From positions 75,398-139,397 of the forward strand of contig JAFUEX010000024.1 in the NCBI GenBank assembly GCA_017470165.1: 64,000 nt of DNA. Reading direction: 5' to 3'. Both the position numbers and the translations under genes were made by a program. Under the pieces are notes generated by a model. The model made no database searches. It was not told the origin of the DNA and saw nothing but the letters and a program-made list of their open reading frames with translations. Shown one piece after another: positions 1 to 64,000 of the stretch (positions within the stretch are counted from its first letter, which is position 1; every line of letters starts with the position of its first letter). This DNA is from Alphaproteobacteria bacterium (GTDB lineage Bacteria; Pseudomonadota; Alphaproteobacteria; RF32; CAG-239).

Positions 1-170
1 TTGGCGTCTGCTGTTGCTTCTACCACGTCTTGGACTTGCAGTCTGCGCATCCAGTAGGCGTTGTTTGGCACTTCGCGACCTTCTTCAGGCAAATAGTCGC
101 AGTGCACCGGATCAAAAACTTGCAACGCTTTATCGTCGACTTTTCTGTTTGGATTTGGTTTAACTCGCAT
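1..170 (-). CDS. Partial phage structural protein. The start codon is at 170 and the gene runs off the window.
   Basis: ATG at 168-170 (minus strand) is preceded by an AAGGAG ribosome-binding site. The open frame continues to position 1. Confidence 0.4.
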   Translation of the reverse strand, partial: MRVKPNPNRKVDDKALQVFDPVHCDYLPEEGREVPNNAYWMRRLQVQDVVEATADA

Positions 171-182
171 TTTTTATGCTCC

Positions 183-746
183 TTATTCGTTTGAATGATT
201 GACTTCTAACTGGAATTCTATTCTTTCGTCCGGTCCGGGGACTGGATCTGCAATCGGCTCTATGACATCAACGTCAATATGCGTTTTTTGCAGGTCATCC
301 TCAGCGGTTACGTGGTATTCTTCAAAATAGCTCAGACTGAATGATAAAATTTCAACAACAATCGGGTGTGCACCCTGATCATACATTGAGTATTCCACCG
401 TGTAATTATCGGTCTGTGAGAATAATTTTGTGAACTCGGCATCCGTCATGAGTGCCGTTTCTACAGCCTCGGCTATAGCGTCAGCTTTTGCGGTCCAATT
501 TGTAATCGGAGAGACATATATTTCGACATTGACCTTCAGCGTACAGTTAAATGATTGAACATTCAAACTGCGGGAATTGGCATCTTGTCTGATGGTGACG
601 ACATTTATTCCAGGGAGATTTTTCCCTTCAAAAGGCGTTACCTTGCTGTTGAAGATGTTATCCCCAACAAGCTCTTTTAAAGCTGAATTTTCTTTCAGCT
701 TTGATAAAACCGCCTCTCTTAATTCTTGTCTAGCCAGCATATGCAC
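183..746 (-). CDS. Hypothetical phage head/connector-region protein.
   Basis: 187-aa ORF immediately downstream of the capsid gene in the late operon. No motif was recognised. Confidence 0.4.
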   Translation of the reverse strand: MHMLARQELREAVLSKLKENSALKELVGDNIFNSKVTPFEGKNLPGINVVTIRQDANSRSLNVQSFNCTLKVNVEIYVSPITNWTAKADAIAEAVETALMTDAEFTKLFSQTDNYTVEYSMYDQGAHPIVVEILSFSLSYFEEYHVTAEDDLQKTHIDVDVIEPIADPVPGPDERIEFQLEVNHSNE

Positions 747-1083
747 CCTCGCAAAACAAAACTATTCTACTTTCGCTCCAACCATCCTCAGGTTGTCTGG
801 TGACGGCATAGAGCTTTCCTTTAATAACGAAGCGATCATCCTGTTGCGGGTGTCTTACTCCGAGCTTATCAAAATCCGAAAGTTTGACACTTAGGACTGG
901 CATTGGTGTTTCTACCGGAACTTCTCCGGAAGTGTCCACCACATCAACATTTTCATCCAAGATAGCGGTCAGGTTGTATTCCTTTTCGCTGTCAGCGGGC
1001 ATATAGATCGCCGGATCCCCGAAATAATCAAGGCAGCAATCCATGCAAAGGTCGATGTCGTCATTAAAGTCTGCCATTTTCAA
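730..1083 (-). CDS. Hypothetical phage protein in the head module.
   Basis: 117-aa ORF between the capsid gene and the next gene, with 4-bp overlap (coupled translation). Confidence 0.4.
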   Translation of the reverse strand: MKMADFNDDIDLCMDCCLDYFGDPAIYMPADSEKEYNLTAILDENVDVVDTSGEVPVETPMPVLSVKLSDFDKLGVRHPQQDDRFVIKGKLYAVTRQPEDGWSESRIVLFCEGAYAG

Positions 1084-1129
1084 ATTCCTAAAAAAGGCGG
1101 AAGTTTTAAGGCTTCCGCCTTGAGTTTTC

Positions 1130-2146
1130 CTAGTTCAAGGTTGCCTTGACCAGCAAATCAGGACGTTTGCAGATAGGCAGCGGGTGAGACTGAGTTTGAA
1201 CATCTACGCCACGCCCCATCGGTGCTAATTCCTGTTTAGCATAATAAGGCAAGCCGACCGTGTTGACAGCTTCGACATAATCAGCCGGAGCGAACACAGT
1301 TTCGAACACGTTTCTTGTGCCCAGCGGCAAGAAGATAGCTTCATTGTCCGGGATAAAGCGCAAGACTGAACCTTTAGAGTTCGAAGCCGAGCCTTCGTAT
1401 TCGATGAAGTGAATGCCGTTGAACACGAAATCGTAGCGCAAATCGTCACGATAAGGTGTTGTGCCTTGATATGCATGATAAGCATCTTTGATTGAATCGT
1501 GGTTCACGATGGCTTCGAAGAAGTTACCGGAGCATAAACACAAGACGCCGCTCATAACTTCGCCTTTGAGGTTTTTTTCGAGGTAACGTTTCACATCGCG
1601 CAAGGTTGTCGGGATGTTCGTTTTCGCATCACTTGTTTTGAACTTCTGCTCTTTCTGGTTAACTCCGAACTTGTCGAACAAGTCAACAATCGTGTTGCCT
1701 TCGCCGTCCTTGACAAGGCCTTGCAAAGCACCGCAACGCATATATTCCAGCGTGATTTCGTGCTTTGCTTTCATTTCGGCCAACTTGTCATTGACAACAT
1801 CCTGAACGGCTTCCAATTCGTCAGAGGTGCCGAATTTGCGGATGTTTTGAACGTCGCCTGCATTGATTCTGTCATTCAAGACAAAGTGAGCGACATTCAA
1901 AGAAACGAGCTCGCGTTTGCCGGATGTATTGACAGAGCCGGGTGCGCTCGGTTCGTTGGCGGTCAAGATGTTCAAAACACCGTTTTTCTTCTCAACCTCA
2001 ACGCTGGTTGTCTTGATGCCTTTTTCTTTGAAGATGCCGAGTTGGTTAACCGCACCGTATTGTGTGGGGATAACGTTGACGGCTTCTGTCATTTCGGCGG
2101 TGCCGAAAGCGGCATTATTGAAGATGTCAGCAATAGTTTTTGCCAT
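1130..2146 (-). CDS. Major capsid protein, lambda gpE family.
   Basis: 338 aa, comparable to lambda gpE (341 aa). The C-terminal stretch (FLPLGTRNV...) resembles gpE. It sits after the decoration gene, as in lambda. Confidence 0.7.
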   Translation of the reverse strand: MAKTIADIFNNAAFGTAEMTEAVNVIPTQYGAVNQLGIFKEKGIKTTSVEVEKKNGVLNILTANEPSAPGSVNTSGKRELVSLNVAHFVLNDRINAGDVQNIRKFGTSDELEAVQDVVNDKLAEMKAKHEITLEYMRCGALQGLVKDGEGNTIVDLFDKFGVNQKEQKFKTSDAKTNIPTTLRDVKRYLEKNLKGEVMSGVLCLCSGNFFEAIVNHDSIKDAYHAYQGTTPYRDDLRYDFVFNGIHFIEYEGSASNSKGSVLRFIPDNEAIFLPLGTRNVFETVFAPADYVEAVNTVGLPYYAKQELAPMGRGVDVQTQSHPLPICKRPDLLVKATLN

Positions 2147-2148
2147 GG

Positions 2149-2523
2149 TTATTCTCCTTTCCTTGCGACAATGCCGAGAGCTGCCAAGCCGTCTTTGGCT
2201 TTAGCGATGCCTGTTTCGTCAGTGAACGCATAGATTAACTTGTTTTCTGCTACGATTGCGTGGCGAACCACAACAATCCCTGTGGCATCAGCACTTGTCG
2301 CGTCCACGTCTTTAATCAAGATCGCGGCCGGTACTCCATAGGTGCTACCTGACGGAGCAGACAAGGCTTTGTATTTGCCGGTTGAAGAGTCAATCTCCAA
2401 AACAGCACCGGCTTCCAATTTGCCAGCACCGCTTTTGATGGTGACTGCCTCGCGGGAATATTCAGGAACTTCGTATTTTACGACGTCTGCAATATAATTC
2501 CCTTCAGTATATTTTTCTGTCAT
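2149..2523 (-). CDS. Head decoration protein, gpD-like.
   Basis: 124 aa, placed between the protease/scaffold gene and the capsid gene as lambda D is between C/Nu3 and E. Confidence 0.55.
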   Translation of the reverse strand: MTEKYTEGNYIADVVKYEVPEYSREAVTIKSGAGKLEAGAVLEIDSSTGKYKALSAPSGSTYGVPAAILIKDVDATSADATGIVVVRHAIVAENKLIYAFTDETGIAKAKDGLAALGIVARKGE

Positions 2524-2536
2524 GTTTCAGTTTCCT

Positions 2537-3586
2537 TTACTTCTTTGCAAAACGCTCTTGAGCTCTTTGAGCCAGAGTTTTTGCGGTTTTGTTAACTGCA
2601 ACGGTGCGGGTATTGCTTACGCCGTTATAATCGTTGCTGCGTTTTTCCAAGATTTTCTCTCGGACTTGATCCACAGTCATTTTTGACTGGTCAAACAAGC
2701 GAGCTTGTTTGATAGACATTCCTGCTACTTCACAAAGGCCATAGATAGCGTCACGGCGAGAGATACCGGCACGAGCGGCGCGCTTAGAAGACTTGCGTTC
2801 TTCTTTGTCTTCGTCTTCGTCCTCACGGTCCTCTTTGTCTTCGTCGTCTTCGCGATCTTCTTCGTTTTCAGGAGCATCTTTTGTGGGATCTTCTTCATCG
2901 TCGGATCTGGTTTCCTCATCGATTTCATCTTCGAAGTCTTTGATTTCGTCCTCGTCCTCGCGTTTGGATCTTTTGACCATTTTTTTCTCCTTAGTTGAGC
3001 TGCGAACAGTGATAACGCAATCGCTCGTCCGCGTTTCCGCGCGAACGGTAGCCTTTGCATCCGCAGGAACTGTCACAGCACTCAGTTCCAACGGTGTCCA
3101 TTTGACGGCGCGGAAGATTTTTTCTCCATTTTCTTCATAAACCTCATATTCCTCAACGGTATATCCGACAGAAATATTGCGGATAATGCCCTGAGTGACG
3201 AGGTTCCACACCTTGTCAATCTTTTCGTCGTCCTTTCCAAAGCGGATAAGTGCGCGACCTTCGCCTTTTTCTTCGTCAATCCATGCTTTTTCGACAACAC
3301 CGAGAACGGCGTCAAGCTCAAACGCGTTATGCATTGCCAAGAACGGCGAACTCCCAGCGTTAAGGCGATCCATGTTGACAGCTTTGGTGGAGACTTCTAA
3401 TTCTTCAGTAAAAGTGCCGAAATCCCAGTTAAATTGTGTTGCTCTGGCTCCGGTAGTCCATACGATTTCAATGGTACGATTTTCGGCGTTGATGCTTTCC
3501 GGGGCGATGAACGCTCTGCGTTGTATTCCGGGAAGTTTTTTTGTTTCTTTGCTCATATTGTCGTATCCTTTTGCTTTTTTCGTCAT
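2537..3586 (-). CDS. Prohead protease (HK97/S78-like) fused to an acidic scaffold-like C-terminal domain.
   Basis: The N-terminal region carries a conserved motif (DRLNAGSSPFLAMHN) typical of caudovirus prohead proteases. The C-terminal 100 aa are extremely D/E/K-rich (scaffold-like). The gene sits between the portal and decoration genes. Confidence 0.55.
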   Translation of the reverse strand: MTKKAKGYDNMSKETKKLPGIQRRAFIAPESINAENRTIEIVWTTGARATQFNWDFGTFTEELEVSTKAVNMDRLNAGSSPFLAMHNAFELDAVLGVVEKAWIDEEKGEGRALIRFGKDDEKIDKVWNLVTQGIIRNISVGYTVEEYEVYEENGEKIFRAVKWTPLELSAVTVPADAKATVRAETRTSDCVITVRSSTKEKKMVKRSKREDEDEIKDFEDEIDEETRSDDEEDPTKDAPENEEDREDDEDKEDREDEDEDKEERKSSKRAARAGISRRDAIYGLCEVAGMSIKQARLFDQSKMTVDQVREKILEKRSNDYNGVSNTRTVAVNKTAKTLAQRAQERFAKK

Positions 3587-3646
3587 TTTTGACTTTCTAA
3601 ATCTAATATAAAATTATTTGATACAAATGTTCAAAAAATTTTTTTA

Positions 3647-5119
3647 TTATTTTTCGTCTGCCTCGTCTTTTTCGTCCGTTTTATCTCTCGAATTGGGCTT
3701 CGGAGCCCCTAGACCGTTTGTCGGATCAACCGTGAAAACGAGCCCAAGACCGGCAGCGCGTTCAGCATCAGCGGCTATTTGTTCGTCGACCTCGGCCGCA
3801 TCCCCACCCATTTCGGATATAATTTGCGAACGTGACGCAAATCCGCACAAAACTTTTTCCTTTTGGGCTGCAATTTCCTGTTGCGGGTTGACATACGCCC
3901 AACCAGCAGGCTGGAATCGTGCCCGATGGAATTTTTGCGGATCCTGCGTGTATTCGTTGATATTGACTTCAAGCGCACCGGATAGAACTGCGGCTTCAAT
4001 GAATTTATCCCAGATTCGGCGCAACACCTGATGGACAAGGCGATTTTGTTCTTGCCGATGTTTGCGCTGTGTGATATTTAATCCCATTCTGCTGGACGAG
4101 AAGTTTGTTTTGCTCATATCGTTCGTAAATTCTTCATACGTCAGCTGAATTGTGGCCGCCAAAGCGCGCAAACTTTGCGCCATGTACGGCTCGTATGAAG
4201 TTCCACTTTCGGCCGGAGCATTGAATTTGATATCTTCTCCGGGGGCGAGCGTCGTGATGGTTCCGGTTGTGATTTCAGCGATAGCCTCTCCGGGACCGGC
4301 ATCCTCATCTTCATCATCCGCATTTAATGTGCCATCCGCGACCGGCGTTGTGACAAATCCGGCCAGCATGGCGGCGAGTTTTTTCTTTGCAAGTTCTGCT
4401 TCATCATATTCGAGCATCTCGCGGGCTTTGAGCAATCCGGCAAATGCTTCCGGAACGCCTCGCACCTGTCCAGCCCACAATTGTTTGAAGTAATGGCAAA
4501 CCTCATCTGCCGGAACTTCAACCGTTTCAAGGTAATTTCCGGACACAATGCTTTCGTTCGGATGTTTTTTATAAAAAATGTATGACACGCGGTGTCCTGC
4601 TTTGTCAAATTTAACCCCTGCAACAGTTTCGCCGCCGTCAGCGTCGGCGTGATTTTCATCAAGCTTGCATTGATCAGCCTGCAGGAGCTGTAATTTTAGA
4701 GGGACGACGCCGAAATTTTCAGGCACAAAACGGATAAACACTTCACCGCCTTCCCAGCGTTCGCGAACTGCCAAGGAAAGGAGACTTGTCAGGTCATTTA
4801 CGCCCTCAAGGTCGCACTCGTGGCACCATTCGCTCCAAAGATGTTTTAATCTTTCGCAAAGATCACAATCATCATGTTTTGGCAAAATTCTGATGCCGGG
4901 ACCCACTATATTGCTGGCAATTGTTTCGTATGCGCTGTTCATGTACGGATAATTTCGTGTTAAATCTCGGGATTTTCTACGCAGTTCATCAAGCGAATAA
5001 ATGATAGCCGTATTCGGACCGGCCGAAGAAACACGCCAAGCACGCATACGACCGCGTCCTGTGGCTCCGAATGCAGGATCGGTCATTAGTCTTTTGGATC
5101 TTTTTTTGAATTTGAACAT
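3647..5119 (-). CDS. Portal protein, lambda gpB family.
   Basis: 490 aa. Positioned after the gpW-like gene and before the protease gene. The C-terminal tail is acidic. Confidence 0.7.
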   Translation of the reverse strand: MFKFKKRSKRLMTDPAFGATGRGRMRAWRVSSAGPNTAIIYSLDELRRKSRDLTRNYPYMNSAYETIASNIVGPGIRILPKHDDCDLCERLKHLWSEWCHECDLEGVNDLTSLLSLAVRERWEGGEVFIRFVPENFGVVPLKLQLLQADQCKLDENHADADGGETVAGVKFDKAGHRVSYIFYKKHPNESIVSGNYLETVEVPADEVCHYFKQLWAGQVRGVPEAFAGLLKAREMLEYDEAELAKKKLAAMLAGFVTTPVADGTLNADDEDEDAGPGEAIAEITTGTITTLAPGEDIKFNAPAESGTSYEPYMAQSLRALAATIQLTYEEFTNDMSKTNFSSSRMGLNITQRKHRQEQNRLVHQVLRRIWDKFIEAAVLSGALEVNINEYTQDPQKFHRARFQPAGWAYVNPQQEIAAQKEKVLCGFASRSQIISEMGGDAAEVDEQIAADAERAAGLGLVFTVDPTNGLGAPKPNSRDKTDEKDEADEK

Positions 5120-5343
5120 TATAACCCCCGATGTGTGACTGTTTTGATGACGCGGGTTTTTCTGATGCCAAGCTCGGCATCGATTGCGTCAATGGCGGCT
5201 TTGATGTCGCTCATGCTTCTGAATGTGGTGGTTTTGCCGTTATGGCTGATGGATGCAACGCCACTTGTGTAAGCGTTCACGAGCTTTTTTCTGCGTTCTT
5301 TCAGCTCGCTGATTTCGTTTTCTGTTAAATTATTCTTTGCCAT
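5119..5343 (-). CDS. Head-tail joining protein, gpW-like.
   Basis: 74 aa with a pattern similar to lambda gpW (...TSGVASISHNGKTTTFRSMSDIKAAIDAIDAELG). Its stop overlaps the portal start codon. Confidence 0.55.
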   Translation of the reverse strand: MAKNNLTENEISELKERRKKLVNAYTSGVASISHNGKTTTFRSMSDIKAAIDAIDAELGIRKTRVIKTVTHRGL

Positions 5344-5489
5344 GATTGCCTCGCATTTCGTATATCTAAAACTATTTTAGTCATTTTTGCCTTAAATGTT
5401 CAAAAAATTTTTTTTATTTCTTGACTATTCTTGTTTTTTATTGATATAATTCTGGCATAAAGTCATTTTTGACTTAAAATTTATTTTGT

Positions 5490-5566
5490 CGCGGGGTGGA
5501 GCAGTTAGTTAGCTCGCTGGTTTCATACTCCAGAGGTCGATGGTGCAAATCCATCTCCCGCAACCA
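5490..5566 (+). tRNA. tRNA-Met (anticodon CAT), initiator-like, encoded by the phage.
   Basis: 77 nt beginning CGCGGGGTGGAGCAG and ending TCCCGCAACCA, similar to E. coli tRNA-fMet. It has a C1:A72 mismatch, a TTCATAC anticodon loop, a perfect T-arm and an encoded CCA. Confidence 0.8.
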
Positions 5567-5660
5567 ACACAAGAAGATATTGTGGTATTTCTTCTTAAAA
5601 AAAGTGTTCCACACGTCGGTAGTTGTGAGCTCGATGTCGTTAATGTGAACTCTCATTTAT

Positions 5661-5745
5661 AGGACTGTAGCTCAATGGTAGAGCGTTCTGTGTGCACAGA
5701 TTAAACCGAGCAGTTTGTATGTGGGTTCGACTCCCGCCGGTCCGA
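5661..5745 (+). ncRNA. tRNA-like sequence with a non-canonical anticodon arm; possibly a tRNA pseudogene or decoy.
   Basis: Acceptor, D-arm (GCTC-AATGGTA-GAGC) and T-arm (GTGGG-TTCGACT-CCCGC) are canonical. The anticodon region is a perfect 14-nt palindrome (TCTGTGTGCACAGA), which gives a 4-nt loop. A long hairpin-forming variable region follows. Confidence 0.45.
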
Positions 5746-5883
5746 CCTATTACTTATGTCTGAGAGAACGCCGGTCGGATCGGCTTAAGACAAAACAGCT
5801 TAACCGAAAAGATTGGCAAGGAACACCGGATGGTTGCAAACGTCTGGTGTTTTCTTTTTGACTTTCAAGAAGAACGTGCTCCT

Positions 5884-5953
5884 GGCGGGAGGCTGCTGGG
5901 ACGGTTCCTCGCTCTGCGGTTCCCGTAGCCGGGCTGCGGGTGATTCGCTTTCG
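5884..5953. repeat. Left copy of a ~70-bp GC-rich direct repeat flanking the moron cassette.
   Basis: Shares the 18-nt exact core tgcggttcccgtagccgg and ~70% flanking identity with the copy at 7310-7380. Confidence 0.8.
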
Positions 5954-5999
5954 ATTGCGTATGTCATTCATGGCGCGCGCGGGCGGAGCCTTCCCAGAG

Positions 6000-6042
6000 C
6001 TTTTGCTTAAAGCAAAAGAAAGGTGTCGAATTCGACACCTTT
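6000..6042. terminator. Two adjacent perfect palindromes forming a probable (bidirectional) terminator.
   Basis: The palindromes are cttttgcttaaagcaaaag and aaaggtgtcgaattcgacaccttt. They lie just 3' of the minus-strand small ORF and are followed by T-rich sequence. Confidence 0.5.
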
Positions 6043-6047
6043 GGATG

Positions 6048-6197
6048 TTATTTGCCAATGTTATAGGCTTGGCATGCGGGCTGGTATCCGTGTTCGCACC
6101 GGATCTTGTTTTCCCAAACATCACCGACAATCAGCAAAAAATACATTGCCGCAAAAAATAAAATCATTGAAAAACCGTCTAAGATGTATTTAATCAT
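6048..6197 (-). CDS. 49-aa small membrane protein, paralogous to the ORF at 14018-14167.
   Basis: Translates to MIKYILDGFSMILFFAAMYFLLIVGDVWENKIRCEHGYQPACQAYNIGK, about 70% identical to the 14018 peptide. It is below the 60-aa cutoff of the ORF track. A terminator hairpin lies downstream. Confidence 0.6.
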   Translation of the reverse strand: MIKYILDGFSMILFFAAMYFLLIVGDVWENKIRCEHGYQPACQAYNIGK

Positions 6198-6525
6198 TTT
6201 CTGTAACCTTTTTTAGTGTTGTGCCATCTTAGCTATGAGAAGGTGGCGGACTCAACTAAAGCCGGTTACAGTTTGTAAGGCTTCGGGCTTTATTCAATAT
6301 ATTCGGCCTCTCATCCGCCATAATTTTGGTATAAAAAAACGCCTTCTTCGGGGGCGGTATACCGCTGTAACCTGTTTTAGTATCTACAGTATACACAAAA
6401 AATAGTTAAAAGTCAGTTAATAAATTCATTTTTTTATTTTTTTTGCTTTCCGGGAGTTGAAGCCGCTCGAAAGCGTGGGATTATTTCCGTTCCGGTCTTG
6501 TATTCTCCGCGCTCCCGGAGCGGTT

Positions 6526-7170
6526 TTATTCAAAATATCTTTTCAGCTTACCATCTCCTAGAATTTTTGCTACATCCTCTGCTTCTATTACATCTCCATT
6601 ATCATTGTAAAACTCCACTATGTTTGCCACGTTAAAAACGTGGTTTTCCTTGCGAAGCTTGCAATATCCGACAAGGTAAATTTCAGCCGAATATTCATTT
6701 TTTTGCTTTTGGGTTTGCCTTAATTGTTTTTTATAATCGCTCATCATTTCGCTATAGTAGGCTTTTTCTCCAGCCTCACACTTCGGGACTGAATCGATTT
6801 TGTATTGCATATCGTCAATTGCGGCCCTATCTTCAAGAATTGCCTGTTTAAATTCTTTGTTGTATTTCAGAATAAGCTGGATTTTTGCCGTTCTTGTCGT
6901 TGTTTCATCTTTGGAGTTGATATATTTGAAGGTCAAATCAATTCCGGTTTGGCTCCGCCACAGGACGTCGACAAATTCCTCATTTTCTTTTCGGAGTATT
7001 TCAGGCTTTTGTTTTTCTTTCAAATTGACATAAACAATCAGGGAGGCGATGATCCCGATTATTGCTCCACCATAAATAAAATCACAGCAGTTAAAAACAA
7101 CTGGAATAAACATAACCCAGAAGCCGACTATCGCGGATTTTACTATTGTGTAATCTATTTTTTTCTTCAT
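6526..7170 (-). CDS. Moron-encoded membrane protein (two N-terminal transmembrane helices plus a soluble domain), function unknown.
   Basis: 214-aa ORF with very low GC relative to the phage. It is inserted between TerL and gpW inside the direct-repeat-bracketed cassette. Possible -35/-10 elements lie in 7171-7300. Confidence 0.6.
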   Translation of the reverse strand: MKKKIDYTIVKSAIVGFWVMFIPVVFNCCDFIYGGAIIGIIASLIVYVNLKEKQKPEILRKENEEFVDVLWRSQTGIDLTFKYINSKDETTTRTAKIQLILKYNKEFKQAILEDRAAIDDMQYKIDSVPKCEAGEKAYYSEMMSDYKKQLRQTQKQKNEYSAEIYLVGYCKLRKENHVFNVANIVEFYNDNGDVIEAEDVAKILGDGKLKRYFE

Positions 7171-7309
7171 AACCCTGTGCCTTTTCTTAAAGATAATACT
7201 CCAAGTTTGACTTTATTATCCGATAAAAGTTCTAAAAAGTCAAGCATAAAGTCAAATTTGCCTTATTTTTTTGACTTTATGTGAAAATTGTTTATTGTAT
7301 GGTGCTCAT

Positions 7310-7380
7310 GGCGGGGGCGGCTTGGCGCGATTCTCCGCATTGCGGTTCCCGTAGCCGGAACGCGAGTGTTACGCTTTTGG
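7310..7380. repeat. Right copy of the ~70-bp GC-rich direct repeat.
   Basis: See 5884-5953; same orientation. Confidence 0.8.
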
Positions 7381-7450
7381 GTACGTCTACCGATAATGGC
7401 ACGCGCCGGCGTAACCAACCCAAGGACTTTTTGCCTTGAAAGTCAAAAAG

Positions 7451-9385
7451 CTATAATGATCCAAAACGTCCGACAATGCGACGCTTTTTCTTTTTTTGCA
7501 GGATCTTTGGTTTCGGTATGCTGTCAATGTTGACATCTGGGTTTTTCTCAACCATCTCGCGCACTTTTTCCGCATATTCCTGCCGTGCCAACATTCTTTC
7601 CCAACGGCGCCGCAAGTCAAGTCCTTGAAGCTTCATGCCTTCGAGCGCGGCGAGTGAATATCCGAAGATATCCAACGCTTCGTTGCGCTTTCGTCCGGGA
7701 CGCAATGCGTAATATCTTATTTTTCGACCTTTGACATATGATGTTTTGGCTTCTTCAGCTGTCAGCTGGACAAAGTGGTTTTCGTCATAGTCCATGTTGA
7801 AGTGACAATATCCGGGGGCTTGCGGATCATCAAGGCGCAAGCGGTTGTAGATGACATCTTTGACGGTGTCGGTGCCGACGAGGAAGAAGTCCAAATTCGT
7901 CTTTTTGAGCTTTCCGGGGGCTTTTTTTATAATCGGGCGACCTTCTCCAGCCATACCTTTAACCGCCCAAACACGCCGGTTCCATCGTTCCTGACAGAAT
8001 TTTCCGACCATTTGCGTCAAATAACCGCTATCCACACAGCAGGCGGATATAGACATTTCACCGACGAGTTCGTGTTCAATTGGCGTTAAGAGTAATTCGT
8101 CCAGTTCTTCCCAGATACGCTCCGCACCCGGATCACCGAGCAAAACTTTTTTACCAAGTCCATAGCTTTGATTGTTTGATGTCCAACCGATTCGCTCCAG
8201 CTCTATACGGTTATCTTGGACGTCGACGCCGGCCGTTATAACAACGACATCAGGCGGTGCTTTGCTGTAGGTTTCGCGGCGAGCGACCAACTTATCTTCC
8301 TCTACGCGCTCTCCTTTGTCTTCCCAAACTTCGCCTAGTGAAGTGTTAATGAATGTTTTTAATGCTTCCGGATCTTCTTTTGCATCCAAAAACGACCGAA
8401 CAACTTCCTCTAATTTCACCCATGGCGAATAACCTTCCCACAAAGCAAATCCAGCGTGCCCATGGAATGGCTTTGTTGCTCTCCATTCACCGAGACTGAT
8501 TGCGTGCCAACGCTCCACATCATTCCAAAGGCACCCGCAATGCGTGCAGGCGTACATTGCTGTTTTTGCGCTATCCTCTTTGGTTTCGAGCTTTTCCCAT
8601 TTGACGTTTTTCCACTCAATCCGCTGATATTCTCCGCAATGTGGACAAGGCACATAAAAATAACGTTGGTCGGATCGACGGAATGATGCATCTATTTTGC
8701 TCATGCCCTTTATCGTTGGTGTTGAGCACTTTATAACTTTTCTATTCCAAAACGTTGTCGTTCTTTTAACCGCCAACTTTACCGGATCGCCTTCCTGACC
8801 GGCTGACAATGGATAGCGGTCGATTTCGTCGAGCAATACAATTCTGATTGGACGGCTGGCCAAACTTGCGGCAGAGTTCGCTCCGGCCATGGTAATATGT
8901 CCGCCGGGGAACGATTTGTGCAATACCGTATTTCCACTGTCTTTACTGTCGGACACTTTGTTCTGCAGGCACGGTGTATCACGGAGCATCGGCGACAGAC
9001 GGTCGGTTGACCAACTCTTGGCAACCTCGACCGTTGGTTGAAGAAGCAGAATCGGGCAAGGATCCTTGTCTATGTAATAACCCACCGCATTGTTTAACAT
9101 TTCTGTTTTGCCTACCTGCGAGCTGGCGACAATCGTTATTTCTTCGCAGTCAATGTCTGATATGGCATCCATAAGCCCGCGCTGATATTCGGCTCGGCTG
9201 GTATTCCATTGTCCGGGCTCGGCTGAGCTTTCGGACGATAAGACGCGGTTTGCATCCGCCCATTCCGATATTGTTTGACGTGGCGGTAGCTCCAATCCTT
9301 TCAGAAAGCCCTCGCAAAAACTGCGCACCCCCTCAAAGATCAGCCATTCGTCCGAGAATTGTTCTGGCGCACCGTTCACACTCAT
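7451..9385 (-). CDS. Terminase large subunit, GpA family.
   Basis: 644 aa (lambda gpA is 641 aa). Has a Walker A-like motif (SSQVGKTE) and sits directly downstream of TerS. Confidence 0.8.
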   Translation of the reverse strand: MSVNGAPEQFSDEWLIFEGVRSFCEGFLKGLELPPRQTISEWADANRVLSSESSAEPGQWNTSRAEYQRGLMDAISDIDCEEITIVASSQVGKTEMLNNAVGYYIDKDPCPILLLQPTVEVAKSWSTDRLSPMLRDTPCLQNKVSDSKDSGNTVLHKSFPGGHITMAGANSAASLASRPIRIVLLDEIDRYPLSAGQEGDPVKLAVKRTTTFWNRKVIKCSTPTIKGMSKIDASFRRSDQRYFYVPCPHCGEYQRIEWKNVKWEKLETKEDSAKTAMYACTHCGCLWNDVERWHAISLGEWRATKPFHGHAGFALWEGYSPWVKLEEVVRSFLDAKEDPEALKTFINTSLGEVWEDKGERVEEDKLVARRETYSKAPPDVVVITAGVDVQDNRIELERIGWTSNNQSYGLGKKVLLGDPGAERIWEELDELLLTPIEHELVGEMSISACCVDSGYLTQMVGKFCQERWNRRVWAVKGMAGEGRPIIKKAPGKLKKTNLDFFLVGTDTVKDVIYNRLRLDDPQAPGYCHFNMDYDENHFVQLTAEEAKTSYVKGRKIRYYALRPGRKRNEALDIFGYSLAALEGMKLQGLDLRRRWERMLARQEYAEKVREMVEKNPDVNIDSIPKPKILQKKKKRRIVGRFGSL

Positions 9386-9698
9386 TCTTTATCAGCCTTT
9401 TGACCTTGCGGGCATCATTTTCAGCGGACACTTTGGCCGCCAGTCGTGCCGGTAATCCGGCGAGCTGGTCACGGAGCAAACGCCCAAGGTTGAACGCCAA
9501 GCGTTCTTGCTCTGCCTTATTGATAATGATGCCCTGTTTTTCTTCATACTCAACCTTTTTCAGCTTTCCTTCGTATTCGCCTCTTTCGGGGGGGGGGAGC
9601 TCACTTGGAAGTTCTGGCACTACGTAGTCAGCCGGTCCGAATTCTTCTTCAGCTGTTGATAATTTCGGAGATTGCCCTTTGAATTTCCTTGATGACAC
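9333..9698 (-). CDS. Paralog of the TerS C-terminal domain, as a separate overlapping ORF.
   Basis: The 121-aa ORF is clearly homologous to residues ~100-190 of the adjacent TerS (KKVEYEEKQGIIINKAEQERLAFNLGRLLRDQLAGLPARLAAKV vs RKIEYEQKMGTVVNKEGVEKAAFGVSRILREKLKALPNRLAPKV). It contains a C10 homopolymer at 9587-9596. Confidence 0.5.
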   Translation of the reverse strand: MSSRKFKGQSPKLSTAEEEFGPADYVVPELPSELPPPERGEYEGKLKKVEYEEKQGIIINKAEQERLAFNLGRLLRDQLAGLPARLAAKVSAENDARKVKRLIKNECERCARTILGRMADL

Positions 9699-10221
9699 TT
9701 TCCACCTCGTCCGTTAAGATTTTGAAATTCTCTTTTTGATCGGTAACCATTGTCACTTTTGGCGCGAGGCGGTTCGGTAGTGCCTTTAGTTTTTCACGCA
9801 ATATACGCGACACGCCGAATGCTGCCTTTTCGACACCTTCTTTGTTGACAACGGTCCCCATCTTTTGTTCATATTCAATTTTGCGCAAGCGGGCGGCATA
9901 GCTTTCCTTAACGGCTCGACTTTTTTGATAAGTGACACTCGATTGGGAATGCTGTCCGGACTCCTCTTCCGGTGCCGCCTCTTGCCTCAATGCCATGCCG
10001 ACGGATTGGGCAGATCTGCCGTCGCTTCGTGGCATTGTAGTCGCAGGATCGTTTGCCGGATCTGCGGTCGCCTTGATTTTGGAGATAGAGGCCTCAAGCT
10101 CTACCATTTCGCGACCGTTCTCACGTGACAGGACAATCCGCCCTTGCTTTATCAGCGAGGAGACGTATTGGTGCGAACGATTTATTCTGCGAGCAAACTC
10201 ACTCTTGGTTATAACTGTCAT
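9649..10221 (-). CDS. Terminase small subunit (Nu1-like, N-terminal HTH).
   Basis: 190 aa with an N-terminal HTH-like segment (SEFARRINRSHQYVSSLIKQGRI). Located immediately upstream of TerL. Confidence 0.6.
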   Translation of the reverse strand: MTVITKSEFARRINRSHQYVSSLIKQGRIVLSRENGREMVELEASISKIKATADPANDPATTMPRSDGRSAQSVGMALRQEAAPEEESGQHSQSSVTYQKSRAVKESYAARLRKIEYEQKMGTVVNKEGVEKAAFGVSRILREKLKALPNRLAPKVTMVTDQKENFKILTDEVESVIKEIQRAISEIINS

Positions 10222-11593
10222 ATTCTCTGCCCTCTACTTCATCAAATGCTTTGCCGTCGCTTTCGCGGTAGGCTTTTCCGCCAAATGTGTCTTGCCACCG
10301 CTTGACGTCTACATCGCAATATTGCGGATCCAATTCCATGAGGCGAGCCTTTCGGTTTAGATTTTCCGCCGCAATAAGCGTTGAGCCCGAACCGCCGAAT
10401 AAATCCATTACGATTTCATTCCGGCAAGAGCTGTTTAACATTGCGCGCTGAGCCAGCTCAACCGGCTTTTGTGTCGGATGCACATATGTGCTGGCATTAT
10501 CGCGCTTAATGGTCCAAATCTCACGACCGGCTTTTAACTCCTTCAGGAGCTCTACCAGCGCGTCACGATCCCATTGCTCGAATTCCCAATCATTGGTTTT
10601 CCAAAATGTCTTTTGCGCACGGTCGCCGAACCATTTGCAATTCTCTCCGTCATGGCAACCATAGAAGCACGGCTCATATGCCCAATGGTAGTCAGAGTGT
10701 CCGAGCACCATTCCTTTATCCCAGATGATGACTTGCTTCGGCTTCAGCTCCGCGCCTTTGATGGCGGTTTCAAAATTTACATGATTACTGTTTGCGTACC
10801 AGATATAAAACGCGCGTCCTTTTCTCAAATACCGTTTTATGTTTTTGAATGCTTCGAGCAGGAACAGAAACAAATCATCTTCACGGAGCTTGTCGTTTTT
10901 GATTATTTGCCATTCTCGGCCGTTCGGATTATTCGTTCCTTTGTAGCTCACGCCATATGGCGGATCTGTAAAGACTAAATCAGCCAGCGCGCCGTCCATC
11001 AATTTATCTACATCATCGGCGTTTGTGCTATCGCCGCACATGACGCGGTGCGGACCGCAAATCCAAACATCACCCCGGCGCGACTTTACCATATCCGGAA
11101 CGGGCGGAGCATTATCCAATTTTTCAACATTAACCTCTTTTGGCTCGTCATCCAAGGAAGTGAGTTCTTCTTCTAATTCGTCGCTTGTCCATCCGGTAGC
11201 TTCAAGATCTGCACCTAGTTCGGACAAACGATCCATTTGTGCTTGCAAATTTTCCCAATTCCATTCTGCCATTTCCGCGGATTTATTATCAAAAATTTGA
11301 TACTGGATCCGCTCGGCTTCCGTCAGATTATGCAGGACAATGACCGGAACTTTTTTTATTCCGAGTTTTAACGCTGCGAGCCGTCTGCCGTGTCCGGCAA
11401 CAATCATTTTGTCGTCATCAATCAAAATCGGGTTTGTCCACCGCTTCGACATTGATTGCGCAATAAGTTCGATTTGTTTTTCCGGATGATTTTTTGTATT
11501 GAGTGGATCCGGCACTAATTCTGATAAATCCATAAGTTCCAGCTTCATGGCGGATAATTTTTCAGCAATTTCCTTTTCGTTTATCTCAGTCAT
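10199..11593 (-). CDS. ParB/Srx-like nuclease domain fused to a beta-class N6A/N4C DNA methyltransferase.
   Basis: The N-terminus carries a ParB-type motif (IVAGHGRRLAALKLG). A DPPY motif IV (FTDPPYGVSY) precedes motif I (DLFGGSGST) near the C-terminus. The start was chosen at MTEINEK and the upstream ATG at 11659 is also possible. Confidence 0.7.
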   Translation of the reverse strand: MTEINEKEIAEKLSAMKLELMDLSELVPDPLNTKNHPEKQIELIAQSMSKRWTNPILIDDDKMIVAGHGRRLAALKLGIKKVPVIVLHNLTEAERIQYQIFDNKSAEMAEWNWENLQAQMDRLSELGADLEATGWTSDELEEELTSLDDEPKEVNVEKLDNAPPVPDMVKSRRGDVWICGPHRVMCGDSTNADDVDKLMDGALADLVFTDPPYGVSYKGTNNPNGREWQIIKNDKLREDDLFLFLLEAFKNIKRYLRKGRAFYIWYANSNHVNFETAIKGAELKPKQVIIWDKGMVLGHSDYHWAYEPCFYGCHDGENCKWFGDRAQKTFWKTNDWEFEQWDRDALVELLKELKAGREIWTIKRDNASTYVHPTQKPVELAQRAMLNSSCRNEIVMDLFGGSGSTLIAAENLNRKARLMELDPQYCDVDVKRWQDTFGGKAYRESDGKAFDEVEGREYDSYNQE

Positions 11594-11791
11594 TTTCGCA
11601 ACTCGTTTTTTTGGGTTGAAACATAGCGAAAGGCCGCGCCTCGCGCTGACCCCCGGCATTTAGCCGTCAGGAAGAACCTATCGTTTAGAATGCCATTTAA
11701 AGCCCCATAAACGCCCTCTGGTGCGTGAGCCTTTTTCTCTGTGTATGGTGTCTTATTTGCGTATAAAATCATTTTCTGCCCTCGTTTTTTT

Positions 11792-12445
11792 CTACCTTGC
11801 CGTCTTCAATGCATAGTCCATCGCCTTATCTAATTCCTTAGCAAAATTCATTTGATAAATACGTTGAGCCATTTTGTGCAAATTAAGCACCGGCCTTATA
11901 TCTTGCTTCTTTTTTCTTAGAAAAATAGGCGTCAATTTTCGACTTTTTCCAGCTCTTGTGACAAGCAATCTATTACCGCGCTTGCTTTTAATGAAAAAGT
12001 TACCTTTACTTTTGCTACCCTGTCCGGGGTAGGCTTGTTTTACTCCATATCCGAGTTTACGTCCTTTGAGTGGCACCCATCTATATTTTGCTGACTGTCC
12101 AAGGGTTCTACGCTCTGTCATATGTTCTCCCATGAGTTCAGCTATACCCCAGTGCGTAACGCCAACGATTGAGTGCATTGCATCTAATCCGTCTTTTTTA
12201 TTTGCCGGTATGGCATGGACCGCACGCGCAGGGGATGGTCCTTGTCCTACTTTCGCATGGGTGGCGTTTTGAAGATACGTTTTATGAACCACATTTAATC
12301 TTAAATTTGCTAATTTAACAACATCATCCGCCGCTTTAATAGCCACTCTTGTTAAAGCGAGCGAACAAGCGAATGGTAGCTGTTTTTGAGCTATATCGTC
12401 GAGATATTCTGGGAAATCTTTTAAATCTATGTTTATTTCTGCCAT
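11792..12445 (-). CDS. Hypothetical phage protein, first gene of the late/packaging operon.
   Basis: ORF with an AAGAGGG ribosome-binding site 7 nt upstream of the MAEINID start. No motif was recognised. Confidence 0.4.
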   Translation of the reverse strand: MAEINIDLKDFPEYLDDIAQKQLPFACSLALTRVAIKAADDVVKLANLRLNVVHKTYLQNATHAKVGQGPSPARAVHAIPANKKDGLDAMHSIVGVTHWGIAELMGEHMTERRTLGQSAKYRWVPLKGRKLGYGVKQAYPGQGSKSKGNFFIKSKRGNRLLVTRAGKSRKLTPIFLRKKKQDIRPVLNLHKMAQRIYQMNFAKELDKAMDYALKTAR

Positions 12446-12530
12446 TTTTCTGCCCTCTTGCCTTATTGTAGTCATAAATGACGGAAAAAGTCAAAAAATA
12501 ATTTGATAATTTTTTTTATATTTTTTTCCA

Positions 12531-12831
12531 ATTCACCGATTTCACCGATTTTAGGGGAATTTTGGGTTATTCCCTTATAGAATTCAAAAGATATACTGAA
12601 AAATTACAAAAAAGTTATAAAATTGGTTAAATCAGTGAATAATGTTAAAAATCAAAGACTTAATCTGTTAAGCAATATAAAGCACACCCCCATTTTTGAA
12701 AAAAAAGTTGCAAAAAACGGTGAAATTAGTCAATCGGTGAATAAAAAAATTGCAAAAAATCTGATTTTTTAAAACCTTAACTCAAAAATCCGGCTTAAAA
12801 ATGGATGATTTTTCCCTTAAAATCGGTGAAT
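12531..12831. promoter_or_regulatory. Divergent regulatory region with iterated ATTCACCGATT motifs.
   Basis: Direct copies at 12531-12541 and 12541-12550. Inverted copies (AATCGGTGAAT) at 12732-12742 and 12821-12831. A degenerate copy at 12629-12640. A GGGAAT-n8-ATTCCC palindrome at 12555-12575. Confidence 0.5.
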
Positions 12832-12904
12832 TTTCGCATTTTCGAATGCGTAAAAGTCAAAAATGACTATTTACTTGACTTTATCTTGCGGTTAGATTAT
12901 ATTA

Positions 12905-12927
12905 AAAATAATGCTTGACATTTGTAC
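12905..12927 (+). promoter_or_regulatory. Promoter-like element AAATAATGCTTGACATTTGTA upstream of the Bro-N gene.
   Basis: Contains a TTGACA -35 hexamer. A near-identical 22-mer recurs at 14213-14236. Confidence 0.45.
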
Positions 12928-13125
12928 GGGGTTTTGGCAAGCTGAAGACCTAAAAACTTGATCAATACGGCTTCAACACCCCGTCAGAGTGTATTTTTTA
13001 TGCCTGTTTGGCGGATGAGAGCTGTAAATATATTGAATAGCAGCCAAAGCCTTTATTGATCGGCTTTTAGTGAGTCCGCCGCCTTGCTCAATCTCAAGCG
13101 GTAACATCTAAAGAAAGATCAATAA

Positions 13126-14007
13126 ATGAATAATATTACCGTATTTAATTTTAATCAAAATCAAGTCAGAACTCAAACTATCGACAGCGAGCCGTGGTTT
13201 TGTTTGTCGGACGTTTGCGACGTGCTTAATATACAGAGATGTAGGATTGAGCGACTTTCTGCAGATGGGTGGATTAAAAATCAACTCATCGATAAATTAG
13301 GCAGATTTCAGGAAAGATATTTTATCAACGAACCGAACTTATACCGTTTAATTTTCCGTTCCAACAAACCACAAGCCCAAGCATTTGCCGATTGGGTATA
13401 TAATGAAGTGTTACCCAGTATTCGTAAAACCGGCGGTTATGGCTCTGTGGACGTTCCTGCGCTTGCCAAAGCTGTGGCAAATGAGTTGAAGTTTGTGCCG
13501 ACAACCGTGAGATTGCCTCTTGATGTGGAAGCGTTCTTCAGGAATTGTGTTGAATTGTCAGTCGCCGTTACGTCATGCGCAGAAACATACAACGCTTATA
13601 AAAAATGGTGTCAGTCCGAGGGTTATTGTCCGCTGACAGCCAATAAGCTCGGTCGCTCTTTGAAGGCTCTCGGCGTTCAAAAATGTTCAACTAGACGTGG
13701 TGAGAAGGCCTATCGTTTGGCATTAAAGGAGCCACAACCGGAGAATTACCGCTATAATTTTACTCCGGTGACGGAATTTTGCGGTGCCGGTGTGTATAAA
13801 AATAGGAGTGGTCAAGTCTTTCAGGCTATTGCCGGATTTGATGATAAGATTTTTTATACTTATTTTAATATGCATACCGCACGGGCTGAAGGCAAGAGCC
13901 ACGATATTCCGCTCAAGGTTTTTAATGCCAATGTCGTGGCAAAGATGACTTCCAAGACGGAGCTTATTCCTTTGGATGGTGAAATTGACTATGTTTCAGC
14001 TGATTAA
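13126..14007 (+). CDS. Bro-N domain antirepressor-like protein with a PriCT-like C-terminal domain.
   Basis: The N-terminal motif (FNFNQNQVRTQTIDSEPWFCLSDVCDVLNI) is typical of Bro-N/KilA-N. The C-terminal ~60 aa are homologous to the C-terminus of the phage primase at 16919-19414 (YKKWCQ...NKLGR...GEKAY). Confidence 0.6.
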   Translation: MNNITVFNFNQNQVRTQTIDSEPWFCLSDVCDVLNIQRCRIERLSADGWIKNQLIDKLGRFQERYFINEPNLYRLIFRSNKPQAQAFADWVYNEVLPSIRKTGGYGSVDVPALAKAVANELKFVPTTVRLPLDVEAFFRNCVELSVAVTSCAETYNAYKKWCQSEGYCPLTANKLGRSLKALGVQKCSTRRGEKAYRLALKEPQPENYRYNFTPVTEFCGAGVYKNRSGQVFQAIAGFDDKIFYTYFNMHTARAEGKSHDIPLKVFNANVVAKMTSKTELIPLDGEIDYVSAD

Positions 14008-14017
14008 GGAGATATGC

Positions 14018-14167
14018 CATGATAAAATATATTTTGGACGGCATCTCTATGCTGATGTTCTTTGCCTTGCTTTATGCGTTACTTATTATTGGTGATGCGT
14101 GGGAGAATAAAATCCGCTGTGATCGAGGTTATCAGCCCGCTTGTCAGGCAATGCGGTTAGGTCGGTA
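14018..14167 (+). CDS. 49-aa small membrane protein, paralog of 6048-6197.
   Basis: AAGGAG ribosome-binding site, then ATG. Translates to MIKYILDGISMLMFFALLYALLIIGDAWENKIRCDRGYQPACQAMRLGR and is followed by a rho-independent terminator. Confidence 0.6.
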
Positions 14168-14171
14168 AAAT

Positions 14172-14203
14172 AAGGGCGGTTTAATTACCGCCCGATTTTT
14201 TTC
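14172..14203 (+). terminator. Rho-independent terminator.
   Basis: gggcggtttaattaccgccc hairpin followed by a T7 run. Confidence 0.6.
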
Positions 14204-14212
14204 GTTATTTAT

Positions 14213-14260
14213 AAAATAATGCTTGACATTTTGTAGTTTATAGGCTACATTATATATAAA
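14213..14260 (+). promoter_or_regulatory. Sigma70-like promoter (duplicate of the 12905 element) for the DUF4160/DUF2442 module.
   Basis: AAATAATGCTTGACATTTTGTA with TTGACA, a 17-nt spacer, then TACATT/TATATA. Confidence 0.5.
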
Positions 14261-14282
14261 ATAAAGAAAGGAGAAATTAAAA

Positions 14283-14537
14283 ATGCCAATTATCGCTCGT
14301 TTTTATGGTCTGGTTATTAAAATGTTTTTAATCGGTAGCGAACATAATCCGCCGCACATTCACGTTGTTTATGGCGAATTCAGTGCTCTGTATAACATTC
14401 AGACGCTGGAATTAATGGAAGGTGATTTGCCATCACGCGCTGCTGCTATGGTTAAAGAATGGCTCAGTATTCATAAAGATGATTTAATGGAAATGTGGAA
14501 CAGCCAAAAATTCAAGACTTTGCCACCATTAAAATAG
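14283..14537 (+). CDS. DUF4160-family protein.
   Basis: 84 aa. The N-terminal pattern (IIARFYGLVIKMFLIGSEHNPPHIHVVYGEF) matches the DUF4160 family, which is usually paired with DUF2442. Confidence 0.55.
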   Translation: MPIIARFYGLVIKMFLIGSEHNPPHIHVVYGEFSALYNIQTLELMEGDLPSRAAAMVKEWLSIHKDDLMEMWNSQKFKTLPPLK

Positions 14538-14548
14538 GGAGGTGTCCG

Positions 14549-15037
14549 ATGTTTATTAAAATTAAAAAAATAGAGATTCTGCCGGATTATGCTATCAAGG
14601 CAACCTTTGATCATGATGTTGTCAAAACCTATGATTTTAAGCCTTTATTTGATAAATATCCGGTATTTGAGCCGCTTAAAAATGAGACGTTTTTTGCAAA
14701 CGCTGTTATTGATTGCGGTGGTTATGGTTTGATGTGGACTGATGATATTGATATTGATGCTGGGGAACTTTGGTATAACGGCATAACGACGCTTGATACC
14801 GAACAGGATATTGTAAATTATCTTAATGCCGTTGTTAATGAAACAGACACCAAGCTGTTTATCAAAGCTTTAAAAGATATTGCAAAGTCAAAAGGTGTTA
14901 ATGATTTGGCAAAAAAAATGGGAGTAAATCGTGAAAGCCTTTATAAATCGTTAGACGGTGAGCGCAAACCCAAGTATGAAACAATCGACAAGTTTCTACG
15001 GGCAATCGGCATGAAAATAACATTTTGTCCGGCATAA
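14549..15037 (+). CDS. DUF2442 domain fused to an HTH addiction-module-antidote-like domain.
   Basis: GGGAGG ribosome-binding site before the ATG at 14549. The N-terminus (IEILPDYAIKATFDHDVVKTYDF) is DUF2442-like. The C-terminus (KDIAKSKGVNDLAKKMGVNRESLYKSL) is HTH antidote-like. Confidence 0.55.
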   Translation: MFIKIKKIEILPDYAIKATFDHDVVKTYDFKPLFDKYPVFEPLKNETFFANAVIDCGGYGLMWTDDIDIDAGELWYNGITTLDTEQDIVNYLNAVVNETDTKLFIKALKDIAKSKGVNDLAKKMGVNRESLYKSLDGERKPKYETIDKFLRAIGMKITFCPA

Positions 15038-15040
15038 ATA

Positions 15041-15062
15041 AAGCGGGGTTAATTCCCCGCTT
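15041..15062. terminator. Bidirectional terminator hairpin between convergent genes.
   Basis: aagcggggttaattccccgctt perfect stem. Confidence 0.5.
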
Positions 15063-15288
15063 CATCCTTTCCTAGTAATTTTATTAAAACCGCCATTCCT
15101 TCAGGAGTGACATTTTGAGCGACGACGGCTCCGTTTCGCATATATTTAACCGTTCCGTCTTTTTGAAAAGATAGACCGTTCCAATGCGCTTGTCTGAGAC
15201 GTCCGCCGATGGTTCTTCTATAACCGAACTTCATGCCGTAGCTGTGCAGTTGGTCAAATGTTTTTACTTCATCCGGTCGTAATGGCAT
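15049..15288 (-). CDS. Hypothetical protein.
   Basis: 79-aa ORF at the end of the early leftward operon. Its stop overlaps the dUTPase start. Confidence 0.35.
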   Translation of the reverse strand: MPLRPDEVKTFDQLHSYGMKFGYRRTIGGRLRQAHWNGLSFQKDGTVKYMRNGAVVAQNVTPEGMAVLIKLLGKDEAGN

Positions 15289-15731
15289 TATTTATCTCCT
15301 GTGCTTCCGAAGCCGTGTTCGCCTCGTTCGGTTTTACTTAAATTCTGGCTATATTTCATTTTCGGCTTATAAATCGGCACAATAACCAACTGTGCGATTT
15401 TTTCGAATGGTTCGATCCGGACAGCTCTTTTATTGGTGTTGTAGATGCTGATTTTGATTTCTCCCCGGTAGCTTTCGTCTATCGTTCCATATTGAGCCAC
15501 AATTCCGCGCTGGGTATGTCCGGAGCGTGGTCTGACTTGAAGCTCAATGTGTCGGCCGAAAATCTTAAAATATTTAACCTCGACGCCGATGCCGGTCGGC
15601 ACAGTTACAATCGTTTGCGGTGGAATAACCAGAGGACGTTTTATAGCTGCTCTGATGTCGTATCCGCTGTCGCCTACGCGGGTTATTGGACCAATAGCCC
15701 AATTTTTGAACTTTTTAACAAGAAGTTTCAT
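15288..15731 (-). CDS. dut: dUTP diphosphatase.
   Basis: Carries dUTPase motifs (RPRSGHTQRG and GTIDESYRGEIKISIYN). Confidence 0.75.
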   Translation of the reverse strand: MKLLVKKFKNWAIGPITRVGDSGYDIRAAIKRPLVIPPQTIVTVPTGIGVEVKYFKIFGRHIELQVRPRSGHTQRGIVAQYGTIDESYRGEIKISIYNTNKRAVRIEPFEKIAQLVIVPIYKPKMKYSQNLSKTERGEHGFGSTGDK

Positions 15732-15970
15732 TATGCTGCTCTCCGATAAAGGTTACAATGACAAACACCGTCTTTGGCGATATCCTCTTTGCAGTGCTGG
15801 CTGATGCAGGCGCGGTCGCTGTCACGGTCGCACGGACATTGAGCCCAGCATTCACGCCCAAAGAAGCGGAGCTTTGCTCTGGCGATTGCATCCACATTTT
15901 CGGTTAGCTCATAGCCGTTGTCTTTAGCTGTTTTTTGTATATTTTCTTTGATTGTCTGGAAGTCTTCCAT
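15731..15970 (-). CDS. Ferredoxin-thioredoxin-reductase catalytic-subunit-like protein.
   Basis: Cysteine pattern CPC...C...HC...CHC (QCPCDRDSDRACISQHCKEDIAKDGVCHC) resembles the FtrC signature. Confidence 0.4.
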   Translation of the reverse strand: MEDFQTIKENIQKTAKDNGYELTENVDAIARAKLRFFGRECWAQCPCDRDSDRACISQHCKEDIAKDGVCHCNLYRRAA

Positions 15971-15982
15971 TTTATTTTCCTT

Positions 15983-16159
15983 TCAAATGATGATTAAAAT
16001 GATGATTGCTGCAATAATTGCCGCGGTTGTGTAGCCGGTAATAAAGCCCAAGATCCAAGCCTTGAATTTGATATCCGGGATTTTCTTCTGCAGGGCTACA
16101 TATTTTTTGAGTGCGTCGAAGTATGATCTTCCGAAATCTAGCTTGAATTCTTTGTTCAT
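15983..16159 (-). CDS. 58-aa tail-anchored small membrane protein.
   Basis: Translates to MNKEFKLDFGRSYFDALKKYVALQKKIPDIKFKAWILGFITGYTTAAIIAAIIILIII. It sits directly after the 16163-16672 gene and is below the ORF-track cutoff. Confidence 0.35.
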   Translation of the reverse strand: MNKEFKLDFGRSYFDALKKYVALQKKIPDIKFKAWILGFITGYTTAAIIAAIIILIII

Positions 16160-16162
16160 GGC

Positions 16163-16672
16163 TTATCTCCCAAAATAGCGTTGAGTTAGATCTTTGATTA
16201 AATTGATAAACCGCTCCGGATCGTTCGTGTTGATAAATTTTCCGTCGCTGGTTCTTAATATACTGAAGCGCATCTCTCCTTCTTTGGTGTGGTTGAGTAT
16301 CGTAATGTGATAACCGCCACAGGCTTTATCGAAGTCTGCCGACGGTCCTGCCGGGCGGTAGGAGCAGGACACTTGGTTTATCGACTTGTTTGGAGATACA
16401 GCACCGCCCGAACTAATCAGCTTTGTGAGCTGTGTTGAAACTTGCGCTTGTTTATTCCGTCTGAGATTTTTCTGGAAGTCTTCTTCAAAAATAAAATATT
16501 TATGTTTACCATATCTGAAGCTTTTATCGTCTTCCATTTCCGCTTTGGTGCAATGTTGTTTTATTTTCGGTGTGCCGAACGCCTTTTCCGGTGTCCAGCC
16601 AAGTCTTTGAACCCTGTAATAATAACAGGATAGTGTTATTCCGGCTTGTTTACATCTTTCTTTTATTGTCAT
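16163..16672 (-). CDS. Hypothetical phage protein.
   Basis: 169-aa ORF. Its translation-initiation region matches the conserved leader also seen at 6191-6215. Confidence 0.4.
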   Translation of the reverse strand: MTIKERCKQAGITLSCYYYRVQRLGWTPEKAFGTPKIKQHCTKAEMEDDKSFRYGKHKYFIFEEDFQKNLRRNKQAQVSTQLTKLISSGGAVSPNKSINQVSCSYRPAGPSADFDKACGGYHITILNHTKEGEMRFSILRTSDGKFINTNDPERFINLIKDLTQRYFGR

Positions 16673-16685
16673 TCTGTAACCTTTC

Positions 16686-16946
16686 TTAGTGTTTTGTTGG
16701 AGATTCTGGTATAAAATACTTGCGCTTAGCTATTTTTGGTTCGACTTGAATTGCGACAATGTGATCTTTGGCCAAATGCCACCAGTTGAAGCCGTCGGTC
16801 ATGGTTATGCGCTTTTTGTCGGTATTGTCATATTCCGCAAGGATCCTGTTCACTTCCTCATCGTTCGCTTCATGGTCAATGCATTGCAGACCGGATAAGT
16901 AGATCCTTATTTTCATAGCTACCACCCTCTGTTGAACTCTGACCAA
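16686..16946 (-). CDS. Hypothetical phage protein.
   Basis: 86-aa ORF overlapping the primase gene end. Confidence 0.35.
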   Translation of the reverse strand: MVRVQQRVVAMKIRIYLSGLQCIDHEANDEEVNRILAEYDNTDKKRITMTDGFNWWHLAKDHIVAIQVEPKIAKRKYFIPESPTKH

Positions 16947-19414
16947 GTTTCTTCACGAAGTTTTATGCCTACATATGCTTTTTCTCCGCGTGGCGTTGTG
17001 CCCTTGGTTATATGCCTTTCATATAACCGGCGACCGAGCTTGTTTTTGCTGTATGGCGTATGACCGGCATCCTGACACCATTTTTTATAGTTTTCGTAGA
17101 GGCTGGCGCATGAGATTGTCGCGCCCACAGATTTAATTGTGTTTTCTTCAAGATAACTGCCAAGAACGTCCATTTCCGAGCGGTATTCCTGCGTTGCTTC
17201 GCGCACCGCATCAGGTGGGTTCAATCCTTGCCGTTGCCATTCTAAGCAACCCTTGACCGCCCACGCCAGAATGCCGGGTAGCTCATTTTTCAGCTTCGTA
17301 ATCAGGAGTTTGTCTTTGAATGGTCCGTCAATTGGCGCATCCGGATCTGTCTTGTCATAAAATTTCGCTTCAAATGGTATTAAAAGCAAACGCCGCCAGA
17401 TGCCGTCGTCGGTGCCGCGGATTTCAGGTTTATGGTTTGTGGCCAGCCACAGCTTAAAATGCGGCGTAAATTCGAACGGATTTTGATGTAAATTTCGCGC
17501 CGTTATTGTCGTGTCGCCGGTCGCCTCTTTGATTAGGCTTTCATCAAGAGCTCGGTCGGCTTTTGTTTCCGACGCGGTGACGAAACGGGCAGAGCGGAGC
17601 ATTGCAAGGAACGGGTTAGCATCATTTGCGCGACCTGTTTCCATAAACGCATCAGCTTTGGTTTTGACGTGATAATCATTCATTAAGGCTTGGACGGTGT
17701 CCAAAAATGTGGATTTACCATTTGAACCTTTACCATGGAGCACAAACATACATTGCTCTCTGGTATCGCCGGACAGACTGTAACCGATGGCACGTTGCAC
17801 AAAGCTGATCATGTCCGTGTCATTGTTTAAGATTTCCCGCAGAAATTTCTGCCATGCCGGACATTTTGCTTTTGGATCAAATGCAACCGTGCTTTGTTTT
17901 GTGCAATAAAAATCCGGGCTATGGTTCATGAGCTTGCCGGTCGTCAGGTCAATGACGCCATTTGCACAATTAAAGTAGAGCTGATCGCAATCCAGTTTTT
18001 TGATGTCTACGCATAAATCCGGCTGCGCTAATTTGAGCGCGTAGTTAATGCGTCCGCCTTCTTGGCTCTTTTTGCACCAGTTCTTTATGCCGGATTTTTG
18101 ATGTTCTTCGACATAGTCGGCTTCTTTGGCTATATCGAGGGCGGTTCTTTTGGCCATATTGATAACGCGCAGATCTGCGTGCTCGTGTTCCCATACACCT
18201 TTGCTGTAAATTATCCACCCCATACCCGGTGCAAATTTGACTATTTTACCCCAGCGGGTGACAATTCTTTGCGAATTGCCGACGTCGGTTCTCGGCCGAT
18301 ATGCCAATTTTGCGAATATGCTTTCTTCCGGATCCGGATATTCCGGCATCGTGCTGTTATAGTATTCTTCCGGTGGCTCAGGTTCTGCGTCGCGGGCATC
18401 TCGGACAGGTTGTGCTTCGTTGATCATCTTAACAACAGCATCGGCTCCTACTTCCTGCAGAAGCTGATTACTGTCCTTTATCGATAATGGCGGACGTGCG
18501 CACATTAGGTTTGTGAACCCACGGTCCAAAAATCCGGCCAGAATTTTATTCATGGTTTCGTCCGGCTTGCTTCCCGGTTCGTCGTTGTCGCGGACGACGA
18601 TTAAGGCGCGTCCTTTAGGCTCATCAATTTTGCTCATGAAGTTGATGCCCATTGTGCACCATACTTCCATTTTTGTTGTTTGCGCGAGTGTGAGTGCGTC
18701 TTCAGGTCCCTCGGTTAATAGGACAGGTCCATTCGGATCGCTTCCTTTGATTTTAATAGGACAACCGGCAGGAAAGCCGTTGGTGCGTTTCTTAACGGCA
18801 AGATTTGCCTTATGCCCTTGTGCGTCCAGATATACACTTTGAACCGCCCGGATGACGCCTTTATCATCGCGCGCGATACAGACCAGCGATCCGCCCCCAC
18901 GAGACTTGTTTGGCCGGAATTTAAACTGATTAAGTGGGGCACCTGTAATGCCTCGGCTTTTGAGGTATAATTGCGCAGGAGTGCCGCGTAAATCAACAAG
19001 CTCGGAGGTAATTTTATCAAGTTTTTTCTGTTTCTCCTCATCATATTCGTCTTGCTCCTGTTGCTGTTGCGCGGTGTCAACTGCCGGTCTATCGTATTTC
19101 GGGGTGTATTCTTTTGTTTCCCCGCCTTCCATCCCGAACATTCCAGCCAGTTTGCGGGCTGCTTCTACGCGATCAAGGCGGAACACTTTCGCGCATATTC
19201 CGATTGGATCGCCGACCGGCTCATCTGAAGAAAAATCCGAGCCTTTACCTGTTTTAATGTTAATCAACAAACTTTTTCCAGGGTGTCCGTCCCAATCTCC
19301 GCATTGGAATTCATTTCCAACCCTTTTTCCTTGCGGCAACCAATCCTTGAGTAATCCCTCAAGATTTGCCAAGGCTCTCGCGTTGACCGCTTCAAAATCA
19401 ACCATTCCTGCCAT
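16919..19414 (-). CDS. DNA primase/helicase (Toprim domain plus D5/P4-type SF3 helicase).
   Basis: Toprim-like segment (LLTEGPEDALTL...VRDNDEPG) and Walker A (LHGKGSNGKST). The C-terminal PriCT-like tail is shared with the Bro protein. 831 aa. Confidence 0.75.
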   Translation of the reverse strand: MAGMVDFEAVNARALANLEGLLKDWLPQGKRVGNEFQCGDWDGHPGKSLLINIKTGKGSDFSSDEPVGDPIGICAKVFRLDRVEAARKLAGMFGMEGGETKEYTPKYDRPAVDTAQQQQEQDEYDEEKQKKLDKITSELVDLRGTPAQLYLKSRGITGAPLNQFKFRPNKSRGGGSLVCIARDDKGVIRAVQSVYLDAQGHKANLAVKKRTNGFPAGCPIKIKGSDPNGPVLLTEGPEDALTLAQTTKMEVWCTMGINFMSKIDEPKGRALIVVRDNDEPGSKPDETMNKILAGFLDRGFTNLMCARPPLSIKDSNQLLQEVGADAVVKMINEAQPVRDARDAEPEPPEEYYNSTMPEYPDPEESIFAKLAYRPRTDVGNSQRIVTRWGKIVKFAPGMGWIIYSKGVWEHEHADLRVINMAKRTALDIAKEADYVEEHQKSGIKNWCKKSQEGGRINYALKLAQPDLCVDIKKLDCDQLYFNCANGVIDLTTGKLMNHSPDFYCTKQSTVAFDPKAKCPAWQKFLREILNNDTDMISFVQRAIGYSLSGDTREQCMFVLHGKGSNGKSTFLDTVQALMNDYHVKTKADAFMETGRANDANPFLAMLRSARFVTASETKADRALDESLIKEATGDTTITARNLHQNPFEFTPHFKLWLATNHKPEIRGTDDGIWRRLLLIPFEAKFYDKTDPDAPIDGPFKDKLLITKLKNELPGILAWAVKGCLEWQRQGLNPPDAVREATQEYRSEMDVLGSYLEENTIKSVGATISCASLYENYKKWCQDAGHTPYSKNKLGRRLYERHITKGTTPRGEKAYVGIKLREETWSEFNRGW

Positions 19415-19826
19415 TTTTTAACCTCATTTCATCCATAATTTGTGTTTCTACCAACTCAGGATCTTTGCAGACGATATAAATTCCGCCCATATCCTGAATC
19501 ATCTTTCCGAACCGCTTCTGCTGCTCGGTTTGCTTATACCGACCGTATTTTGTTTCGATATAAAGTGCTTTACCGTCCGGTGCGATAATTCCGGCAATAT
19601 CGCCGGATCCTATCAGACCGAAGTTGACGGGATGAGCTCGGCGGAGCAGTATGTCGCCCGGCTCCGTTACGATTGTTCTGCCCATACCGTCAACAACCCT
19701 CGTTCCGGCTTTCAAATTGTAGCGTTGGCCTTGCCATGCTTGACCGGTATTATTCCGCCAGAGCTTGAGCCACGACTTCGTTCCAAGCTTCAGCATTACT
19801 TTTTTGAGAGTTTCGGTTTCGGCCAT
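19398..19826 (-). CDS. VRR-NUC domain nuclease.
   Basis: PDGKALYIETKYGRYKQTEQQKRF pattern. The typical phage context is next to a primase and an SF2 helicase. Confidence 0.55.
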   Translation of the reverse strand: MAETETLKKVMLKLGTKSWLKLWRNNTGQAWQGQRYNLKAGTRVVDGMGRTIVTEPGDILLRRAHPVNFGLIGSGDIAGIIAPDGKALYIETKYGRYKQTEQQKRFGKMIQDMGGIYIVCKDPELVETQIMDEMRLKNGRNG

Positions 19827-19828
19827 GT

Positions 19829-20173
19829 TTATCTCCTCGACATTAAGAGTTCATCTAGCTCCGCTTCAGCGATGGTGGAGATGTTACCTTCAAGGGCAAT
19901 CTTGGCAAAGAGCTTTACTCTTACCACTTTGCGAAAATCTTGAGGCGTCATAACCTGCGCGTTTGCGCTACACATATCGCTGATTTGGATTTTGCCGTCC
20001 AGCATCTCTATGCATTTGGCAAGTTTGATGTTGGCTCCGGTGTCTATTCCATAAACTCCGGCTCCGGCATAGAAGTCCATATTATGGACTGCATAATAAT
20101 CGCCTTCGTTCAATCCGAGGACTGGACAGTCTGCGTCCAACTTCATAATTTTTATTTTATTGTTATCAGGCAT
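19829..20173 (-). CDS. Hypothetical protein.
   Basis: 114-aa ORF in the early operon. Confidence 0.35.
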   Translation of the reverse strand: MPDNNKIKIMKLDADCPVLGLNEGDYYAVHNMDFYAGAGVYGIDTGANIKLAKCIEMLDGKIQISDMCSANAQVMTPQDFRKVVRVKLFAKIALEGNISTIAEAELDELLMSRR

Positions 20174-20190
20174 TTGTTTTTTCCTTTCAT

Positions 20191-20442
20191 TTAGATGTTT
20201 AAAGCCTTGCGGTAGGTGTCGACCAAGAGCTCTTGCTCATCCCTATCCGCAGCGTTCATTTTACGCAGTTTTAAGACTACTCTCATAATCTTAACATCAA
20301 ACCCTGCGCCCTTTGCTTCGGCGAAAACGTCGCGGATATCGCTTGAAATGCCTTTCTTTTCTTCCTCTAGACGCTCGATGCGTTCAATGAGACTTGTTAA
20401 TCTATCGACGGCTATTCCGCCTATTTGGTTTTGTTCACTCAT
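20191..20442 (-). CDS. GapR-like DUF2312 nucleoid-associated protein.
   Basis: 83 aa with the GapR family signature (IERIERLEEEKKGISSDIRDVFAEAKGAGFDVKIMRVVLKLRK). Confidence 0.6.
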   Translation of the reverse strand: MSEQNQIGGIAVDRLTSLIERIERLEEEKKGISSDIRDVFAEAKGAGFDVKIMRVVLKLRKMNAADRDEQELLVDTYRKALNI

Positions 20443-20821
20443 TTGTATCTCCTTTTCTTGTCATGAGTATTTTTAATAAGGCATCAAATGCCTCGGCCGG
20501 TTTTGGCCTTTTCTTTCCGGTGGCTTGGATTAACCCTTTATATTTGAAGTAACCTTCCACCAGTAGAAACTCGTCTATTTGAATTGCGTCTGTCAGGTAT
20601 GCCAATGACTTCCGCCATTCGTTTTCGCAGTCTGCTTCGAACATTTTTACAGCTTCCTTCCGATCCCTGTTGCGATGCTCTTGCGCATATATGTTTTCCA
20701 CTTTTCCCGCAAACGCGTCACACCATGCTTGTCTTAAAATTCCGGCTATCAAGTTTTCCTCTGGTGTTTCGAAGAGGAACTTTGCGGGAAGGTGTGTTTT
20801 GTGTCTGCGGTGTTTTGTCAT
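20435..20821 (-). CDS. Hypothetical protein.
   Basis: 128-aa ORF. Confidence 0.35.
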   Translation of the reverse strand: MTKHRRHKTHLPAKFLFETPEENLIAGILRQAWCDAFAGKVENIYAQEHRNRDRKEAVKMFEADCENEWRKSLAYLTDAIQIDEFLLVEGYFKYKGLIQATGKKRPKPAEAFDALLKILMTRKGDTNE

Positions 20822-22260
20822 GTACGTCTACGCTCCTCTCTTGCTCTGCGGCCGTTGTAGACGTAACGCGCCCATGCGGCGGGGTTTTTGTATCCTTTGG
20901 CTTTCCCGAACTCTATGAGTTCTTCCATCGTTTGAGCCCTTCCGCGTTGGATCTTTTCGGCGCGTTTCTTGAATTCAACAAGTTCGCCTTCAACTTCCTC
21001 GATTTCTATTTTCGTTTTTGTGGCTGGCGTTCCACATACGGGGCAGACAGTAACTGTCGAGGGATATACCGCATAACATTGCAGGCATTGCCGACAGGCT
21101 AATCCGCCCCCACCAGAGGAGCGACCACGTCTTATTCTGCCGTCAAGCGTCCATTGATGCGGATCATCCGGCAGTCCATGCTCATTGCAGTTTCCGACAT
21201 GGTCAAGAATGATTGTTTCCGATTTTCCGGGATAAGGTCTTAATGCTCGTCCGACTTGCTGTAGATAAAGTCCGAGCGATTTTGTTTTTCTCAAAAGGAT
21301 TGCGGCTCCGACGACCGGGATATCGGTTCCCTCGCTGACGATTTCGCAGGATGTCAGAACATCCAGTCGACCATTGCCGAGATCATTGATTGCTTTGTTG
21401 CGCTGATAATCGTCCATATTACCGTCGACGCTGGCGGCTCTGTATCCGGCCGCATTGAAATTGTCGGCAACGTATTTTGCGTATTCAACCGTTGGGCAGA
21501 ATGCAATTGCCGGAACTCCTTCGCAGTATTTTCTATAGTGAGCTATAACGTCGCCGATGATTCGGGGCTTGTTTAATCTTTTTTCTTGCTCTTTCCGGTC
21601 AAAATCCCCGGCTATCGTTTTTAAATTATCAAAATCCGCTTGGATTGGCGGGCAATATACGCGCGGTTTTGTTAAATACCCACGCTCTATAAGTTCTGAG
21701 ATTGTCGGTCCAATTATGAGCTTGTCAAAAATTCCGCCGCAATGCTTTCCGAGCCCTTGGCCGTCGAGACGTTCAGGGGTTGCAGATACACCGAGGACTT
21801 TCGCGCCCGGATAGCTTTGCACGATTTTGAGCCACGTGCCTGCGACGCCGTGATGAGCTTCATCTATAAGTATCAAATCAAACTTTGGCAAATCAGCCAT
21901 GCGGCGGACTAGCGTTTGAACCGTCGCTATATAGATCTTGCTCTCATCGCGAAAAAAGCTCTTTTTAAATTTTTCTATTTGGATTTTTATTGCGTTTTGC
22001 ACCACTTTAGCAGGTGCGACTATTGAATGCGTAATTCCGAACCTTGCCAATGCTTTTGCCGTTTGGACGATAAGCTCTTGGCGGTGCACTAAGACGACGG
22101 TGCAGGTTCCTTTTGCTGAAGCGTTTTCACATATTTTTGCCAAGATGACGGTTTTCCCCGCTCCGGTTGGGGCTGTCAAAAATGGTGCTTTGAACCCCTC
22201 TCTGAATGCTTCCCGGACGTCGTTTACCGCTTTTTGTTGATAGTCACGTAGCTCTATCAT
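20818..22260 (-). CDS. DEAD/DEAH-box (SF2) helicase.
   Basis: DYQQKAV, APTGAGKT and ILIDEAHH motifs, with CxxC...CxxC near the C-terminus. The start was chosen at MIELRDYQ and the longer ORF reaches 22398. Confidence 0.7.
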   Translation of the reverse strand: MIELRDYQQKAVNDVREAFREGFKAPFLTAPTGAGKTVILAKICENASAKGTCTVVLVHRQELIVQTAKALARFGITHSIVAPAKVVQNAIKIQIEKFKKSFFRDESKIYIATVQTLVRRMADLPKFDLILIDEAHHGVAGTWLKIVQSYPGAKVLGVSATPERLDGQGLGKHCGGIFDKLIIGPTISELIERGYLTKPRVYCPPIQADFDNLKTIAGDFDRKEQEKRLNKPRIIGDVIAHYRKYCEGVPAIAFCPTVEYAKYVADNFNAAGYRAASVDGNMDDYQRNKAINDLGNGRLDVLTSCEIVSEGTDIPVVGAAILLRKTKSLGLYLQQVGRALRPYPGKSETIILDHVGNCNEHGLPDDPHQWTLDGRIRRGRSSGGGGLACRQCLQCYAVYPSTVTVCPVCGTPATKTKIEIEEVEGELVEFKKRAEKIQRGRAQTMEELIEFGKAKGYKNPAAWARYVYNGRRAREERRRT

Positions 22261-22563
22261 GTACAACCCCTGTCTTTTAACCCTGCCTTTGTTGCTCAAT
22301 TGTGGCGGGCGGCACAGGGTTATTGTGTTTTTGTGCTGATCAAGCACTTCCGCCCGTCGAAATAGACTATAAAAGTATTTTTTGACTTTTGCAAGCACTT
22401 TTTTTGATTTTAATAAACTTTTTTTGCTGTTATTATACTTTATCCTTATTTTTCGGGGTTTTATATGTGTGTAAAGTCAAAAAAATTTCCGTTTTATGAC
22501 TTTTTCATTGAAAAAATCAAAAAATAGAGTTATATTGAGTCAAACTGTTAAAAGGAGAAAAAT

Positions 22564-23133
22564 ATGACACGTAATACATTAAACCAAGGTCCGAAGCGCG
22601 ATGTCAGCCCTCTGGGTAGAAAATTGCACCAGCTTATTCGTGCTGCGAACTATGATTATATTAAAGATTTTGAAAAAGAATCAGGGGTTCGCCCCGATTC
22701 GATTCGTCGCGTGATCGGCGGATATACCAAAAGTTTGCCATTTTCCGACCTACAAAAAGTTGCAACAACTCTTAAAATATCCGTTCAAGAGCTTATGACC
22801 GGATCGGCTGATGGCGAAGCGATTGCCACTTGCAATCTCGTTCCGGGCGCAAAAGAGCCATGTTGGTATCAGGTACATTCTGACGAAATGGCTCCAACAC
22901 TCAAAAGTGGCGACAATGTCCTCGTAGATACAGGCATCAGGACAGTTATTGAGGCCGGTATTTATTTGCTTGGAACACCATCCAGCACGGCATTCCGACG
23001 TATTTCTCACAACCCTGTTACTGGCAAATTGCGGGTTGAGGCCGACAATAAGACTTATTCATATGTTGAGGAAGTTGAGGCCGAAAAATTATCTATTAGA
23101 GGTCGTGTAATCGGAATCTTCCACCGAATTTAA
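22564..23133 (+). CDS. CI/LexA-like phage repressor (HTH plus S24 peptidase).
   Basis: N-terminal HTH and a C-terminal S24-like segment (SDEMAPTLKSGDNVLVD). Transcribed divergently from the early leftward operon. Confidence 0.65.
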   Translation: MTRNTLNQGPKRDVSPLGRKLHQLIRAANYDYIKDFEKESGVRPDSIRRVIGGYTKSLPFSDLQKVATTLKISVQELMTGSADGEAIATCNLVPGAKEPCWYQVHSDEMAPTLKSGDNVLVDTGIRTVIEAGIYLLGTPSSTAFRRISHNPVTGKLRVEADNKTYSYVEEVEAEKLSIRGRVIGIFHRI

Positions 23134-23292
23134 TAAAAAAATACCCCTTTAAAAGCCCTATTTTAAGCCGTTTTTGGATTTTTTTTCTAAAAACGGTATT
23201 TTTTTCTTGATTTTCTGTTTTAAATTGATTAAAGTCATTTTTGACGATTAAAGTCATTAAATACTTTTAACAGTTTAACACAGGGTTATTAA

Positions 23293-24120
23293 ATGAGTAC
23301 GATTATTCGATGTTCTTCTCTCTCGCACTATTCGGATTGCACCCGAAGAGCAGCGGCAAAAATGTTTTTCAAGGAAATTTCGGAAGAGTATGGATTTGAC
23401 CTGACGCTGGTTAACACCTCAGCTGGTGCTGCCGTCGGTACGGCCATGCATAAAGCTTTGGAAGCTGCGATTGTTCTGCGCTCCAAAGGCTTGCCGTATT
23501 CCGACGAAATTAAAAAGGTTGCTGAAACATCCATTCTTGAAACGGTCCGTGAGGGTATTGTCTGGGATGATACGACGTTTGATAAGGCGACCGGTGTAAT
23601 GCAGGCCGTCCGTCAGACTCACTCAATCTTGGACGTTATGCCGGATTTACAGGAGATTGCCATTGAGGGCGAATTTACCGCCGATCTTGGCGACGACTTT
23701 ATTTTGTCCGGACATATCGACATCCGGGGACGTGAGGGAGAGTTGAATACGATTCAAGATTTTAAATCCGGTACGACGGCGCGCGTTAATATTCCGCAGT
23801 ACGGCGGTTATTCTCTACTTACCAGAACGGCCGGTTATAAAGTCGATCTACTCCGTGAAATATACGCCAAACGTGTCGGCAAAACAAAAGCCCAACCGGC
23901 TCCGGTCATTAAGGACTACGAACCGGCTATGGCTGAGAATTTCGCGTGGGCGGTTATAAAAAAGATCAAATCGGATATGCAGACTTTTCGCAAGACTGGA
24001 TCTCCGTGGGTTTGGTTGCCGAACCCGAACTCTATGATGTGCTCTCCGCATTATTGTCCTGCGTATGGCACAAAATTTTGCAAATGCCGTTCATTAAAGA
24101 AAGGAGAAAATAATGGCTAA
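23293..24120 (+). CDS. PD-(D/E)xK exonuclease, Cas4/RecB-like, with a C-terminal Cys cluster.
   Basis: HIDIRGREGELNTIQDFKSG is a D...E-x-K-type motif. The C-terminal CSPHYCPAYGTKFCKC is an Fe-S-like cluster. Confidence 0.5.
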   Translation: MSTIIRCSSLSHYSDCTRRAAAKMFFKEISEEYGFDLTLVNTSAGAAVGTAMHKALEAAIVLRSKGLPYSDEIKKVAETSILETVREGIVWDDTTFDKATGVMQAVRQTHSILDVMPDLQEIAIEGEFTADLGDDFILSGHIDIRGREGELNTIQDFKSGTTARVNIPQYGGYSLLTRTAGYKVDLLREIYAKRVGKTKAQPAPVIKDYEPAMAENFAWAVIKKIKSDMQTFRKTGSPWVWLPNPNSMMCSPHYCPAYGTKFCKCRSLKKGENNG

Positions 24121-24940
24121 CGAAATTGTAACAAAAGAACCGCAAAATGCCGTTTCTACGGATATTCTGTCAGACTTTACGGTTTTTGAAAACGCTCAGA
24201 GAATTGGCAAGATACTGACGCAGTCCGCAATCATTCCATCCAATTTCCAAAATAATCTGCCGAATGTCATGGTTGCTTTGGAGATTTCATGCAGGAATAA
24301 ATTGTCGCCTATCGTCGTGATGCAGAATTTAAATGTTATTCAAGGGCGTCCTTCCTGGTCCTCTAAATTCATTATCGCCGCATTAAGCACGAGCCGTGTG
24401 TTAAATCTTCACTATGAGCTTGTCGAAGATGGAGAGATTGAAGTTCCGGGCGGTTTTAATGGCGCAAAAAAGAAAATTAAAAACTTAAAATGTCGCGCAA
24501 TTGCCAATGATCGCAAAACAGGCGAAGAGCGCATCGGTCCATGGGTAACCATGCAAATGGCCATTGCCGAGGGCTGGTATAGTAAAAGCGGGAGTAAATG
24601 GCAGACAATGCCTGAGGTTATGATCCGCTACCGTGCTGCGACATTCTTCGCGAATGTTTATTATCCGGATTTGTCAGTCGGTATCGATGTCGCCGATGAT
24701 GACGCTTCAGCTCCGGCCAATGTTCCGGCTGTAAATCGTGAAACAGTAACGACCGGTGAAATTGTTGAGCCAGCTCCTGAAGCCCCGGCAAAACCAAAAC
24801 GCAAAAAAGAAGAACCAAAAACGATTGAGGCAGAGGCCGAGCCTGTTACCGTAGAAGCTGAACCGGTTGAAGATAAACCGGCTCAGGTTGTGGCTCCGCA
24901 GACAGACAATGAAGATGCATGGGGGGCTTTCGATGATTAA
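24113..24940 (+). CDS. RecT-like single-strand annealing protein.
   Basis: GPWVT...MPEVMIRYRAATFF resembles the RecT C-terminal motif (GPWVTHW...KTAIRRLFK). The tail is acidic/Pro-rich. It is coupled to the upstream nuclease. Confidence 0.5.
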   Translation: MANEIVTKEPQNAVSTDILSDFTVFENAQRIGKILTQSAIIPSNFQNNLPNVMVALEISCRNKLSPIVVMQNLNVIQGRPSWSSKFIIAALSTSRVLNLHYELVEDGEIEVPGGFNGAKKKIKNLKCRAIANDRKTGEERIGPWVTMQMAIAEGWYSKSGSKWQTMPEVMIRYRAATFFANVYYPDLSVGIDVADDDASAPANVPAVNRETVTTGEIVEPAPEAPAKPKRKKEEPKTIEAEAEPVTVEAEPVEDKPAQVVAPQTDNEDAWGAFDD

Positions 24941-26585
24941 AGCAACAGTTAAAGATTTTATGGGTTGCTCATCCGCCGAAATTGTCGCGGACAAAGTGGC
25001 TCTTTTGCTTGGTTTAAACGGTCAAGGGAAGACAAGCTCGTTACTTCCTATTTCAGCGGCTCTGCGCGGTGGTGTTCCTTTGGGTTTGCAAAAAACAAAA
25101 GCCGGAATGCTGGTTAAGACCGGCGCAGGTGTTTCTTCTATCGTTTTAGAGAATGATACATCAAAGGTTTCGGTTACTTGGCCAAAATGCGAACGACGCG
25201 CCGAAGGTGCAGACGCTCCTGAAGCTTCAGATATTGCCGTCGGTGCGATTAAATTTCCATTCATGCCGGATAAAGACAAAGTTGAGCTGTTACGTGGACT
25301 TTTGAAGTGTGAGCCTAAAAAAGAGGATTTATTCTCCGCTTTGCAGTCAAAAGGTTTGTCTGAGAAAGTTTGCGAGATTGTCTGGCACAGCATTGAGGTT
25401 GAAGGCTGGGATGCTTCCCTTGATCGTGCCAAAGAAAAAGGCCGGAGCTTAAAATCTCAATGGGCATTAAATGCCGGGGAAGCATACGGCGAAAAAAAAG
25501 GCGCGAACTGGTTCCCGGTTGGCTGGGAGAATGACCTTGAGGGATTGTCTGCAGAAGCTTTGGAGACAGAAATCACAACCGCGCGGGCGGAGCTTGAGTT
25601 CAAAATTGCCAATCAGGCTGTTTCTGAGGATGAGTTGGCTCGCCTTCAGGAGATCGCTTCTAAAATTGAAGAATTGCGAGCGGCTCATAATTCAGCCGTC
25701 GAGGCTTTTAATCAAAAAGGCCTTGAACTAAAGAATGCGCAGGATGCCCGCAAAAAATTGCCGGAATTACCTCGTTATGATTTGGTTTGTCCTCATTGCG
25801 GCAAGCCGGTCGCGTATGAGAATGGCAAACTCGTTGAAGTAAAGCAAACAATATCTGATGATGAACGCGCAGAAATGGAGCAAAAAATCCTTGATGCAGA
25901 TAATGCTGTCAGTAAAGCTACGCGCGAATTGTCCACATCCAAGACAGAGGTTGCCCTTGCCGAGCAGAAAGTAAAAGAGGCGGAGAAGGCTTCTGAAGAA
26001 TATCTGGCCAAAAAGGACAAGACTGTTTCGCAGGTAGAAGTTGACGAGGCTCGCGAGGCCGTTCGTAAATCTGAGGCTCGCCGTGATGCCTTTAATAAGT
26101 ATCACGAGGGCGTTCGTATCCATAATAATATCATTGAAAATCAAAAAATAATTGATGTTTTGGATCCGGAAGGCATTCGTCGTGAATCGCTTCAAAAAGG
26201 CCTTGATAATTTTAACGGCGATCTTGAGGCTCTTTGTCGTGTTGCTTGCTGGCAAAACGTCACGGTTGACGGAGATATGTCTGTTAATTACGCCGGTCGT
26301 CCGATCGTTCTTTGCTCGGAGAGTGAAAAGTTCCGCGCATTCGTAACCCTGCAATGCCTGATTGCTGATCTTGATGGTTCTTCGGCGGTGGTTATTGATG
26401 CGGCTGATATTCTCGACAGCAAATCGCGCGCCGGTTTATTCAAGCTCTTAGCTTCTCAGGACTATTGTTCATTTGTCGGTATGACGGTCAGCAGGCCGGA
26501 TAAAGTGCCAAGCCTTCAAAAGCTCGGCATTGGCCGGAAGTATTGGGTTGAGAGTGGTATTTGTGAGGAGATCTACAATGGCTGA
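24933..26585 (+). CDS. SbcC/Rad50-like SMC-type ATPase with a zinc hook.
   Basis: Walker A (GLNGQGKTS), a long coiled-coil-like middle region with CPHCGKPV (CxxC hook), and a C-terminal Walker B/D-loop-like VVIDAADILD. Confidence 0.55.
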   Translation: MIKATVKDFMGCSSAEIVADKVALLLGLNGQGKTSSLLPISAALRGGVPLGLQKTKAGMLVKTGAGVSSIVLENDTSKVSVTWPKCERRAEGADAPEASDIAVGAIKFPFMPDKDKVELLRGLLKCEPKKEDLFSALQSKGLSEKVCEIVWHSIEVEGWDASLDRAKEKGRSLKSQWALNAGEAYGEKKGANWFPVGWENDLEGLSAEALETEITTARAELEFKIANQAVSEDELARLQEIASKIEELRAAHNSAVEAFNQKGLELKNAQDARKKLPELPRYDLVCPHCGKPVAYENGKLVEVKQTISDDERAEMEQKILDADNAVSKATRELSTSKTEVALAEQKVKEAEKASEEYLAKKDKTVSQVEVDEAREAVRKSEARRDAFNKYHEGVRIHNNIIENQKIIDVLDPEGIRRESLQKGLDNFNGDLEALCRVACWQNVTVDGDMSVNYAGRPIVLCSESEKFRAFVTLQCLIADLDGSSAVVIDAADILDSKSRAGLFKLLASQDYCSFVGMTVSRPDKVPSLQKLGIGRKYWVESGICEEIYNG

Positions 26586-26787
26586 TAAGGATGATATTGT
26601 AACTGCGATTGACCCGAAAACGCTATCAAAACGCTGGAATGTGTCCACCAAGACGCTGTCTGCTTGGCGCACGGCTGGTCGCGGTCCGAAGTTTTTCTAC
26701 GCGAACGAGGATGACAAGTCCTCTGTTCGCTACCCATTGAAGGAAATTGAAGCCCAAGAGGCTCGGCTTCATGATCACAGCCTTTAA
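26578..26787 (+). CDS. Excisionase/AlpA-family HTH protein.
   Basis: LSKRWNVSTKTLSAWRTAGRGPKF is typical of phage Xis/AlpA DNA-binding domains. Confidence 0.5.
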   Translation: MADKDDIVTAIDPKTLSKRWNVSTKTLSAWRTAGRGPKFFYANEDDKSSVRYPLKEIEAQEARLHDHSL

Positions 26788-26801
26788 CAAAGGAAAATGT
26801 T

Positions 26802-26966
26802 ATGCCGATACGCGAAAAGATTGAGGAATTTATGAAAAAAGCTATTTCGACGGCTCGTTATGTTGCTTTACCGAATGCCGATAAAAAAACGGCATCGCAA
26901 ATGGTGAAAGAGCTCGAAGAAGAGGCCGAAGAACTTAAAGAGGAGATGGCTCGTGTTCTGCGTTAA
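26802..26966 (+). CDS. 54-aa acidic small protein.
   Basis: MPIREKIEEFMKKAISTARYVALPNADKKTASQMVKELEEEAEELKEEMARVLR, below the ORF-track cutoff. Confidence 0.3.
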   Translation: MPIREKIEEFMKKAISTARYVALPNADKKTASQMVKELEEEAEELKEEMARVLR

Positions 26967-27354
26967 TTGTCAAAAAGAGGTTGATGCGCAAATTGTTACG
27001 GGTGCAGACGTGTACGGTCTTCTGACGTTCAATAAATCAGAGCCGTTCGCTCGCTGTCCGCATTGCGGCAATTATGGCGAATATGCCATAGATAAGGAGC
27101 CGCCGTTTTCGGTCATTCCTAATTTTGAATTACGCAAGGCTTATAATCACATCGATTGTCATTTTCAATGCCTTTGGATGCAGAAAAAAATGACCAAGGC
27201 TGAAGCTGAAGCCAAAATGGCTTGGCTTATGTATAACGGTTCTCATCCGTATCGCACGCATGAAATCCGCACACGCGATGAGGCTGTCAAGGCCTATCGC
27301 TTCGCAAAACAGCTTTATAAGGAGTATATTTCAGATGCTACAAAAAATTCATAG
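26953..27354 (+). CDS. Zinc-ribbon protein.
   Basis: CVNC...CPHC pairs in a 133-aa ORF. Confidence 0.4.
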   Translation: MFCVNCQKEVDAQIVTGADVYGLLTFNKSEPFARCPHCGNYGEYAIDKEPPFSVIPNFELRKAYNHIDCHFQCLWMQKKMTKAEAEAKMAWLMYNGSHPYRTHEIRTRDEAVKAYRFAKQLYKEYISDATKNS

Positions 27355-27499
27355 TTTATTTTGTCGCCATTTTTGGCTTCATGTGTTAACCCTCGGCGGT
27401 TTTTGTTCAACAAAACACGGAATGTATGAAATTCCGGGCAATATTTATATTGACTACTGTCCGAAGTGCCATTCTATACGGGGGCGCCATGAAAGATAA
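27335..27499 (+). CDS. 54-aa zinc-ribbon protein.
   Basis: MLQKIHSLFCRHFW...CPKCHSIRGRHER. It is embedded in the longer 27260-27499 track ORF in the same frame. Confidence 0.3.
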   Translation: MLQKIHSLFCRHFWLHVLTLGGFCSTKHGMYEIPGNIYIDYCPKCHSIRGRHER

Positions 27500-28118
27500 G
27501 GAAATCACAGCCGAAATCATCCGCAGATTGCGCTTAATGCCGGAACATAGGAGAGATATTTATTTCCCTGAATTCCGCTGGTGCGCAGGTGTGGCTGGTT
27601 CGCGCCGTGCAGACGCATTCTTTATTCTTGCGCGTCCGCCTTATTTTTCCGTTACCTATGAAGTTAAAGCAAATCATTGGGATTTTGAGCGGGATCTGCA
27701 GAACGCAGAAAAGCATAGCAAAGCTCGGCAATACTCAAACATCTTCTATTATGCGGCTCCGGCCGGTGCTATTCGTCCGGAAGAGTTACCGGAGTGGGCT
27801 GGCTTGGTTGAGTTTGATTTATCAATTCTGGCCGATGAATACACACAAGGTGCAATGGTTGTCAAGCAAGCCCCGCTTCATGACAGAGAGGATCCGGGTT
27901 GGGATTTGATCGCAAGCATTGCAAAACGGCTTCAGGATCCTGCGTTTCGTTTCGAGGCTCACGGTATGCACCTGATTTCAAATGATCAGCTCATGCAGTT
28001 GAAGTCTTTAATCGGTCAGCAGGTCCAAGCAAATAAAATTCTGCAGGCCGGATCCTCGGCAATGATGTCGGCTTTGGCTATTGTCAGCAAAATTTTTAAC
28101 CGAAAGGACAAGCTATGA
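27489..28118 (+). CDS. MmcB-like PD-(D/E)xK family protein.
   Basis: AGSRRADAFFI...YEVKANHWDFERD...NIFYYAAP resembles the MmcB/DUF1052 pattern. Confidence 0.4.
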   Translation: MKDKEITAEIIRRLRLMPEHRRDIYFPEFRWCAGVAGSRRADAFFILARPPYFSVTYEVKANHWDFERDLQNAEKHSKARQYSNIFYYAAPAGAIRPEELPEWAGLVEFDLSILADEYTQGAMVVKQAPLHDREDPGWDLIASIAKRLQDPAFRFEAHGMHLISNDQLMQLKSLIGQQVQANKILQAGSSAMMSALAIVSKIFNRKDKL

Positions 28119-29495
28119 CAGAGATTGTTTTTGTTGACTTGTTCTCCGGCATCGGCGGGTTTGCGGAAGGTTTCCGCCGGGCTGGATTAAAATTCAGATA
28201 TCACGCTTTTTCCGAAATAGATAAAAACGCGATTAGTATTTATAAAAAACACTTTCCTGAAGCAAAGGAGTTAGGCGATGTCCGAACAATTAGAGATTTT
28301 TCAACCATCAGAAATCAACGGGGGGGGGTGCCGCTGGTCGTCACTTTCGGATTTCCTTGTCAAGATCTATCAGTTGCTGGCAAAAGGCGAGGACTTGAAG
28401 GCTCTCGAAGCGGGTTATTCTTTGAAGCAATGCGGGTTATCCGAGAATTGCAACCCGATGTTTTTATCTTTGAAAACGTCAAAGGTCTTCTCTCAAGTAA
28501 CAAAGGACAAGACTTTGTCCGCTGTCTGCAGGAAATTGCCGACCTTGGGAATTATGACGGGCAATGGCAGCTTGTCAATACTAGCTGGATATTACCCCAA
28601 AATCGAGAGCGGATTTACTTTGTCGGCACTCTTAGAGGACAAACCAGACGCCAAGTATTTCCTCTCGTCGACAGCGGTCAGTCGGATTCTCGGTTACAAG
28701 GACAACGAGCTTGCTGCCTTACAGCAAGATATTTCCAGTCAACCGGCGGCGGAACGTATTTTATTGAACGTAAACAGCATAAAGAAGGCAACGATGAAAA
28801 ATCCGCAAGGAACAAGAATTAACACGATTGACGGCAATTCTGTCGCTTTGCAGTCATGCGCTGGCGGCATGGGTGCAAAAACAGGACTGTATTGCGTTCC
28901 GCGTGGCAAGCGCGACGGCGGTTTTAAGGACGGTGACACTTGTCCGACAATAACCGCGAACGCCTTTCAGCAAAATAATTTCATCGTTCCCGTTTTAACG
29001 CCTGATCGCGTAAATAAAAGGCAAAATGGACGCCGCTTCAAAGAAGCCGGAGAACCTTCATTTACCCTGACAACGCAAGATAGACACGGCATTTATGACG
29101 GCATTGATATCCGTCGTCTGACACCTCTTGAATGTGAACGTCTACAGGGTTTTCCGGACGGTTGGACGGAGACCGGCGAAAATGGGCAGAGAATGTCGGA
29201 CACGGCACGTTATAAGGCACTCGGCAACGCGGTCAGCGTGTGCTTTCCTGAATTGATCGCAAAATCTTTGTTTATGGAGAATGAAATGACAGCAGACGTT
29301 ATTCAGTTCCCTCAAAAGAAAAAGGAGAACTTGAACGCGGTCTATGTCCTTTTGGATACGGTCCGCAAAATGCACGATGAGGACGGCTATCGCTTTGCTT
29401 CCTCGGAGTTGAAAGAAAACAGCCAAGGCAAGGTGGTCTTGACTTTGGTTATGGATAAACCAGATCCGGACGACCTTCCGGACATAACAGCATAG
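28115..29495 (+). pseudogene. C5-cytosine DNA methyltransferase disrupted by a single frameshift near 28640.
   Basis: Frame A has motif I (FSGIGGF), motif IV (GFPCQDLSVAGK), motif VI (ENVKGL) and motif VIII (QNRERIYFVG). Frame B continues with AKYFLS, motif IX (RRLTPLECERLQGFPDGW) and motif X (YKALGNAVSV). A G9 tract lies at 28320-28328. Confidence 0.7.
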
Positions 29496-29504
29496 GAGAA
29501 TAAA

Positions 29505-29792
29505 ATGGCAAATCAAAGTGTGGGCAATGGCGCCCTTTTCAAAAACGATAAGCAGGGCGTTGATACGCGTCCGGATTATACCGGAACTGCAAAAATATGG
29601 GACAAGGAGTTTTTCTTGTCAGCTTGGATTAAAAAAAGCCAGTCTGGCAAAACTTATATGTCGCTTTCGTTCAAAGTAAACGAGAAAGGATCGCAGGCTT
29701 CAGGTAGTCAAGCTACTGCTCAACCTACTGGTCAACCTGCTGACCAAGCTCCGGCTTCTTCAGCCCCGGTTGATGATGATATTCCGTTCTAG
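29505..29792 (+). CDS. Short SSB-like protein with a C-terminal DDDIPF tip.
   Basis: 95 aa with an N-terminal ~60-aa globular part. The middle is a Q/P/A/S-rich low-complexity linker. The protein ends in the exact SSB acidic tip DDDIPF. Confidence 0.5.
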   Translation: MANQSVGNGALFKNDKQGVDTRPDYTGTAKIWDKEFFLSAWIKKSQSGKTYMSLSFKVNEKGSQASGSQATAQPTGQPADQAPASSAPVDDDIPF

Positions 29793-29830
29793 GAGACAGC
29801 CCATGAAAAATAAAAATAAAAGGAGAAAAA

Positions 29831-30145
29831 ATGTTTAACACTTTGTTTTTGCCGTTAAAGGCTGGATGGTTCGACAAGATAAAGTCTGGCAAAAAGACTT
29901 TTGAGTTCCGGGCTTGCAAGCCTTATTGGATTGTCAGGCTCACGCCGACAGTTGCTTATTTCAAGGATGGGACGGTTCTTGAAGATAAGGACTTAAAAAT
30001 TTACACGTCCGTTCGATTTGCGCGCGGTTATTCCGGGGAACAAATCACTTTTAAGATTGCCGGTTGTGAAGTCGTTGACGGCTCAAATACTGATTTAGCC
30101 ATTAACGAGCCGGTGTTTGCAATTAAACTTGGAGAAAGGTTATAA
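29831..30145 (+). CDS. ASCH/PUA-like domain protein.
   Basis: FDKIKSGKKTFEFR near the N-terminus resembles the ASCH motif. Confidence 0.3.
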   Translation: MFNTLFLPLKAGWFDKIKSGKKTFEFRACKPYWIVRLTPTVAYFKDGTVLEDKDLKIYTSVRFARGYSGEQITFKIAGCEVVDGSNTDLAINEPVFAIKLGERL

Positions 30146-30147
30146 AA

Positions 30148-31164
30148 ATGAAAAAAACAGCAGAATTTGTGTCATTAGGGCATCCGGATAAAACAGCGGA
30201 TTTTATTTCGAGTTATGTGCTTGACCGTTTAATTGAGCAGGATCCTCACGTAAAATATGCGGTTGAGGTCATGGTTAAAGATAACGAGGTTATTTTGGGC
30301 GGTGAAGTCAAGGGTAACGTTGAGTTCTCTCTAGCCACCCTTCAAACTTGGATTTATGATGCCTTGGCAAAAATAGGCTATACCGAGGACTATTCAAAGC
30401 GGTGGGGTGTCAATGCCATCAATCCCTTAAAGGTTAACGTCACGAATTTAATCGGTAAACAGTCAGGAGATATCAACCAAGGCGTTGAAGCTGACGGCTG
30501 GGGTGATCAAGGTGTCTTTGTTGGCTACGCTTGCAAAAGTGAAGGCAAAGTCAGCCGAGAGCTCTTCCTTGCGCGTAAATTAAACCACGCTCTCTATGAA
30601 ATGGCCAAAACGAGCGAAAATTTTGGAATTGATATTAAAACGCAAATAACAATGAATGACATCGGCGGTGTCGAAACGGCGATTGTTGCGATTCCCATGC
30701 TCAAAGAGATTGATCTGCGCGACTTTGTCACTTCTGTTCTTGGCGAGGAGCCGGAGAATATCATTATAAACGGGACTGGTCGTTATGTTATGCATTCTTC
30801 TATTGCTGATTGCGGGGTTACCGGTCGTAAGCTCGCTTGCGACTTCTATTCTACAACTTGCGCCGTCGGTGGTGGTTCGCCATGGACAAAGGACGCCAGC
30901 AAGGCAGACGTTTCATTGAATATCCTTGCTCGCAAATTGGCTGTTGAAAATTTAGACGGTGCGCATGAATGCTGGGTTTATCTTTCTTCGTGCATTGGTC
31001 GCGCCGATTTGCCGTCCGTTGAGGTTGTTCGCAAGACTGGCATGGCGATCGGCTATAGAGATGTCAAGATTGGCAAACCGTCAGAAATTATCGAGGAGCT
31101 TGGGTTGAATAAGCCGGTATTCGCCGACTTGTGTGCTCGTGGTATTACCGAGGTTTATAAATAA
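30148..31164 (+). CDS. S-adenosylmethionine synthetase-like protein (short MetK).
   Basis: The N-terminal GHPDKTADFISSYVLD matches the MetK GHPDK signature. 338 aa against ~384 aa for bacterial MetK. Confidence 0.55.
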   Translation: MKKTAEFVSLGHPDKTADFISSYVLDRLIEQDPHVKYAVEVMVKDNEVILGGEVKGNVEFSLATLQTWIYDALAKIGYTEDYSKRWGVNAINPLKVNVTNLIGKQSGDINQGVEADGWGDQGVFVGYACKSEGKVSRELFLARKLNHALYEMAKTSENFGIDIKTQITMNDIGGVETAIVAIPMLKEIDLRDFVTSVLGEEPENIIINGTGRYVMHSSIADCGVTGRKLACDFYSTTCAVGGGSPWTKDASKADVSLNILARKLAVENLDGAHECWVYLSSCIGRADLPSVEVVRKTGMAIGYRDVKIGKPSEIIEELGLNKPVFADLCARGITEVYK

Positions 31165-31190
31165 AAAACAGCCATACTTTAAAGTTTTAT

Positions 31191-31231
31191 AACGGCAGTC
31201 ATAAAGTATCATTTGACTGCCGTTATTTTTG
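31191..31231 (+). terminator. Rho-independent terminator after the MetK-like gene.
   Basis: aacggcagtca...tgactgccgtt stem followed by a T-run. Confidence 0.6.
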
Positions 31232-31317
31232 GTTAAAAATTCGCATCTGCTACCTATTTGCTACCTGCATTTTTTAACTTCATTTTAAAGTTTTGATTTT
31301 ATTGTGTTTTTGGCACT

Positions 31318-31373
31318 ACCTCGTCAGGCTCATAACCTGAAGGTCGGAGGTTCAAATCCTCCCCCCGCAACCA
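31318..31373 (+). tRNA. 3' fragment of a host tRNA-Met(CAT) (fMet-like); candidate att core.
   Basis: CTCGTCAGGCTCATAACCTGAAGGTCGGAGGTTCAAATCCTCCCCCCGCAACCA matches E. coli tRNA-fMet from the D-stem onward. The 5' acceptor and D-arm are absent. Confidence 0.6.
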
Positions 31374-31384
31374 TTACACAGCAA

Positions 31385-31420
31385 GGCTTTGAAAGGCATT
31401 TCAAAGTCTTCTTTTTTTAC
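31385..31420 (+). terminator. Rho-independent terminator of the host tRNA gene.
   Basis: ctttgaaaggcatttcaaag hairpin followed by a T7 run. Confidence 0.6.
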
Positions 31421-31876
31421 TCATTTTTAGTCGGGGTAATACTGGGGCAATAATTGAAATTAAATAATATTAATGTTTTCAGCCATCAGGCAAAAAAAAC
31501 GGAGCTCCGCTATATTCAGCATAATTTTATTTTCTGCTTGCTTTTCATAAATTTTTTCGTTACGAATCTAAGTATGTTAATGATTTTATCATTAGCATTG
31601 AGTGCCTGCCAAAGGTGCAAGAGAGCTGTCGTAAGCTCATATCTACTTCGGTGTTAGGATATAACATCGTTATATTGTTAGCTGTTCGTAGCGGCTTACA
31701 ATAAATATATCCCCGATTCATAGCAATATGGTCGGGGAGCTCTTAGCGGATGTCCAAGAGCCATATTGCAAAAATATGTTTCTAAAGGTTAAGAGAATCA
31801 TTTAAGTAGATATGATTTACGAACTCTCCGACCACCTGTAACAGGGTGGTTTAACTTTTTTATAGAGAGTTTTATA

Positions 31877-32515
31877 ATGAGAAATACTTTTTTATTGGCG
31901 GGTGTCGTCGTTTCTTTATTTGCTTTTAATGCAAATGCTTTAGATTTTCAGCAATATGTTTCAGTTAAGGCTACTTACAGCGATATGAATAATACGGTCA
32001 AGGATCACAAGACATATCACGTTGTAGAGCCTGGTAAAGTTTCTGGAACTTATAAGACTTCTTTAGATGATGAGGTCTTTGGTGGTAGCTTTGCTTATGG
32101 CGTTAAGATGAATGCCGTTAGAACAGAACTAGAATTGAATTTACACCAAGAAGCAAAGAAAACTATTCATGAGGTAGATGGAAATGCAAAAATTAAAATA
32201 AAAAATAATTCCGCCTTTTTGAATGCTTACTATGATATTGATACTGGAACTAAATTTACGCCTTATATCGGTGGTGGTTTGGGTGTTGCTCGCATTAAAG
32301 TCAGTGGTACAAAATCTTCTGATGAATTTGCTTGGCAATTAGGTGCCGGTGTTTCTTATGCTGCAACCGAAAATATATCTGTTGATTTAGGGTATAGATA
32401 TATAGATTATGGTTCACATACAATTAATAGAGAAGTAACAGCAAGAAAAACAAGCAAAACAGATTTCGAGTCTGATTCTAACGAATTTTATTTAGGTGTT
32501 AGATACGCATTCTAA
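31877..32515 (+). CDS. Outer-membrane beta-barrel protein (Omp25/Omp31/OmpA-like small barrel).
   Basis: Has a signal peptide, alternating amphipathic strands and a terminal aromatic (YLGVRYAF). Low GC. Confidence 0.55.
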   Translation: MRNTFLLAGVVVSLFAFNANALDFQQYVSVKATYSDMNNTVKDHKTYHVVEPGKVSGTYKTSLDDEVFGGSFAYGVKMNAVRTELELNLHQEAKKTIHEVDGNAKIKIKNNSAFLNAYYDIDTGTKFTPYIGGGLGVARIKVSGTKSSDEFAWQLGAGVSYAATENISVDLGYRYIDYGSHTINREVTARKTSKTDFESDSNEFYLGVRYAF

Positions 32516-33593
32516 GATTAATGAATAAGAGCAATTTTATTTTTCATAGAGGGGCTGAGTTTTCACAAAGCCCCTTTTTCCGTTCTAAAGAAAAGAGGAC
32601 TCCCTAGGAGTTTTATACGGTCTTTAAGAAAGGGATTTATCAATGGCAACATTCGAAGACGGCGAAAAAGTAAGAATTAACAAACAATATCAGGAAATTG
32701 TTCGGAAAATTCCACTTTCAGCACCTTTGGATTTAAGGCGGGCGGTTGAAGTTGCCGCTCGGATTATTTTCTGTATCTGACTTTCCAACTACCTTGACTG
32801 TTCAGATGGCAGATAGCGCAAGAAAGTATCTTTGAACTGAGATTTTTATATCTGCACTTATCCGCTAGTCAACTGAAAAGGTCAGTCCGTTTGCCGATAC
32901 TTTAGCTTTTTTTCTCTTTCTTTGAAATAATTTTCAATATATTCACTTACCTGTTCGTTTTTTTCATCAACTGAAAAATACATACCGCCACAGGTATCGT
33001 GAAAATGAAGTTCGATTCCAAAATTTTCTTTTATTTTCTTCTTTAGATCTATAACAATATTTAACATATTTTCTACTGCCTGTTAAAATATATTTTTGTA
33101 TTATAATATAATTTATTTATTTTTTTCTATTATATTTTTTAGGGAAGAGCATGAAAAGATTTTAATTTTGAACAAACTAAAATTATCATTAAAAAAATCA
33201 ACATGTTAATTCGGTATAATTTTCCTTTTTTGTTAGTCTTGCACAACCAGTAAAATCAAGGCTTTCAGAGTTTTCTGGAAGCCTTTAATTTTTGCCAGTG
33301 CTACGCAGGTGCTACACCATTTTTTGGAAATTTAGTCTTGGTTCGGTTGCTTAAAAGCGATTAAAAATCCCCGATTTCCCTTGTGAATAAAAAATGTTAA
33401 AGAAGTCTCATTCTTTAACATTTTCTCTGGAATTGCCTAAAATACTATAGTTTTGAAAATGGCTAAAATACCGAATATAAAAAATGTTAAACTTTGTTCG
33501 GATTACAAACATTATTTAACATTCATACAATACTTTCACATTGACTTTTGAAATGCAAAAATTAATATTAATTTCAATATGACGAGGTAACAC

Positions 33594-34670
33594 ATGAAAA
33601 AATTTGTTTTGATTTCTAGTTTGTTAATAGCTTTTAGTATCAATGTTTGGGCTAATGAAACTAAAAATTCGGCTTGGGAGGGTCTTTGGGATTATCAAAG
33701 ATATGCAGTAAATCCCTCCGGCGTTTTAGAAATAACTGATTGTCAAAATAATTTGTGCCATTTTAGTATTAATACTGCCAATGGGGCACATACTTGTATG
33801 CTTGAAGGAAAATTAAAAACAAGTGCTTATAAAGCTGAATATAGGGAAAAAATAGAAACAGCAGAAGGTAAGTATGATGATATCGTTATTACATTTGAAC
33901 TGAATCCCGATAAAAACTTTATAGAGATAGATGCAAATTATGCTTCTCGTATGTATTGCGGTATGCAAGGATATTTTATTGGCAAATATGAAAATCAAAA
34001 CAATCCGCTACGTTATGATACTGGTTTTGATTGCTGGGCAAAAGATTTAACAGATACACAAAAAATTATTTGCGCTGAAGAAGAATTAGCTCGTGCTGAT
34101 AAAGAGATGACTGAAAATTATCAATCCGAACAAACAAACGAATGGTATAATAAACGGGAAATTTGCCATAATGATAAAAGATGTCTGTGGGAATTTTATA
34201 TTTCTTCCATAAAGTCCGCTTATGAGAAGAAAAATAACAAATCTGTTAATTTCTATGAATACATGGGTAATTTGTCAGATGATACCCCATATTATCCGAC
34301 AGATTTTTCTTTACTTTATGATTTTTTCATCAAAAATATGCAAAACAAAGATTTTGAACAGTGGAAAGTTGCTTTTTCTCAAATTTCTATGGACAATAGT
34401 AAATGTAATCAATGTCGTTACCATGAATATGGTTTGCCTGGTTTATATACCATTGCGGAATCAGCTTTTTATATCAACAAAAATGAAATATGGCTTGCTT
34501 TTTTACACATTGATAATGATACAAATAAAAAGCATATAGTGATATATGCTATGCCTGATAGGGAAGAAAAAGATATTCCTGCTGAATTTGACAACTGGCT
34601 GGATCGCTTAAAAGAACATTTTCCTGATGGAATTAAACTAAAGTATTTTACCGACACAAAAAATAAGTGA
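33594..34670 (+). CDS. Secreted DUF1311 (LprI-like) domain protein.
   Basis: Signal peptide. The DTQKIICAEEELARADKEMTENYQ motif is typical of the DUF1311/LprI N-terminal domain. Very AT-rich. Confidence 0.45.
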   Translation: MKKFVLISSLLIAFSINVWANETKNSAWEGLWDYQRYAVNPSGVLEITDCQNNLCHFSINTANGAHTCMLEGKLKTSAYKAEYREKIETAEGKYDDIVITFELNPDKNFIEIDANYASRMYCGMQGYFIGKYENQNNPLRYDTGFDCWAKDLTDTQKIICAEEELARADKEMTENYQSEQTNEWYNKREICHNDKRCLWEFYISSIKSAYEKKNNKSVNFYEYMGNLSDDTPYYPTDFSLLYDFFIKNMQNKDFEQWKVAFSQISMDNSKCNQCRYHEYGLPGLYTIAESAFYINKNEIWLAFLHIDNDTNKKHIVIYAMPDREEKDIPAEFDNWLDRLKEHFPDGIKLKYFTDTKNK

Positions 34671-34915
34671 ATGATATCGTTTTTTATTAATACATTTAAT
34701 GACTTTTAAAAGATATCATTCACTTTAATATTAAGGATATTTTCTCAATAATTCCAGAGCTTTTGCATTTTCAAGAGTAAATCGGTTGTTAGTAATGTTA
34801 TTTCTGTAGGATGCTGAGCTATTTCTGAAATTATTGGGATTTCCTCTTTCAGTTTGGTAACGGTTTCTGATTCGGAGTTTATGTTTTTGCATAGGGTGTC
34901 TTTATATTGATTGCA

Positions 34916-35482
34916 CTAAGATTTTGATTGTTTGGCTTCGGACTCGTTTTGGGTTTGGGCTGCTTCCTTATCAGCAGTTTGTGACTGCGCTTTGCTCTCT
35001 TCTGCCTGAAGTTTTTCATACTCTTCTTCAGTAATCTCTTGGGGGAGATTTTTGTTGACTTCATTGACGGTGCTGTTCTGCGATGTGCCGTCAACTTTCA
35101 AAGTGTCACCGAATTCGCTTGCGCTGATGCCGGTCGGCTTGAAGGCTACTTGTGCTGAGAGGTTGGTTTGACTGCGGTCGGTAAAATAGTCAATCAACAT
35201 TCCCATCCAAGAGATGAGAAACAGGCCGATAGCCAAAGAGCCAAACCATTTCCAGTTGATTTTGCCCCAGATACAGCCCCAGGCCAGACCGACCAAGCCG
35301 AATCCGCCCAAACAATAGGCAATGTATTTGAACTCGTTGATGGCAGTGGCGGCGCGGGAACGAATCGTAAAGAGGATGGAGGCCTCAGCCGATGTGATGC
35401 AGACGCCCAAGGCCAGCAGAATTACGCAGAATACCAAGCATAAGCGGCGGAAGTCGAGGGAAAAAGAAAATAGTTTGGTCAT
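34916..35482 (-). CDS. VirB2/TrbC-like pilin paralog.
   Basis: AGGAGG ribosome-binding site. Hydrophobic leader plus GGFGLVGLAWGCIWGKINWKWFGSLAIGLFLISW, shared with the two neighbouring paralogs. Confidence 0.55.
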   Translation of the reverse strand: MTKLFSFSLDFRRLCLVFCVILLALGVCITSAEASILFTIRSRAATAINEFKYIAYCLGGFGLVGLAWGCIWGKINWKWFGSLAIGLFLISWMGMLIDYFTDRSQTNLSAQVAFKPTGISASEFGDTLKVDGTSQNSTVNEVNKNLPQEITEEEYEKLQAEESKAQSQTADKEAAQTQNESEAKQSKS

Positions 35483-35492
35483 GGTGTCCTCC

Positions 35493-35948
35493 TTAGCGTA
35501 GGCTGCGGGCGTTGGATTTTTTGAGGGTGTCTTCCCAATTTTTTTCGTTGGGGGCATATTTGGTCATATCACCGCTGAGAGAGTCTTCTTTGTCGTTACC
35601 GGCTTGGGATAGAGTGTTGGAAACACCGAAAGTTTTGCCGCCGGTCATTAACTGGACAATGCCGCCGGCAGTGGCCATAACTACCAGCGAGATGAGGATG
35701 GCACCCAGCCATTTCCAATTGAGGTTGCCAAAGATGCCTCCGACGCCGACGGCAACAATGCCGAATCCGGCGACGATGTAAATCAAATCGCGCAATTCAG
35801 AGAATATTTTAAGACCACTGGCGACCAAGGCAGAGAAGAGGCCGGAACCGCCGGTGGAGGTGTCGGCGGCAAAGGCCAAGGCCGGCAGCAGACACAAGCA
35901 CAAGGCCGGCAGCAAAATCAATCGGGTAGGAAACTTTTTACTTGGCAT
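35493..35948 (-). CDS. VirB2/TrbC-like pilin paralog.
   Basis: Signal peptide plus AGFGIVAVGVGGIFGNLNWKWLGAILISLVVMATAGGIV. Confidence 0.55.
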   Translation of the reverse strand: MPSKKFPTRLILLPALCLCLLPALAFAADTSTGGSGLFSALVASGLKIFSELRDLIYIVAGFGIVAVGVGGIFGNLNWKWLGAILISLVVMATAGGIVQLMTGGKTFGVSNTLSQAGNDKEDSLSGDMTKYAPNEKNWEDTLKKSNARSLR

Positions 35949-36143
35949 TGTAGTTCTCCGCTTGCGGTTAATGGTTTTTTGGTTCAGTGACTATCAGGCT
36001 ATTGCATTGTTGGTGTTTTTTTGTGTGGGGGACCACGTTTGTCCTTTCGTTTTCTTTCGTCTTTCCTTTAGCGTGACAGGAAAGGGGGTGTCCGCTCAGG
36101 GGGCGGTGCCTTGTGGTCATGGGATGCCTTATTCGCCGCTTAA

Positions 36144-36244
36144 GCGGCTCAGGCATGACAGGACAAGAGAGGCGGCTCAGGCATGACAGGACAAGAGAGG
36201 CGGCTCAGGCATGACAGGACAAGAGAGGTCGCTCAGGCATGACA
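36144..36244. repeat. 28-bp tandem repeat (gcggctcaggcatgacaggacaagagag) x3.3 within a repeat-dense intergenic tract.
   Basis: Three exact units plus a partial fourth. Related dispersed copies lie at 36070-36110 and 36630-36710. Inverted tgtcaccgctgagcg copies lie at 36255-36330. Confidence 0.85.
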
Positions 36245-36860
36245 TTCTATTATTGTCACCGCTGAGCGAGGAACGAGCGAATAAGCGATCTCTTTTTTTA
36301 TGTCACCGCTGAGTGCCGCAAGGCACGAATAAGCGGTCGCATGAGCCTAAAAACGTTTCTTTTTACGTTACTTTTGTACGCACAAAAGTAACCAAAAAGC
36401 GTCGGGCTATTCGCCGCGGGGCGGTTTTTTTCAAGGCATAGGGCTGCGACCTACTTACACGCGACCAGAAAGCGCGTGACGAGGTCGCAAAAGGATGACC
36501 ATCGCCAGCCTTGAGAAAAAGCCGCTGTTTCCCGCTTTGCTCATCAAGCCCGAAGCTAAAGGTTTTTTTGTTGTCACTGTGCCTTGTGACGATGAGACCC
36601 CTGATTTTTCTGCGGTGCATACCGCAGAAAAAGGGGTGACAGGACAAGAGAGGCGGCTCAGGGGTGACAAGAAAGGGGGTGTCCGCTCAGGGGTGACAGG
36701 ATGGGAAAAAACACTGGATAGTGCAATAGTATAATAGTTACAATAATTTAACTCAGGTGGTTTTGAGTTTGCTGATATCTCCTGAGGATGAAGGGGATAT
36801 GGGTAAGCTCAAAGAGGGGTGGTAGAGGGGAGGGCGAACCCTCCCCAATGGATATATGAC

Positions 36861-37238
36861 CTAGTTCTCACCAAAGCTATAAGTATCACCCATACCACCC
36901 GTATTAGTAAGGCTTTGGTTGCCTGTACCCTGACCTGTGGTATTTGTGGTGGCGTATTCAACAATAGCACCGGCAGCTGCCAAGATACCCAAACCGACGG
37001 CTAAGGCGGCAAACCATTTCCAGTTGATTTTGCCGAAGATAGCGGCGAAGGCGATACCTACCAAACCGAAACCGCCGACGATGTAGATGATGGTGCGCAC
37101 GGCCTTAAAAGCCTCCAAGGCCTTACCTGCAGCAATTCCCATCACGGAAGCGGCGGCGGCAGCTTGTTCAATCAAGCCGAACATAGCGGCAAACATTACG
37201 ATCCCGAATGTCCAAATGTTTTTGCGAATAAAGTTCAT
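36861..37238 (-). CDS. VirB2/TrbC-like pilin paralog.
   Basis: GGFGLVGIAFAAIFGKINWKWFAALAVGLGILAAAGAIV matches the other two paralogs. Confidence 0.55.
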   Translation of the reverse strand: MNFIRKNIWTFGIVMFAAMFGLIEQAAAAASVMGIAAGKALEAFKAVRTIIYIVGGFGLVGIAFAAIFGKINWKWFAALAVGLGILAAAGAIVEYATTNTTGQGTGNQSLTNTGGMGDTYSFGEN

Positions 37239-37390
37239 ATCAGTTCTCCTTTTTTAAATTTTGCAAAACTTAACTTACAATTATATTGTAACGCATTCTG
37301 GAAGATTTTACCAGTGAAAATGTTTTTAGCACAAAAAGGTTAAGATATTGTTTATGGGGAGAAAATTTTGCTGTAACAAAAAATTCATCT

Positions 37391-37942
37391 TTAGCGGCCG
37401 CGGGTGGAGGTGCGCTCGAGGTCTTGGGCAAGCAGGCGCTGGCGTATGAGCTCGTATTCTTTGGCGCGGCGCTGGCGCTCTTTTTGCTCGGCAGGGGTTT
37501 CGCGATGGTTAGCCTTGGCGGCGCGCAAGGCGATGAGCTTGTTGAGCAGAGCTTTTTGCGAGAGGCCTTGGGTGGCCTCGGTGAGAAAAGAGGTGATGTT
37601 GGCCGGGGTGAGCAGCGCCTCGATATCGACCGAAGAGAGCAGAGAATCGCGGGCGATGATTTGGTTGAGCTCGACATTGAGCGCTTCTTCCCAATCGGTG
37701 TCGTCATCATCGTCGAGGCCGGAGGAGATGATTTTGAGCAGGGATTCCTTGAACAATTTGTTGACCAATTTGAGAAAATTGCGAGGGGTTACCGTGCCGT
37801 TGGCCGAGGCGCGCATCAGGGCAAACAACAGCAGATTTTTGACATATTTTTTCTGGAGGGACGAGAGCTTGAGGTTGCCGCGGATGCCGGCTTTGGCGGC
37901 GGCGAGGACAGTGTTGCGTTCGGCGGTGAAATTATAGGCCAT
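37391..37942 (-). CDS. Hypothetical protein.
   Basis: GC-rich ORF with a coherent frame. Several overlapping opposite-strand ORFs are judged spurious. Confidence 0.4.
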   Translation of the reverse strand: MAYNFTAERNTVLAAAKAGIRGNLKLSSLQKKYVKNLLLFALMRASANGTVTPRNFLKLVNKLFKESLLKIISSGLDDDDDTDWEEALNVELNQIIARDSLLSSVDIEALLTPANITSFLTEATQGLSQKALLNKLIALRAAKANHRETPAEQKERQRRAKEYELIRQRLLAQDLERTSTRGR

Positions 37943-38468
37943 GGGGGTCTCCTTGATAAAAAGCGGTGAGCAGAGGCTGAAAGGCGGCGGCAACTTGGGC
38001 ATAGACTTCGCGTTTGAAGCTGACCGCCAATGCGGGGGCTAAGAGCAGACTGTCCCAGCGCGAGGCTTTGAACTCTATCTCCTCGGGGCGGACGGCAAAA
38101 TTGAGCTCGGGCTCAGGGGTGGTGAGGGCAAACAAAAACCAATGCTGCTCTTGCCCGATATAGTCGGCAAGGCGGAAGGGGGGCGGAAAATCATAGCGCA
38201 AGGGCTGCGGCAGGGCGGCGATGAGCTTTACCGCGGTGAGGCCGGTTTCTTCGTAAAGCTCGCGATAGGCGGCAGATAAAGGAGATTCGCCGGAATCGAT
38301 GCCGCCTTGGGGAAACTGCCAGCATAAATCCGGTTGGTCGGCGCGGGCACAATACAAAACCTGAGAGGCCGAGCGCGCAACAATGATGCCGACATTGGGG
38401 CGATAGCGGCCGGAAGAGAGCCTTGATGAGGTGTTTGGCGAATCTGAAGCGGAAAAAGCTGACATCAT
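37932..38468 (-). CDS. rppH: RNA pyrophosphohydrolase (Nudix).
   Basis: Nudix box GGIDSGESPLSAAYRELYEETGL. Conserved neighbourhood with ctpA. Confidence 0.65.
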   Translation of the reverse strand: MMSAFSASDSPNTSSRLSSGRYRPNVGIIVARSASQVLYCARADQPDLCWQFPQGGIDSGESPLSAAYRELYEETGLTAVKLIAALPQPLRYDFPPPFRLADYIGQEQHWFLFALTTPEPELNFAVRPEEIEFKASRWDSLLLAPALAVSFKREVYAQVAAAFQPLLTAFYQGDPHGL

Positions 38469-39643
38469 TCGACCACCAGATTGGAAAGCGGCACTAGCGC
38501 AAAGGGTTTGATGATGTCGACAGTTTTGGCTTCCTCGTAGGAAAGCTGGGGCGAAAAGGTTTCTATCCAGCGGTGGAGCGCCAAGATGCCCAAGGGCTTA
38601 TCGTCGGCCACAATCAAAATCTGCCCCTTGTCAAAGGCGATGTTTTCGGCTTTTTTGATTTGCTCGTCAATCTCAGCGGGAAGCATATCGCGGTGGATGA
38701 TGATATCGGCCTTGCGGCGCGGAAGAGAGGAAATTTTGAGGCTGCTGAGTACATCGCTGCCGGTGGCATCAATCATCAACAGGCCGCGGTCGCGGATTTC
38801 CTCTAAGATGGGGGTGAGCTTGGCGATGTCGCTGCCGGTGATGGCGCCGGAGCGGATGATGACGCCGCCGATGGGGGCGGGTTGGGCAATAATGCGGTGA
38901 AAACGCTGGCGCAAATCATCGTTGTCGAGGCTGAAATTTAAGGCCAAGGGGCCGGTGTCTTCACGTAGGAAATCAGCCGAGGCCAAAGGAATGTCAACAT
39001 AAGTCTCGTGGCCTTTTTGGCGGGCAGCGGAGATGTCGGCGGCGGCATGGGTGAGGTAGGGCTGAAAGCTGAGCGAAACCTCGGGGGCAAAGGCCGAGGC
39101 GATTTTGGCAATGGCGGCTCCGTCAAAGCCGAGGTTGGCGATGACGATGGCGATTTTTTTGAAATTGGGCTGCGTGGGGGTGGTTTGGCCATATTCGCTC
39201 CACGGATGGTGGCCGTCGATGCTGTTTTTGGGCAGGAGGAGGCCGTCTTCGCTTGTCTCGGTCAGCTCAGGGATGAGGTCTATCGCCTTGAGCGAGACAG
39301 GATAGGTGCGCGAGGGGAGCTTGGAGAGGCTGGGAATGCCGTTGATGAGAGATTCGAGCGAAAATTCGGCCGTCTCAACCTTGGGGGAAGGTTGGGGCTG
39401 TGGTTTTTCAAAGTCGAGGTCGGTGTCGTCTTCGGACTTGGTCACCGTATCGAGGTTGTCAGGCAGAGTGAGCAAAAGAGCCGGCGCTTTGTTGTCTTTG
39501 TCAAACATCAGGCGGTCGATTTTGGAAAGATAGACCGGCTCGCTCTTGCGCTGGGCAAATAAATAGCCAATGCCCAAAACCAATGCGGTGATGATGAGGC
39601 CGACAATGACCAATTTGTCGTAGCGTTCCAGATTTTTTGCCAT
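38465..39643 (-). CDS. Divergent polysaccharide deacetylase (YibQ family).
   Basis: N-terminal transmembrane segment and an IAIVIANLGFDGAA motif. Conserved position downstream of ctpA. Confidence 0.55.
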   Translation of the reverse strand: MAKNLERYDKLVIVGLIITALVLGIGYLFAQRKSEPVYLSKIDRLMFDKDNKAPALLLTLPDNLDTVTKSEDDTDLDFEKPQPQPSPKVETAEFSLESLINGIPSLSKLPSRTYPVSLKAIDLIPELTETSEDGLLLPKNSIDGHHPWSEYGQTTPTQPNFKKIAIVIANLGFDGAAIAKIASAFAPEVSLSFQPYLTHAAADISAARQKGHETYVDIPLASADFLREDTGPLALNFSLDNDDLRQRFHRIIAQPAPIGGVIIRSGAITGSDIAKLTPILEEIRDRGLLMIDATGSDVLSSLKISSLPRRKADIIIHRDMLPAEIDEQIKKAENIAFDKGQILIVADDKPLGILALHRWIETFSPQLSYEEAKTVDIIKPFALVPLSNLVVE

Positions 39644-39658
39644 CAGAAAGAGGCCTCC

Positions 39659-40951
39659 TTAGTGATGGGGAGAGTAGACGTTGAGGCCTTTGACCAAGTC
39701 GACCGCACGTAAAAGCTGATAGTCTTTGCGCCAGCTTTGGTCGTCGTCTTTTTTGCCGGCCTCTTTGGCGATGGATTTCAGGGTCTCGTTTTTGAGGGCG
39801 TTGGTGTATTCCGCTTCGCTGAAGCCATATTCATCGGTGTATTCTTCCAATTTGGCCGGATGGACGATGATGTCGGGCTCAATGCCGGTGGCTTGTATCG
39901 AACGCCCCGAGGGAGTGTAGTAGCGGGCTGTGGTTACACGCATGGCGCCGCCGTTGCCCAAGGGGATGACAGTTTGGACGCTGCCTTTGCCAAAGGATTT
40001 TTCGCCGATGACAACCGCGCGCTTGTGGTCTTGCAGAGCGCCGGCCACAATCTCGGAGGCCGAGGCCGAGCCGTTGTTGATGATGACTACTATCGGCAGG
40101 CCGGATGTGATGTCGCCGCCTTTGGCCGAATAGCGCAAGGTGTCTTCTTCGCTGCGGGAGCGGGTGGAGACAACCTCGCCCTTGTCAAGAAACAGAGACG
40201 AGACGGCAACCGCCTGATCGAGCAGGCCGCCGGGGTTGTTGCGGACATCAAGCACGATGCCTTTAAGCGGGGTGGAGGCAGATTTTTGCGCTTTGGTATA
40301 GGCTTTTTTGATGTCTTCGGCAACATCTTCGGAAAAAGAACTGATGCGCAGGTAAAGAATGTTGCCGTCTTTGAGCTCGCTCTTGACAGACTGAGTTTTT
40401 ATTTCTTCGCGCTTGAGGGTGATGTCAAAGGGTTTTTCGTTGATGCGGCGGATGGTCAACTTGACTTTGGTGCCGGGTTTGCCGCGCATTTTGTCAACCG
40501 CCTCGTTGAGGGTCATACCGATGATGGTTTCGCCGTCGATGTTGGTGATGTAGTCACCGGGTTTGAGGCCGGCGCGGAAGGCCGGTGTGTCGTCAATCGG
40601 TGAGACAATCTTGACCACACCCTGCTCCATGGTTATCTCAATGCCGAGGCCGCCGAACTTGCCGGAGGTTTGCTCGTTCATATATTTGAAGTCTTTGGAG
40701 TCAAGGTAGCTCGAATGCGGGTCAAGCGAGGTGAGCATCCCGTTGATGGCGGATTCAATGAGCTTTTGGTCGGAGATTTCTTCAACATAGGCGGCTTTGG
40801 TGCGCTCCATAACCTCGCCAAACAAATTGAGTAGCGCATAGGTGTCAGCCTCGCTCGCAGCCGGTGCGGCAACCGCTGAGGCCGAAAAGGAGAAACTGAA
40901 AGCAGCCAGAAGAATTGTCACTTGTTTTTTTATCATTGTCAGGTCTTTCAT
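39659..40951 (-). CDS. ctpA: Carboxyl-terminal processing protease (S41, PDZ).
   Basis: Signal peptide, PDZ ([13 protein letters not shown]) and S41 core ([35 protein letters not shown]). Confidence 0.8.
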   Translation of the reverse strand: [430 protein letters not shown]

Positions 40952-40970
40952 CTTGGGTTGAATCCTTAAA

Positions 40971-42164
40971 TTATAGCTTGAACCATACATCAGGGTTTAT
41001 CGGTTGGTTGTTCTTGCGAATCTCGATATAAAGCTCCGCATTGTCTTGGGGCATAAGACCGACCGGCTCTCCGGCCAACAGCATCTGCCCTAACTCAACG
41101 TCAATCTGTCCCAAGCCGGCAAGCAAAGACAGATAGCCGTCATCGTGCTCCACAATAATCATATCGCCATAGCTGCGAAAAGGTCCGGCAAAAATCACCG
41201 TGCCGTCAAAGGGGGCTATAACTTGCGCCGACGGGCGGGTGGCGATGGTGAGGCCTTTGCTGGTGACACCTTTGACTTTTTGGTCGCCGTAGCGGCTGAT
41301 AATCGAACCGCGGGCTGGCAAGGAAAGCGAGCCTTTGGCCTTGGCGAAACCGGATACTATTCCAGTTATAGAACCATCGCCGGATTTAATCAAGTCAGCA
41401 GATTGTTTTTCCTCCAGTTTTCTTGAGGCGCGTTTGGCGGTGCGCTGCTGCTCGATTTTTTGCAATAAGTCGCGTAAATCTTGAGCCTGCGAGGCAAGTT
41501 TGTCCATATTTTTTTGCGCTTGGGCACTTTTGATTTCCACTTTGGTTTTGAGCGAGGCTTTGGCTTGCGCCAAATTTTGCATTCGGCGATGCTCGGTTTG
41601 CAGAGATTTTTTTTGCTTGGTTATTTCGATAACCTGTTTTTCAATCTTGCTCTTTTGCATGGCAATTTGGGTGAAGTGGTGGCGGATTTGCTGAGCGTTG
41701 GCGTCCAAATAAGGCACGGTCTCGCGCAGGATGATGGCGCTGCGGATAATGTCAACCGGTGTGAGCGGTTGAACCAACAGAGATTCGGTTGGTTTGAGCG
41801 CCAGATTTTGGATGGCAGAGAGAGTTTTGACCAAATTGGCGTCTTCGGTGCGGAAAGATTCCTCGGCGGCGGTGAGGTCGTGCTGCAGGTGCTCAAGCTG
41901 CTTTTCCATACGGGAGAGTTTGTCCTCGCTGTTTTGAATTTTGCGGGCGGTGCTTATCATATCCTGATTGACTTTGGCCAGCTCTTGCCCGATTTTGGCA
42001 GCCTGCTGCTGCAATTTTTGGTGCTCGAGACTTTGCTGACGCGCCATGGCTTCGACCTTTTTGAGGTCGTCTTGCGAGACATCGGAAGCTGCTGTGGCCG
42101 CTGAGACAAAACAAAGTCCCAGCAGCAAACAACAATTTAGCAAGAGCAGGCGAAAGTTCATCAA
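40971..42164 (-). CDS. EnvC-like murein hydrolase activator (coiled-coil plus M23 domain).
   Basis: Long coiled-coil N-terminal half and a C-terminal LysM/M23-like segment. Located between gpmI and ctpA. Confidence 0.6.
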   Translation of the reverse strand: MMNFRLLLLNCCLLLGLCFVSAATAASDVSQDDLKKVEAMARQQSLEHQKLQQQAAKIGQELAKVNQDMISTARKIQNSEDKLSRMEKQLEHLQHDLTAAEESFRTEDANLVKTLSAIQNLALKPTESLLVQPLTPVDIIRSAIILRETVPYLDANAQQIRHHFTQIAMQKSKIEKQVIEITKQKKSLQTEHRRMQNLAQAKASLKTKVEIKSAQAQKNMDKLASQAQDLRDLLQKIEQQRTAKRASRKLEEKQSADLIKSGDGSITGIVSGFAKAKGSLSLPARGSIISRYGDQKVKGVTSKGLTIATRPSAQVIAPFDGTVIFAGPFRSYGDMIIVEHDDGYLSLLAGLGQIDVELGQMLLAGEPVGLMPQDNAELYIEIRKNNQPINPDVWFKL

Positions 42165-42165
42165 G

Positions 42166-52111: not shown

Positions 52112-53362
52112 TTAGGCGCGGCGTTCGAGTTTGGCGATAAAGAAACCGTCGGCGCCGCCAAATTCAGACAGGTGGTGCGGCAAAATGCGCAAAAAACCTT
52201 GGGGAGATATAATGGAGGTCAGGGTGAGAGGAATTTTCGGGGCCAAACTGACTGTGCGAAATTCGGGATGCTCGTCCAAAAAAGAAAGAATTTGTTTTTC
52301 ACCCTCAAGCGAACATAAGGAACAAGTGCAATAAAGCAGAATGCCTGAGGGGACAATGTGGGAAGCAGACAGGTCGAGAAGACGTTGCTGCAAGGCGGCT
52401 TGTTTGGTGATGTCGGCGGCGGTTTTGAGGTGGGCAACTTCGGGGTGGCGCCGCAAAGTGCCGGTGGCTGAGCAGGGAGCGTCAAGCAGGATTATGTCGT
52501 ACATATCGGAGGTTTGTGTAAAATAATCAATAGCATCGGCACAGATAACCTCTTGAGGTGACAAGTGCAGACGGTCGAGATTTTCGCGTAAAATTGCCAG
52601 CCGCGGCGAGGAAATATCTAACGCGGTGACCTTGGCGCCTTGCACCAGAAGCTGAGCGGTTTTGCCTCCGGGGGCGGCGCAGACATCCAAGACGCGTTTG
52701 CCGCGCAGGTCGGAAAGCATTTTTACCGGCAGAGAGGATGAGAAGTCCTGCACTTGCCAAGTGCCGGCGTTGTAATCGGGCAGCTCGGAGATTTTGCCTT
52801 GGGATTTGAAGCGCAGAGTGCCCAAGGGAAGGATTTTTCCCATTGATGACAGCAGCGAATCGCGATGAAATAAGGTGACGTCCAACAAAGGCTCAAGCAT
52901 TGATGATTGCTCAATTCGAGCCACAACTTTCGGAGAATAATCTTGCAGTAACAGCGAGCGAAAACGCGGTGGAAAAAACTCGTTGGTATCGGCGGCCAGC
53001 AATTCCGACTTGGCGGAATTTATTTTGCGTAATACGGCATTGACGAATCCGGCGGCAAAGCGATTTTGTGATTTTTTGACAAGCCCGACATAAGAATTGA
53101 TAACCGCATAAGCCGGAGATTTCATATAGAGTAATTCGGCAGCACCCAAGAGGAGGGCGTATTTGGTAGTGTTGTGCTGTTTGAGGATTTTGGGAGAGGC
53201 AAATTTGCGTAAAATGCTTGTAATATAGGTCATATGACGCAAGGTGGTGCGGACGAGCATATGGATGAAAGCGGCATTGTCCGAAGGAGCGGAGCCGATG
53301 GCGGGAGCTGAGGTTAAAATATCGGTGAAAATTTTTAAGGCGTCGGCGCGGCTGTCAGACAT
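52112..53362 (-). CDS. rsmB: 16S rRNA m5C967 methyltransferase (Sun/NOL1 family).
   Basis: SAM motif VLDVCAAPGGKT and catalytic DAPCSATGTLRRHPE. Confidence 0.75.
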   Translation of the reverse strand: MSDSRADALKIFTDILTSAPAIGSAPSDNAAFIHMLVRTTLRHMTYITSILRKFASPKILKQHNTTKYALLLGAAELLYMKSPAYAVINSYVGLVKKSQNRFAAGFVNAVLRKINSAKSELLAADTNEFFPPRFRSLLLQDYSPKVVARIEQSSMLEPLLDVTLFHRDSLLSSMGKILPLGTLRFKSQGKISELPDYNAGTWQVQDFSSSLPVKMLSDLRGKRVLDVCAAPGGKTAQLLVQGAKVTALDISSPRLAILRENLDRLHLSPQEVICADAIDYFTQTSDMYDIILLDAPCSATGTLRRHPEVAHLKTAADITKQAALQQRLLDLSASHIVPSGILLYCTCSLCSLEGEKQILSFLDEHPEFRTVSLAPKIPLTLTSIISPQGFLRILPHHLSEFGGADGFFIAKLERRA

Positions 53363-53513
53363 GGCTTGTTCGTTCCTTAGCTGAGGGTTAACTTGCCGCT
53401 ATATTACAAAATCGGCAAAGTAATTACAAGATTAAAAAATGCCTCTTGTAAAATATATTAAACTGAGATATTTTGGGGTTAATTGGTAATTTTTTAGATG
53501 GTTTGAAAAAATA

Positions 53514-55964
53514 ATGAGCAAAAAATATAATGGAAAAAATACTTTTGCCGAGTGGCAGCAAGACTGGGCAATGGAGGATAGATACAACTTTAAGGCCATT
53601 GAGAAAAAATGGCAGGAAATTTGGGAAGACGAAAAGGCTTATCATGTCGAGATTGATAAGAATAAGGAGAAGTTTTATGCTTTGGTAGAGTTCCCTTATC
53701 CCTCGGGAGCCGGTTTGCACGTCGGGCATCCTCGTTCGTATACGGCGCTGGATGTGATTGCGCGCAAAAAACGGATGCAAGGGTTTAATGTGCTTTATCC
53801 GATGGGGTTTGATGCGTTTGGGCTGCCGGCCGAGAATTATGCGATTAAGACCGGTATTCATCCGGCGGTGTCGACAAAAGAAAATATAGCCAATTTTACG
53901 CGTCAGCTGAAGATGATCGGTTTGTCGTTTGACTGGGACAGATGTATTTCTACCTGTGATCCGGAGTATTATAAGTGGACACAGTGGATGTTTATCAAGT
54001 TTTTTGAAAAAGGACTGGCGTATAAGGCAAAGATGGCGGTTAACTGGTGTCCTTCCTGCAAAGCGGGGCTGGCTAATGAGGAGGTGGTTAACGGTCGTTG
54101 CGAACGCTGCGGCGAGGAGGTGGTGCGCCGCGACAAAGAGCAATGGATGATGGCGATTACCAAATATGCCGACCGGTTGATAAATGATTTGGACGGTGTT
54201 GATTTTATTGAGCGGGTGAAAGCGCAGCAAGCCAACTGGATAGGGCGTTCGGAAGGAGCAGAGCTGGATTTCGAGTTTGGTTCGGACAGGCTCAAAGTGT
54301 TTACTACACGGCCGGATACGGCGTTTGGTGTGACTTATATGGTGTTGGCGCCGGAGCACCCATTTGTGGCTAAATATATGAGCAAATTTGACAATCCGCA
54401 AGAAGTGGCAGCCTATGTTGCCGAGACGGCCAAAAAGTCGGATTTGCAACGTTCGATAAGCGAGGAGAAGACTGGGGTTGAGCTTAAAGGGATGAAGGCG
54501 AAAAACCCCTTTACGGGAGAGATGATTCCGGTGTTTATTTCCGATTATGTGTTGACCGGATATGGTACGGGCGCCATTATGGCGGTGCCGGCGCATGATC
54601 AGCGAGATTATGATTTTGCCAAGGCGTTTGGGCTGCCGATTGTGCAGGTATTGGCCGGCGGCGATATTTCCGAGAAGGCGTGGGAAGAAGACGGCGAACA
54701 CATAAATTCGGGGTTTTTGAACGGATTGAACAAAGAAGAGGCTATTCGCAAGGCGATAGACTATGCCAAAGATAAAGGTTTTGGCAATGCTAAGGTTAAT
54801 TTTAAGCTGCGTGATTGGGTGTTCTCGCGTCAGCGTTATTGGGGCGAGCCGATACCGATGGTTTATTGCGAAAAATGCGGCTGGCAGCCGATACCGGAGG
54901 CGGAGCTGCCGCTGACTTTGCCCGAAGTGAGTGATTATCGGCCTAATGATGAAGGAGAGTCTCCTTTGTCGAAGGCGACAGAATGGGTGAATACAACTTG
55001 TCCGAAGTGCCATGGTCCAGCGCGGCGGGAGACTGATACAATGCCGCAGTGGGCGGGTTCGTCGTGGTATTTTCTGCGCTATTGCGATCCACATAATGAC
55101 AAAGAATTTGCCGCTAAAGAGGCGTTGGATTATTGGATGAATGTTGACTGGTATAACGGGGGTATGGAACACACCACTTTGCACTTGTTGTACTCGCGCT
55201 TTTGGCATAAGTTTTTGTATGATTGCGGCTATGTGACAAGCAAGGAGCCCTATAATAAACGCACATCGCATGGGATGATTTTGGCGGCCAATGGCGAAAA
55301 GATGTCAAAGTCGCGCGGCAATGTGGTTAATCCGGACGAGATTGTGAATAATTATGGGGCAGACAGTTTCAGGCTGTATGAAATGTTTATCGGTCCGTTT
55401 GACCAGACAGCAATGTGGTCGGAAGAAAGCCTGATGGGGGTTTATCGGTTTGTCGGCAAGGTATATAACTTGTTTAGAAAAGTCGGGCAAGCCGCACTGA
55501 CGGAAAAAGATTTGCGAGCGATGCATGGCTGTATTTTGGAAGTAAGCGAAAGAATTGACCAGATGAAGTTTAACACTGCGGTGTCGTCACTGATGAGCTA
55601 TGTTAATTATTTGTCGGGGATGGAGATGGTGCCAAGCGAGATGTATGAGGTGCTGCTGAAACTTATCTCGCCGTTTACGCCGCATTTGGCCGAAGAGCTG
55701 TGGGCAAGGCTGGGACATGATAAGCTGATTGTTAAGGAAGAATGGCCCAAGGGCGATGCTAAGTTGGCGGAGAATAATGTGGTGACCTATGCCGTGCAGA
55801 TTTGCGGCAAAATGCGCGGCACTATAGAAATGCCCAAAGATGCGGCAAAAGATGAGGTGGAGAAAAAGGCCTTGGAGCTGCATAATGTTAAGAAAATGTT
55901 GGAGGACAAGGAAATTAGAAAAATTATTGTGGTTCCGAACAAAATTGTGAACATAGTTGCGTAG
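53514..55964 (+). CDS. leuS: Leucyl-tRNA synthetase.
   Basis: 816 aa with a HIGH-type motif (PSGAGLHVGH) and KMSKS. Confidence 0.9.
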   Translation: MSKKYNGKNTFAEWQQDWAMEDRYNFKAIEKKWQEIWEDEKAYHVEIDKNKEKFYALVEFPYPSGAGLHVGHPRSYTALDVIARKKRMQGFNVLYPMGFDAFGLPAENYAIKTGIHPAVSTKENIANFTRQLKMIGLSFDWDRCISTCDPEYYKWTQWMFIKFFEKGLAYKAKMAVNWCPSCKAGLANEEVVNGRCERCGEEVVRRDKEQWMMAITKYADRLINDLDGVDFIERVKAQQANWIGRSEGAELDFEFGSDRLKVFTTRPDTAFGVTYMVLAPEHPFVAKYMSKFDNPQEVAAYVAETAKKSDLQRSISEEKTGVELKGMKAKNPFTGEMIPVFISDYVLTGYGTGAIMAVPAHDQRDYDFAKAFGLPIVQVLAGGDISEKAWEEDGEHINSGFLNGLNKEEAIRKAIDYAKDKGFGNAKVNFKLRDWVFSRQRYWGEPIPMVYCEKCGWQPIPEAELPLTLPEVSDYRPNDEGESPLSKATEWVNTTCPKCHGPARRETDTMPQWAGSSWYFLRYCDPHNDKEFAAKEALDYWMNVDWYNGGMEHTTLHLLYSRFWHKFLYDCGYVTSKEPYNKRTSHGMILAANGEKMSKSRGNVVNPDEIVNNYGADSFRLYEMFIGPFDQTAMWSEESLMGVYRFVGKVYNLFRKVGQAALTEKDLRAMHGCILEVSERIDQMKFNTAVSSLMSYVNYLSGMEMVPSEMYEVLLKLISPFTPHLAEELWARLGHDKLIVKEEWPKGDAKLAENNVVTYAVQICGKMRGTIEMPKDAAKDEVEKKALELHNVKKMLEDKEIRKIIVVPNKIVNIVA

Positions 55965-55987
55965 TGGTTTGAGCGAAAAAAAGGGGA

Positions 55988-56527
55988 TTGAAGATGAAAA
56001 TTGTTAAAATGCTGATTGCGGCGGGAATGTTGTCGGCTTGCGGGTTTCAACCGTTGTATGTGCAACGCAGCAACAGTTCGGATTGGTATTTTAATGACAA
56101 ATTTGACACGTCGATAACTCAAGAGATGGCGCAGATTAAGGTGCTGACCATTAAAGACCGTTTTGGCCAGCAGCTTAGAAACAATCTGTTGGATTTGCTG
56201 ACGCCGCGCGGAGTGCCCCAGAATGCTAAATATCGTCTGGATGTGAAGCTGACCGACAAACGAGTTACGCAGCAAGCGATGCGCAACGACGTTACGGCTA
56301 CTAATGAGCGGATAAAATATTTGGTGAGCTATAGTTTGTTTGAGGGGGCGGATAAATTGGTGAGCGGCGAATCGATAGCTTTTGTGAGCTATGATATTTT
56401 GGCCAATCCTTATTCGACTACGATGTCGCAAAAAAAGGCGGAAGAGGATGCTACCAAAATTATTGCCAATGATATCGCGCTGCGATTGGGGGCGTATTTC
56501 CACACGCGGATGGGCGGCGAGAGATGA
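55988..56527 (+). CDS. lptE: LPS-assembly lipoprotein.
   Basis: Lipobox LSACG. Conserved leuS-lptE-holA synteny. Confidence 0.65.
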   Translation: MKMKIVKMLIAAGMLSACGFQPLYVQRSNSSDWYFNDKFDTSITQEMAQIKVLTIKDRFGQQLRNNLLDLLTPRGVPQNAKYRLDVKLTDKRVTQQAMRNDVTATNERIKYLVSYSLFEGADKLVSGESIAFVSYDILANPYSTTMSQKKAEEDATKIIANDIALRLGAYFHTRMGGER

Positions 56528-57558
56528 TATTTAAGGCGGCGCAAGTCGAAAGTTATTGCAAAAAGCCGGATATGAATATCAAGGCGGTGCTGGTGTATGG
56601 TCCAAACGAGGGACTGGCCGCCGAATATGCCAGAAAATTTGCCTTAAGTGTGGTGGCGGATTTGAATGATCCGTTTTGTGCGGTGGATATGAGCTGGGAT
56701 GAGGTTAAACGCGATGTCGGGCGATTGGTCGGCGAATATAATGCGCAGTCGTTGTTGGCCGGTCGGCGAGTGATTTTGCTGCGGGATGCGGATAATGATT
56801 TGACCAAAGTGCTGCAAAGTTTTATTGAAGAGAGCAAGTCGGATACTTTGTTGGTGGTAAACGGCGGGGCGACGCTGAATAATCGCAGTTCGCTGGTGAA
56901 TTATTTTAATACGGAAAAGTTTTTGGCCGCGGCGGCTTGTTATGAAGACCGCGATGAAGGAGTTGCCACATCGGCGCGGCAAATGCTGACGGAAAATCAG
57001 ATAACCTATACCAGAGAGGCTTTTGAGCTGTTGTGCAGTCGGTTGTCGAATGACCGTAAGTCAAATATCAATGAGATTGACAAGCTGGTGACTTATGTCG
57101 GCAGCAAGAAGCATTTTGATATTGAAGATGTGCGCAAAACGGTGTTTGATGCCTCGGTGTCGGCCGCGGATGATTTGGGGTTTTATGTGTTTTCGGGACT
57201 AAAAATCAAGGCGCTGAATGCTTTGAAAAACTTGCTCAACGAGGGGGTTGAAGAGGTGCAGATAGTTCGCGCCTTGAGCCGCCATGCCAATATGCTGTTG
57301 GAGGGAAAAGCCCTGACGGAAGATGGTATAAACGCCGGTGAGGCGATTAAAAAAGTGCTATCGAAACGGCTGTTTTATCGTTATGATATGGGGGAGCGGC
57401 AAATCAGTGCTTGGTCAAAAGACCGGCTGTTTGATGCAATGTCGCTGCTGTATAAAGCGGAGAGAGATTGTAAAACCACTAATTATCCTTCGGTTGAGAT
57501 AGTGAATTATTTGGTTTTGACGCTGACGGCGGCCGGAGCCAAACTGTTGCATCGTTGA
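56524..57558 (+). CDS. holA: DNA polymerase III delta subunit.
   Basis: 344 aa, overlapping the lptE stop. HolA-like pattern and synteny. Confidence 0.65.
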   Translation: MIFKAAQVESYCKKPDMNIKAVLVYGPNEGLAAEYARKFALSVVADLNDPFCAVDMSWDEVKRDVGRLVGEYNAQSLLAGRRVILLRDADNDLTKVLQSFIEESKSDTLLVVNGGATLNNRSSLVNYFNTEKFLAAAACYEDRDEGVATSARQMLTENQITYTREAFELLCSRLSNDRKSNINEIDKLVTYVGSKKHFDIEDVRKTVFDASVSAADDLGFYVFSGLKIKALNALKNLLNEGVEEVQIVRALSRHANMLLEGKALTEDGINAGEAIKKVLSKRLFYRYDMGERQISAWSKDRLFDAMSLLYKAERDCKTTNYPSVEIVNYLVLTLTAAGAKLLHR

Positions 57559-57642
57559 TTTTTTTATTTACAAGCAGAGATAAAAATGCTATGTCAAACA
57601 TAGTTTGCTAGAATTATGTTTAATTATTAAATCAATAAAATT

Positions 57643-58248
57643 ATGGATGCAATAGATGTTTTAGCCTTAGTGGTTTTGGCAACGATGTTGGCCGGTTTGA
57701 TACGACTGATAGTGATTGCTGCCAAAGAAAAAAAGAACAATCCGAAAAATGCGACGGATAAAGATTCGATAATGCGAGAATTGTTCGGTCCGATTACTTA
57801 TGTTGAAGAAAAAGGTTTGGGACTTGAGCCGCCGTACAACGGAAAGATGCCGCATAAGATAGAATTTGAGGTCGGATGTTTGCCGCGCTATGTTTATGAA
57901 AATTTGCAAGAAAGCGAAAAGATGCTGGAAGGATGCGGCAGGATAATCGGTTATCGTATAGGCGAGGACTTGGTTATCGGGGCTATGATCGGCGGTGATG
58001 ATTTCGGTTGGCTGGCCGGTCAGGCAGCAAGGTTTATCGAGTATTATAACGGGCGGTTGTTGACTTTTGAACAATCAAAAGTGTTGGCCGGTTGTTTGAG
58101 AAGGTTGGATGAACTGCGAAGCGCCTGCGGTGATACACCGATGCCTAGGATGTGGTGGATAAAAGGCTTTGATGTTTTTGATGCTGTTACCGGAGATCTG
58201 CTGATATTGCCGGATTTGGATCGCGGCGGTGTGGTTATGGCATTATAA
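57643..58248 (+). CDS. Hypothetical protein with an N-terminal transmembrane helix.
   Basis: 201-aa ORF. Confidence 0.4.
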   Translation: MDAIDVLALVVLATMLAGLIRLIVIAAKEKKNNPKNATDKDSIMRELFGPITYVEEKGLGLEPPYNGKMPHKIEFEVGCLPRYVYENLQESEKMLEGCGRIIGYRIGEDLVIGAMIGGDDFGWLAGQAARFIEYYNGRLLTFEQSKVLAGCLRRLDELRSACGDTPMPRMWWIKGFDVFDAVTGDLLILPDLDRGGVVMAL

Positions 58249-58374
58249 GACTGATGAAAGAAAACGCTTCTGACTTGAGAGAAAAGTCGAAGCGTTTTTG
58301 ATTTTTTAATAAAATATTATGGATTTGTGCTTTATAGTGCGGAAAAGGTAAGGTTATAAGCAGAGGATACAAAT

Positions 58375-59040
58375 TTGATATTTTGGGTGGCCGGAGCTTT
58401 TTTGTGGGGAATGATGACGCCTTATATGGCAAGGCGTTTTGCTAAGTTTATGCCGGCTACTTTGGCTTGTGCGGTGGTGGAGCTTTTGCGAATCGAGAAA
58501 CGCGGCAAAAATTATCGTAAAACAGATTTGTATAAAAAACTGGTATGGCGCTCGGTGATGGCGGGGTTGATTAATGCGATGCTGACGTTGGGCGTATGGG
58601 TGTTTTTGGCCAAGCCGGAGCTTGCGACGGTTTATGTTTGGGTGTTGCTTTTGGCTGCTGAGATTGATATCAGGATGTTTGTGCTGCCGGATATTTTGAC
58701 CATACCGCTGATGATAATCGGAATAGCTGCGGCTTATGCCGGATTTGGCGTGGTGACGATAGACGAGAGTGTATGGGGCGCGCTGGCGGGATATTTTCTG
58801 CCGGCGGCGGTGAGTTTGCTGGTGGTATGGTATCGGCGAGATGCTTTTGGCGGCGGAGATATAAAACTGCTGGCGGCTGTCGGGGCGTGGCTGGGAGTTG
58901 AAGGATTGTTGTATGTGATTGCCGTTGCTTCAGTTTTGGGATTGGTGACGGCGGCGGTGCAAAAAAAGCGCGAGTTGGCTTTCGGGCCGATGTTGGCAGT
59001 GGCCGGAATAGCGATGATGTTTTGGATTGGGATAAAATAA
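58375..59040 (+). CDS. A24-family prepilin peptidase (CpaA/TadV-like).
   Basis: Multi-transmembrane protein with the GGGDIKLLAAVGAWLG motif. Confidence 0.6.
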   Translation: MIFWVAGAFLWGMMTPYMARRFAKFMPATLACAVVELLRIEKRGKNYRKTDLYKKLVWRSVMAGLINAMLTLGVWVFLAKPELATVYVWVLLLAAEIDIRMFVLPDILTIPLMIIGIAAAYAGFGVVTIDESVWGALAGYFLPAAVSLLVVWYRRDAFGGGDIKLLAAVGAWLGVEGLLYVIAVASVLGLVTAAVQKKRELAFGPMLAVAGIAMMFWIGIK

Positions 59041-59052
59041 GGGAGGTTTGAG

Positions 59053-59784
59053 ATGACGGATAAGAAAACCGCAACAACAGGTAAAAAGAAACTGAATAAA
59101 CTATATTACAATGATAATCAGCGGCGATTGGTGACTTTGCTGGGAAGCAAAGGGTTTGACCGGTTTATTATGTTGATTATTTTGGCTGATGCGGTGCTGC
59201 AAGGACTGATGACTTCTCCGACAATGACTTTCTACTATGATAATGTGATGTATTTGCTGGATAGAATGTTTATGGGAATATTTATCAGCGAGATATTTTT
59301 GAAAATGGTTACGTGGCGGAAAGAGTTTTTTAGGTCGAATTGGAATATTTTTGATTTGGTCGTGGTGGGAGTATCCTCGCTGCCGCTGATGAGTATTTTT
59401 ATTGTGCTGCGTACTTTCCGCCTGCTTAGATTGATAAAATATGAAAATCGCAATGATAAGGTGGGAATGGTCGTTGAGGTATTTTTGCGGATGATGCCGG
59501 TATTTGCTGCATATATGGCAGTTTTTGCGGTGTTCTTTTATATATTTGCGATTATGGCGGTTAATATGTTCGGGGATACTTTTGTGGTGTTTGGCAGCTT
59601 GGGGGAGGCGACTTTTTCGTTGCTGCAAGTGTTTACGCTGGACGGATGGGCAAGCACAATAGCGCGTCCGGTGATGGTGGTTTATCCGATGGCGTGGGCA
59701 TTCTTTAGCGTGTTTTTGCTGATGACTTTTCTTTTGACGCTGAGTTTCGCGGTGGTGGTGTTGAAACTGGAGCTGAAAAGATAA
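59053..59784 (+). CDS. Voltage-gated ion channel, NaChBac-like single 6-transmembrane domain.
   Basis: S4-like RTFRLLRLIK and pore helix/selectivity filter LQVFTLDGWAST. Confidence 0.55.
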   Translation: MTDKKTATTGKKKLNKLYYNDNQRRLVTLLGSKGFDRFIMLIILADAVLQGLMTSPTMTFYYDNVMYLLDRMFMGIFISEIFLKMVTWRKEFFRSNWNIFDLVVVGVSSLPLMSIFIVLRTFRLLRLIKYENRNDKVGMVVEVFLRMMPVFAAYMAVFAVFFYIFAIMAVNMFGDTFVVFGSLGEATFSLLQVFTLDGWASTIARPVMVVYPMAWAFFSVFLLMTFLLTLSFAVVVLKLELKR

Positions 59785-59806
59785 ACACGTTGAGGAAAGC
59801 GGAGGT

Positions 59807-60625
59807 TTAGAGTTTATAGGGCGGACAGGTAAGACCGGCTGGCGAAAGAGTGAAAATTTCCGCGCCGTCGGCAGTTACCGCTAATGAGTGCTCAAATTGA
59901 GCGGACAAGGAGCGGTCTTTGGTGACGGCTGTCCAATCGTTGGCCAAGATAGTGGCGTCTTTTTTGCCGAAGTTTATCATCGGCTCAATAGTGAAAAACA
60001 TTCCTTCTTCTATGCGGGGGCCGGTACCTTTTTTGCCGCAATGCATAACGTTGGGTTCGTCGTGAAAGACTTTGCCTAGGCCGTGCCCGCAAAACATATC
60101 AACCACCGAATAGCCGTAATGATGGGCGATTTCTTCAATAACTGCGCCAATGTCGCCAAAATGAGCTCCGGGTTTGACGGCTTCGATGCCGCGCATTAAG
60201 CATTCGTAAGTTACCTCGCATAAGCGCTTGGCTTTGACGGAGGGTTTGCCGGCATAGTACATTCTTGAGGTATCGCCATGCCAGCCGTCAACGATGACAG
60301 TAACATCGATGTTTAATATTTCGCCATTGAGCAGTTTGCGCTCGGGTGAGGGGATGCCATGGCAGATTTCGTGATTGATGGAAATGCAGGTGTATTTGGG
60401 ATAGCCATGGTAACCGATGCAGGCCGAAGTGCCACCATGCTCAGTGATGTATTGGTTGCAAAGATTGTCAAGATATTCGGTGGTAACATCGGGTGTGACA
60501 TAAGGGGTGATGAAGTCGAGTGTGGCGGCGGCCAAGGCGCCGGCTTTGCGCATACCGGCAAAATCGCCGGCATCGGTGTGGATGACTATTCCGTTTTGAT
60601 TGCGATGAGAGTTGTGATTTGACAT
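59807..60625 (-). CDS. map: Methionine aminopeptidase type I.
   Basis: MetAP motifs (CHGIPS, FCGHGLG, metal ligands). Confidence 0.85.
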   Translation of the reverse strand: MSNHNSHRNQNGIVIHTDAGDFAGMRKAGALAAATLDFITPYVTPDVTTEYLDNLCNQYITEHGGTSACIGYHGYPKYTCISINHEICHGIPSPERKLLNGEILNIDVTVIVDGWHGDTSRMYYAGKPSVKAKRLCEVTYECLMRGIEAVKPGAHFGDIGAVIEEIAHHYGYSVVDMFCGHGLGKVFHDEPNVMHCGKKGTGPRIEEGMFFTIEPMINFGKKDATILANDWTAVTKDRSLSAQFEHSLAVTADGAEIFTLSPAGLTCPPYKL

Positions 60626-60641
60626 TTTAACACCTTTTTGG

Positions 60642-61331
60642 TTAGAAGCTGATTTCTAATTTGCGGCCTAAGGATATGGCATCTTCGCGCAAATTGCAAC
60701 TATAACAGACAAAATTGATACCATCTTGACGGGCATCGTAAATCTTGGCAGAGGCTTGAGGATTGATATCCCAGACAAATTTGGCGCTGATGCAGTCGTC
60801 ACGGGGGGATATCAACACAACATAAGCCGAAGCTCCGGTGGCGACTTTTTGCCGCATGGCTTCAAACATACGAGTTTCAAAAAAATCGATGTTGTGCGGA
60901 AAGATGGCTTGGCCGCCTTTTTTGCGGTAGATGGAAGTGACGTACACATAGGCTTTGGTGCCGGCAGAGGCTTCCAGCTCGAAGTCGATACCGGATTCCT
61001 CGTCGGGTTTGAGCGGACGGCAATGAGCATAGTGGGTAAACTCGGGCAAGTTTTTGGCGCGGAATGCCTCGGCAAACAGAACCTTGTTATATTTGGGGTT
61101 GGCAAATATCCACCCTTGCGGAGTTTTGAGAAAGTGAACACTGTATTTTACGATACGCTCCGGCGCGTTTATTTGCAACAAAACCGGCATATCGGGACGA
61201 CAAATTTCGGCAATTTCCAAGGCGCCGCAAAAGGCTGCCTCCGTTTTGCCGTCGGTGAGCTCGACATCAACCAAAAAATCGTTGTAGACAGCCTTGATTT
61301 TGCCGGCTGCCAATTCGCCATTGTACCGCAA
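60642..61331 (-). CDS. sfsA: Sugar fermentation stimulation protein A homolog.
   Basis: 229 aa with SfsA-like overall pattern. Confidence 0.45.
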   Translation of the reverse strand: MRYNGELAAGKIKAVYNDFLVDVELTDGKTEAAFCGALEIAEICRPDMPVLLQINAPERIVKYSVHFLKTPQGWIFANPKYNKVLFAEAFRAKNLPEFTHYAHCRPLKPDEESGIDFELEASAGTKAYVYVTSIYRKKGGQAIFPHNIDFFETRMFEAMRQKVATGASAYVVLISPRDDCISAKFVWDINPQASAKIYDARQDGINFVCYSCNLREDAISLGRKLEISF

Positions 61332-61394
61332 AAGTCCCTCGTTAACTTGTTCTAAACACTAAAACCCTCTGTCGGAAGAGGGTTTTGATAAAAT

Positions 61395-61481
61395 TGGTGC
61401 TCTGGAAAAGACTCGAACTTTCACGAGGAACCCCTCACAAGTACCTGAAACTTGCGCGTCTACCAATTCCGCCACCAGAGC
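61395..61481 (-). tRNA. tRNA-Leu (anticodon CAG).
   Basis: Reverse complement is GCTCTGGTGGCGGAATTGGTAGACGCGCAAGTTTCAGGTACTTGT...GAGCACCA, a class II tRNA-Leu. Confidence 0.85.
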
Positions 61482-61517
61482 TTCATCTGTGTGATGTGTA
61501 TAAAACCTTTTTATCAA

Positions 61518-62345
61518 TTAGTCAAGAAACTTATGCAAATATCCGTAAGAATCTAATAATAAAAACGAACCCAGTGCGAGACGATAGATGACAAAGGGGA
61601 GAAATGTCGATTTTTTCAGCCACCACATTACGGCATAAATGGCAATTATAGAGGCAACATAAGAATAAACCACGCCGTCGAATAATTGGCAGATTTCCAT
61701 AAGATTGCCGTTTTCGACAACTTTCCAACCGACTAAAATAGCGGCACCTAAAATGGTGGGAATGGACAGCAACATAGAAAATTTGGCAGCCTCGCGGCGT
61801 TCAATGCCCAAAAAACGCGCCATAGTTATGGTTATGCCCGAACGTGAAGTCCCAGGGATGAGAGCCAAACACTGAGCGCAACCGATGAGCAGGGCATCAA
61901 CCACTCCCATATGCTTGATTTGGCGGATGGTCATGGAACAAGAATCGGCGATGAACAGTAAAATGCCGTAACCCAAAATTGTCCAGCCTATCAGGCGGGT
62001 GCTGCGCATCCACTCGGTGCCGTAGCTTTTGAGACTGAGGCCGGCGATTATTACTGGCAGAGTGCCGATGAACAACAGCCAGAAAAGGCGAGCGCCGTCA
62101 AGAGCCAGCGAGGGAATAAATTTGGTTTTCCATAAGCCCTTGAGCATGGCGGCAATGTCGGAGGAAAAATACAGCATAACCGCCAGAATAGAACCTAAAT
62201 GAACTGCGACATCCAAGGTCAGCCCCTGATCGGGGAAATAGGTAAACTTGGAGAGCAAAATGAGATGCCCCGAAGAGCTTACCGGCAAAAATTCGGTGAT
62301 GCCTTGGAGAATCGAAAGATATAAAATATGCAGGTTGCTTAACAC
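61518..62345 (-). CDS. uppP: Undecaprenyl-diphosphate phosphatase.
   Basis: BacA/UppP motifs (SSSGHLIL, PGTSRSG). Confidence 0.8.
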   Translation of the reverse strand: MLSNLHILYLSILQGITEFLPVSSSGHLILLSKFTYFPDQGLTLDVAVHLGSILAVMLYFSSDIAAMLKGLWKTKFIPSLALDGARLFWLLFIGTLPVIIAGLSLKSYGTEWMRSTRLIGWTILGYGILLFIADSCSMTIRQIKHMGVVDALLIGCAQCLALIPGTSRSGITITMARFLGIERREAAKFSMLLSIPTILGAAILVGWKVVENGNLMEICQLFDGVVYSYVASIIAIYAVMWWLKKSTFLPFVIYRLALGSFLLLDSYGYLHKFLD

Positions 62346-62348
62346 GGC

Positions 62349-62771
62349 TTATACTCTTTCTTTGATGCCGAAAGCGGTGCAGATGCGTTTGCGCAAAGCC
62401 AGCGGAGATATCGGCTTGACCAAATATTCGTGGATGCCGATGTTTTTTGCGTCAAGCACGGTTTTTTCTTTGGTGTCAATGGTAACCATAATAATCGGCA
62501 AATCTTTGTTGTCGCCGATTTTGCCTTCTTTGATTTGTCGCGCTAAATCCAGTCCGCTGGGTTCGGGAAGCTGGTGGTCGAGCAGCAGTACATCTATTTT
62601 GTAGCTGCGGATAATCTCGGCTGCTTCTTGCGAAGTGGCGGCCTCACGGGTGTTTTTTATCCCGATTTGGTAGAGCGCAGTCTTGGTGAAAGTGCGCGAA
62701 AACTTGTCATCGTCAACTATAAGGCAGGTTATGGCATCCCAATTGATTTGTTTGTTGCTGACATCATTCAT
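62349..62771 (-). CDS. Single-domain response regulator (receiver domain).
   Basis: CLIVDDD...IDVLLLDHQLP...K pattern of a CheY-like receiver. Confidence 0.6.
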   Translation of the reverse strand: MNDVSNKQINWDAITCLIVDDDKFSRTFTKTALYQIGIKNTREAATSQEAAEIIRSYKIDVLLLDHQLPEPSGLDLARQIKEGKIGDNKDLPIIMVTIDTKEKTVLDAKNIGIHEYLVKPISPLALRKRICTAFGIKERV

Positions 62772-62824
62772 TTTTTTATGCTTTCCGAAAACTTAGTTTA
62801 TGGTTACGAGTTTAGACCTTTTGT

Positions 62825-64000: not shown

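Follow-up and report, generated by a model that had tools for sequence, protein, structure and literature searches.

A 12-bp palindrome recurs along the prophage in the window (the whole stretch of DNA that was analysed, 64 kb in length), and the question that it raises is what kind of element it is and which protein recognises it. In the initial annotation it had been taken for an operator or a promoter element through which a phage regulator acts, with a late activator and the CI-like repressor as examples. As judged from sequence comparisons, the evidence favours the repressor: it is probable that the 12-mer, with the core (A/C)GTCA-W4-TGAC(T/G), serves as high-affinity operator for the CI-like immunity repressor of the prophage (22564-23133). 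The palindrome is most likely placed on or beside at least seven predicted promoters, both early and head-gene. We infer that CI is the binder and that the effect of binding is repression. The operator is most likely a real element of a fairly ordinary kind, the dispersed set of operators being the unusual part.

Enrichment of the palindrome in prophage DNA

Five exact copies of GTCATTTTTGAC are present in the 64-kb window, at 2676-2687, 3582-3593, 5462-5473, 12856-12867 and 23234-23245, where approximately 0.01 would be expected, and none of 100 shuffled sequences reached five copies. Four of these had been named in the initial annotation, which missed the copy at 2676-2687; its statement that the number is far above chance is borne out by the shuffled sequences. 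The one-mismatch variant that it had recorded at 12471-12482 is also present, and further one-mismatch variants are found at 5380-5391 (GTCATTTTTGCC) and 7251-7262 (GTCAAATTTGCC), which brings the close variants to three. The form GTCAW4TGAC has six matches in the window, versus 0.09 expected. For the intergenic DNA of the prophage (about 3.75 kb, with its own base composition), the corresponding figures are four exact copies observed and 0.0009 expected.

All eight sites (five exact copies and three variants) lie within the prophage, spread over 2.7 to 23.2 kb with the head-gene cluster included, and seven of the eight are intergenic. Equal frequency in host DNA, the observation that had been named as speaking against a phage regulatory element, is not seen, there being no copy in the 28 kb of host DNA in the window (36-64 kb). 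When all 64 kb were scanned with a weight matrix, the top eight scores belonged to the seven intergenic sites and the copy at 2676, followed by a clear score gap, the ranking being partly circular because the matrix was derived from the same sites that it ranks. The left arm GTCA and the right arm are inverted repeats and equally conserved, and the direction of the A/T centre with respect to transcription differs from site to site. A literature search for the motif sequence returned unrelated primer sequences only.

The copy at 2676-2687 lies inside the protease/scaffold coding sequence and is of uncertain function, and its intragenic position counts against the repressor reading. The corresponding position reads GTCAAAACTGAC in two relatives (L001 and L002), and the site is lost in three others (L003-L005). 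An internal translation start at this copy was considered and rejected: an ATG within the motif is in frame with the protease ORF, but there is no ribosome-binding site, and the product would be of 47 aa only and unconserved.

Fixed positions relative to predicted promoters

All the promoters described here are consensus predictions. Each intergenic site, that is, seven of the eight, stands in a fixed register with a predicted sigma-70-like promoter. Two sites (3582 and 5462) are found 11 nt after a -10 element, two (5380 and 12471) fill an 18-nt spacer and abut the -10, two (7251 and 12856) stand 7 nt before a -35, and one (23234) overlaps a -10. A repressor is favoured because a protein bound at any of the intergenic sites would either block RNA polymerase or flank it.

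The putative operator OL1 (GTCATTTTTGAC, 23234-23245) extends over the final 2 nt of the -10 (TAAAGT, 23230-23235) of a promoter whose -35 is TTGATT (23207-23212), and which is predicted to drive the exonuclease/RecT operon beyond the cI terminator. A weaker putative operator, OL2 (GTCATTAAATAC, 23253-23264), has its centre approximately 19 bp from that of OL1, and each of the ten loci compared has a second site at OL2-like spacing. The position of OL1 favours a repressor, because OL1 is the strongest site and covers part of the -10 in the promoter that directly follows cI; a pure late activator is disfavoured because the promoter so overlapped is an early one.

The putative operator at 3582-3593 follows the -10 of the leftward protease/scaffold promoter (-35 TTGAAC, 3634-3629; -10 TATATT, 3610-3605). 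This promoter and its operator are kept in L001-L004 and L009, with the sequence between the -35 and -10 diverged. The site at 5462-5473 holds the same position in the rightward tRNA-Met promoter (TTGACT, 5421-5426; TG-extended TATAAT, 5445-5450; tRNA start at 5490), an arrangement that recurs at L001:3984. This copy had been assigned to the region upstream of gpW; it belongs instead to the tRNA-Met promoter, and it is the variant at 5380-5391 that is found in the leftward gpW/portal promoter (TTGAAC, 5403-5398; TAAAAT, 5379-5374). The latter site, an imperfect putative operator reading GGCAAAAATGAC on the minus strand, fills the spacer, and its left half-site varies by phage (GGCA, GTCA or GTAT, and GTTC in the GTTC-class phage L011; for the classes, see below). 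The other spacer site, a putative operator at 12471-12482 (GTCATTTATGAC, minus strand), belongs to the leftward promoter of the 227-aa gene and terminase operon (TTGACT, 12494-12489; TACAAT, 12470-12465), with a spacer of 18 nt. The homologous promoter in L018 reads TTGACT-ttaca-GTTCGATTTGAAC-TATGAT, with an 18-nt spacer too.

The remaining two sites precede a -35. The imperfect putative operator at 7251-7262 (GGCAAATTTGAC, minus strand) stands 7 nt upstream of the leftward promoter of a 214-aa gene (TTGACT, 7243-7238; GATAAT, 7220-7215) and is kept at L001:2275. The putative operator at 12856-12867 stands 7 nt ahead of the -35 of the rightward Bro-N promoter (TTGACT, 12875-12880; TATATT, 12898-12903), and its homologues at L006:134 (GTCA class) and L018:841 (GTTC class) are both 11 nt before the -35. 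Repression is not classically exerted from 7-11 nt ahead of a -35, and such positions count against the repressor reading. They are the usual position for an activator, and would suit the alternative that the motif is bound by a different phage regulator (a Cro-like protein, a late activator or an unrecognised DNA-binding protein) and that CI binds only the half-site arrays by its own gene, or something else.

A second sequence shared by two of these regions is of a different nature. The 20-mer AAATGTTCAAAAAATTTTTT occurs exactly at 3625-3644 and 5394-5413, where 0.01 occurrences would be expected. On the minus strand it reads AAAAAATTTTTTGAACATTT in the protease promoter and is identical in the gpW promoter; its reverse complement, AAAAAATTTTTTGAAC, is followed by 18 nt and then by TATATT or TAAAAT before the protease and gpW genes, respectively. 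It has sigma-70 promoter features (a TTGACA-like hexamer and TAnnnT spacing) and is retained in relatives of all classes. The sharing that had been reported for 3621-3650 and 5392-5420 is real, but the sequence has no operator role: it represents a UP-like A/T tract with the -35 (TTGAAC) of two leftward promoters. Similarly, the clusters of AAGTCAA and TTGACTTT at about 7200-7290 and 22380-22500 exist as described, and are composed of -35 hexamers (TTGACT) together with operator half-sites.

An alternative is that the 12-mer is itself a promoter element, in which TTTTTGAC acts as a T-rich -35 recognised by a phage sigma factor or by the RNA polymerase of the host, its palindromic form being incidental. 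TTGAC(T) makes a good -35, and many occurrences of a T-tract with TTGACT in the prophage are indeed the -35 of predicted promoters. Nevertheless, four of the five exact copies, when their sequences were read by eye, have no -10 at 16-18 nt from TTGAC, on which ground the alternative was rejected. It is also at odds with the location of the sites inside or downstream of other, better promoters, with the conservation of the left arm GTCA as much as the right, and with the arms GTAT/ATAC of another class, which are unlike any -35. It is therefore considered very unlikely.

A further possibility is that transcripts with the motif at their 5' end fold it into an RNA hairpin (GUCA-loop-UGAC), for instance with a role in mRNA stability or processing, since the sites at 3582 and 5462 come just after predicted starts and a hairpin of 4-6 bp is possible. 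The predicted folding is weak, however (-2.8 to -7.3 kcal/mol), the sites in spacers or before a -35 would not be transcribed from their own promoter, and the A/T centre is of mixed orientation with respect to transcription. The weak folding, the mixed orientation and the sites upstream of starts led to its rejection; the swapping of whole 4-mer arms between classes alongside a protein (see below) also argues against it, and of the readings considered here we regard it as the least probable.

Between cI and the helicase operon, the window contains half-sites and one hybrid site and no full 12-mer, as is the case in other GTCA-class phages, which counts against the repressor reading. The hybrid site (GTATTTTTTGAC, 22375-22386) lies between the -35 and -10 of the pR-like promoter that drives the helicase leftward (TTGCAA, 22394-22389; TATAGT, 22371-22366), and, being conserved in every operator class, it may belong to the promoter itself and not be a class-specific operator. 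The half-sites GTCAAAAA (22476-22483) and TTTTATGAC, which together span 22476-22501, are located between the pR-like and cI promoters and are the counterpart in the window of class-specific half-site arrays found in all relatives. In L007, a full copy of its own palindrome is present between cI and the helicase operon.

Joint switching of palindrome class and CI residues

Related prophages keep the promoters but split into three palindrome classes: GTCA-W4-TGAC, GTTC-N5-GAAC and GTAT-N5-ATAC. Relatives whose portal identity is 66-89% retain the -35, the -10 and the 12-mer, the intervening sequence having diverged. Across ten tabulated loci the helicase is 74-98% identical and the exonuclease is common to them; the CI proteins are 45-68% identical, except for one close pair (88%). 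The variable block that separates the conserved genes for helicase and exonuclease has CI as its only ORF. The palindrome over the -10 downstream of cI is of the GTCA-W4-TGAC type in six of the ten loci, of the GTTC-N5-GAAC type in three and of the GTAT-N5-ATAC type in one. A near-identical locus, L006, also of the GTCA class, is additional to these ten.

Within one genome the class switches jointly at the promoter after cI, in the half-site arrays upstream of cI and at the late-region promoters. For example, L018 carries GTTC-class sites at both late-control promoters homologous to those at 12471 and 12856, L011 shows a single GTTC-class site together with a left half-site of GTTC at the gpW promoter, and in L010 gpW is preceded by a GTAT-like site. 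No GTCA-W4-TGAC is seen in the late regions of phages of the other classes. Against the repressor reading, the late-region sites are not universal, as L017 (GTCA class) has the full motif solely downstream of cI within the 20 kb examined, and a clean palindrome of their own class was not seen at the portal/protease promoter of other-class phages.

The class tracks the residues of CI that directly precede helix 2 and directly follow helix 3, and not overall identity. The residues are D/E-Y/R with GGYT versus E/R-T with GGYKR versus K-H with GGYVK. When the class was predicted from the helix-turn-helix before the DNA was inspected, both of two predictions were correct (P0006, GTCA; P0012, GTTC). 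As a point against the repressor reading, the class switch as a whole represents only two or three independent evolutionary events. A repressor is favoured because the palindrome class switches at early and late sites in step with the flanks of the CI helix-turn-helix.

These data bear directly on the possibility of a different phage regulator. It would account for the missing full 12-mer between cI and the helicase operon and for the sites at 7251 and 12856, and candidates are not lacking, as there are many small phage ORFs without recognisable function. On the other hand, the strongest site overlaps the -10 directly after cI, the half-sites beside cI have the same arms as the palindrome, and the motif class follows the helix-turn-helix residues of CI, the sole ORF of the variable block. 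The only other clearly variable neighbour, a 128-aa protein next to the helicase, was rejected as the binder: it is 70% identical between L020 (GTCA) and L008 (GTTC) and does not follow the class. A regulator other than CI is thus regarded as unlikely.

A host factor, or a DNA modification or restriction system such as a phage methyltransferase, might also have the motif as its target, and the phage encodes an N6/N4 methylase, a C5 methylase and a GapR-like DNA-binding protein. Neither kind of target fits a 12-bp site that is held in promoter register and switches class among close phages, and the motif has no copies in the host DNA. The GapR-like protein was rejected as a binder, its translations looking similar by eye in L006 (GTCA) and L008 (GTTC). 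This explanation is given marginally less credence than the reading of the 12-mer as a -35, and slightly more than the hairpin.

A search of a phage collection for near-identical DNA gave no match, and the 227-aa protein, used as a query against viral contigs, gave no relatives.

The CI-like protein and known repressor systems

The gene at 22564-23133 (plus strand) encodes a CI-like repressor of 189 aa with an N-terminal helix-turn-helix of the XRE type and a C-terminal domain resembling those of LexA and lambda CI. The protein matches Peptidase_S24 (4e-8) and HTH_26 (1e-3) in Pfam, and a transcriptional repressor in PHROG. The best structural matches to its AlphaFold model (pLDDT 82) are phage 186 CI, lambda CI, the LexA C-domain and UmuD', with SinR/XRE for the N-domain; 186 CI (2fjr) is the top match to the full-length model (E = 2e-6). 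PDB sequence searches with CI and a CI profile returned nothing useful, and the CI-like hits obtained are only 21-37% identical. Features shared with CI-type immunity systems are a two-domain CI, inverted repeats over a predicted early promoter near cI, and co-variation of operator and allele.

The Ser/Lys pair of self-cleavage seems, on alignment, to be missing from this protein. With MAFFT and manually entered reference sequences, G(N/D/M)SM of the references falls opposite SDEM of the family and FKK/VKR opposite FRR, so that Ser corresponds to Glu108 and Lys to Arg145, and both residues are invariant in all 18 homologues. The Ser/Lys pair defines the self-cleaving subgroup of repressors and not repressor function, and 186 CI is also without it. 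Induction would be expected to need an antirepressor, because the self-cleavage residues appear to be missing. As to a possible induction link, no alphaproteobacterial LexA box (GTTC-N7-GTTC) is present in the window.

Under the preferred reading, a dimer of the CI-like repressor would grip the two 4-bp arms across the A/T tract and, in the lysogen, hold off the sigma-70-type promoters that its sites overlap or abut. The promoters silenced would be those of the leftward early operon (exonuclease/RecT), the 227-aa gene and terminase operon, the 214-aa gene, the antisense tRNA pair, gpW/portal and the protease/capsid genes, and probably that of the Bro-N gene as well. The half-sites between cI and the helicase operon may serve the rightward early promoter and autoregulation.

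The layout is like that of lambda in that cI lies between leftward recombination and rightward replication operons, a terminator after cI is followed by a promoter that has a pair of neighbouring inverted-repeat operators, the specificity of the operators varies with the repressor allele while the flanking genes are conserved, and the predicted two-domain fold matches lambda CI. In contrast to lambda, the prophage operator is a short 4-4-4 palindrome with extra copies at tRNA and head-gene promoters distant from cI, the region upstream of cI has arrays of single half-sites and not three full operators, and Glu/Arg aligns with the Ser/Lys pair of RecA-stimulated cleavage. The predicted structure is closest to that of CI of coliphage 186, which is not cleaved by RecA but inactivated by the antirepressor Tum, and which has extra flanking sites some hundreds of bp from its main promoter. 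The operator pair at 12471 and 12856, 385 bp apart, may by analogy be comparable to these flanking sites. No sequence similarity to 186 CI was detectable in the PDB sequence searches, and the 186 CI oligomer is wheel-like.

A more speculative reading is a 'flat' scheme, possible but less likely than not. A CI-like repressor that does not cleave itself would gate every lytic promoter, including those inside the head-morphogenesis cluster and the antisense tRNA promoter, with no Q-type antiterminator or late activator; dispersed operators, such as those at 12471 and 12856, might be tied together on a 186-like oligomer; and induction would proceed through an antirepressor, possibly the Bro-N protein, and not through RecA. 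If the repressor does act on the head-gene and tRNA promoters, this would show how a temperate phage with lambda-like head genes can silence its late genes without a lambda-style antitermination cascade. The sites provide a testable regulatory map for an uncultured prophage family of gut Alphaproteobacteria without a characterised relative. Furthermore, the three immunity classes, with their operators and candidate specificity residues, bear on the evolution of helix-turn-helix specificity and on the prediction of superinfection immunity from sequence.

Scattered operators under one repressor are known elsewhere. C1 of phage P1 controls many separate operons in this way; its operators are 17-bp and asymmetric, and the late promoters are driven by the activator Lpa and not gated directly by C1. 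The prophage resembles P1 in having dispersed operators under one (putative) repressor, and differs in that the proteins are unrelated and the P1 sites asymmetric. Rhizobium phage 16-3, which also has an alphaproteobacterial host, has a helix-turn-helix C repressor with sites ACAA-N4-TTGT and ACAA-N6-TTGT. The 4-bp arms and short variable spacers are similar to those seen here (GTCA-N4-TGAC, and GTTC-N5-GAAC in sister phages), the arm sequences are different, and the likeness is one of site layout. To our knowledge, dispersed late-region sites have not been described for 16-3. Parts of the 16-3 system have been used in an expression-vector study (PMC3694467). In cluster A mycobacteriophages (L5 gp71, Bxb1), one immunity repressor has many early and late sites whose motifs co-vary with the alleles; these stoperators are asymmetric, approximately 13 bp long, bound by monomers and 20-30 in number, and they are oriented with transcription, lie mostly outside promoters and block elongation (PMC6550527, PMC9283540). 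The prophage sites are likewise dispersed through early and late regions, but, unlike stoperators, they are symmetric, few (eight in the window) and of mixed orientation, and seven of the eight are in promoter register.

The prophage and its recurrent palindrome

Bases 1 to about 31 kb of the window are a prophage with lambda-type head genes on the minus strand (capsid E, S78 protease, lambda-family portal and gpA terminase), a D5-type primase, a helicase, an exonuclease/RecT operon and a CI-like repressor gene (cI, 22564-23133). Cellular genes (PBP1, phosphoglycerate mutase, LeuRS) are found from ~36 kb. Relatives of the prophage occur among IMG/VR contigs, gut Alphaproteobacteria MAGs and metagenome assemblies; the GenBank phage collection contains nothing similar at the DNA level, and its protein matches to CI are only 21-37% identical.

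A SAM-synthetase-like gene (30148-31164, +) lies beside methylase genes, and the related phage locus L017 also has one. The C5 cytosine methylase is represented by two overlapping ORFs (28115-28822 and 28278-29495, +), which may reflect a frameshift or a pseudogene; relatives have a single gene of 337-390 aa. A toxin/antidote-like pair (14283-15037, +; DUF2442 and an HI1420-type HTH antidote) is absent from relatives. No integrase was recognised in the prophage part of the window; in one relative, L018, a serine recombinase (DUF2924 + Resolvase, 19366-20552) directly precedes a portal gene. An 83-aa ORF (20191-20442, -), with a PHROG match to a family of unknown function, corresponds by position and length to the 83-aa Pfam GapR_DNA-bd ORFs of relatives. 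It looks like a phage-encoded version of GapR, a nucleoid protein of Alphaproteobacteria, and was present in each related locus that was examined.

The repeated palindrome claimed in the initial annotation, GTCATTTTTGAC (core GTCA-W4-TGAC), is present, and an exact copy at 2676 had been overlooked. Its occurrence is non-random: counting either strand, the window has five exact copies (2676, 3582, 5462, 12856 and 23234) against 0.01 expected, a number reached in none of 100 shuffles, and six matches to the core against 0.09 expected. The prophage intergenic DNA (~3.75 kb, its own base composition serving as background) has four exact copies against 0.0009 expected. One-mismatch copies lie at 5380 (GTCATTTTTGCC), 12471 (GTCATAAATGAC) and 7251 (GTCAAATTTGCC). 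When the whole 64 kb is scanned with a weight matrix, eight sites, seven of them intergenic, rank highest with a score gap beneath, although this ranking is partly circular because the matrix was derived from the same eight sites. The 12-mer is restricted to the prophage, with no copy in the cellular part of the window (from ~36 kb); that it is the target of a host factor or methylase is extremely unlikely.

Promoter register and conservation of the sites

The intergenic 12-mers occupy stereotyped positions, all being in fixed register with a good predicted sigma-70-like promoter, and each promoter-site architecture is found twice among these copies. The sites at 3582 (leftward protease promoter) and 5462 (rightward tRNA-Met promoter) lie exactly 11 nt past the -10. 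The variants at 5380 (gpW promoter) and 12471 (227-aa gene and terminase operon) each take up the 12 nt of an 18-nt spacer that abut the -10. The variant at 7251 (214-aa gene) and the copy at 12856 (Bro-N gene) end 7 nt ahead of a -35 TTGACT; the reading of the 12-mer as itself a -35 element is very unlikely. The site at 23234 overlaps the final two bases of the -10 TAAAGT in the promoter of the exonuclease operon, located after the cI terminator, and a weaker second site, GTCATTAAATAC at 23253, is centred ~19 bp from it. The copy at 2676 is intragenic and only half conserved.

Both arms are invariant and flanked on their outer sides by A or C, and the A/T centre is in mixed orientation relative to transcription. 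Taken together, the promoter register, mixed orientation and invariant arms point to a symmetric DNA site for a dimer. An RNA hairpin formed by the 12-mer would be weak, and this explanation is hardly credible.

A second shared sequence had been reported near two of these sites. It is real, with exact copies of AAATGTTCAAAAAATTTTTT at 3625 and 5394; the 20-mer is the reverse complement of AAAAAATTTTTTGAACATTT, which is the UP-like tract and -35 of the predicted protease and gpW promoters.

The arrangement is conserved. At the portal/protease junction, relatives with 66-89% portal identity retain the UP-like tract with the -35, the -10 and, 11 nt further on, the 12-mer; the intervening spacer sequence is diverged. 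The relative L001 also retains the tRNA, gpW and 214-aa sites. The part of L017 examined has no late-region copies.

The tRNA-Met (CAT; 5490-5566, +) and a second, odd tRNA (5661-5747, +; anticodon not assigned by ARAGORN, Rfam 40 bits) are antisense within the leftward late gene cluster, and the pair has its own strong predicted promoter and putative operator.

Putative operator classes and the CI-like repressor

Ten loci with the common gene order helicase - cI - exonuclease were compared. Helicase identity is 74-98%, and CI identity is 45-68% apart from one close pair (88%). In all ten, the promoter downstream of cI retains the -35 TTCTTGATTT and a TAnnGT -10. Over that -10 lies GTCA-W4-TGAC in six loci (the window, L017, L020, L021, L023 and L024), GTTC-N5-GAAC in three (L008, L018 and L022) and GTAT-N5-ATAC in one (L007); the near-identical L006, outside the ten, has the same GTCA site. 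The operator class does not track overall CI identity, as L021 (GTCA) is 60% identical to L018 (GTTC) and 54% to L023 (GTCA). It goes with the CI residues that immediately precede helix 2 and immediately follow the recognition helix, which are (D/E)(Y/R)I and GGYT(K/Q) in the GTCA class, (E/R)TI and GGYKR in the GTTC class, and KHI and GGYVK in the GTAT class. From these residues, the classes of the CI homologues P0006 (GTCA) and P0012 (GTTC) were both forecast correctly before the DNA was seen.

Arms of the same class recur within a genome. Between cI and the helicase operon there are T-tracts with half-site arrays (TGAC, GAAC or ATAC); in the window, a full 12-mer is missing from this interval. 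The two late-control promoters of the GTTC-class L018 read TTGACT-ttaca-GTTCGATTTGAAC-TATGAT, with an 18-nt spacer as in the GTCA counterpart, and GTTCAAATTGAAC-11 nt-TTGATT, and the homologous places in the window and L006 have the GTCA palindrome. The left arm at the gpW promoter of the GTTC-class phage L011 is GTTC. The late regions of L010, L011 and L012, phages of the other classes, contain no GTCA-W4-TGAC, and the protease promoter of other-class phages has no clean cognate site. The decisive result is that motif and CI class change together, at early as well as late sites; independent class switches are few. Binding of the 12-mer by another regulator is unlikely: the other variable neighbour, a 128-aa protein, shows no agreement with operator class, and the GapR-like protein is similar in L006 (GTCA) and L008 (GTTC) when translations are compared by eye.

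CI (189 aa) has Pfam S24 and HTH matches, and its AlphaFold model (pLDDT 82) best matches phage 186 CI, a lambda-186 hybrid repressor, lambda CI, the LexA C-domain and UmuD'. Self-cleaving S24 proteins show GxSM and a catalytic Lys at the places where the whole CI family has SDEM and FRR. In alignment with lambda CI, LexA and UmuD, the nucleophile Ser corresponds to Glu108 and the general-base Lys to Arg145, both invariant across 18 CI homologues. Self-cleavage is therefore unlikely, judging from these replacements, and CI is probably a non-cleaving repressor resembling 186 CI; induction by an antirepressor route is plausible. The window lacks an alphaproteobacterial LexA box.

CI dimers would bind the 12-mer. 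Repression would then cover the early leftward and terminase operons, the tRNA pair and the promoters of gpW/portal and protease/capsid, and probably extend to Bro-N and the 214-aa gene. The element is real, its role is well supported and its kind is familiar: the system works like lambda/186-type immunity, of which it would be an uncharacterised new member, but differs in the self-cleavage feature. P1 C1 has dispersed sites, which the spread over late promoters resembles, and the 4-bp arms with N4 or N5 spacers are reminiscent of the phage 16-3 C repressor. The same spread recalls the L5 stoperators (PMC6550527, PMC9283540); however, a stoperator system is ruled out because the present sites are symmetric, few, in mixed orientation and embedded in predicted promoters.

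Other non-coding elements

The 650-bp interval between the terminase operon and Bro-N contains AATCGGTGAA / AAATCGGT repeats (12530-12560, 12717-12745 and 12813-12835), including an inverted pair of TTCCCYTAAAATCGGTGAATT, and relatives have them at 85-110 (L006) and 795-825 (L018). They are excluded as CI operators because GTCA- and GTTC-class phages alike retain them; possibly they are cosB-like terminase sites or serve another regulator.

A leader-like element of ~115 nt has two copies (12985-13100, +; 6235-6330, -), each preceded by a hairpin and T-run, with the common sequence GGCGGATGAGAG..ATATATTGAATA..AAGCC..CGGCTTT..GAGTCCGCC.CCTT. Bro-N follows the plus-strand copy, and a small membrane ORF (about 6195-6049) follows the minus-strand one. 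No Rfam family matches the element, which may be a structured leader RNA. At 6440-6520 (-), sRNA-Xcc1 is matched below the Rfam threshold (38 bits, gathering score 53, E = 5e-4).

No cro-like ORF lies downstream of the pR-like promoter. Between this promoter and the helicase start is a GC-rich leader (22265-22375, minus-strand transcript), kept in all operator classes, with long-range complementarity (GGGCGG...CCGCCC and AACCCTG...CAGGGTT). Two further GC-rich non-coding stretches on the minus strand, 7330-7365 after the terminase gene and 5900-5935 after the 5750-6130 region, have the 18-mer CCGGCTACGGGAACCGCA in common.

Follow-up and report, generated by a model that had tools for sequence, protein, structure and literature searches.

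An anticodon-less tRNA-like RNA gene next to an initiator-type tRNA-Met in a lambda-like prophage: a small family with a conserved tRNA body

Genomic setting

The window (the whole stretch of DNA analysed here, 64,000 nt) carries from position 1 to about 31,373 a lambda-like prophage, whose structural genes are listed in Table 1 together with the RNA genes that are the subject of this report. Terminase and gpW genes abut in lambda-type modules; here terminase and adaptor are split by 2.1 kb, and this accessory gap between the terminase and the adaptor and portal genes holds two tRNA-shaped genes. ARAGORN and Rfam place both on the forward strand, so that they are antisense to the structural operon, the structural genes being on the reverse strand; the first-pass annotation had located them in just this way, opposite the operon and inside an accessory region.

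Table 1. Coordinates of the features discussed, in positions of the window
Feature	Position	Strand	Sequence and evidence
Portal	3647-5119	-	
Head-tail adaptor, Ad1/gpW-like	5119-5343	-	
Sigma-70-type promoter	5421-5450	+	TTGACT, 18-nt spacer, TG-TATAAT; 11/12 consensus positions, extended -10 TG
Initiator-type tRNA-Met (CAT), CCA encoded	5490-5566	+	ARAGORN; Rfam; 13 homologues compared
Inter-gene spacer	5567-5660	+	Not homologous to the L001/L002 spacers; blastn breaks at 5567 and resumes only at 5657-5745
Anticodon-less tRNA-like RNA gene	5661-5745	+	ARAGORN; Rfam; own covariance model; covariation
Acceptor stem	5661-5667/5738-5744	+	AGGACTG/CGGTCCG; A1·G72 mismatched, other six positions paired
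D arm	5670-5684	+	GCTC/AATGGTA/GAGC, canonical
Hairpin H1	5687-5700	+	TCTGTG-TG-CACAGA; 5 bp + loop GUGC
Hairpin H2	5702-5717	+	UAAAC-CGAGCA-GUUUG; 5 bp + loop CGAGCA
T arm	5721-5737	+	GTGGG/TTCGACT/CCCGC, canonical
Discriminator A, no encoded CCA	5745	+	
3' trailer: internal hairpin and intrinsic terminator	5746-5862	+	Candidate 3'-trailer sRNA
Large terminase	7451-9385	-	
Protease, decoration protein, major capsid protein, tail terminator		-	Prophage structural genes

The gap also holds a 214-aa ORF (weakly WYL-like), a 49-aa hydrophobic ORF and several repeats; a consensus fold sought for a 121-nt GC-rich repeat was unconvincing on either strand. The same slot is occupied in L109 by a BrnT/BrnA toxin-antitoxin pair, in L110 by a HATPase_c_2 + DUF4325 pair, and among the relatives also by Bro-N and WYL-domain proteins. 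Rightward, the prophage encodes a ParB-methyltransferase, a D5-type primase-helicase, a CI-like repressor, a dUTPase, a C5 methylase and a SAM synthetase. Its end is marked by a canonical tRNA-fMet 3' fragment of 54 nt (31320-31373) that has no 5' half, and chromosomal genes follow from about 37 kb (ctpA, an envC-like gene, gpmI, the PBP1A gene, pssA, leuS and two tRNA-Leu). Integration at the 3' end of a tRNA normally regenerates the gene. The remnant supports the idea, raised when the locus was first read, that a host tRNA-fMet gene was the apparent target of prophage integration. That the phage tRNA-Met complements or replaces the host gene, as was also proposed, stays a conjecture, the opposite end of the prophage falling beyond the window.

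The initiator-type tRNA-Met

The first of the two genes had been taken for an fMet-like tRNA with a C1:A72 mismatch and a CAT anticodon, and ARAGORN, Rfam and the sequence itself all agree. The Rfam tRNA model (RF00005) gives it 51.8 bits against a gathering score of 29 (E = 3e-8 over the whole window), and the C1·A72 mismatch, A11:U24, CAT anticodon and encoded CCA can be read off directly. The absence of a Watson-Crick 1:72 pair, A11:U24 and the anticodon CAU are initiator features, and none of the 13 homologues compared pairs 1:72, the mismatch being C·A, A·A or G·A. As for the three G:C pairs of an initiator anticodon stem (29:41, 30:40 and 31:39), the prophage gene has G29:C41 and G30:C40, with an added U31·U39 mismatch in the third position; the host-type att fragment likewise has only two G:C pairs in this stem.

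More unusual is the elbow. The T loop is UGCAAAU, with G55, rather than the canonical U54-U55-C56, and the D loop (AGUUAGUUA) is without GG. The window's copy and seven other variants make up what we call type 2, with T loop UGCAARU and a D loop lacking G18, while type 1, found in four relatives, retains both GG and UUCAAAU. U55 is near-universal in tRNA T loops, and in type 2 it is replaced by G55. As read from these sequences, the difference between the two types is a covarying change of the elbow; no published description of such a change (G55 with loss of G18) was found. Relative to the host-type fragment the elbow is altered by G55, and the anticodon loop differs as well, most of the phage copies, including the window's, having C38, versus CUCAUAA in the fragment. 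VapC toxins cleave initiator tRNA at positions 38/39. By analogy, the loop changes recall those that shield phage tRNAs from nucleases (PMC10264068), a resemblance that we offer as a lead.

Structure of the second gene

ARAGORN reports the second gene as 'tRNA-??? anticodon (tg)' at 5661-5747 of the forward strand, and RF00005 matches it with 40.1 bits against the same gathering score of 29 (E = 5e-5 over the whole window), skipping 25 nt at the site where the anticodon arm is expected. The minimum-free-energy fold is exactly the four-arm-plus-one shape of Table 1. Program, model and fold thus concur with the original reading of canonical acceptor, D and T arms, only A1·G72 being mismatched, and the covariance-model check proposed there for this interval likewise returns a tRNA body with no anticodon. 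The 7-bp acceptor, the D and T arms and the core nucleotides of a tRNA cloverleaf are all present. Across the family described below, U8, A14, G18G19, T54-T55-C56, A58 and G26 (as a purine) are kept, preserving the U8-A14 contact and the G18G19/T54-Psi55-C56 elbow, and from these conserved core nucleotides it follows that the RNA should fold as a tRNA body.

A family in related prophages

Annotated collections (E. coli genomes and phage records) gave no match beyond generic tRNA-Met similarity. Exact and degenerate DNA pattern scans of IMG/VR found only two related contigs, L001 and L002; a search of IMG/VR with the portal protein returned the same two and nothing further, the JGI metagenome scan returned only a contig already known, and a pattern scan of the genome collection added one locus, L082. 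Three other hits (L003-L005), from pattern scans with the 3' half alone, were discarded as chance T-arm matches. Most of the diversity came instead through homologues of the adaptor protein, by exact-protein look-ups followed by retrieval of the contigs that encode them. The prophages are from rumen and gut, several of the related contigs coming from samples labelled bovine metagenome. NCBI lists one protein with 100% identity to the window's adaptor, under a MAG named 'Alphaproteobacteria bacterium'.

The comparison with tRNA-like elements of related phages that the first-pass annotation had recommended thus led to a conserved family. Family A consists of nine sequences that differ from one another, recovered from related prophages. 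Family B, a paralogous type that differs in its acceptor and T stem, is represented by L113-L115 and in a shorter form by L097-L100, and a degenerate third type also occurs among the relatives of family A. A covariance model built from the window's copy scores family A at 59-115 bits and family B at 43, with the true tRNAs of the same loci at 38 or below; unrelated odd phage tRNA-like genes reach at most 54 bits with the family model. A minimal form in L111 reads CGGACTG-TA-GCTC-AGTTGGCA-GAGC-TTTAGGTC-GCGGG-TTCAAGT-CCCGC-CGGTCCG-G: it consists of acceptor, D and T arms only, both middle hairpins being absent, and its flanks and trailer are as in the relatives. Judged from its sequence and those of its relatives, the tRNA-like gene is real and belongs to a conserved structured-RNA family.

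Among the phage tRNAs of IMG/VR there is a distinct class-II-like family, with a UAU anticodon loop, and kinship to it through a shared CAGATTA motif was considered and rejected, its members scoring no more than 54 bits and having normal anticodon arms.

No anticodon and no encoded CCA

An exhaustive scan between the D and T arms for a 5-bp/7-nt/5-bp arm with U33 was empty for every member of family A, so that the surmise that no alternative fold would supply a normal anticodon loop has held. H1 leaves four loop bases, and the 'anticodons' that ARAGORN assigns across the family are two nucleotides long (tg, gc or cg). CCA is encoded in both host tRNA-Leu genes, in the phage tRNA-Met, in the relatives' tRNA-Pro and in the att fragment; the tRNA-like gene lacks it throughout, its 3' end continuing with ACC-T, GTC, ACT or AAT. 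Across the family the discriminator may be either A or G, and position 1:72 holds C:G or A·G.

It might nevertheless be argued that the RNA is a true decoding, aminoacylated tRNA by way of an alternative fold or an unusual loop, with H2, for example, as its anticodon arm. A normal-looking variable loop of 4-5 nt (NNGUC) follows H2, which is the position of the anticodon arm in tRNA-Pro, and in L113 of family B a 5/7/5 arm with U33 and loop CUAUGGA can be drawn. But the H2 loops of family A, 5-6 nt long, contain no U33 and are uniform neither in length nor in sequence, no arm of this kind exists in L111, and CCA is not encoded, unlike in all the neighbouring true tRNAs; we regard a cryptic decoder as very improbable. 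Having neither an anticodon loop nor an encoded CCA, the RNA is therefore, in our reading, neither a decoder nor a decaying gene, the latter being a matter on which the pattern of substitution bears directly.

Selection on the structure

Between the window and L001/L002 the structural genes are 81-87% identical (blastn). The tRNA-like gene is 100% identical over 88-89 nt, and the adjacent spacers cannot be aligned. Such identity, set against diverged flanks, points clearly to purifying selection on the gene.

Base pairs were counted on a model-guided alignment of ten sequences (nine of family A and one of family B). All variants belong to one phage lineage (adaptor protein 74-100% identical) and sequences, rather than independent events, were counted, so that the covariation rests on few independent events; with this understood, standard pairs occupy 96.7% of the alignment cells and 9 of the 27 pairs have changed on both sides (4 of 6 in H1, 2 of 5 in H2, two in the T stem and one in the acceptor stem). 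None of 500 column shuffles reaches the observed values, register-shifted (slid) controls give at most three pairs changed on both sides, and a hand-curated pair table gives the same result as the alignment count. All five helices are retained across the family. The Levitt pair 15:48 covaries too, being A15:U48 in the window and L094 and G15:C48 in all others, including L111 and family B. The H2 stem is conserved and covarying, with a loop that is variable in sequence and in length (5-7 nt).

It had been suggested that the second gene might be a pseudogene, that is, a decaying tRNA or tRNA fragment without function. The lack of anticodon and CCA and the mismatched top acceptor pair in the window's copy would suit that description. 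Decay would be expected to leave relaxed constraint, with unpaired substitutions and no conservation beyond that of the flanks, and the opposite is found: 100% conservation versus flanks at about 81%, compensatory changes in every variable helix, and retention in at least nine variants, always with their own promoter-terminator context. The suggestion is therefore dropped as scarcely credible.

Origin from tRNA-Pro

Most members start with CGG and end with CCG-A/G, which gives C1:G72, G2:C71, G3:C70 and a discriminator of A or G; among bacterial tRNAs, C1:G72 is the mark of tRNA-Pro. In the relatives a normal tRNA-Pro(UGG) lies just upstream of the tRNA-like gene in the same operon, the 5' flank TTATCGGAT is common to the two, and the variable-loop sequence (AUGUC/GUGUC) is shared with tRNA-Pro. 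Comparison of L108 with L106 shows a deletion that fuses the 5' flank of tRNA-Pro to the tRNA-like gene. From these sequences we infer that the tRNA-like gene arose as a duplicate of tRNA-Pro whose anticodon arm was rebuilt; it is ambiguous which of H1 and H2 stands at the old anticodon-arm position. ProRS depends on G35/G36, so that efficient charging of the RNA by ProRS is unlikely.

The transcription unit and a role in processing

The promoter, 40 nt upstream of the tRNA-Met, is strong by its match to consensus, and its TTGACT block and surroundings are conserved in all related loci. At the other end a terminator scan found a stem-loop at 5820-5853, with loop GGTTGCAAAC at 5832-5841 and then a run of T. 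The 8-nt terminator loop GUUGCAAA is invariant in seven architectures (L082, L094, L097, L101, L106, L111 and L118), on stems that covary; copies of the loop that might serve as operator or target are no more frequent in the rest of the window than expected by chance. L001 and L002 have a different trailer after the tRNA-like gene. A U precedes each mature 5' end (position -1), and the start of the trailer, YYUAU, is conserved. The locus thus has an acceptor/T-arm module without a working anticodon adjoining another predicted RNA in one transcript, which is the arrangement to be expected of a processing signal.

We put forward, tentatively, that the RNA is a non-decoding tRNA body that serves a phage RNA operon as a module for processing (by RNase P and a 3' endonuclease) and for stability. 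The tRNA-like gene would be co-transcribed with the initiator tRNA from the promoter of Table 1; RNase P would cut at its 5' end, at the conserved U(-1), and an enzyme of the RNase Z or RNase E type would cut after the discriminator, in the conserved YYUAU of the trailer. The tRNA body would in this way punctuate the transcript and release the conserved trailer/terminator RNA, and may itself build up as a stable species about 85 nt long. A processing signal was among the roles suggested at the outset, and from the sequence it remains a good candidate, both cleavages being predictions.

A processing role would need only the top half and elbow of the tRNA, which fits L111, where both middle hairpins are deleted. 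It would explain why only the acceptor/T/D core is universal and why CCA is absent, and also the conserved U(-1), the A/U-rich start of the trailer and the promoter-terminator cassette. Against it, H1 and H2 are upheld by compensatory change in most members, which a pure handle would not need; the different trailer of L001/L002 indicates that the gene is not tied to the trailer RNA in every case; and cleavage by RNase Z or E and the role of the trailer are drawn from general tRNA biology.

Plant mitochondrial t-elements and the mascRNA of MALAT1 are tRNA-shaped RNase P/RNase Z signals that have no working anticodon and set the ends of neighbouring RNAs, and in tRNA 3'-trailer sRNAs, such as 3'ETS-leuZ of E. 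coli, a functional RNA runs from the tRNA 3' end to the terminator. It is these systems that the tRNA-like RNA would, by analogy, most resemble in its working. They are, however, eukaryotic or organellar, or belong to a genuine tRNA, whereas the prophage has a dedicated anticodon-less body; we know of no other bacteriophage example.

The tRNA-like RNA as a mimic

The main rival to a processing module is a tRNA mimic acting in trans, which would titrate or inhibit a protein that reads the acceptor, T arm or elbow rather than the anticodon. Candidate partners are a toxin (of a defence or toxin-antitoxin system) that modifies or cleaves the acceptor end, or an enzyme of tRNA maturation, and either the phage or the lysogen might benefit. 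The full tertiary core is conserved, beyond the strict need of a cleavage signal, the strong autonomous promoter is in the manner of a moron, and the same slot in relatives carries cargo of the conflict type (BrnT/BrnA, HATPase_c_2 + DUF4325 and WYL). Moreover, phage tRNAs are known counter-defence tools, which evade or repair tRNA-targeting defences (PMC10264068, PMC11555353, PMC10802454). The partner protein, however, is only putative, a decoy that works by stoichiometry is ill suited to titrating an enzymatic toxin, and the variable discriminator (A/G) and 1:72 pair (C:G or A·G) speak against a single exact set of identity elements. Nucleases of the anticodon-loop type, which phage tRNAs are known to counter, would fail to recognise this RNA. 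On balance we consider a mimic possible but doubtful.

This bears on the proposal in the first-pass annotation that the gene is a decoy for tRNA-cleaving defence nucleases. As a target for anticodon-cleaving enzymes it is unlikely, because it offers them no anticodon loop and L111 is without the whole arm; for factors that read the acceptor, T arm or elbow the proposal may still hold. The defence-evading phage tRNAs (PMC10264068, PMC11555353, PMC10802454) are likewise phage-borne and lie in accessory regions, but they decode, replacing cleaved host tRNAs, which the second gene here cannot do.

Self-complementarity of H1

The anticodon arm had been described as replaced by a perfect 14-nt palindrome that allows only a 4-nt loop. 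The loop is indeed of four nucleotides; the sequence is a 6+2+6 inverted repeat rather than a perfect palindrome, the reverse strand matching the inner 12-mer with two mismatches. In every variant, all the same, H1 is self-complementary through its centre. Its loops are UGCA (L082, L101 and L118), GGCC (L094), GCGC (L106) and ACGU (L113 of family B), and the window's GUGC pairs with itself through two G·U. Perfect palindromes of 10-16 nt occur in five of the six H1 types of family A and in family B. A hairpin does not require its loop to be self-complementary, and the chance of it is 1 in 16 for each independent loop. In ViennaRNA the H1 hairpins come to -0.2 to -3.8 kcal/mol and the H1:H1 duplexes to -17 to -27.5 kcal/mol (-3.8 and -23.0, respectively, for the window's copy), so that homodimers are thermodynamically favoured.

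H1 may have been selected for self-complementarity such that two RNAs pair as a symmetric, double-headed tRNA mimic, joined by what would be an intermolecular helix of 12-16 bp or a kissing complex. This extension we consider unlikely, and we know of no natural dimeric tRNA mimic of the kind; if it were true, a tRNA-binding enzyme or toxin that is itself a dimer would be offered a pair of acceptor/elbow modules, or the paired RNAs would make a short dsRNA signal or substrate.

The palindrome could also act in the DNA, as a protein-binding or recombination site, with the tRNA-like sequence a homology 'linker' by which accessory cassettes are shuffled. The perfect palindromes just mentioned would be in keeping with this, as would the mosaic character of the region, with an identical tRNA-like gene amid non-homologous spacers, and the deletion that distinguishes L108 from L106 is located between the 5' ends of tRNA-Pro and of the tRNA-like gene, which repeat each other. 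But the palindrome differs in sequence among variants, leaving no single conserved binding specificity, and in the window's copy the symmetry depends on admitting G·U pairs, a property of RNA; these two points make a DNA-level element weak. Nor does the palindrome recur elsewhere in the window above chance, and the covariation of acceptor, T stem, H2 and 15:48 has no rationale at the level of DNA. We think it quite improbable.

Two other explanations of the palindrome were rejected. A general bias of the window toward perfect palindromes is not apparent (29 observed versus 20.6 expected, with a shuffle maximum of 32), and pairing of the H1 loop with the terminator loop, judged by sequence, is inconsistent across variants.

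Relation to known tRNA-like RNAs

In its acceptor, D and T arms, its elbow and core tertiary pairs, and in the window's discriminator A, the RNA resembles tRNA-Pro(UGG) and the RF00005 consensus. It differs from a canonical tRNA in lacking the 7-nt anticodon loop, U33, an anticodon and an encoded CCA, with two short hairpins (none in L111) instead. A class II tRNA was rejected: the D stem has 4 bp (3 bp in class II) and there is no normal anticodon arm.

Rfam assigns only the tRNA model to the element, and at permissive thresholds it gives tRNA and a weak sRNA-Xcc1, with no Y RNA, tmRNA or HDV-like ribozyme. YrlA Y RNAs have a tRNA-like domain, and some of those described in the account cited are substrates of RNase P and of the CCA-adding enzyme, and some are phage-encoded (PMC4201824). 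In YrlA, however, the ends form the Ro60-binding stem at the position of the anticodon, the 'acceptor' is a closed stem-loop, and the gene is linked to rsr (Ro60), whereas the termini of the tRNA-like RNA form its acceptor stem and no Ro60/TROVE gene was found among the ORFs scanned; a YrlA-type Y RNA was rejected on these grounds. tmRNA, too, mimics the upper half of a tRNA without an anticodon, but it has the alanine identity pair G3:U70, no D stem and an mRNA-like module. Here the pair is G3:C70, ARAGORN makes no tmRNA call, and the only Rfam tmRNA match (16.9 bits versus 47) lies elsewhere in L118, so tmRNA was rejected as well.

In the literature searched for phage tRNA-like RNAs that lack an anticodon or act as decoys, no description of the family turned up. 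Phage tRNAs are usually explained by codon supply and lately by rescue from tRNA-cleaving defences. A tRNA that is maintained without its decoding part suggests that its body is put to a use of its own, either as a scaffold for processing and stability or as a mimic that engages a protein, and the family is small, compact and directly testable. Such bodies may be broad in occurrence, hidden under 'tRNA-???' or undetermined calls in annotations: the same pattern search of IMG/VR brought up some 27 further tRNA-like genes of phages, in which the acceptor stem is perfect and the anticodon domain aberrant and, for the most part, CCA is not encoded.

Initiator tRNA and trailer of the RNA operon

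The T loop (UGCAARU) of the initiator-type tRNA-Met encoded by the phage (window 5490-5566) has G55, and its D loop has no G18, a combination also present in the initiator tRNAs of the comparison loci L001, L082, L094, L101, L111, L118 and L119; the canonical GG and UUCAAAU are kept in those of L097, L106, L113 and L114. The paired departures in the first subgroup constitute a covarying, non-canonical tRNA elbow. In a single metagenomic variant, L105 (4798-4872), C34 is changed to T, giving the anticodon TAT and a call of tRNA-Ile, with the rest of the molecule identical to that of L101.

The terminator that follows the second, tRNA-like gene has a loop, GUUGCAAA, that includes the palindrome UUGCAA. 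Across seven phage variants this loop is constant and the stem beneath it covaries, and because the loop is kept while the stem changes, a functional loop is suggested for what would be a 3'-trailer sRNA. Beyond it lies a perfect 24-nt palindrome that is near-invariant across all related loci (see table).

Features of the prophage and of related loci (positions are those of the window unless a comparison locus is named)
Feature	Location	Strand	Remarks
Repeated intergenic block (…AAATGTTCAAAAAATTTTTTT)	3587-3645 and 5356-5414		one copy 5' of the protease gene, the other 5' of the adaptor gene
Terminator 3' of tRNA-like gene	5820-5853, loop 5832-5841		loop GUUGCAAA
GC-rich element, ~121 nt, two copies	5876-5996 and 7302-7422		copies 70% identical
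Palindrome AAAGGTGTCGAATTCGACACCTTT, perfect, 24 nt	6019-6042		bidirectional terminator
49-aa ORF	~6044-6193	-	predicted single-helix hydrophobic peptide MIKYILDGFSMILFFAAMYFLLIVGDVWENKIRCEHGYQPACQAYNIGK
sRNA-Xcc1 (RF02221) match	6440-6520	-	Rfam 38 bits, below threshold of 53
sRNA-Xcc1 (RF02221) match	L097 3969-4053	+	Rfam 56 bits, above threshold of 53
214-aa ORF	6526-7170	-	weak WYL-like C-terminus
Third kind of tRNA-like module	L001 7612-7682; L082 ~6395-6465; L097		GCGCGTTG-CTTGGCGATAG-hairpin-GGTTCAAYTCC-CAACGCGC
Canonical tRNA-fMet, 3' remnant, 54 nt	31320-31373	+	anticodon loop CTCATAA, T loop TTCAAAT, CCA; 5' half absent

Several RNA elements belong to the related operons only. Directly after the CCA of the first RNA gene, L101, L106, L111 and L097 share a conserved motif of the form GCCCC-stem-ATTTG-stem-(A/G)TGGGA-stem-GNRA-stem, which the window is without. 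Its position is like that of the HDV-like 'theta' ribozymes of gut phages, which are tRNA-associated (PMC10879173); no Rfam ribozyme model matches it. Both the third kind of tRNA-like module and an element that we call 'X' (ACCACCAG...CTGCGGTTGCCGGGGAC...GGCTATAAAGAGGAACC, with a terminator next) occur in related operons, those of L001, L082 and L097, and are absent from the window.

Repeats and small genes of the accessory block

The two copies of the GC-rich element flank the accessory block, which lies between the terminase stop codon and the tRNA operon, and one or two copies are found in each of L082, L094, L101, L106, L118, L119 and L121. The element contains the invariant blocks GCGCGCGCC, CGAAAGCGAA and ACGGGAACCGCA, and a search for a consensus fold on both strands gave none that was convincing. 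The repeated intergenic block (…AAATGTTCAAAAAATTTTTTT) is kept in all relatives and may serve as a site for a late promoter or a regulator, which the divergent tRNA promoter region would share.

sRNA-Xcc1 is an sRNA family associated with integrons and phages, and a small hydrophobic ORF lies downstream of its matches in both the window and L097. The 49-aa hydrophobic ORF is kept in relatives, where genes of 49-64 aa are called, and its product may be a small membrane toxin or an exclusion factor. The 214-aa ORF has no match in Pfam or PHROG; its C-terminus gives a weak WYL-type PADLOC hit (RTasWYL-YodC, E 2e-6), and a stretch of 36 aa is 47% identical to the L094 WYL protein. The RNA operon has WYL-domain proteins as neighbours in most relatives, not all.

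Other tRNA-related sequences

The tRNA-fMet fragment at the right end of the prophage is an att remnant, and the intact gene should lie past the left edge of the window. An ORF (27426-28118) begins within the 101-nt 'tRNA-His (atg)' called by ARAGORN at 27389-27489 (+); this call receives no support from Rfam and is probably a false positive.

A single D-arm-anchored pattern yielded two groups from the IMG/VR loci L008-L081. The first comprises about 27 unrelated phage tRNA-like genes in which the acceptor stem is mostly fully paired, an encoded CCA is mostly absent and the anticodon domain is aberrant, with long stems and loops of 10-14 nt. The second is one class-II-like tRNA family of about 25 variants, whose anticodon loop is CUUAUAC or UUUAUAA (UAU) and whose variable arm is long; nearly all of them encode CCA.

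What the first reader, a model, noticed from the sequence alone, without database searches (positions are those of the whole stretch)
5884..7380. Moron cassette inserted between terminase and gpW, bracketed by ~70-bp GC-rich direct repeats.
In lambda-like phages W follows A directly. Here ~2 kb is inserted between them.

About 1.4 kb of the insert is flanked by same-orientation repeats sharing an exact 18-mer (tgcggttcccgtagccgg) and ~70% identity over 70 bp. The repeats are GC-rich while the cargo is markedly AT-rich.

The cargo is a 214-aa membrane protein (two N-terminal TM helices plus a soluble domain) and a 49-aa membrane peptide, each with its own terminator.

The architecture (own promoter, membrane proteins, foreign composition) fits a superinfection-exclusion or abortive-infection type moron. 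Neither protein matches a family I recognise.
Basis: partly seen in the sequence, partly recalled or inferred. Interest (0 to 1): 0.72.

Follow-up and report, generated by a model that had tools for sequence, protein, structure and literature searches.

The report
Orphan copies of a phage hypermutation target
The two GC-rich repeats are not the ends of a mobile cassette but short stray copies of the hypervariable tip of this prophage's own tail-fibre gene, the stretch that its diversity-generating retroelement rewrites; the membrane-protein genes between them sit in the same place in related phages that have no repeats.

Summary
There are two same-orientation copies (5876-5996 and 7302-7422), 121 nt long and 70% identical, sharing an exact 18-mer. 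They are 63-67% GC around a 37.5% GC cargo.

At least 26 contigs of related phages carry the same cargo (p214, p49, two tRNA-type genes) between terL and gpW with neither repeat.

The repeats are homologues of the variable repeat (VR) of a Bordetella-phage-type diversity-generating retroelement (DGR). That DGR belongs to the same prophage and lies 10.6 kb beyond the window's left edge. It comprises an Mtd-like tail-fibre gene, a template repeat (TR) and a reverse transcriptase.

- **Copy A** differs from the resident TR at 17 adenines and only 3 clustered other bases. It keeps the main VR's GC-rich 3' end exactly, but sits in a 44-65 codon stub.
- **Copy B** is a clean 180-bp insertion that rewrites the last codons of terL. 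It has about 19 non-adenine changes, so it is decayed or foreign.

Both copies are inverted relative to the DGR. Most likely they are inert orphan VR fragments, though A could still be a homing site.

The "moron in a variable terL-gpW slot" part of the finding holds. Interest is moderate to low.

The parts
5876..5996 (+). Copy A, an orphan DGR variable-repeat (VR) fragment. Positions 5876-5987 align without gaps to the 112-nt TR/VR unit. The GC run GGCGCGCGCGGGCGG is at 5972-5986. The next ~12 nt (AGCCTTCCCA..) match the sequence that follows the main VR, not the sequence that follows the TR.
   Evidence: blastn gives 85% identity over 121 nt to the prophage's VR and 82% over 112 nt to its TR. 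Against the TR there are 17 differences at TR adenines and 3 at other bases (positions 51, 52, 54) within the 112-nt unit. tblastn matches the C-terminus of a relative's target protein.
5876..6010 (+). Mini-ORF over copy A in the VR reading frame: VLLAGGCWDGSSLCGSRSRAAGDSLSIAYVIHGARGRSLPRAFA*. It is open upstream to a TTG at 5813 (65 codons). No ATG or clear ribosome-binding site was seen. It corresponds only to the last ~40 residues of the Mtd-like protein.
   Evidence: alignment of the full target protein to Bordetella phage Mtd.
6000..6042 (.). Two adjacent hairpins 3' of copy A: CTTTTGCTT-A-AAGCAAAAG (6000-6018), then the bidirectional terminator AAAGGTGTCGAATTCGACACCTTT (6019-6042). Relatives also have the terminator.
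   Evidence: DNA fold z = -4.5.
7281..7460 (+). Copy B, a 180-bp insertion absent from L002, L003 and L372-L377. Its VR-like core is 7302-7413, with a degenerate GC run at 7398-7412. The mini-ORF 7281-7439 reads VKIVYCMVLMAGAAW...DFLP*. A hairpin lies at 7427-7450. The insertion supplies the last codons and the stop of terL.
   Evidence: blastn gives 74% identity to the VR and 72% to the TR. There are 15-16 differences at TR adenines and 19 at other bases within the 112-nt unit. terL ends ..GRFGSL* here against ..GRFAG* in relatives.
6526..7170 (-). p214 cargo gene: two N-terminal hydrophobic helices, a helical hairpin and a weak WYL-like C-terminal beta region. Its promoter-like site is at 7243-7215.
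6440..6520 (-). Structured element directly 3' of p214 that resembles Rfam sRNA-Xcc1 but scores below the family threshold. It probably acts as the gene's terminator region.
   Evidence: 38.2 bits against a gathering score of 53. Relatives give the same hit at 36-38 bits.
6048..6197 (-). p49 cargo gene, a small hydrophobic peptide (MIKYILDGFSMILFFAAMYFLLIVGDVWENKIRCEHGYQPACQAYNIGK).
   Evidence: It is 92% identical at the amino-acid level in L003, where the DNA is 82% identical.
5490..5747 (+). tRNA-Met (5490-5566) and an anticodon-less tRNA-like gene (5661-5747). They are driven by a consensus-like promoter at 5421-5450 and share the strand of copies A and B.
7451..9385 (-). Large terminase (gpA type), the upstream border of the variable slot.
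5119..5343 (-). gpW-like head-tail adaptor, the downstream border of the variable slot.
   Evidence: phrog_2545, E = 6.5e-11.

Best explanation
**What the repeats are.** They are two truncated, ectopic copies of the 3' end of this prophage's own DGR target gene, meaning the variable repeat (VR) plus its GC-rich homing end.

**Where the DGR is.** It lies outside the window on the same scaffold. In locus L368, whose + strand is the window's - strand, the parts are:
- an Mtd-like tail-fibre gene at 11697-13184
- the VR at 13047-13158
- the template repeat (TR) at 13265-13376
- the reverse transcriptase at 13541-14584

This places the DGR about 16.4 kb from copy A and about 17.9 kb from copy B.

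**How a DGR works (established knowledge).** The TR is transcribed and reverse-transcribed with errors at adenines. The cDNA then replaces the VR.

**Copy A (shown).**
- It matches the resident TR at all but 3 non-adenine positions.
- It differs at 17 TR adenines.
- It carries the same GC-rich 3' end and following bases as the main VR.
- It is followed by a hairpin.
- It is only a 44-65 codon stub, not a lectin-fold gene.

**Copy B (shown).**
- It is a 180-bp insertion that keeps a few bases of target-gene flank on both sides of the VR, so it came from VR DNA rather than from TR cDNA.
- It has about 19 non-adenine changes and a degraded GC end.

**Inferred.**
- Both copies arose by illegitimate duplication of VR DNA into promoter- and terminator-rich intergenic spots of an already existing moron region.
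- B is older, or came from a diverged DGR.
- The identical 18-mer is a short conversion patch between B and A.
- Neither copy mobilises the cargo.
- Most likely they are inert relics. My estimates are about 0.55 for both inert, about 0.3 that A still receives mutagenic homing, and about 0.1 that they have a role such as a silent VR archive or antisense regulation.
For: **Homology to DGR repeats.**
- In relatives L205, L265 and L208 the same ~112-nt sequence forms the C-terminal coding end of a long ORF. In L205 and L265 it is repeated ~215 nt downstream in an adenine-rich form, directly before a 347-aa reverse transcriptase gene. L208's contig ends just after the VR.
- The window's own prophage has the same module. 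It is contiguous with the window at 100% identity.
- A and B hit its VR at E = 7e-36 and 7e-18.

**The module is a DGR.**
- The TR and VR differ at 14 adenines and at no other base within the 112-nt unit.
- The RT has the IGNFTSQ and YCDD motifs.
- The target protein matches Pfam mtd_2nd (E = 2e-25).
- The target also matches Bordetella phage Mtd structures 1YU0-1YU4 through its C-terminal VR.

**A belongs to the resident lineage.** It shares the resident TR's lineage-specific non-adenine bases (T30, C33) against L265's TR.

**The repeats are not cassette ends.** The cargo occurs without the repeats in at least 26 related contigs.

**The window itself holds no RT or full target gene**.
Against: - No direct evidence on activity. 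A, B and also the main VR are identical in all contigs available from different samples, so a fossil cannot be told apart from a live target.
- Three non-adenine mismatches (CGCTGTCGG in the TR against CGTAGCCGG in A and B) show that no full-length homing from the present TR has overwritten A since they arose.
- No donor was found for the short non-VR flanks of the insertions, so how the duplication happened is unknown.
- No Avd-type accessory gene was detected by Pfam near the RT.
- The paper search found non-adjacent targets within prophages but no description of ORF-less VR stubs. I therefore cannot say how common they are.
Confidence: 0.85

Rival explanations
1. Copy A (and less likely B) is a live secondary DGR target. 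TR cDNA made by the prophage's RT homes to it as it does to the main VR, diversifying a small ORF or simply an ORF-less landing pad.
For: - A-to-TR differences are concentrated at TR adenines: 17 at adenines against 3 at other bases within the 112-nt unit. Over the 118 positions compared the counts are 18 of 26 adenines and 7 of 92 other bases, Fisher p = 5e-10.
- The GC run and the next ~12 nt are identical to the main VR's homing end.
- A stable hairpin follows.
- A has no other non-adenine change, whereas B has about 16 more. This fits repeated correction from the TR.
- Non-adjacent targets inside prophages are described by Wu et al. 2018 (PMC5758913).
Against: - A dead copy of an earlier VR state would show the same adenine-only pattern.
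- The clustered mismatch at positions 51, 52 and 54 has not been overwritten by the TR.
- There is no variation of A among 7-8 contigs, although the main VR is equally invariant.
- There is no lectin-fold gene, start codon or ribosome-binding site.
Confidence: 0.3
2. One reading: the repeats are recombination sites or ends of a mobile moron cassette that carried the two membrane-protein genes into the terL-gpW junction.
For: The repeats are in direct orientation and flank a 1.4-kb AT-rich cargo. The terL-gpW junction is a variable slot.
Against: - The same cargo sits at the same place without either repeat in L003/L375, L372-L374 and L376-L377.
- The repeats are only 70% identical.
- Each has its own independent insertion or replacement boundaries.
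- They are homologous to the DGR VR.
- The tRNA genes lie outside the bracket yet are conserved together with the cargo.
Confidence: 0.03
3. The repeats are paralogous small structured RNA genes in the plus-strand tRNA array. Copy A sits exactly where relatives have a tRNA-like sequence.
For: - They are on the same strand as the tRNAs and lie downstream of TTGACT -35-like motifs.
- Copy A occupies the slot of a 72-nt tRNA-like sequence in relatives.
- One helix shows two compensatory changes between A and B, by my own inspection.
Against: - No Rfam match even at E <= 10.
- Folding energies are no better than shuffles (z = -1.8 and +0.56).
- The sequence is fully explained as coding-frame VR homology, with an open frame identical to the Mtd-like C-terminus.
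Confidence: 0.03
4. The repeats are copies of a genome-wide REP- or MITE-like element of the host.
For: They are GC-rich, about 120-180 bp, intergenic, and have short inverted AT-rich motifs at the edges (I2).
Against: - There are only two copies in 64 kb.
- A two-block pattern scan of 185,579 species genomes gave only chance or coding hits.
- The first 120 metagenome hits to the 17-mer extended no more than 43 nt in blastn against A and B.
- The only real homologues are DGR VR and TR repeats.
Confidence: 0.02

Closest known systems
Bordetella phage BPP-1 diversity-generating retroelement (mtd - TR - brt)
   Same: - The target is an Mtd homologue: Pfam mtd_2nd, and PDB 1YU0-1YU4 aligned through the C-terminal VR.
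- The VR lies at the 3' end of the tail-fibre gene and the TR lies just downstream.
- The RT has the IGxxxSQ motif.
- TR and VR differ only at adenines.
- A G/C-only run ends the repeat.
   Different: - No avd-like gene was detected between the target gene and the TR or near the RT.
- The phage has a Mu-like myovirus tail module and a lambda-like head module.
- The genome carries two extra truncated VR copies 16-18 kb away in inverted orientation. To my knowledge BPP-1 has none.
DGRs with multiple or non-adjacent target genes (Treponema denticola; survey of Wu et al. 2018, PMC5758913)
   Same: - Extra TR-matching repeats lie away from the RT but within the same prophage (<50 kb).
- They are recognised by adenine-only differences with minor exceptions, which is the criterion quoted. 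Copy A meets it.
   Different: - Described non-adjacent VRs end real target genes that encode lectin or Ig folds. Copies A and B are 44-65 codon stubs with no such domain.
- B fails the adenine-only criterion.
- Both are inverted relative to the late operon.
Phage morons in structural-gene junctions (lambdoid phages)
   Same: The cargo between terL and gpW is AT-rich, has its own promoter and terminators, and occupies a slot whose content differs among relatives.
   Different: - Here the cargo also includes plus-strand tRNA-type genes and the DGR-derived fragments.
- No function is shown.
- p214 has only three sequence clusters in 5.8 billion proteins.
Silent-cassette antigenic variation (Neisseria pilS/pilE, Borrelia vls). 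This is an analogy for the speculative reading only.
   Same: Partial, unexpressed copies of the variable end of a surface-binding protein are stored elsewhere in the genome. The 18-nt identical patch between otherwise 70%-identical copies would fit short-patch conversion.
   Different: No evidence of exchange with the expressed VR. The conserved arms are short (about 14 and 25 nt). Only two copies exist, and one is decayed.

Membership tests
Diversity-generating retroelement (the prophage's system, off-window in L368) | Reverse transcriptase of the DGR type, with an [ILV]GxxxSQ motif and YxDD | tested here: met
   IGNFTSQ at residue 182 and YCDD at residue 214. Pfam RVT_1 E = 5e-19.
Diversity-generating retroelement (the prophage's system, off-window in L368) | A TR/VR repeat pair whose differences fall at TR adenines | tested here: met
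   14 differences at adenines and 0 at other bases within the 112-nt unit.
Diversity-generating retroelement (the prophage's system, off-window in L368) | VR at the C-terminus of a ligand-binding (C-type lectin / Mtd) target protein | tested here: met
   Pfam mtd_2nd E = 2e-25. phmmer to Mtd 1YU1 gives E = 1e-12, aligned through the VR.
Diversity-generating retroelement (the prophage's system, off-window in L368) | Accessory variability determinant (Avd) gene | tested here: inconclusive
   No Pfam match in the ORFs next to the RT. Small unannotated ORFs are present.
Diversity-generating retroelement (the prophage's system, off-window in L368) | Observed hypervariation of the VR among genomes or reads | tested here: inconclusive
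   The VR is identical in the 3-4 contigs available. No read data.
DGR variable repeat / target site: copy A | Full-length homology to the TR, with mismatches confined to TR adenines | tested here: met
   17 mismatches at adenines. The 3 at other bases are clustered at positions 51, 52 and 54, which fits the 'minor exceptions' wording of the survey criterion.
DGR variable repeat / target site: copy A | VR-type 3' homing end (GC run plus VR-specific bases, distinct from the TR's end) | tested here: met
   GGCGCGCGCGGGCGGAGCCTTCCCA is identical to the main VR. The TR continues ATACGG instead. Whether this end functions cannot be tested here.
DGR variable repeat / target site: copy A | Lies at the end of a gene encoding a complete binding domain | tested here: not met
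   Only a 44-65 codon ORF with no ATG. No target-gene homology upstream of 5876.
DGR variable repeat / target site: copy B | Mismatches to the TR confined to adenines, and an intact homing end | tested here: not met
   19 non-adenine differences within the 112-nt unit. The GC run is degraded to GGCACGCGCCGGCGT.
DGR template repeat: copies A and B | Adenine-rich template next to the RT, with a structured downstream spacer | tested here: not met
   A has 9 adenines and B 15, against 25 in the TR. There is no RT in the window. The flanks do not match the TR spacer.
   The cargo is present without repeats in L003/L375, L372-L374 and L376-L377.
REP/MITE-type dispersed repeat | Many dispersed copies in the genome or in related genomes | tested here: not met
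   Two copies in 64 kb. Collection scans returned only chance hits.
Known structured RNA family (Rfam 15) | Covariance-model match or an unusually stable fold | tested here: not met
   No hit on either copy at E <= 10. Fold z-scores are -1.8 and +0.56.
WYL-domain protein (p214) | Pfam WYL match above the gathering score | tested here: inconclusive
   14.7 bits against a cut-off of 21.8 for the window protein. All 3 homologues hit, best E = 2.3e-5. The PADLOC RTasWYL-YodC model gives 2e-6. The AF2 model is low-confidence with no fold match.

The most novel reading that the evidence does not exclude
The orphan VR stubs are not junk. One possibility is that copy A is an ORF-less site that the DGR still rewrites. 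Another is that the stubs act as silent archived VR alleles that exchange short patches with each other and with the expressed tail-fibre VR, giving the phage a memory of earlier receptor specificities alongside random hypermutation. The 18-nt identical island would be a trace of such exchange. A third variant is that their antisense copies, carried in the late-operon mRNA, pair with TR or VR RNA and damp DGR activity.
Probability: 0.12. Interest if true: 0.65.

Novelty: new variant of a known kind. Interest (0 to 1): 0.4.

Why it matters
- It corrects a plausible-looking but wrong reading. Direct repeats around AT-rich cargo looked like a mobile cassette, but they are fragments of the phage's own hypermutation target.
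- For DGR biology, it is a natural case where the VR plus its homing end has been copied to ectopic, non-genic sites in the same phage. One copy has every known cis feature intact. This allows a test of whether homing needs a gene context, and whether VR segments get duplicated or converted.
- For annotation, such stubs will be reported as extra "targets" by TR-matching pipelines, and they can mislead repeat-based searches for mobile elements.
- The terL-gpW junction is documented as a cargo hot spot in this group of Mu-tailed, lambda-headed prophages of gut Alphaproteobacteria.

Tried and rejected
- **Small RNA genes.** This was my first hypothesis. Rfam at gathering and at E <= 10 gave nothing on the repeats, and folding was no better than shuffles. 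I considered HDV-like (theta) ribozyme, tRNA-like and omega-RNA/PATE readings by eye and dropped them once coding-frame homology to VRs appeared.
- **Exact 18-mer in viral contigs.** One hit (L001), which is a chance match inside a high-GC ORF.
- **Two-block pattern scans.** In viral contigs this gave L039, which has some extra similarity but no support and was treated as chance. In genome contigs all 28 hits were chance or coding, for example rpoB of Anaerolineales.
- **17-mer in metagenome contigs.** Absence cannot be claimed from this.
- **Pattern for a TR or VR lineage carrying GTANCC.** No hits in viral contigs.
- **blastn against known phages.** Only the tRNA-Met matched.
- **Donor search for the non-VR flanks of the insertions.** Nothing found.
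- **Test for ongoing diversification.** I compared 7-8 contigs. A, B and the main VR are all invariant, so the test is uninformative.
- **p214.**
  - The AF2 model had pLDDT 61.
  - Foldseek against the PDB gave no hit with E < 0.1.
  - NCBIfam gave nothing useful.
- **Blocked look-ups.**
  - One window ORF was not on record.
  - I solved this by way of the capsid gene and a homologue search.
Full report
**Observation.** The repeat pair is real and longer than reported. The copies are 5876-5996 and 7302-7422, 121 nt long, 70% identical without gaps, and 1426 nt apart. A gapped alignment extends the similarity to about 148 nt. The exact 18-mer occurs only at these two places in the window even with 3 mismatches allowed, against 0.02 expected by chance. 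The copies are 67% and 63% GC, the DNA between them is 37.5% GC, and terL is 49%.

- small terminase at 9649-10221
- gpA-type large terminase at 7451-9385
- a 214-aa ORF at 6526-7170
- a 49-aa ORF at 6048-6197
- a gpW-like adaptor at 5119-5343
- a lambda-type portal at 3647-5119

**The repeats do not bracket the cargo.** The closest viral-contig relative (L003, terL 95% identical) has p214 (78%), p49 (92%), both tRNA-type genes, gpW and portal in the same order. The 6012-7280 DNA aligns at 82%, but neither repeat is there. Alignment of the junctions gives two separate events.
- Copy B is a clean 180-bp insertion (7281-7460), absent from L003 and L002. It lies so close to terL that it supplies the last codons and the stop..GRFGSL* here against ..GRFAG* in relatives.
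- Copy A lies in a replaced segment (about 5748-6018). There the relatives have a shorter sequence containing a 72-nt tRNA-like stretch, followed by the same terminator hairpin.

A protein search showed that p214 has only three clusters in the 5.8-billion-protein collection. The two non-identical clusters stand for at least 26 contigs from several samples. All places shown have 107 nt between terL and p214, against 281 nt here, and no VR-like sequence.

**What the repeats are.** Rfam found nothing on them and their predicted folds are no better than shuffles. Scans with the 18-mer or a two-block pattern returned only chance hits in viral, genome and metagenome collections.

Scans with the conserved 5' and 3' blocks found true homologues in viral contigs. 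The hits were L205 and L265 with two copies each, L208 (another part of the L003 phage contig) and L188.

Reading those loci settled the matter.
- The sequence is the C-terminal coding end of a ~495-aa ORF.
- In L205 and L265 it is repeated ~215 nt downstream with adenines wherever the first copy varies.
- In those two loci a 347-aa reverse transcriptase gene follows directly.

This is the architecture of a diversity-generating retroelement: variable repeat (VR), template repeat (TR) and RT.

**The window's own DGR.** The window contains no RT and no full target gene, only the two fragments. I walked along the source scaffold using the capsid gene and then the baseplate J protein. This recovered L368, which overlaps the window at 100% identity, with window position = 2485 minus L368 position. 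After a Mu-like tail and baseplate module it carries:
- an Mtd-like gene at 11697-13184 (Pfam mtd_2nd, E = 2e-25), which aligns to Bordetella phage Mtd structures through its C-terminal VR
- the VR at 13047-13158
- the TR at 13265-13376
- an RT at 13541-14584 with the IGNFTSQ and YCDD motifs
- an integrase at 17791-19068

TR and VR differ at 14 adenines and at no other base within the 112-nt unit. The DGR is therefore 10.6 kb beyond the window's left edge. Copies A and B lie 16.4 and 17.9 kb from it, in inverted orientation relative to it and to the late operon.

**Copy A.**
- It is 85% identical to the main VR over 121 nt and 82% identical to the TR over 112 nt.
- Within the 112-nt unit it differs from the TR at 17 adenines and at three clustered other positions, CGCTGTCGG against CGTAGCCGG.
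- It shares the resident TR's lineage-specific bases (T30, C33) rather than those of L265's TR.
- Its 3' end, GGCGCGCGCGGGCGGAGCCTTCCCA, equals the main VR's end and not the TR's.
- A 9-bp hairpin and the terminator follow.
- The VR reading frame is open (VLLAGGCWDGSSLCGSRSRAAGDSLSIAYVIHGARGRSLPRAFA*), but only for 44-65 codons, with no ATG. That is far short of a lectin fold.

**Copy B.**
- It is 72-74% identical to the TR and VR.
- It has 19 non-adenine differences within the 112-nt unit. By eye these include a compensated -1/+1 frameshift.
- Its GC run is degraded.
- It keeps TGTATG upstream and ..CCCAAG..TGCC downstream of the repeat, matching target-gene flanks that the TR lacks (by inspection). 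It therefore descends from VR DNA, not from TR cDNA.

**Inference on history.** A and B share the GTAGCC cluster, which no related TR or VR has. Apart from that cluster, A has no non-adenine change, whereas B has about 16 more. The simplest reading is that B is older, or came from a diverged DGR, and that A is younger or kept corrected. On that reading the exact 18-mer, an island of identity in a 70% pair, is a short conversion patch from B into A. This is inference, not shown.

**Active or fossil?** A frozen copy of an earlier VR state and a live target both predict adenine-only differences, so the pattern cannot decide. Seven to eight contigs from different samples are identical over 5100-7500. 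The main VR is equally invariant in the contigs that cover it, so this comparison is uninformative.

The uncorrected 3-base cluster argues against recent full-length homing into A. The intact homing end and the clean non-adenine positions argue for competence. My estimates are both inert about 0.55, A live about 0.3, and some function about 0.1.

**The cargo.** The "moron in a variable slot" part of the finding stands.
- In most relatives with terL about 45% identical, gpW follows terL by about 180 nt.
- L004 (terL 81% identical) carries three unrelated genes in the slot: an AAA_17 kinase-like protein, a 509-aa protein and an ASCH protein.
- L015 and L024 carry inserts of other sizes.
- p214 has two N-terminal hydrophobic helices, a helical hairpin and a weak WYL-like C-terminus. 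Pfam scores it below threshold, though all three homologues hit, and one PADLOC model gives 2e-6.
- Its AF2 model is poor and finds no fold match.
- p49 is a conserved hydrophobic peptide.
- No function was tested.

**Comparison with what is known.** The system is a BPP-1-type DGR. Non-adjacent targets inside prophages are documented, and the survey criterion of adenine-only differences with minor exceptions would list copy A as a putative target (PMC5758913). What differs here is that the extra repeats are gene-less stubs, inverted, sitting in intergenic regulatory DNA, and one of them is decayed. The papers I could search did not describe such stubs, but that is weak evidence of novelty.

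**Verdict.**
- The cassette interpretation is refuted.
- The identity of the repeats as orphan DGR variable-repeat fragments is well supported.
- Their activity is undetermined.

Interest is moderate to low. It is a useful correction and a small natural experiment for DGR target recognition.

Noticed in passing
window 5661-5747 (+): A tRNA-like gene with normal acceptor, D and T arms and a long variable arm. Its anticodon arm is a 5-bp stem with a 4-nt loop, so it has no anticodon. It is 100% identical in L003, L372 and L376 while the neighbouring DNA is ~82% identical, which suggests strong constraint. It could be a decoy or some other non-decoding tRNA mimic.
   Followed up: partly
L372 about 4181-4241 (-), also L003 and L376; the position corresponding to window copy A: Relatives carry a 72-nt sequence (GCGCGTTGC...CAACGCGCA) with tRNA-like acceptor and T arms but no proper anticodon arm. 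Neither ARAGORN nor Rfam calls it. In the window it has been replaced by copy A.
   Followed up: partly
window 6440-6520 (-): A structured element directly 3' of p214 matches Rfam sRNA-Xcc1 below threshold (38 bits against 53). The same hit appears in L372 and L376 (36-38 bits). sRNA-Xcc1-family hits next to accessory genes have also been reported in APSE phages (PMC7313666).
   Followed up: partly
window 6526-7170 (-): p214 is a membrane-anchored protein with a weak WYL-like C-terminus. Its family has only three clusters among 5.8 billion proteins, all in this phage group.
   Followed up: partly
window 5854-5869 (+) and 7435-7450 (complementary); also near 5466, 5858, 7267 (+) and 7243 (-): The motif TTTTTGACTTT recurs at intergenic sites. 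A 16-nt exact inverted pair lies just upstream of copy A and just downstream of copy B. It looks like a phage promoter or terminator motif. Both VR stubs lie 13-17 nt downstream of one.
   Followed up: no
window 7451-7460 (-): The insertion of copy B changed the C-terminus of the large terminase from ..GRFAG* (643 aa in relatives) to ..GRFGSL* (644 aa).
   Followed up: yes
L004 7951-10457 (+): A relative with terL 81% identical carries an AAA_17/dNK-like P-loop protein, a 509-aa protein with a PIN-like N-terminus (by eye) and an ASCH-domain protein in the terL-gpW slot. This is a candidate defence or counter-defence cargo.
   Followed up: partly
window 27389-27489 (+): ARAGORN calls a 101-nt tRNA-His with anticodon ATG that Rfam does not report at its gathering score. 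It is probably a false positive or a degenerate gene.
   Followed up: no
L368 13358-13460 (+), off-window: The spacer after the TR folds markedly better than shuffles as DNA (z = -3.3). This is as expected for the structured RNA that primes DGR reverse transcription. No avd-like gene was found by Pfam near the RT.
   Followed up: no
whole window / scaffold: Identical proteins are named by NCBI as coming from a MAG of an Alphaproteobacteria bacterium. The prophage combines a lambda-like head module with a Mu-like contractile tail and baseplate.
   Followed up: no

Follow-up and report, generated by a model that had tools for sequence, protein, structure and literature searches.

What could two closely related peptides of 49 residues, encoded at two places in the same prophage, be doing for the phage that carries them? 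Few phage genes are as poorly understood as those for small membrane proteins, and the peptide family considered here is without any annotation. Its regulatory context offers a testable role, because the control wiring of the peptide resembles that of an antirepressor or a type I toxin. The window analysed is the entire stretch of 64,000 nucleotides of this alphaproteobacterial contig.

Two genuine protein-coding genes of a phage-restricted family

Both open reading frames are genuine protein-coding genes and belong to a small family restricted to phages. The two genes, their terminators and the neighbours discussed below are as follows.

6048..6197, minus strand: peptide gene copy 1 (49 aa plus stop), which stands alone as a cassette between the genes for large terminase and portal
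6019..6042, minus strand: terminator-like hairpin with a 10-bp stem and T-run, after copy 1
6526..7170, minus strand: upstream neighbour of copy 1, encoding a 214-aa membrane protein with a weak WYL-like C-terminus (TM-WYL)
14019..14168, plus strand: peptide gene copy 2 (49 aa plus stop)
14174..14193, plus strand: terminator-like hairpin (7 bp, 6 of them GC) with T-run, after copy 2
13126..14007, plus strand: Bro-N antirepressor-like gene (293 aa) with a Bro-N domain, a D5-like winged helix and a C-terminal 'G[AS]G[VI]Y' domain of about 80 aa

The coordinates initially given for copy 1 are borne out by its translation, MIKYILDGFSMILFFAAMYFLLIVGDVWENKIRCEHGYQPACQAYNIGK. Copy 2 had been placed in the preliminary description at 14018-14167, which is one base early and out of frame; the correct frame (14019-14168, plus strand) yields MIKYILDGISMLMFFALLYALLIIGDAWENKIRCDRGYQPACQAMRLGR. 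The peptide identity, estimated earlier at about 70%, is 35 of 49 residues (71%) in a gap-free alignment, with a BLASTP E value of 6e-29 as a single comparison. GenBank already annotates both ORFs as 'hypothetical protein' (MBQ9236124.1 and MBQ9236132.1) of an Alphaproteobacteria MAG.

When 500 nt around each ORF are aligned, DNA similarity between the copies extends only from the ATG to the stop codon, and the flanks are unrelated. Among 44 aligned codons, the differences at positions 1, 2 and 3 number 7, 4 and 31, and therefore both ORFs are judged to be coding and under strong purifying selection. A comparison of substitution rates, proposed as a check when the peptides were first noticed, agrees with this judgement: synonymous sites are saturated between copy 1 and copy 2, dN is approximately 0.15, and omega lies between 0.05 and 0.18 in less diverged pairs. 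Indels that break the frame had been named as the observation that would point to a non-coding element, and none occurs in any homologue. Sixteen further copies in related contigs keep the frame, with lengths that differ only at the last few residues, and the family comprises 19 distinct intact peptide variants. The original proposal that these are real genes is thus strongly supported by the codon-position bias, the low omega and the intact frame of every homologue found.

The alternative that the ORFs arose by chance, or form part of a non-coding repeat, could appeal to their shortness and to the lack of a database family. However, the substitutions fall chiefly at third positions, the peptides are 71% identical despite saturated synonymous sites, no homologue carries a frame-breaking indel, and similarity stops exactly at the start and stop codons. 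We excluded the non-coding reading on these grounds and consider its probability to be practically nil.

Putative signals for expression lie around both genes. The Shine-Dalgarno (SD) sequence is strong and 5-9 nt from the ATG in copies that are coupled to an upstream gene, and it is weak (AAAGG or AAGG) in stand-alone copies. The SD of copy 2, AAGGAG (14006-14011), overlaps the Bro-N stop codon. Where strong terminators had been reported after each copy, a terminator-like hairpin and T-run lie 3' of both ORFs.

Copy 1 is located between the large terminase gene (7451-9385, minus strand), whose product is about 50% identical to the large terminases of Roseobacter and Paracoccus phages, and the portal gene (3647-5119, minus strand). 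It had been assigned to a terminase/gpW moron; the 74-aa ORF that was taken for gpW does occupy this place, but it has no gpW match in Pfam. Copy 2 follows the Bro-N gene, as described previously, and starts 11 nt past its end. Close relatives sit at the same two positions. The first is directly 3' of a Bro-N gene, beside a dUTPase operon or a DUF4160 gene (loci L005-L014). The second is the gap between large terminase and portal genes, where the peptide gene stands alone in the window and in L015, L016 and L017; in L004 it is found in this gap 1 nt after a gene for a 304-aa Rha/Bro-like protein, which is itself preceded by a WYL gene. A WYL gene also lies upstream in L030, where the order is WYL, Bro-N, peptide and HicAB. 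In L021, Rha/Bro units are followed by a 105-aa ORF, the peptide gene and HigBA, with a Kiwa system adjoining. An '842-aa' ORF of L021 spans three leader-plus-gene units, and we read it as a miscall. More distant members of the family occur in the early regions of unrelated phages, coupled to unrelated acidic upstream ORFs.

A shared leader that holds a c4 / sRNA-Xcc1-like RNA

Both peptide genes reside in operons headed by the same promoter and leader of about 230 nt. This shared regulatory leader, which the preliminary description did not mention, tells more about the two loci than any other feature. Approximately 230 nt before copy 1 (6198-6430, minus strand) align with approximately 230 nt before the Bro-N gene (12890-13125, plus strand), from the -35 box to the ATG. 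The first gene of the operon is Bro-N in the copy 2 locus and the peptide gene itself in the copy 1 locus. The leader holds an RNA of the type represented by phage P1 c4 and Rfam sRNA-Xcc1. Its elements in the window are listed below for each operon.

6440..6520, minus strand: second, upstream sRNA-Xcc1-like element, directly 3' of the TM-WYL gene (RF02221, 38.2 bits; gathering score 53)
6388..6416, minus strand: sigma-70-like promoter of the copy 1 cassette, CTGACT-17-TATACT, corresponding in the alignment to the TTGAC -35 box that all related leaders have
6333..6373, minus strand: 5' leader of copy 1, with a target duplicate and attenuator-like hairpins
6242..6319, minus strand: c4 / sRNA-Xcc1-like RNA core of copy 1, with closing stem GGCGGA/UCCGCC plus ACC and two hairpins
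6264..6271, minus strand: antisense loop of hairpin 2 of copy 1, CUGUAACC
6201..6208, minus strand: putative target of copy 1, GGUUACAG, overlapping the weak SD (AAGG) and the start of the spacer before the AUG
12915..12943, plus strand: promoter-like site of the Bro-N-peptide operon, TTGACA-17-CAAGCT, assigned through alignment with the other leaders
12960..12999, plus strand: 5' duplicate of the ribosome-binding site (RBS) target, GATCAATA, and attenuator-like hairpin with U-run, Bro-N operon
13010..13083, plus strand: c4 / sRNA-Xcc1-like RNA core of the Bro-N operon, with hairpin 2 loop UUUAUUGAUC at 13052-13061
13117..13126, plus strand: putative target of Bro-N, GAUCAAUAAA, which extends into the Bro-N AUG

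A search with nhmmer located the same leader upstream of Bro-N or Rha genes in 8 further loci (L004, L006, L009, L011, L013, L030, L031 and L021, the last with three in tandem), and also before the peptide-only units of L015 and L016. Read from the 5' end, the leader consists of the promoter, a copy of the target, small alternative hairpins that have a conserved CCCCG loop and are accompanied by a U-run, then the closing stem GGCGGA/UCCGCC plus RCC, hairpin 1, hairpin 2, an extra hairpin, the SD and the AUG. In copy 1, the duplicate of the RBS target is AGGTTACAG at 6373-6365 (b1-like), and the alternative hairpins GCGG/CCGC and CGCC/GGCG precede the U-run in an attenuator-like arrangement, as in P1 immI. 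The loop of hairpin 1, AAUAUAUUGAAUA, is conserved across units although its stem varies, and the loop of hairpin 2 (6283-6259 in copy 1) is variable.

The case for RNA structure rests on folds of the individual sequences together with a comparison of cognate and non-cognate duplexes. Single-sequence folding placed the closing stem and both hairpins in the minimum-energy structure of 8 of the 11 cores, and the stem sequences differ among these. Folding z-scores for the window leaders were not significant, and RNAalifold recovered only 3 pairs from a MAFFT alignment of the leaders, a near-null outcome that we attribute to misaligned stems. The duplex comparison concerns the loop of hairpin 2. 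For 9 of 10 units, 6-10 contiguous Watson-Crick pairs can be drawn between this loop and the SD-AUG spacer of the unit's own downstream gene, and the sequence involved differs from unit to unit. The mean duplex energy is -8.3 kcal/mol for cognate loop-RBS pairs versus -1.8 kcal/mol for non-cognate pairs, and none of 20,000 permutations reached the observed cognate mean. The following pairs, given as loop / target, illustrate this diversity.

Copy 1: CUGUAACC / GGUUACAG
Bro-N: UUUAUUGAUC / GAUCAAUAAA
L006: UUUUAUGG / CCAUAAAA
L021b: UUUGUAUA / UAUACAAA
L021c: CUAUGC / GCAUAG
L013: CUUGUAU / AUACAAG
L030: UUUUACGU / ACGUAAAA
L004: GCUAA / UUAGC

From this complementarity we infer that the RNA represses translation of the first gene of each operon. 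For copy 1, its loop is complementary to the translation-initiation region, immediately before the AUG, as in type I toxin-antitoxin systems. Loop and RBS have also changed together in the peptide-only cassettes of L015, L016 and L017; in the last of these, the loop UCUUAUG matches the RBS sequence CAUAAGA. Since at least four phages retain the peptide-only cassette, and two different matched pairs of loop and RBS occur among them, the cassette should be viewed as a maintained unit rather than as the scar of a deletion. As judged from these pairings, the specificity loop appears to co-evolve with its target RBS, and it seems capable of being re-aimed at another kind of gene.

The kinship of this RNA can be traced to two Rfam families. 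The Rfam C4 consensus begins AUGGcgG, ends cCcgCCaCC and has two hairpins, the second with an antisense loop. The outer stem of the leader, AUGGCGG...CCGCCACC, matches it, and the leaders share with C4 the closing stem plus RCC, the two hairpins and a covarying second loop that is predicted to be antisense to the next RBS. In at least 8 of 11 units, moreover, an exact 6-9-nt duplicate of the target lies upstream in the same transcript, in the manner of the a1/b1 sites. The C4 model itself (RF01695) gave no match to either window leader at E <= 10, so its gathering score was not reached; P1 c4 scores 68.8 bits on this model. The sRNA-Xcc1 model (RF02221) likewise gave no match to the two window leader cores. 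A homologous peptide-only cassette, that of L017, has a leader that scores 56 bits on sRNA-Xcc1, above the gathering score of 53, and scores beneath this threshold were obtained for L013 (33 bits) and for an upstream element of L016 (40.5 bits). The window leaders look like variants in which the small inner hairpin of hairpin 1 has been lost.

RNAs of this type have been noted near genes of several kinds. Published examples include sRNA-Xcc1 upstream of the type I toxin gene symE, which forms the most widespread integron cassette of Xanthomonas (10.1101/2025.06.18.660453), sRNA-Xcc1 ahead of an ORF6N gene in phages of the APSE group (10.1101/2020.03.17.996009), and C4, isrK and sRNA-Xcc1 as immediate neighbours in Xylella (PMC12189769). 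When viral contigs were scanned for the hairpin 1 loop pattern, more than 120 loci were returned. Among 74 non-redundant viral sRNA-Xcc1-like RNAs, the first downstream ORF is of antirepressor type in 73 by summed Pfam counts (Bro-N 20, P22_AR_N 13, KilA-N 13, AntA 12, Rha 9 and ORF6N 6). A small hydrophobic peptide was the downstream ORF in none of 108 cases in viral contigs. We also considered whether a small membrane ORF is a general feature at the end of antirepressor operons, and rejected this idea after finding no example in 67 evaluable sRNA-Xcc1 operons. Although sRNA-Xcc1-type RNAs have been described mainly as a virulence-linked sRNA of Xanthomonas, in phages they behave as c4-like antirepressor leaders.

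The peptide family and its possible roles

The peptide family is undescribed so far. A single-sequence search of 5.8 billion proteins yielded 6 clusters, and a profile search of the same collection expanded the family to 20 clusters, all from phage or prophage contigs. An exhaustive HMM search of 1.84 billion representatives recovered 7 genuine short members (P0001 and six new ones); two further matches from that search, P0007 and P0014, are repetitive proteins that we judged from their sequences to be false. Short CEHGYQPAC-like matches in L018-L020 were treated as chance. The tblastn search for phage relatives that had been recommended in the preliminary description produced no match in 50,697 cultured phage genomes, and megablast of the locus against the same genomes found nothing. 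No family member has a name or a Pfam domain. Scans of both peptides against Pfam-A, NCBIfam and PHROGs gave noise at best (Pox_A9, E = 7; TspB_C, E = 0.37; phrog_15926, E = 0.021 for copy 1 only) and place them in no curated family. A PADLOC scan of both peptides had no match, a PDB profile search identified no relative, and Foldseek with the AlphaFold model against BFVD and PDB returned nothing.

Each peptide has one hydrophobic helix, at approximately residues 8-27, followed by the juxtamembrane motif G-[DST]-[VA]-W-E-[ND]-x-[VI]-R-C-x-x-G-x-x-x-x-C. Residues G25, W28, E29, R33, C34, G37 and C42 are invariant. AlphaFold2 run on the family alignment (pLDDT 87) predicts a helix spanning residues 2-35 and a second, shorter one at 39-44 with a turn (36-38) in between, and the turn thus falls between the helices and is flanked by the two invariant cysteines. 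The early description of a hydrophobic N-terminal helix and a conserved, Cys-containing C-terminus agrees well with these findings. The orientation of the peptide is more difficult to assign. The N-terminus bears 1-3 K or R residues. In 16 of 19 variants the tail beyond the hydrophobic stretch carries no net positive charge, and in distant variants it is strongly acidic. However, if only K and R are counted, the close family has 3-5 such residues after the helix versus 1 before it, which favours a cytoplasmic C-terminus and argues against a disulfide. Because the CX7C spacing is invariant, we lean towards an N-in/C-out topology, with an extracytoplasmic tail that would be stapled by a C34-C42 disulfide.

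Given this architecture and the leader described above, the explanation that we tentatively prefer, at somewhat less than an even chance, is that both products are membrane peptides with a single pass, gated by the RNA, whose role would be toxin-like or in the takeover of the host. P1 immI (c4-icd-ant) and sRNA-Xcc1-symE serve as models: on their analogy, the c4/sRNA-Xcc1-type RNA would keep translation off in the lysogen. The peptide would be made only once this control is overcome, whether by induction, by infection or by loss of the RNA, and it might then insert in the inner membrane and exert on the envelope of the host a toxin-like, host-takeover effect comparable to that of Kil, Icd or Hok. 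Its gene takes the position in the circuit that an antirepressor or a type I toxin would have, and for this reason expression of the peptide is likely to be harmful or decisive. The earlier suggestion of a toxin-like peptide or membrane modulator draws indirect support from the predicted antisense-RNA gating, and it is in line with the published pairing between sRNA-Xcc1 and the type I toxin gene symE (10.1101/2025.06.18.660453). We favour a role that would be analogous, and not homologous, to that of Icd, Kil or Hok. By sequence, the peptides cannot be linked to Kil, Icd or any known toxin, and they do not match the Hok_Gef profile (PF01848) even at E <= 10. The translations of P1 Icd and SimA proved to be unrelated. 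In addition, nhmmer found no such leader with the distant members in unrelated phages, and since these are coupled to unrelated upstream ORFs, the function of the peptide should be independent of the RNA.

A holin, antiholin or other lysis-timing peptide would also be small, with a single transmembrane helix and a charged C-terminus. However, in the approximately 12 different contexts examined the peptide gene never adjoins an endolysin, a spanin or any other lysis gene, and it is located in early or accessory regions outside of lysis cassettes. We have dropped the holin reading for this reason and regard lysis timing as very improbable.

A secreted product is only slightly less improbable. 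If the N-terminal helix were a cleavable signal sequence, a disulfide-looped signal or toxin of about 24 residues might be released, and the K or R close to the N-terminus, the invariant G25 with A, V, I or G at -3 (consistent with the signal-peptidase rule), the conserved Cys pair and the acidic tail would all be compatible with this outcome. Against it, the hydrophobic stretch of 17-20 residues is long for a signal peptide, the AlphaFold helix is unbroken across the supposed cleavage site, the best-conserved residues lie on both sides of that site, and the neighbourhood is without a receptor or exporter gene.

The genes upstream of the peptide suggest another possibility, which we consider improbable, although less so than secretion. 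The proteins encoded there share a weakly similar C-terminal domain of about 80 aa, G[AS]G[VI]Y...FN...K[ML], and the peptide might serve as its membrane anchor or partner, tethering or releasing a Bro-N/Rha antirepressor-like protein at the membrane. Genes for close-family peptides start 1-11 nt after those for proteins ending in this domain (the window Bro-N, L004, L006-L013 and L030), and in L021 the domain forms the separate 105-aa ORF between the Bro gene and the peptide gene. However, no such gene lies beside copy 1 or the units of L015, L016 and L017, distant members follow unrelated acidic proteins, and the other sRNA-Xcc1 operons evaluated (0 of 67) have no small membrane ORF after the antirepressor gene. 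Similarity within the domain is also weak (E = 0.013), and a database search with its alignment found only the L021 ORF.

A more serious competitor, though still an unlikely one, is a non-toxic accessory membrane protein, either a small bitopic regulator comparable to MgrB acting on PhoQ or a superinfection-exclusion factor made together with the antirepressor. Small size, a single helix and a short Cys-containing tail fit such a role, as does a neighbourhood of accessory or defence genes (DUF4160/DUF2442-HTH, HicAB, HigBA, Kiwa and WYL proteins), and the concentration of the best-conserved residues at the membrane boundary would suit a protein-protein interface. However, an exclusion factor acts in the lysogen, where the peptide would be absent if the leader works like c4. 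Furthermore, no partner membrane protein is conserved alongside the peptide in the contexts examined, and PADLOC did not identify it.

A bolder proposal can also be considered, although we judge it to be rather unlikely. A c4 / sRNA-Xcc1-type immunity RNA, which normally gates phage antirepressor genes, might have been re-targeted in this lineage to a 49-residue membrane peptide, creating a new RNA-antitoxin/membrane-toxin cassette or a membrane-acting arm of the lysis-lysogeny decision. If true, the peptides would found a new family of disulfide-stapled, Hok-like phage toxins whose expression is set by a programmable loop-RBS code. If the peptide is toxic or related to the switch, the cassette would represent a compact, RNA-programmable kill or commitment module.

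Comparison with known systems

One of the closest known systems is the immI region of phage P1. There, the promoters come first, then the target copies a1/b1, a GCGG/CCGC/GCGG hairpin and U-run, and the c4 RNA of 77 nt; a2/b2 lie over the icd RBS about 50 nt downstream, and icd and ant come last. The loci in the window share with P1/P7 immI a single transcript with 5' target copies, an attenuator-like hairpin and U-run, an RNA of about 80 nt and a first ORF about 50 nt later. They also share the closing stem AUGGCGG/CCGCCACC with its two hairpins and a second hairpin loop complementary to the RBS region of the first ORF. In both systems an antirepressor gene belongs to the operon, and a small host-directed protein is co-encoded (Icd of P1, 73 aa), a part that the peptide would play here. 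Unlike C4 of P1, the window leaders are unmatched by the Rfam C4 model, and the long lower stem is replaced in them by a purine-rich internal loop. Also unlike the arrangement in P1, where icd precedes ant, the peptide gene follows the antirepressor gene or stands alone, and its product is a membrane peptide unrelated to Icd.

With Hok/Gef, TisB, Ldr, TxpA and BsrG the peptides share a length of about 50 residues, an N-terminal transmembrane helix and a short polar tail with Cys. Of the Hok/Gef shape, the helix and CX7C tail are present, and charge counts point both ways with regard to a periplasmic tail. Type I membrane toxins of these kinds are often prophage-borne and have a long 5' leader, and an antisense RNA blocks their translation at the RBS, a mode of control to which we liken that of the peptide from sequence features. 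The peptides match none of the Pfam or NCBIfam models of Hok/Gef and the other type I toxins, and, unlike in those systems, their RNA lies upstream on the same strand, as is typical of c4, rather than being produced by an overlapping or divergent antisense gene.

MgrB offers a non-toxic counterpart. This bitopic protein of about 47 aa has a single helix and a short tail with two functionally important cysteines, and it binds PhoQ. Unlike MgrB, to which it has no sequence relation, the peptide described here is encoded by phages and is predicted to be RNA-gated.

The sRNA-Xcc1-symE cassette (10.1101/2025.06.18.660453) is a published case in which such an RNA precedes the gene of a toxin; in copy 1, the corresponding place is taken by the gene of the presumed toxin-like peptide. 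The two window leaders differ from sRNA-Xcc1 in lacking the small inner hairpin within the hairpin 1 loop, they do not reach the detection thresholds, and the gene that would be gated encodes a 49-aa membrane peptide instead of SymE or an antirepressor. The RNA is of a known kind, its proposed direct control of a small membrane peptide is an unusual variant in the sample examined, and the closest precedent is sRNA-Xcc1-symE.

Genes downstream of copy 2 and candidate operators

The second of the two 49-aa membrane-peptide genes, copy 2, closes the operon headed by the Bro-N antirepressor-like gene and is followed directly by

14283-15037 (+): a DUF4160 gene, then a DUF2442 and HI1420-like HTH 'antidote' gene

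which probably form a toxin-antitoxin pair. The stretch that surrounds the -35 box of the Bro-N operon (12907-12927) occurs again in the promoter region of the DUF4160 gene, as AATAATGCTTGACATTTTGTA at 14215-14235, which suggests an operator common to the two. Between 12516 and 12832, within the 650-nt intergenic region 5' of the Bro-N operon, TTCACCGATT / AATCGGTGAA occurs several times, both as inverted and as direct repeats, and we regard these repeats as candidate repressor operators.

The late operon begins with

11792-12475 (-): 227-aa ORF

which has a C-terminal match (E = 2.5e-17) to a PHROG 'minor tail protein' family. Its position upstream of methylase and terminase genes is an odd place for such a match.

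A C-terminal domain of the peptide-preceding proteins, and a tandem array

The Bro-N gene product ends in

residues ~205-293 of the product of 13126-14007 (+): ~80-aa domain, G[AS]G[VI]Y...FN...K[ML]

This domain is fused to Bro-N or Rha proteins whose genes precede the peptide gene, is free-standing in the related contig L021 (9681-9998), and matches nothing in Pfam or PHROG. The same contig carries a called 842-aa 'Rha/Bro-N' ORF (7150-9678) that spans three tandem units of leader RNA and antirepressor gene. Its repeated peptide segments come from translation of the leader RNA, and we read this ORF as a gene-calling error. Kiwa (KwaA/KwaB) and HigBA adjoin the tandem array.

RNA elements and a WYL-like gene around copy 1

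In the interval that separates the large terminase gene from the portal gene, a small tRNA operon occupies the strand opposite to copy 1, the first peptide gene:

5421-5853 (+): small tRNA operon
5421-5450 (+): strong promoter-like site (11/12 matches, with TG)
5490-5566 (+): tRNA-Met(CAT)
5661-5747 (+): tRNA-like gene, 87 nt
5820-5853 (+): terminator
5870-6010: G+C-rich stretch, ~150 nt, between this terminator and the peptide terminator

ARAGORN gives the 87-nt gene no anticodon assignment; L015 and L016, two contigs with peptide-only cassettes, carry it at 100% identity, compared with only ~82% for the surrounding DNA. The G+C-rich stretch has no Rfam matches, its sole ORF looks non-coding, and neither L015 nor L016 conserves it.

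On the other side of copy 1 are

6526-7170 (-): 214-aa protein, hydrophobic helices at the N-terminus, weakly WYL-like at the C-terminus
6440-6520 (-): sRNA-Xcc1-like element

In PADLOC the protein weakly matches (E = 2e-6) an RT-associated WYL/YodC model, and WYL genes, homologous or analogous, are located upstream of the Rha/Bro-peptide units in L004 and L030/L031. Immediately 3' of the gene for the 214-aa protein, and 5' of the copy 1 cassette promoter, the sRNA-Xcc1-like element aligns over its full length with Rfam sRNA-Xcc1 at 38.2 bits, below the gathering score of 53, and by the same model has counterparts in L016 (40.5 bits) and in L017 (26.8 bits), another contig with a peptide-only cassette.

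What the first reader, a model, noticed from the sequence alone, without database searches (positions are those of the whole stretch)
23293..26585. Recombination module: Cas4-like Fe-S nuclease, RecT-like annealase and an SbcC/Rad50-like ATPase with a CxxC zinc hook.
Instead of a RecE/lambda-Exo partner, the RecT-like annealase is paired with a PD-(D/E)xK nuclease carrying a four-Cys C-terminal cluster (Cas4/AddB-like).

It is followed by a 550-aa SMC-like ATPase with a central CPHC hook but no adjacent SbcD-like nuclease.

This atypical three-gene arrangement may be a phage recombination/anti-RecBCD system, or it may process the DNA ends the Cas4-like nuclease generates.
Basis: partly seen in the sequence, partly recalled or inferred. 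Interest (0 to 1): 0.55.

Follow-up and report, generated by a model that had tools for sequence, protein, structure and literature searches.

The report
Phage recombination module with mini-Rad50
A prophage carries three overlapping genes, a Cas4-like nuclease, a RecT-like strand-annealing protein and a small Rad50-like ATPase without an Mre11 partner; the trio is a widespread conserved phage recombination cassette whose ATPase has no functional study in the literature I could search.

Summary
Three overlapping + strand genes lie at 23293-24120, 24113-24940 and 24933-26585.

- **Gene 1** is a PD-(D/E)XK nuclease of the Cas4-like family PF12705. Its conserved cysteines follow the Cas4/AddB pattern: one N-terminal and three C-terminal.
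- **Gene 2** is a divergent RecT. The protein itself misses Pfam RecT, but relatives at 36-44% identity pass the cut-off, and predicted viral RecT structures are the best fold matches.
- **Gene 3** is a 550-aa SMC/Rad50-like ABC ATPase with a coiled coil and an invariant CPxC at its apex.

The arrangement is not atypical. Of 42 related loci that could be assessed, 39 have an exonuclease upstream and 40 have a gene in the annealase slot, always in the same order. These loci include the cultured phages phi297, Magia and PY223. Nuclease and annealase families are swapped freely; the ATPase stays. No SbcD/Mre11 gene occurs in any locus.

The ATPase family has about 2,250 representatives. It lacks the Walker B glutamate and the H-loop histidine, and carries an invariant acidic residue at +3 instead.

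Most likely this is an exonuclease-annealase recombination module with an accessory, Mre11-independent mini-Rad50 that clamps or tethers DNA ends. That role is inferred. Interest is moderate.

The parts
22564..23133 (+). CI/LexA-like repressor with a Peptidase_S24 domain. Context: it lies upstream of the module on the same strand.
   Evidence: PF00717, 4.2e-8
23167..23197 (+). Terminator-like hairpin followed by a T-run. It separates the repressor gene from the module.
   Evidence: sequence
23227..23258 (+). Two exact copies of GATTAAAGTCATT spaced 19 nt apart, just upstream of the nuclease gene. A candidate operator, by inference only.
23293..24120 (+). Cas4-like (PF12705) PD-(D/E)XK nuclease. 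Motifs are E125, D143, D156-x-K158 and Q169..Y173. Conserved Cys are C16, C250, C255 and C263, a putative Fe-S cluster.
24113..24940 (+). Divergent RecT-family annealase. The core spans residues 20-195. The disordered tail (197-275) ends in the acidic/aromatic tip DNEDAWGAFDD.
24933..26585 (+). Mini-Rad50/SbcC-like ABC ATPase of 550 aa. It has an N-lobe, an antiparallel coiled coil, a CPHC apex and a C-lobe.
25011..25037 (+). Walker A, GLNGQGKTS (residues 27-35).
   Evidence: Lys in 240 of 240 members
25788..25799 (+). CPHC (residues 286-289), the putative zinc hook at the apex of the coiled coil.
26313..26336 (+). ABC signature-like motif, CSESEKFR (residues 461-468).
26388..26417 (+). Walker B and D-loop, VVIDAADILD (residues 486-495). 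There is no Glu after the Walker B Asp. The acidic D492 at position +3 is invariant.
26530..26787 (+). Small excisionase-like or HTH regulator immediately downstream. An HTH gene follows the ATPase in phage PY223 too.
   Evidence: phrog_66, 2.4e-4
27426..28118 (+). 'DNA repair protein' of phrog_5429 in the same operon. Reading the RADAF...YEVK stretch as a PD-(D/E)XK motif is my own, by eye, and was not checked against any profile.
   Evidence: phrog_5429, 1.4e-22; sequence
29505..29792 (+). Small SSB-like protein ending in the canonical SSB tip DDDIPF, in the same operon.
   Evidence: phrog_18154, 4.9e-11; sequence

Best explanation
This is the early recombination cassette of a temperate phage integrated in an uncultured alphaproteobacterium. 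It is an exonuclease-annealase (SynExo or Red/RecET-type) module with a third, accessory component.

Inferred from family knowledge: the Cas4-like Fe-S nuclease resects the 5' strand of double-stranded ends. The RecT-like protein coats the resulting 3' single strand and anneals it to a complementary strand.

The 550-aa mini-Rad50 probably dimerises in two ways: through ATP-dependent head engagement, and through zinc shared between two CPxC apices. It would then clamp or bridge DNA ends so that the nuclease and annealase can act on them, without an Mre11/SbcD nuclease. The canonical Walker B glutamate and H-loop histidine are missing across the family. The protein is therefore expected to be a slow, switch-like ATP-gated clamp, possibly using the invariant +3 Asp, rather than a fast hydrolase.

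Shown here: the three family assignments, the conserved motifs, the conserved gene order with interchangeable partners, and the absence of SbcD. Inferred: nuclease polarity, Fe-S and Zn binding, and the tethering role.
For: - **Family assignments:** (nuclease and RecT; SMC/Rad50 fold; the Rad50 N-terminus is the best PDB sequence match at 2.6e-8).
- **Coupling:** 8-nt overlaps join the three genes.
- **Synteny:** of 42 loci with a strong ATPase match and at least 3 kb upstream, 39 carry a PD-(D/E)XK exonuclease (28 Cas4-like, 11 RecE-like DUF3799). 36 carry a recognised protein in the annealase slot, and 4 more carry a relative of phrog_3657. The order is always nuclease, slot protein, ATPase.
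- **Partner swapping:** partner families are mixed within ATPase clades.
- **Cultured phages:** phi297, Magia and PY223 show the same order.
- **Operon context:** the same operon encodes an SSB-like protein and a phrog_5429 'DNA repair protein'. The divergent operon encodes a helicase, a D5-type primase and a resolvase-like protein.
- **Motifs in 240 members:** Walker A Lys 240/240, CPxC 239-240/240, signature Ser/Glu conserved.
- **No SbcD:** no Mre11/SbcD motif triad in any ORF of 64 sources.
Against: - There is no experimental evidence for any of the three activities.
- The RecT call for this protein is transitive. It gets no Pfam hit itself, no PDB fold match, and no hhalign match to the canonical RecTs of related loci.
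- The hook similarity is short and not specific. An archaeal RNA polymerase zinc motif scores better than the Rad50 hooks.
- Without the catalytic Glu, the ATPase may not hydrolyse ATP at all.
- The same RecT subfamily works with other nucleases and without this ATPase in other phages. The ATPase is therefore not needed for annealase function in general.
- Free swapping of partners argues against a fixed protein-protein complex.
Confidence: 0.6

Rival explanations
1. The ATPase is the module's end-protection or anti-host-nuclease component. It would be a functional analogue of lambda Gam, P22 Abc or Mu Gam. An ATP-locked, non-hydrolysing clamp would sit on phage DNA ends, or act as a decoy, and block RecBCD/AddAB rather than promote synapsis.
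For: - Well-studied phage recombination modules often carry a third, anti-RecBCD gene (established knowledge). No Gam or Abc homologue turned up among the window ORFs that were scanned.
- Loss of the Walker B Glu in 236 of 240 members fits a long-lived ATP-bound clamp.
- The ATPase is independent of partner family.
Against: - No similarity to any known RecBCD inhibitor.
- Rad50-like proteins are not known to inhibit RecBCD.
- The invariant +3 acidic residue and the conserved signature motif suggest a working ATP cycle.
- This role partly overlaps the main explanation and does not exclude it.
Confidence: 0.2
2. The ATPase and the PD-(D/E)XK nuclease form an SbcCD-like ATP-regulated nuclease, with the PD-(D/E)XK enzyme taking the place of Mre11/SbcD. 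The complex would open hairpins or protein-blocked ends and feed RecT.
For: - A PD-(D/E)XK exonuclease lies upstream in 39 of 42 loci, and SbcD is absent everywhere.
- A strongly conserved patch (GWDAxxxxAKEKGxxLKGxWExxTGExYG, residues 158-190) sits near the base of the coiled coil, where Mre11 binds Rad50 (the position is inferred from the secondary structure).
Against: - Two unrelated nuclease families (Cas4-like and RecE-like) alternate next to closely related ATPases. This is hard to reconcile with a dedicated docking surface.
- The nuclease is never the immediate neighbour; the annealase-slot gene always lies between them.
Confidence: 0.15
3. The ATPase, with or without the nuclease, is a prophage-encoded defence or superinfection-exclusion system of the Lamassu, OLD or Gabija kind. 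Its place next to RecT would be incidental.
For: - Foldseek lists Lamassu LmuB among the top structural matches.
- PADLOC gives a weak LmuB hit at 2.5e-5.
- Profile hits to the N-terminal ABC regions of OLD, PtuA and GajA.
Against: - The PADLOC hit covers only the coiled coil, and there are no LmuA or LmuC partners.
- The N-terminal similarities are generic to ABC ATPases.
- The gene overlaps RecT and follows an annealase-slot gene in 40 of 42 loci.
- It lies in the early replication and recombination operon, not in a moron position.
Confidence: 0.05

Closest known systems
Lambda Red (Exo/Beta/Gam) and Rac RecET: two-component exonuclease-annealase (SynExo/EATR) phage recombinases
   Same: An exonuclease gene and a RecT/Redbeta-superfamily annealase gene sit side by side in an early phage operon. 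A phage SSB lies nearby. Their presumed job is single-strand annealing at double-stranded ends.
   Different: The exonuclease is a Cas4/AddB-like Fe-S PD-(D/E)XK enzyme, not lambda Exo/YqaJ or RecE. There is no Gam. A third, conserved Rad50-like ATPase gene overlaps the annealase gene. The 2023 EATR review (PMC11611040) mentions neither Cas4-like nucleases nor an accessory ATPase of this kind.
Rad50/SbcC: Mre11-Rad50, E. coli SbcCD, T4 gp46/47
   Same: Both have an N-terminal Walker A lobe, an antiparallel coiled coil, a CPxC at the apex and a C-terminal lobe with a signature-like motif, Walker B Asp and D-loop. Rad50 is the best PDB sequence match, and SMC and Rad50 heads are the best fold matches.
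   Different: From my own knowledge, it is about half the length of SbcC or Rad50. It has no Mre11/SbcD gene nearby in any of 64 sources. It lacks the Walker B Glu (A/G/R instead) and the H-loop His, and has an invariant acidic residue at +3. About 20 residues after the CPxC form a beta-hairpin. It is always linked to an annealase-slot gene.
Annotated but uncharacterised modules in Pseudomonas phage phi297 (gp15/gp14/gp11), Burkholderia phage Magia (gp51/gp50/gp49) and Bordetella phage PY223 (y223_00010/00009/00008)
   Same: Same gene order and the same ATPase family (25-34% identity). Magia and phi297 share the RecT subfamily. PY223 also shares the divergent SF2 helicase and primase operon.
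   Different: phi297 has an FtsK-gamma gene inserted between RecT and the ATPase. PY223 uses a phrog_3657 protein instead of RecT. The window's copy comes from a gut or rumen alphaproteobacterial lineage; the nearest named genomes are Alphaproteobacteria MAGs at 57-69% identity.
Cas4 and AddB nuclease domains (Fe-S PD-(D/E)XK exonucleases), including Cas4-like PF12705 proteins of phages
   Same: Same catalytic motifs and four conserved Cys, arranged as one N-terminal plus three C-terminal. PF12705 membership. Phage-borne, as described for many PF12705 members (PMC5704561).
   Different: It is not a CRISPR-associated Cas4 (no PF01930 hit, no cas genes). From my own knowledge, the Cys spacing CX4CX7C differs from the CX2CX5C of AddB and Cas4.

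Membership tests
Cas4-like / AddB-type Fe-S PD-(D/E)XK nucleases (Pfam PF12705 PDDEXK_1) | Pfam PF12705 score above the gathering cut-off | tested here: met
   24.4 bits against a cut-off of 22, E 3.2e-5. Most homologues carry PF12705.
Cas4-like / AddB-type Fe-S PD-(D/E)XK nucleases (Pfam PF12705 PDDEXK_1) | Catalytic motifs E...D...(D/E)xK and QxxxY | tested here: met
   E125, D143, D156, K158, Q169 and Y173 are invariant in 16 sequences down to 31% identity.
Cas4-like / AddB-type Fe-S PD-(D/E)XK nucleases (Pfam PF12705 PDDEXK_1) | [quoted passage not shown] | tested here: met
   C250, C255 and C263 are invariant. C16 is present in every sequence with an intact N-terminus. The spacing CX4CX7C is unusual.
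Cas4-like / AddB-type Fe-S PD-(D/E)XK nucleases (Pfam PF12705 PDDEXK_1) | Bound Fe-S cluster and 5'-to-3' exonuclease activity | not testable with these tools
   Needs UV-vis or EPR spectroscopy and nuclease assays.
Bona fide CRISPR Cas4 (PF01930/DUF83) | PF01930 match and association with cas genes | tested here: not met
   No PF01930 hit at E <= 1. The only related hit is the weak phrog_1706 'CRISPR/Cas system associated' at 8e-4. No cas gene turned up among the ORFs scanned from the phage part of the window; host-side ORFs beyond 50 kb were not scanned.
RecT family (Pfam PF03837) | PF03837 score above the gathering cut-off for the protein itself | tested here: not met
   No Pfam hit at E <= 1.
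RecT family (Pfam PF03837) | Clear homology to proteins that do pass PF03837 | tested here: met
   Homologues at 36-44% identity (phmmer 1e-41 to 1e-47) score 25.9-38.8 bits against a cut-off of 24. 17 of 24 alignment members hit RecT. phrog_561 'RecT-like' at 1.6e-53.
RecT family (Pfam PF03837) | RecT/Redbeta/Rad52-type fold | tested here: inconclusive
   BFVD Foldseek: the top hits are viral 'RecT family' proteins (1e-14), with Bet, Rad52 and Erf weaker. PDB Foldseek found nothing at E <= 0.001. hhalign to canonical RecTs from related loci was negative.
RecT family (Pfam PF03837) | ssDNA binding and annealing activity | not testable with these tools
   Needs an annealing or recombineering assay.
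Rad50/SbcC (SMC-like ABC ATPases with a zinc hook) | Bipartite ABC head: N-terminal Walker A, then C-terminal signature motif, Walker B Asp and D-loop | tested here: met
   GxNGxGK[TS]S, LSxSExxR and hhhhD...ILD are conserved in 240 members. SMC and Rad50 heads are the top fold matches.
Rad50/SbcC (SMC-like ABC ATPases with a zinc hook) | Catalytic Glu right after the Walker B Asp, and an H-loop His | tested here: not met
   Position +1 is A124, G79, R20, D9, E4 of 240 members. The H-loop position is M-T or M-M. Position +3 is D224 or E14.
Rad50/SbcC (SMC-like ABC ATPases with a zinc hook) | Long antiparallel coiled coil between the two head lobes | tested here: met
   The AF2 model (pLDDT 89) has helices over about 144-274 and 309-438. 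The coil is shorter than in SbcC or Rad50.
Rad50/SbcC (SMC-like ABC ATPases with a zinc hook) | CxxC hook at the apex of the coiled coil | tested here: met
   C 240/240, P 237/240, C 239/240. It aligns with CPVCG of the P. furiosus Rad50 hook 1l8d. The sequence match is not specific, because an RNA polymerase zinc motif scores higher. Zinc binding was not tested.
Rad50/SbcC (SMC-like ABC ATPases with a zinc hook) | Partner Mre11/SbcD phosphoesterase encoded next to it | tested here: not met
   No ORF with the ordered D.H / GD..D / GNH[DE] motifs in the window or in 63 related loci. No metallophosphatase hit in any of the scanned window ORFs.
Lamassu (LmuB SMC-like protein plus LmuA effector and LmuC) | LmuB model match over the full length, with LmuA and LmuC neighbours | tested here: not met
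   Only a coiled-coil match at 2.5e-5 (residues 221-432). The nuclease and RecT give no PADLOC hit.

The most novel reading that the evidence does not exclude
The ATPase defines a large, uncharacterised branch of the Rad50/SMC superfamily, with about 2,250 representatives at 50% identity. In this reading it works without Mre11 and without the canonical catalytic glutamate. It would act as a universal ATP-gated DNA-end tether for single-strand-annealing recombination. It would accept any of at least four annealase-slot families and two exonuclease families, perhaps by docking the acidic, aromatic C-terminal tips that these slot proteins share. On this reading, phrog_3657 and the phiC31 Gp3-like 'recombination directionality factor' family (PF18897) would also be annealases.
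Probability: 0.3. Interest if true: 0.65.

Novelty: new variant of a known kind. Interest (0 to 1): 0.45.

Why it matters
Phage exonuclease-annealase pairs are the basis of recombineering, and their efficiency outside E. coli is limited by unknown accessory factors. A conserved third component found in thousands of phage lineages is an obvious candidate helper to test in Pseudomonas, Burkholderia, Bordetella and alphaproteobacteria.

It would also be a natural example of a Rad50-type zinc-hook ATPase that works without Mre11 and without the canonical catalytic glutamate. That bears on which Rad50 functions, tethering versus nuclease control, can stand alone.

If the ATPase proves dispensable, the finding reduces to an ordinary prophage recombination cassette.

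Tried and rejected
- **DNA search against phages:** a blastn search of the region found no match. The element is known only at protein level.
- **Direct PDB and NCBIfam sequence searches** with the three proteins gave only marginal hits.
- **RecT fold against the PDB:** Foldseek found nothing, and a profile search of the RecT alignment against the PDB found nothing. hhalign and hmmsearch between this RecT subfamily and canonical RecTs from related loci were negative. The RecT call therefore rests on PHROG, on transitive Pfam hits and on BFVD fold matches.
- **Hook-only profile:** the Rad50 hooks appear (E 0.018 and 0.037) but are beaten by an archaeal RNA polymerase zinc motif. I do not treat sequence similarity of the hook as proof.
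- **Defence-system reading:** rejected after the PADLOC search.
- **SbcD elsewhere in the prophage:** none found. The left end of the prophage lies outside the window.
- **SSAP C-terminal tip as a marker of the ATPase:** rejected. Acidic, hydrophobic tips also occur widely among the RecT homologues listed, whose gene context was not examined.
- **Genome scan:** the first scan with the 25-sequence alignment failed for lack of a conserved pattern. It was repeated with 9 sequences.
- **Literature:** nine searches found no functional study of this ATPase. Iyer, Koonin and Aravind 2002 (BMC Genomics 3:8) could not be opened.
- **Model coordinates:** these were not available, so the position of D492 relative to the ATP site could not be checked.
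Full report
**Observation**

The window carries three + strand ORFs at 23293-24120 (275 aa), 24113-24940 (275 aa) and 24867-26585. The third most likely starts at the ATG at 24933. That start gives 550 aa and an 8-nt overlap with the stop of the second gene. The first and second genes also overlap by 8 nt. A terminator-like hairpin at 23167-23197 separates the cassette from an upstream S24-peptidase repressor gene (22564-23133). Two exact GATTAAAGTCATT repeats follow at 23227-23258. The stated coordinates and content are therefore correct.

**Gene 1: the nuclease**

- It passes Pfam PDDEXK_1 (PF12705) at 24.4 bits against a cut-off of 22. It matches phrog_69 'exonuclease' at 7e-10.
- Ninety-two homologues were found, most of them carrying PF12705.
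- In 16 sequences down to 31% identity, E125, D143, D156, K158, Q169 and Y173 are invariant. So are C250, C255 and C263. C16 is present wherever the N-terminus is intact. C7 and C265 are not conserved.

This is the Cas4/AddB arrangement of one N-terminal and three C-terminal cysteines, not a purely C-terminal cluster. By the usage of Hudaiberdiev et al. (PMC5704561) it is a 'Cas4-like protein of pfam12705'. That group is common in phages and is not CRISPR-associated. It is not a bona fide Cas4, since there is no PF01930 hit. Fe-S binding and 5'-to-3' polarity are inferred from the family.

**Gene 2: the annealase**

- The protein itself gets no Pfam or NCBIfam hit. It matches phrog_561 'RecT-like ssDNA annealing protein' at 1.6e-53.
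- It has 735 homologues. Seventeen of 24 aligned members hit Pfam RecT.
- Seven homologues at 36-44% identity pass the RecT gathering score, at 25.9-38.8 bits against 24.
- The AF2 model has a confident core (residues 20-195) and a disordered tail.
- Foldseek against the PDB found nothing. Against predicted viral structures, the best matches are 'RecT family' proteins (1e-14), followed more weakly by Bet, Rad52 and Erf.
- hhalign against the canonical RecTs found in related loci was negative.

I file it as a divergent RecT-family member by transitive homology.

**Gene 3: the ATPase**

Ninety-seven homologues were found with the word-indexed search. The more distant ones carry AAA_23, AAA_15 or SMC_N domains. 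The AF2 model (pLDDT 89) shows four parts:
- an N-terminal beta/alpha lobe;
- helices over about 144-274;
- a short beta-hairpin region containing CPHC (residues 286-289);
- helices over 309-438, then a C-terminal lobe.

Foldseek matches the heads of SMC, cohesin, Smc5/6, Rad50, Lamassu LmuB and RecF at probability 1.0. A family profile finds Rad50 N-termini first in the PDB (2.6e-8). It also finds the Rad50 hook fragments 6zff and 1l8d. A profile of the hook region alone aligns CPxCG with the CPVCG of P. furiosus Rad50. An archaeal RNA polymerase zinc motif scores better, however, so that similarity is not specific. The case for a zinc hook is mainly positional. The family has exactly two invariant cysteines, at the apex of the coiled coil of a Rad50-like ATPase.

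**Unusual features of the ATPase family**

An exhaustive profile search finds 2,249 representatives (50% identity clusters) at E <= 1e-30. In 240 members:
- the Walker A lysine is invariant;
- the hook is C-P-x-C in 237-240;
- the signature-like motif is LSxSExxR;
- the residue after the Walker B aspartate is A, G or R in 223 members, and Glu in only 4;
- position +3 is Asp or Glu in 238;
- the H-loop position is Met-Thr or Met-Met, not a histidine.

The family therefore lacks the canonical catalytic glutamate and the histidine switch of Rad50/SMC proteins. It may use a relocated acidic residue. Whether it hydrolyses ATP cannot be decided here.

**Context in the window**

The window holds a prophage from its left edge to about 35 kb:
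- lambda-type capsid, protease, portal and gpA terminase genes on the - strand;
- a D5-type primase, a GapR-like protein and an SF2 helicase in an operon divergent from the cassette;
- downstream of the cassette, in order: an excisionase-like HTH gene, a phrog_5429 'DNA repair protein', a C5 methylase in two overlapping frames, an SSB-like protein ending in DDDIPF, and a SAM-synthetase-like protein;
- host genes (CtpA-type protease, phosphoglycerate mutase, a penicillin-binding protein) from about 38 kb.

No ORF in the window has the Mre11/SbcD motif triad.

**Comparative evidence**

tblastn finds the ATPase in 22 phage records from Pseudomonas, Burkholderia, Bordetella and Achromobacter. Three were examined:
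- In Pseudomonas phage phi297 the order is PD-(D/E)XK nuclease, RecT-like protein, a small ORF, an FtsK-gamma protein, then the ATPase.
- In Burkholderia phage Magia it is exonuclease, RecT-like protein, AAA ATPase.
- In Bordetella phage PY223 it is PD-(D/E)XK nuclease, a hypothetical protein, 'SbcC'. This sits next to a divergent helicase and primase operon, as in the window.

Scans of IMG/VR and of GTDB genomes gave 60 more loci. Of 42 loci with a strong ATPase match and at least 3 kb upstream:
- 39 have a PD-(D/E)XK exonuclease on the same strand (28 Cas4-like, 11 DUF3799/RecE-like);
- 36 have a recognised protein in the slot directly before the ATPase;
- the remaining 4 with a nuclease have a protein that hhalign links to phrog_3657 at 95.6%.

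The slot proteins are this RecT subfamily (23 loci), canonical PF03837 RecT (5), phrog_3657 (5) and Gp3-like PF18897 (3). The order is always nuclease, slot protein, ATPase. Nearly all combinations occur. Partner families are intermixed within ATPase clades. None of the 64 sources has an SbcD/Mre11-like ORF. Conversely, the same RecT subfamily occurs without the ATPase, for example with a YqaJ exonuclease in phage Pan5.

The ATPase is thus a conserved but optional third member of phage exonuclease-annealase cassettes. The arrangement is common rather than atypical.

**Mechanism**

The best-supported reading is a Red/RecET-like single-strand-annealing system. The nuclease resects, RecT anneals, and a phage SSB assists. 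A homodimeric mini-Rad50 holds or bridges DNA ends in an ATP-dependent way without a dedicated Mre11.

Three rivals remain:
- an end-protection or anti-RecBCD role, which is not exclusive of the main reading;
- an SbcCD-like complex in which the PD-(D/E)XK enzyme replaces Mre11, weakened by the free exchange of nuclease families;
- a defence system, which is poorly supported because PADLOC gives only a coiled-coil LmuB hit.

**Literature**

Steczkiewicz et al. 2021 (PMC8093625) note SMC and uncharacterised AAA ATPase genes next to phage recT/redbeta. The 2023 review of exonuclease-annealase recombinases (PMC11611040) mentions neither Cas4-like nucleases nor an accessory ATPase of this kind. 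I found no functional study. The library lacks most subscription journals, so this absence is weak evidence.

**Verdict**

The cassette is a member of a widespread, already-sequenced module. Its third component is an uncharacterised variant of Rad50: small, Mre11-less, with a non-canonical Walker B. Interest is moderate, at 0.45.

Noticed in passing
Related loci L001-L056 (slot protein directly upstream of the ATPase); window 24905-24937: Proteins of at least four families in the annealase slot (two RecT branches, phrog_3657, Gp3-like) mostly end in a long acidic or Pro-rich tail. The tip is usually ...[DE]LF-COOH, or acidic plus Trp/Phe (window: DNEDAWGAFDD). This resembles the C-terminal tips of SSB and T7 gp2.5, or the end of the beta-clamp-binding motif. 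It may be a docking peptide for a shared partner. Acidic/hydrophobic tips are also common among the RecT homologues listed, whose gene context was not examined, so the tip is not shown to be tied to the ATPase.
   Followed up: partly
L008 6229-7476, L011 3-992, L026 1-1545, L027 6784-7992, L051 2542-3639, L056 1850-2956: Gp3-like proteins (PF18897, the phiC31 'recombination directionality factor-like' family) occupy the annealase slot between a RecE-like or Cas4-like exonuclease and the ATPase. This suggests that the family, and phrog_3657 likewise, may be single-strand annealing proteins.
   Followed up: partly
window 28115-28822 and 28278-29495: A C5 cytosine DNA methylase is split over two overlapping ORFs in different frames. 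The N-terminal half of PF00145 is in the first and the C-terminal part in the second. This could be a frameshift, a sequencing error or a pseudogene.
   Followed up: no
window 30148-31164: The prophage encodes a protein with all three S-adenosylmethionine synthetase domains, just downstream of the methylase and SSB-like genes.
   Followed up: no
window 29505-29792: A very short (95 aa) SSB-like protein ends in the canonical bacterial SSB tip DDDIPF.
   Followed up: no
window 20191-20442 (-): A GapR-like DNA-binding protein (PF10073, 3.9e-32) lies in the phage replication operon. This fits an alphaproteobacterial host.
   Followed up: no
window 5490-5566, 5661-5747 and 27389-27489: ARAGORN calls a tRNA-Met and an odd tRNA with a two-base anticodon label in the prophage, between the portal and terminase genes. 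It also calls a 101-nt 'tRNA-His (atg)' overlapping the start of ORF 27426-28118. The last two look doubtful.
   Followed up: no
window 23227-23258: Two exact 13-nt direct repeats (GATTAAAGTCATT) lie 19 nt apart, between the repressor's terminator and the nuclease start codon. They are candidate operator sites.
   Followed up: no
window 14495-15037 and 13126-14007: A fused DUF2442 and HI1420-downstream antidote-like protein, and a Bro-N/Pox_D5 protein, sit between the structural and replication regions of the prophage.
   Followed up: no
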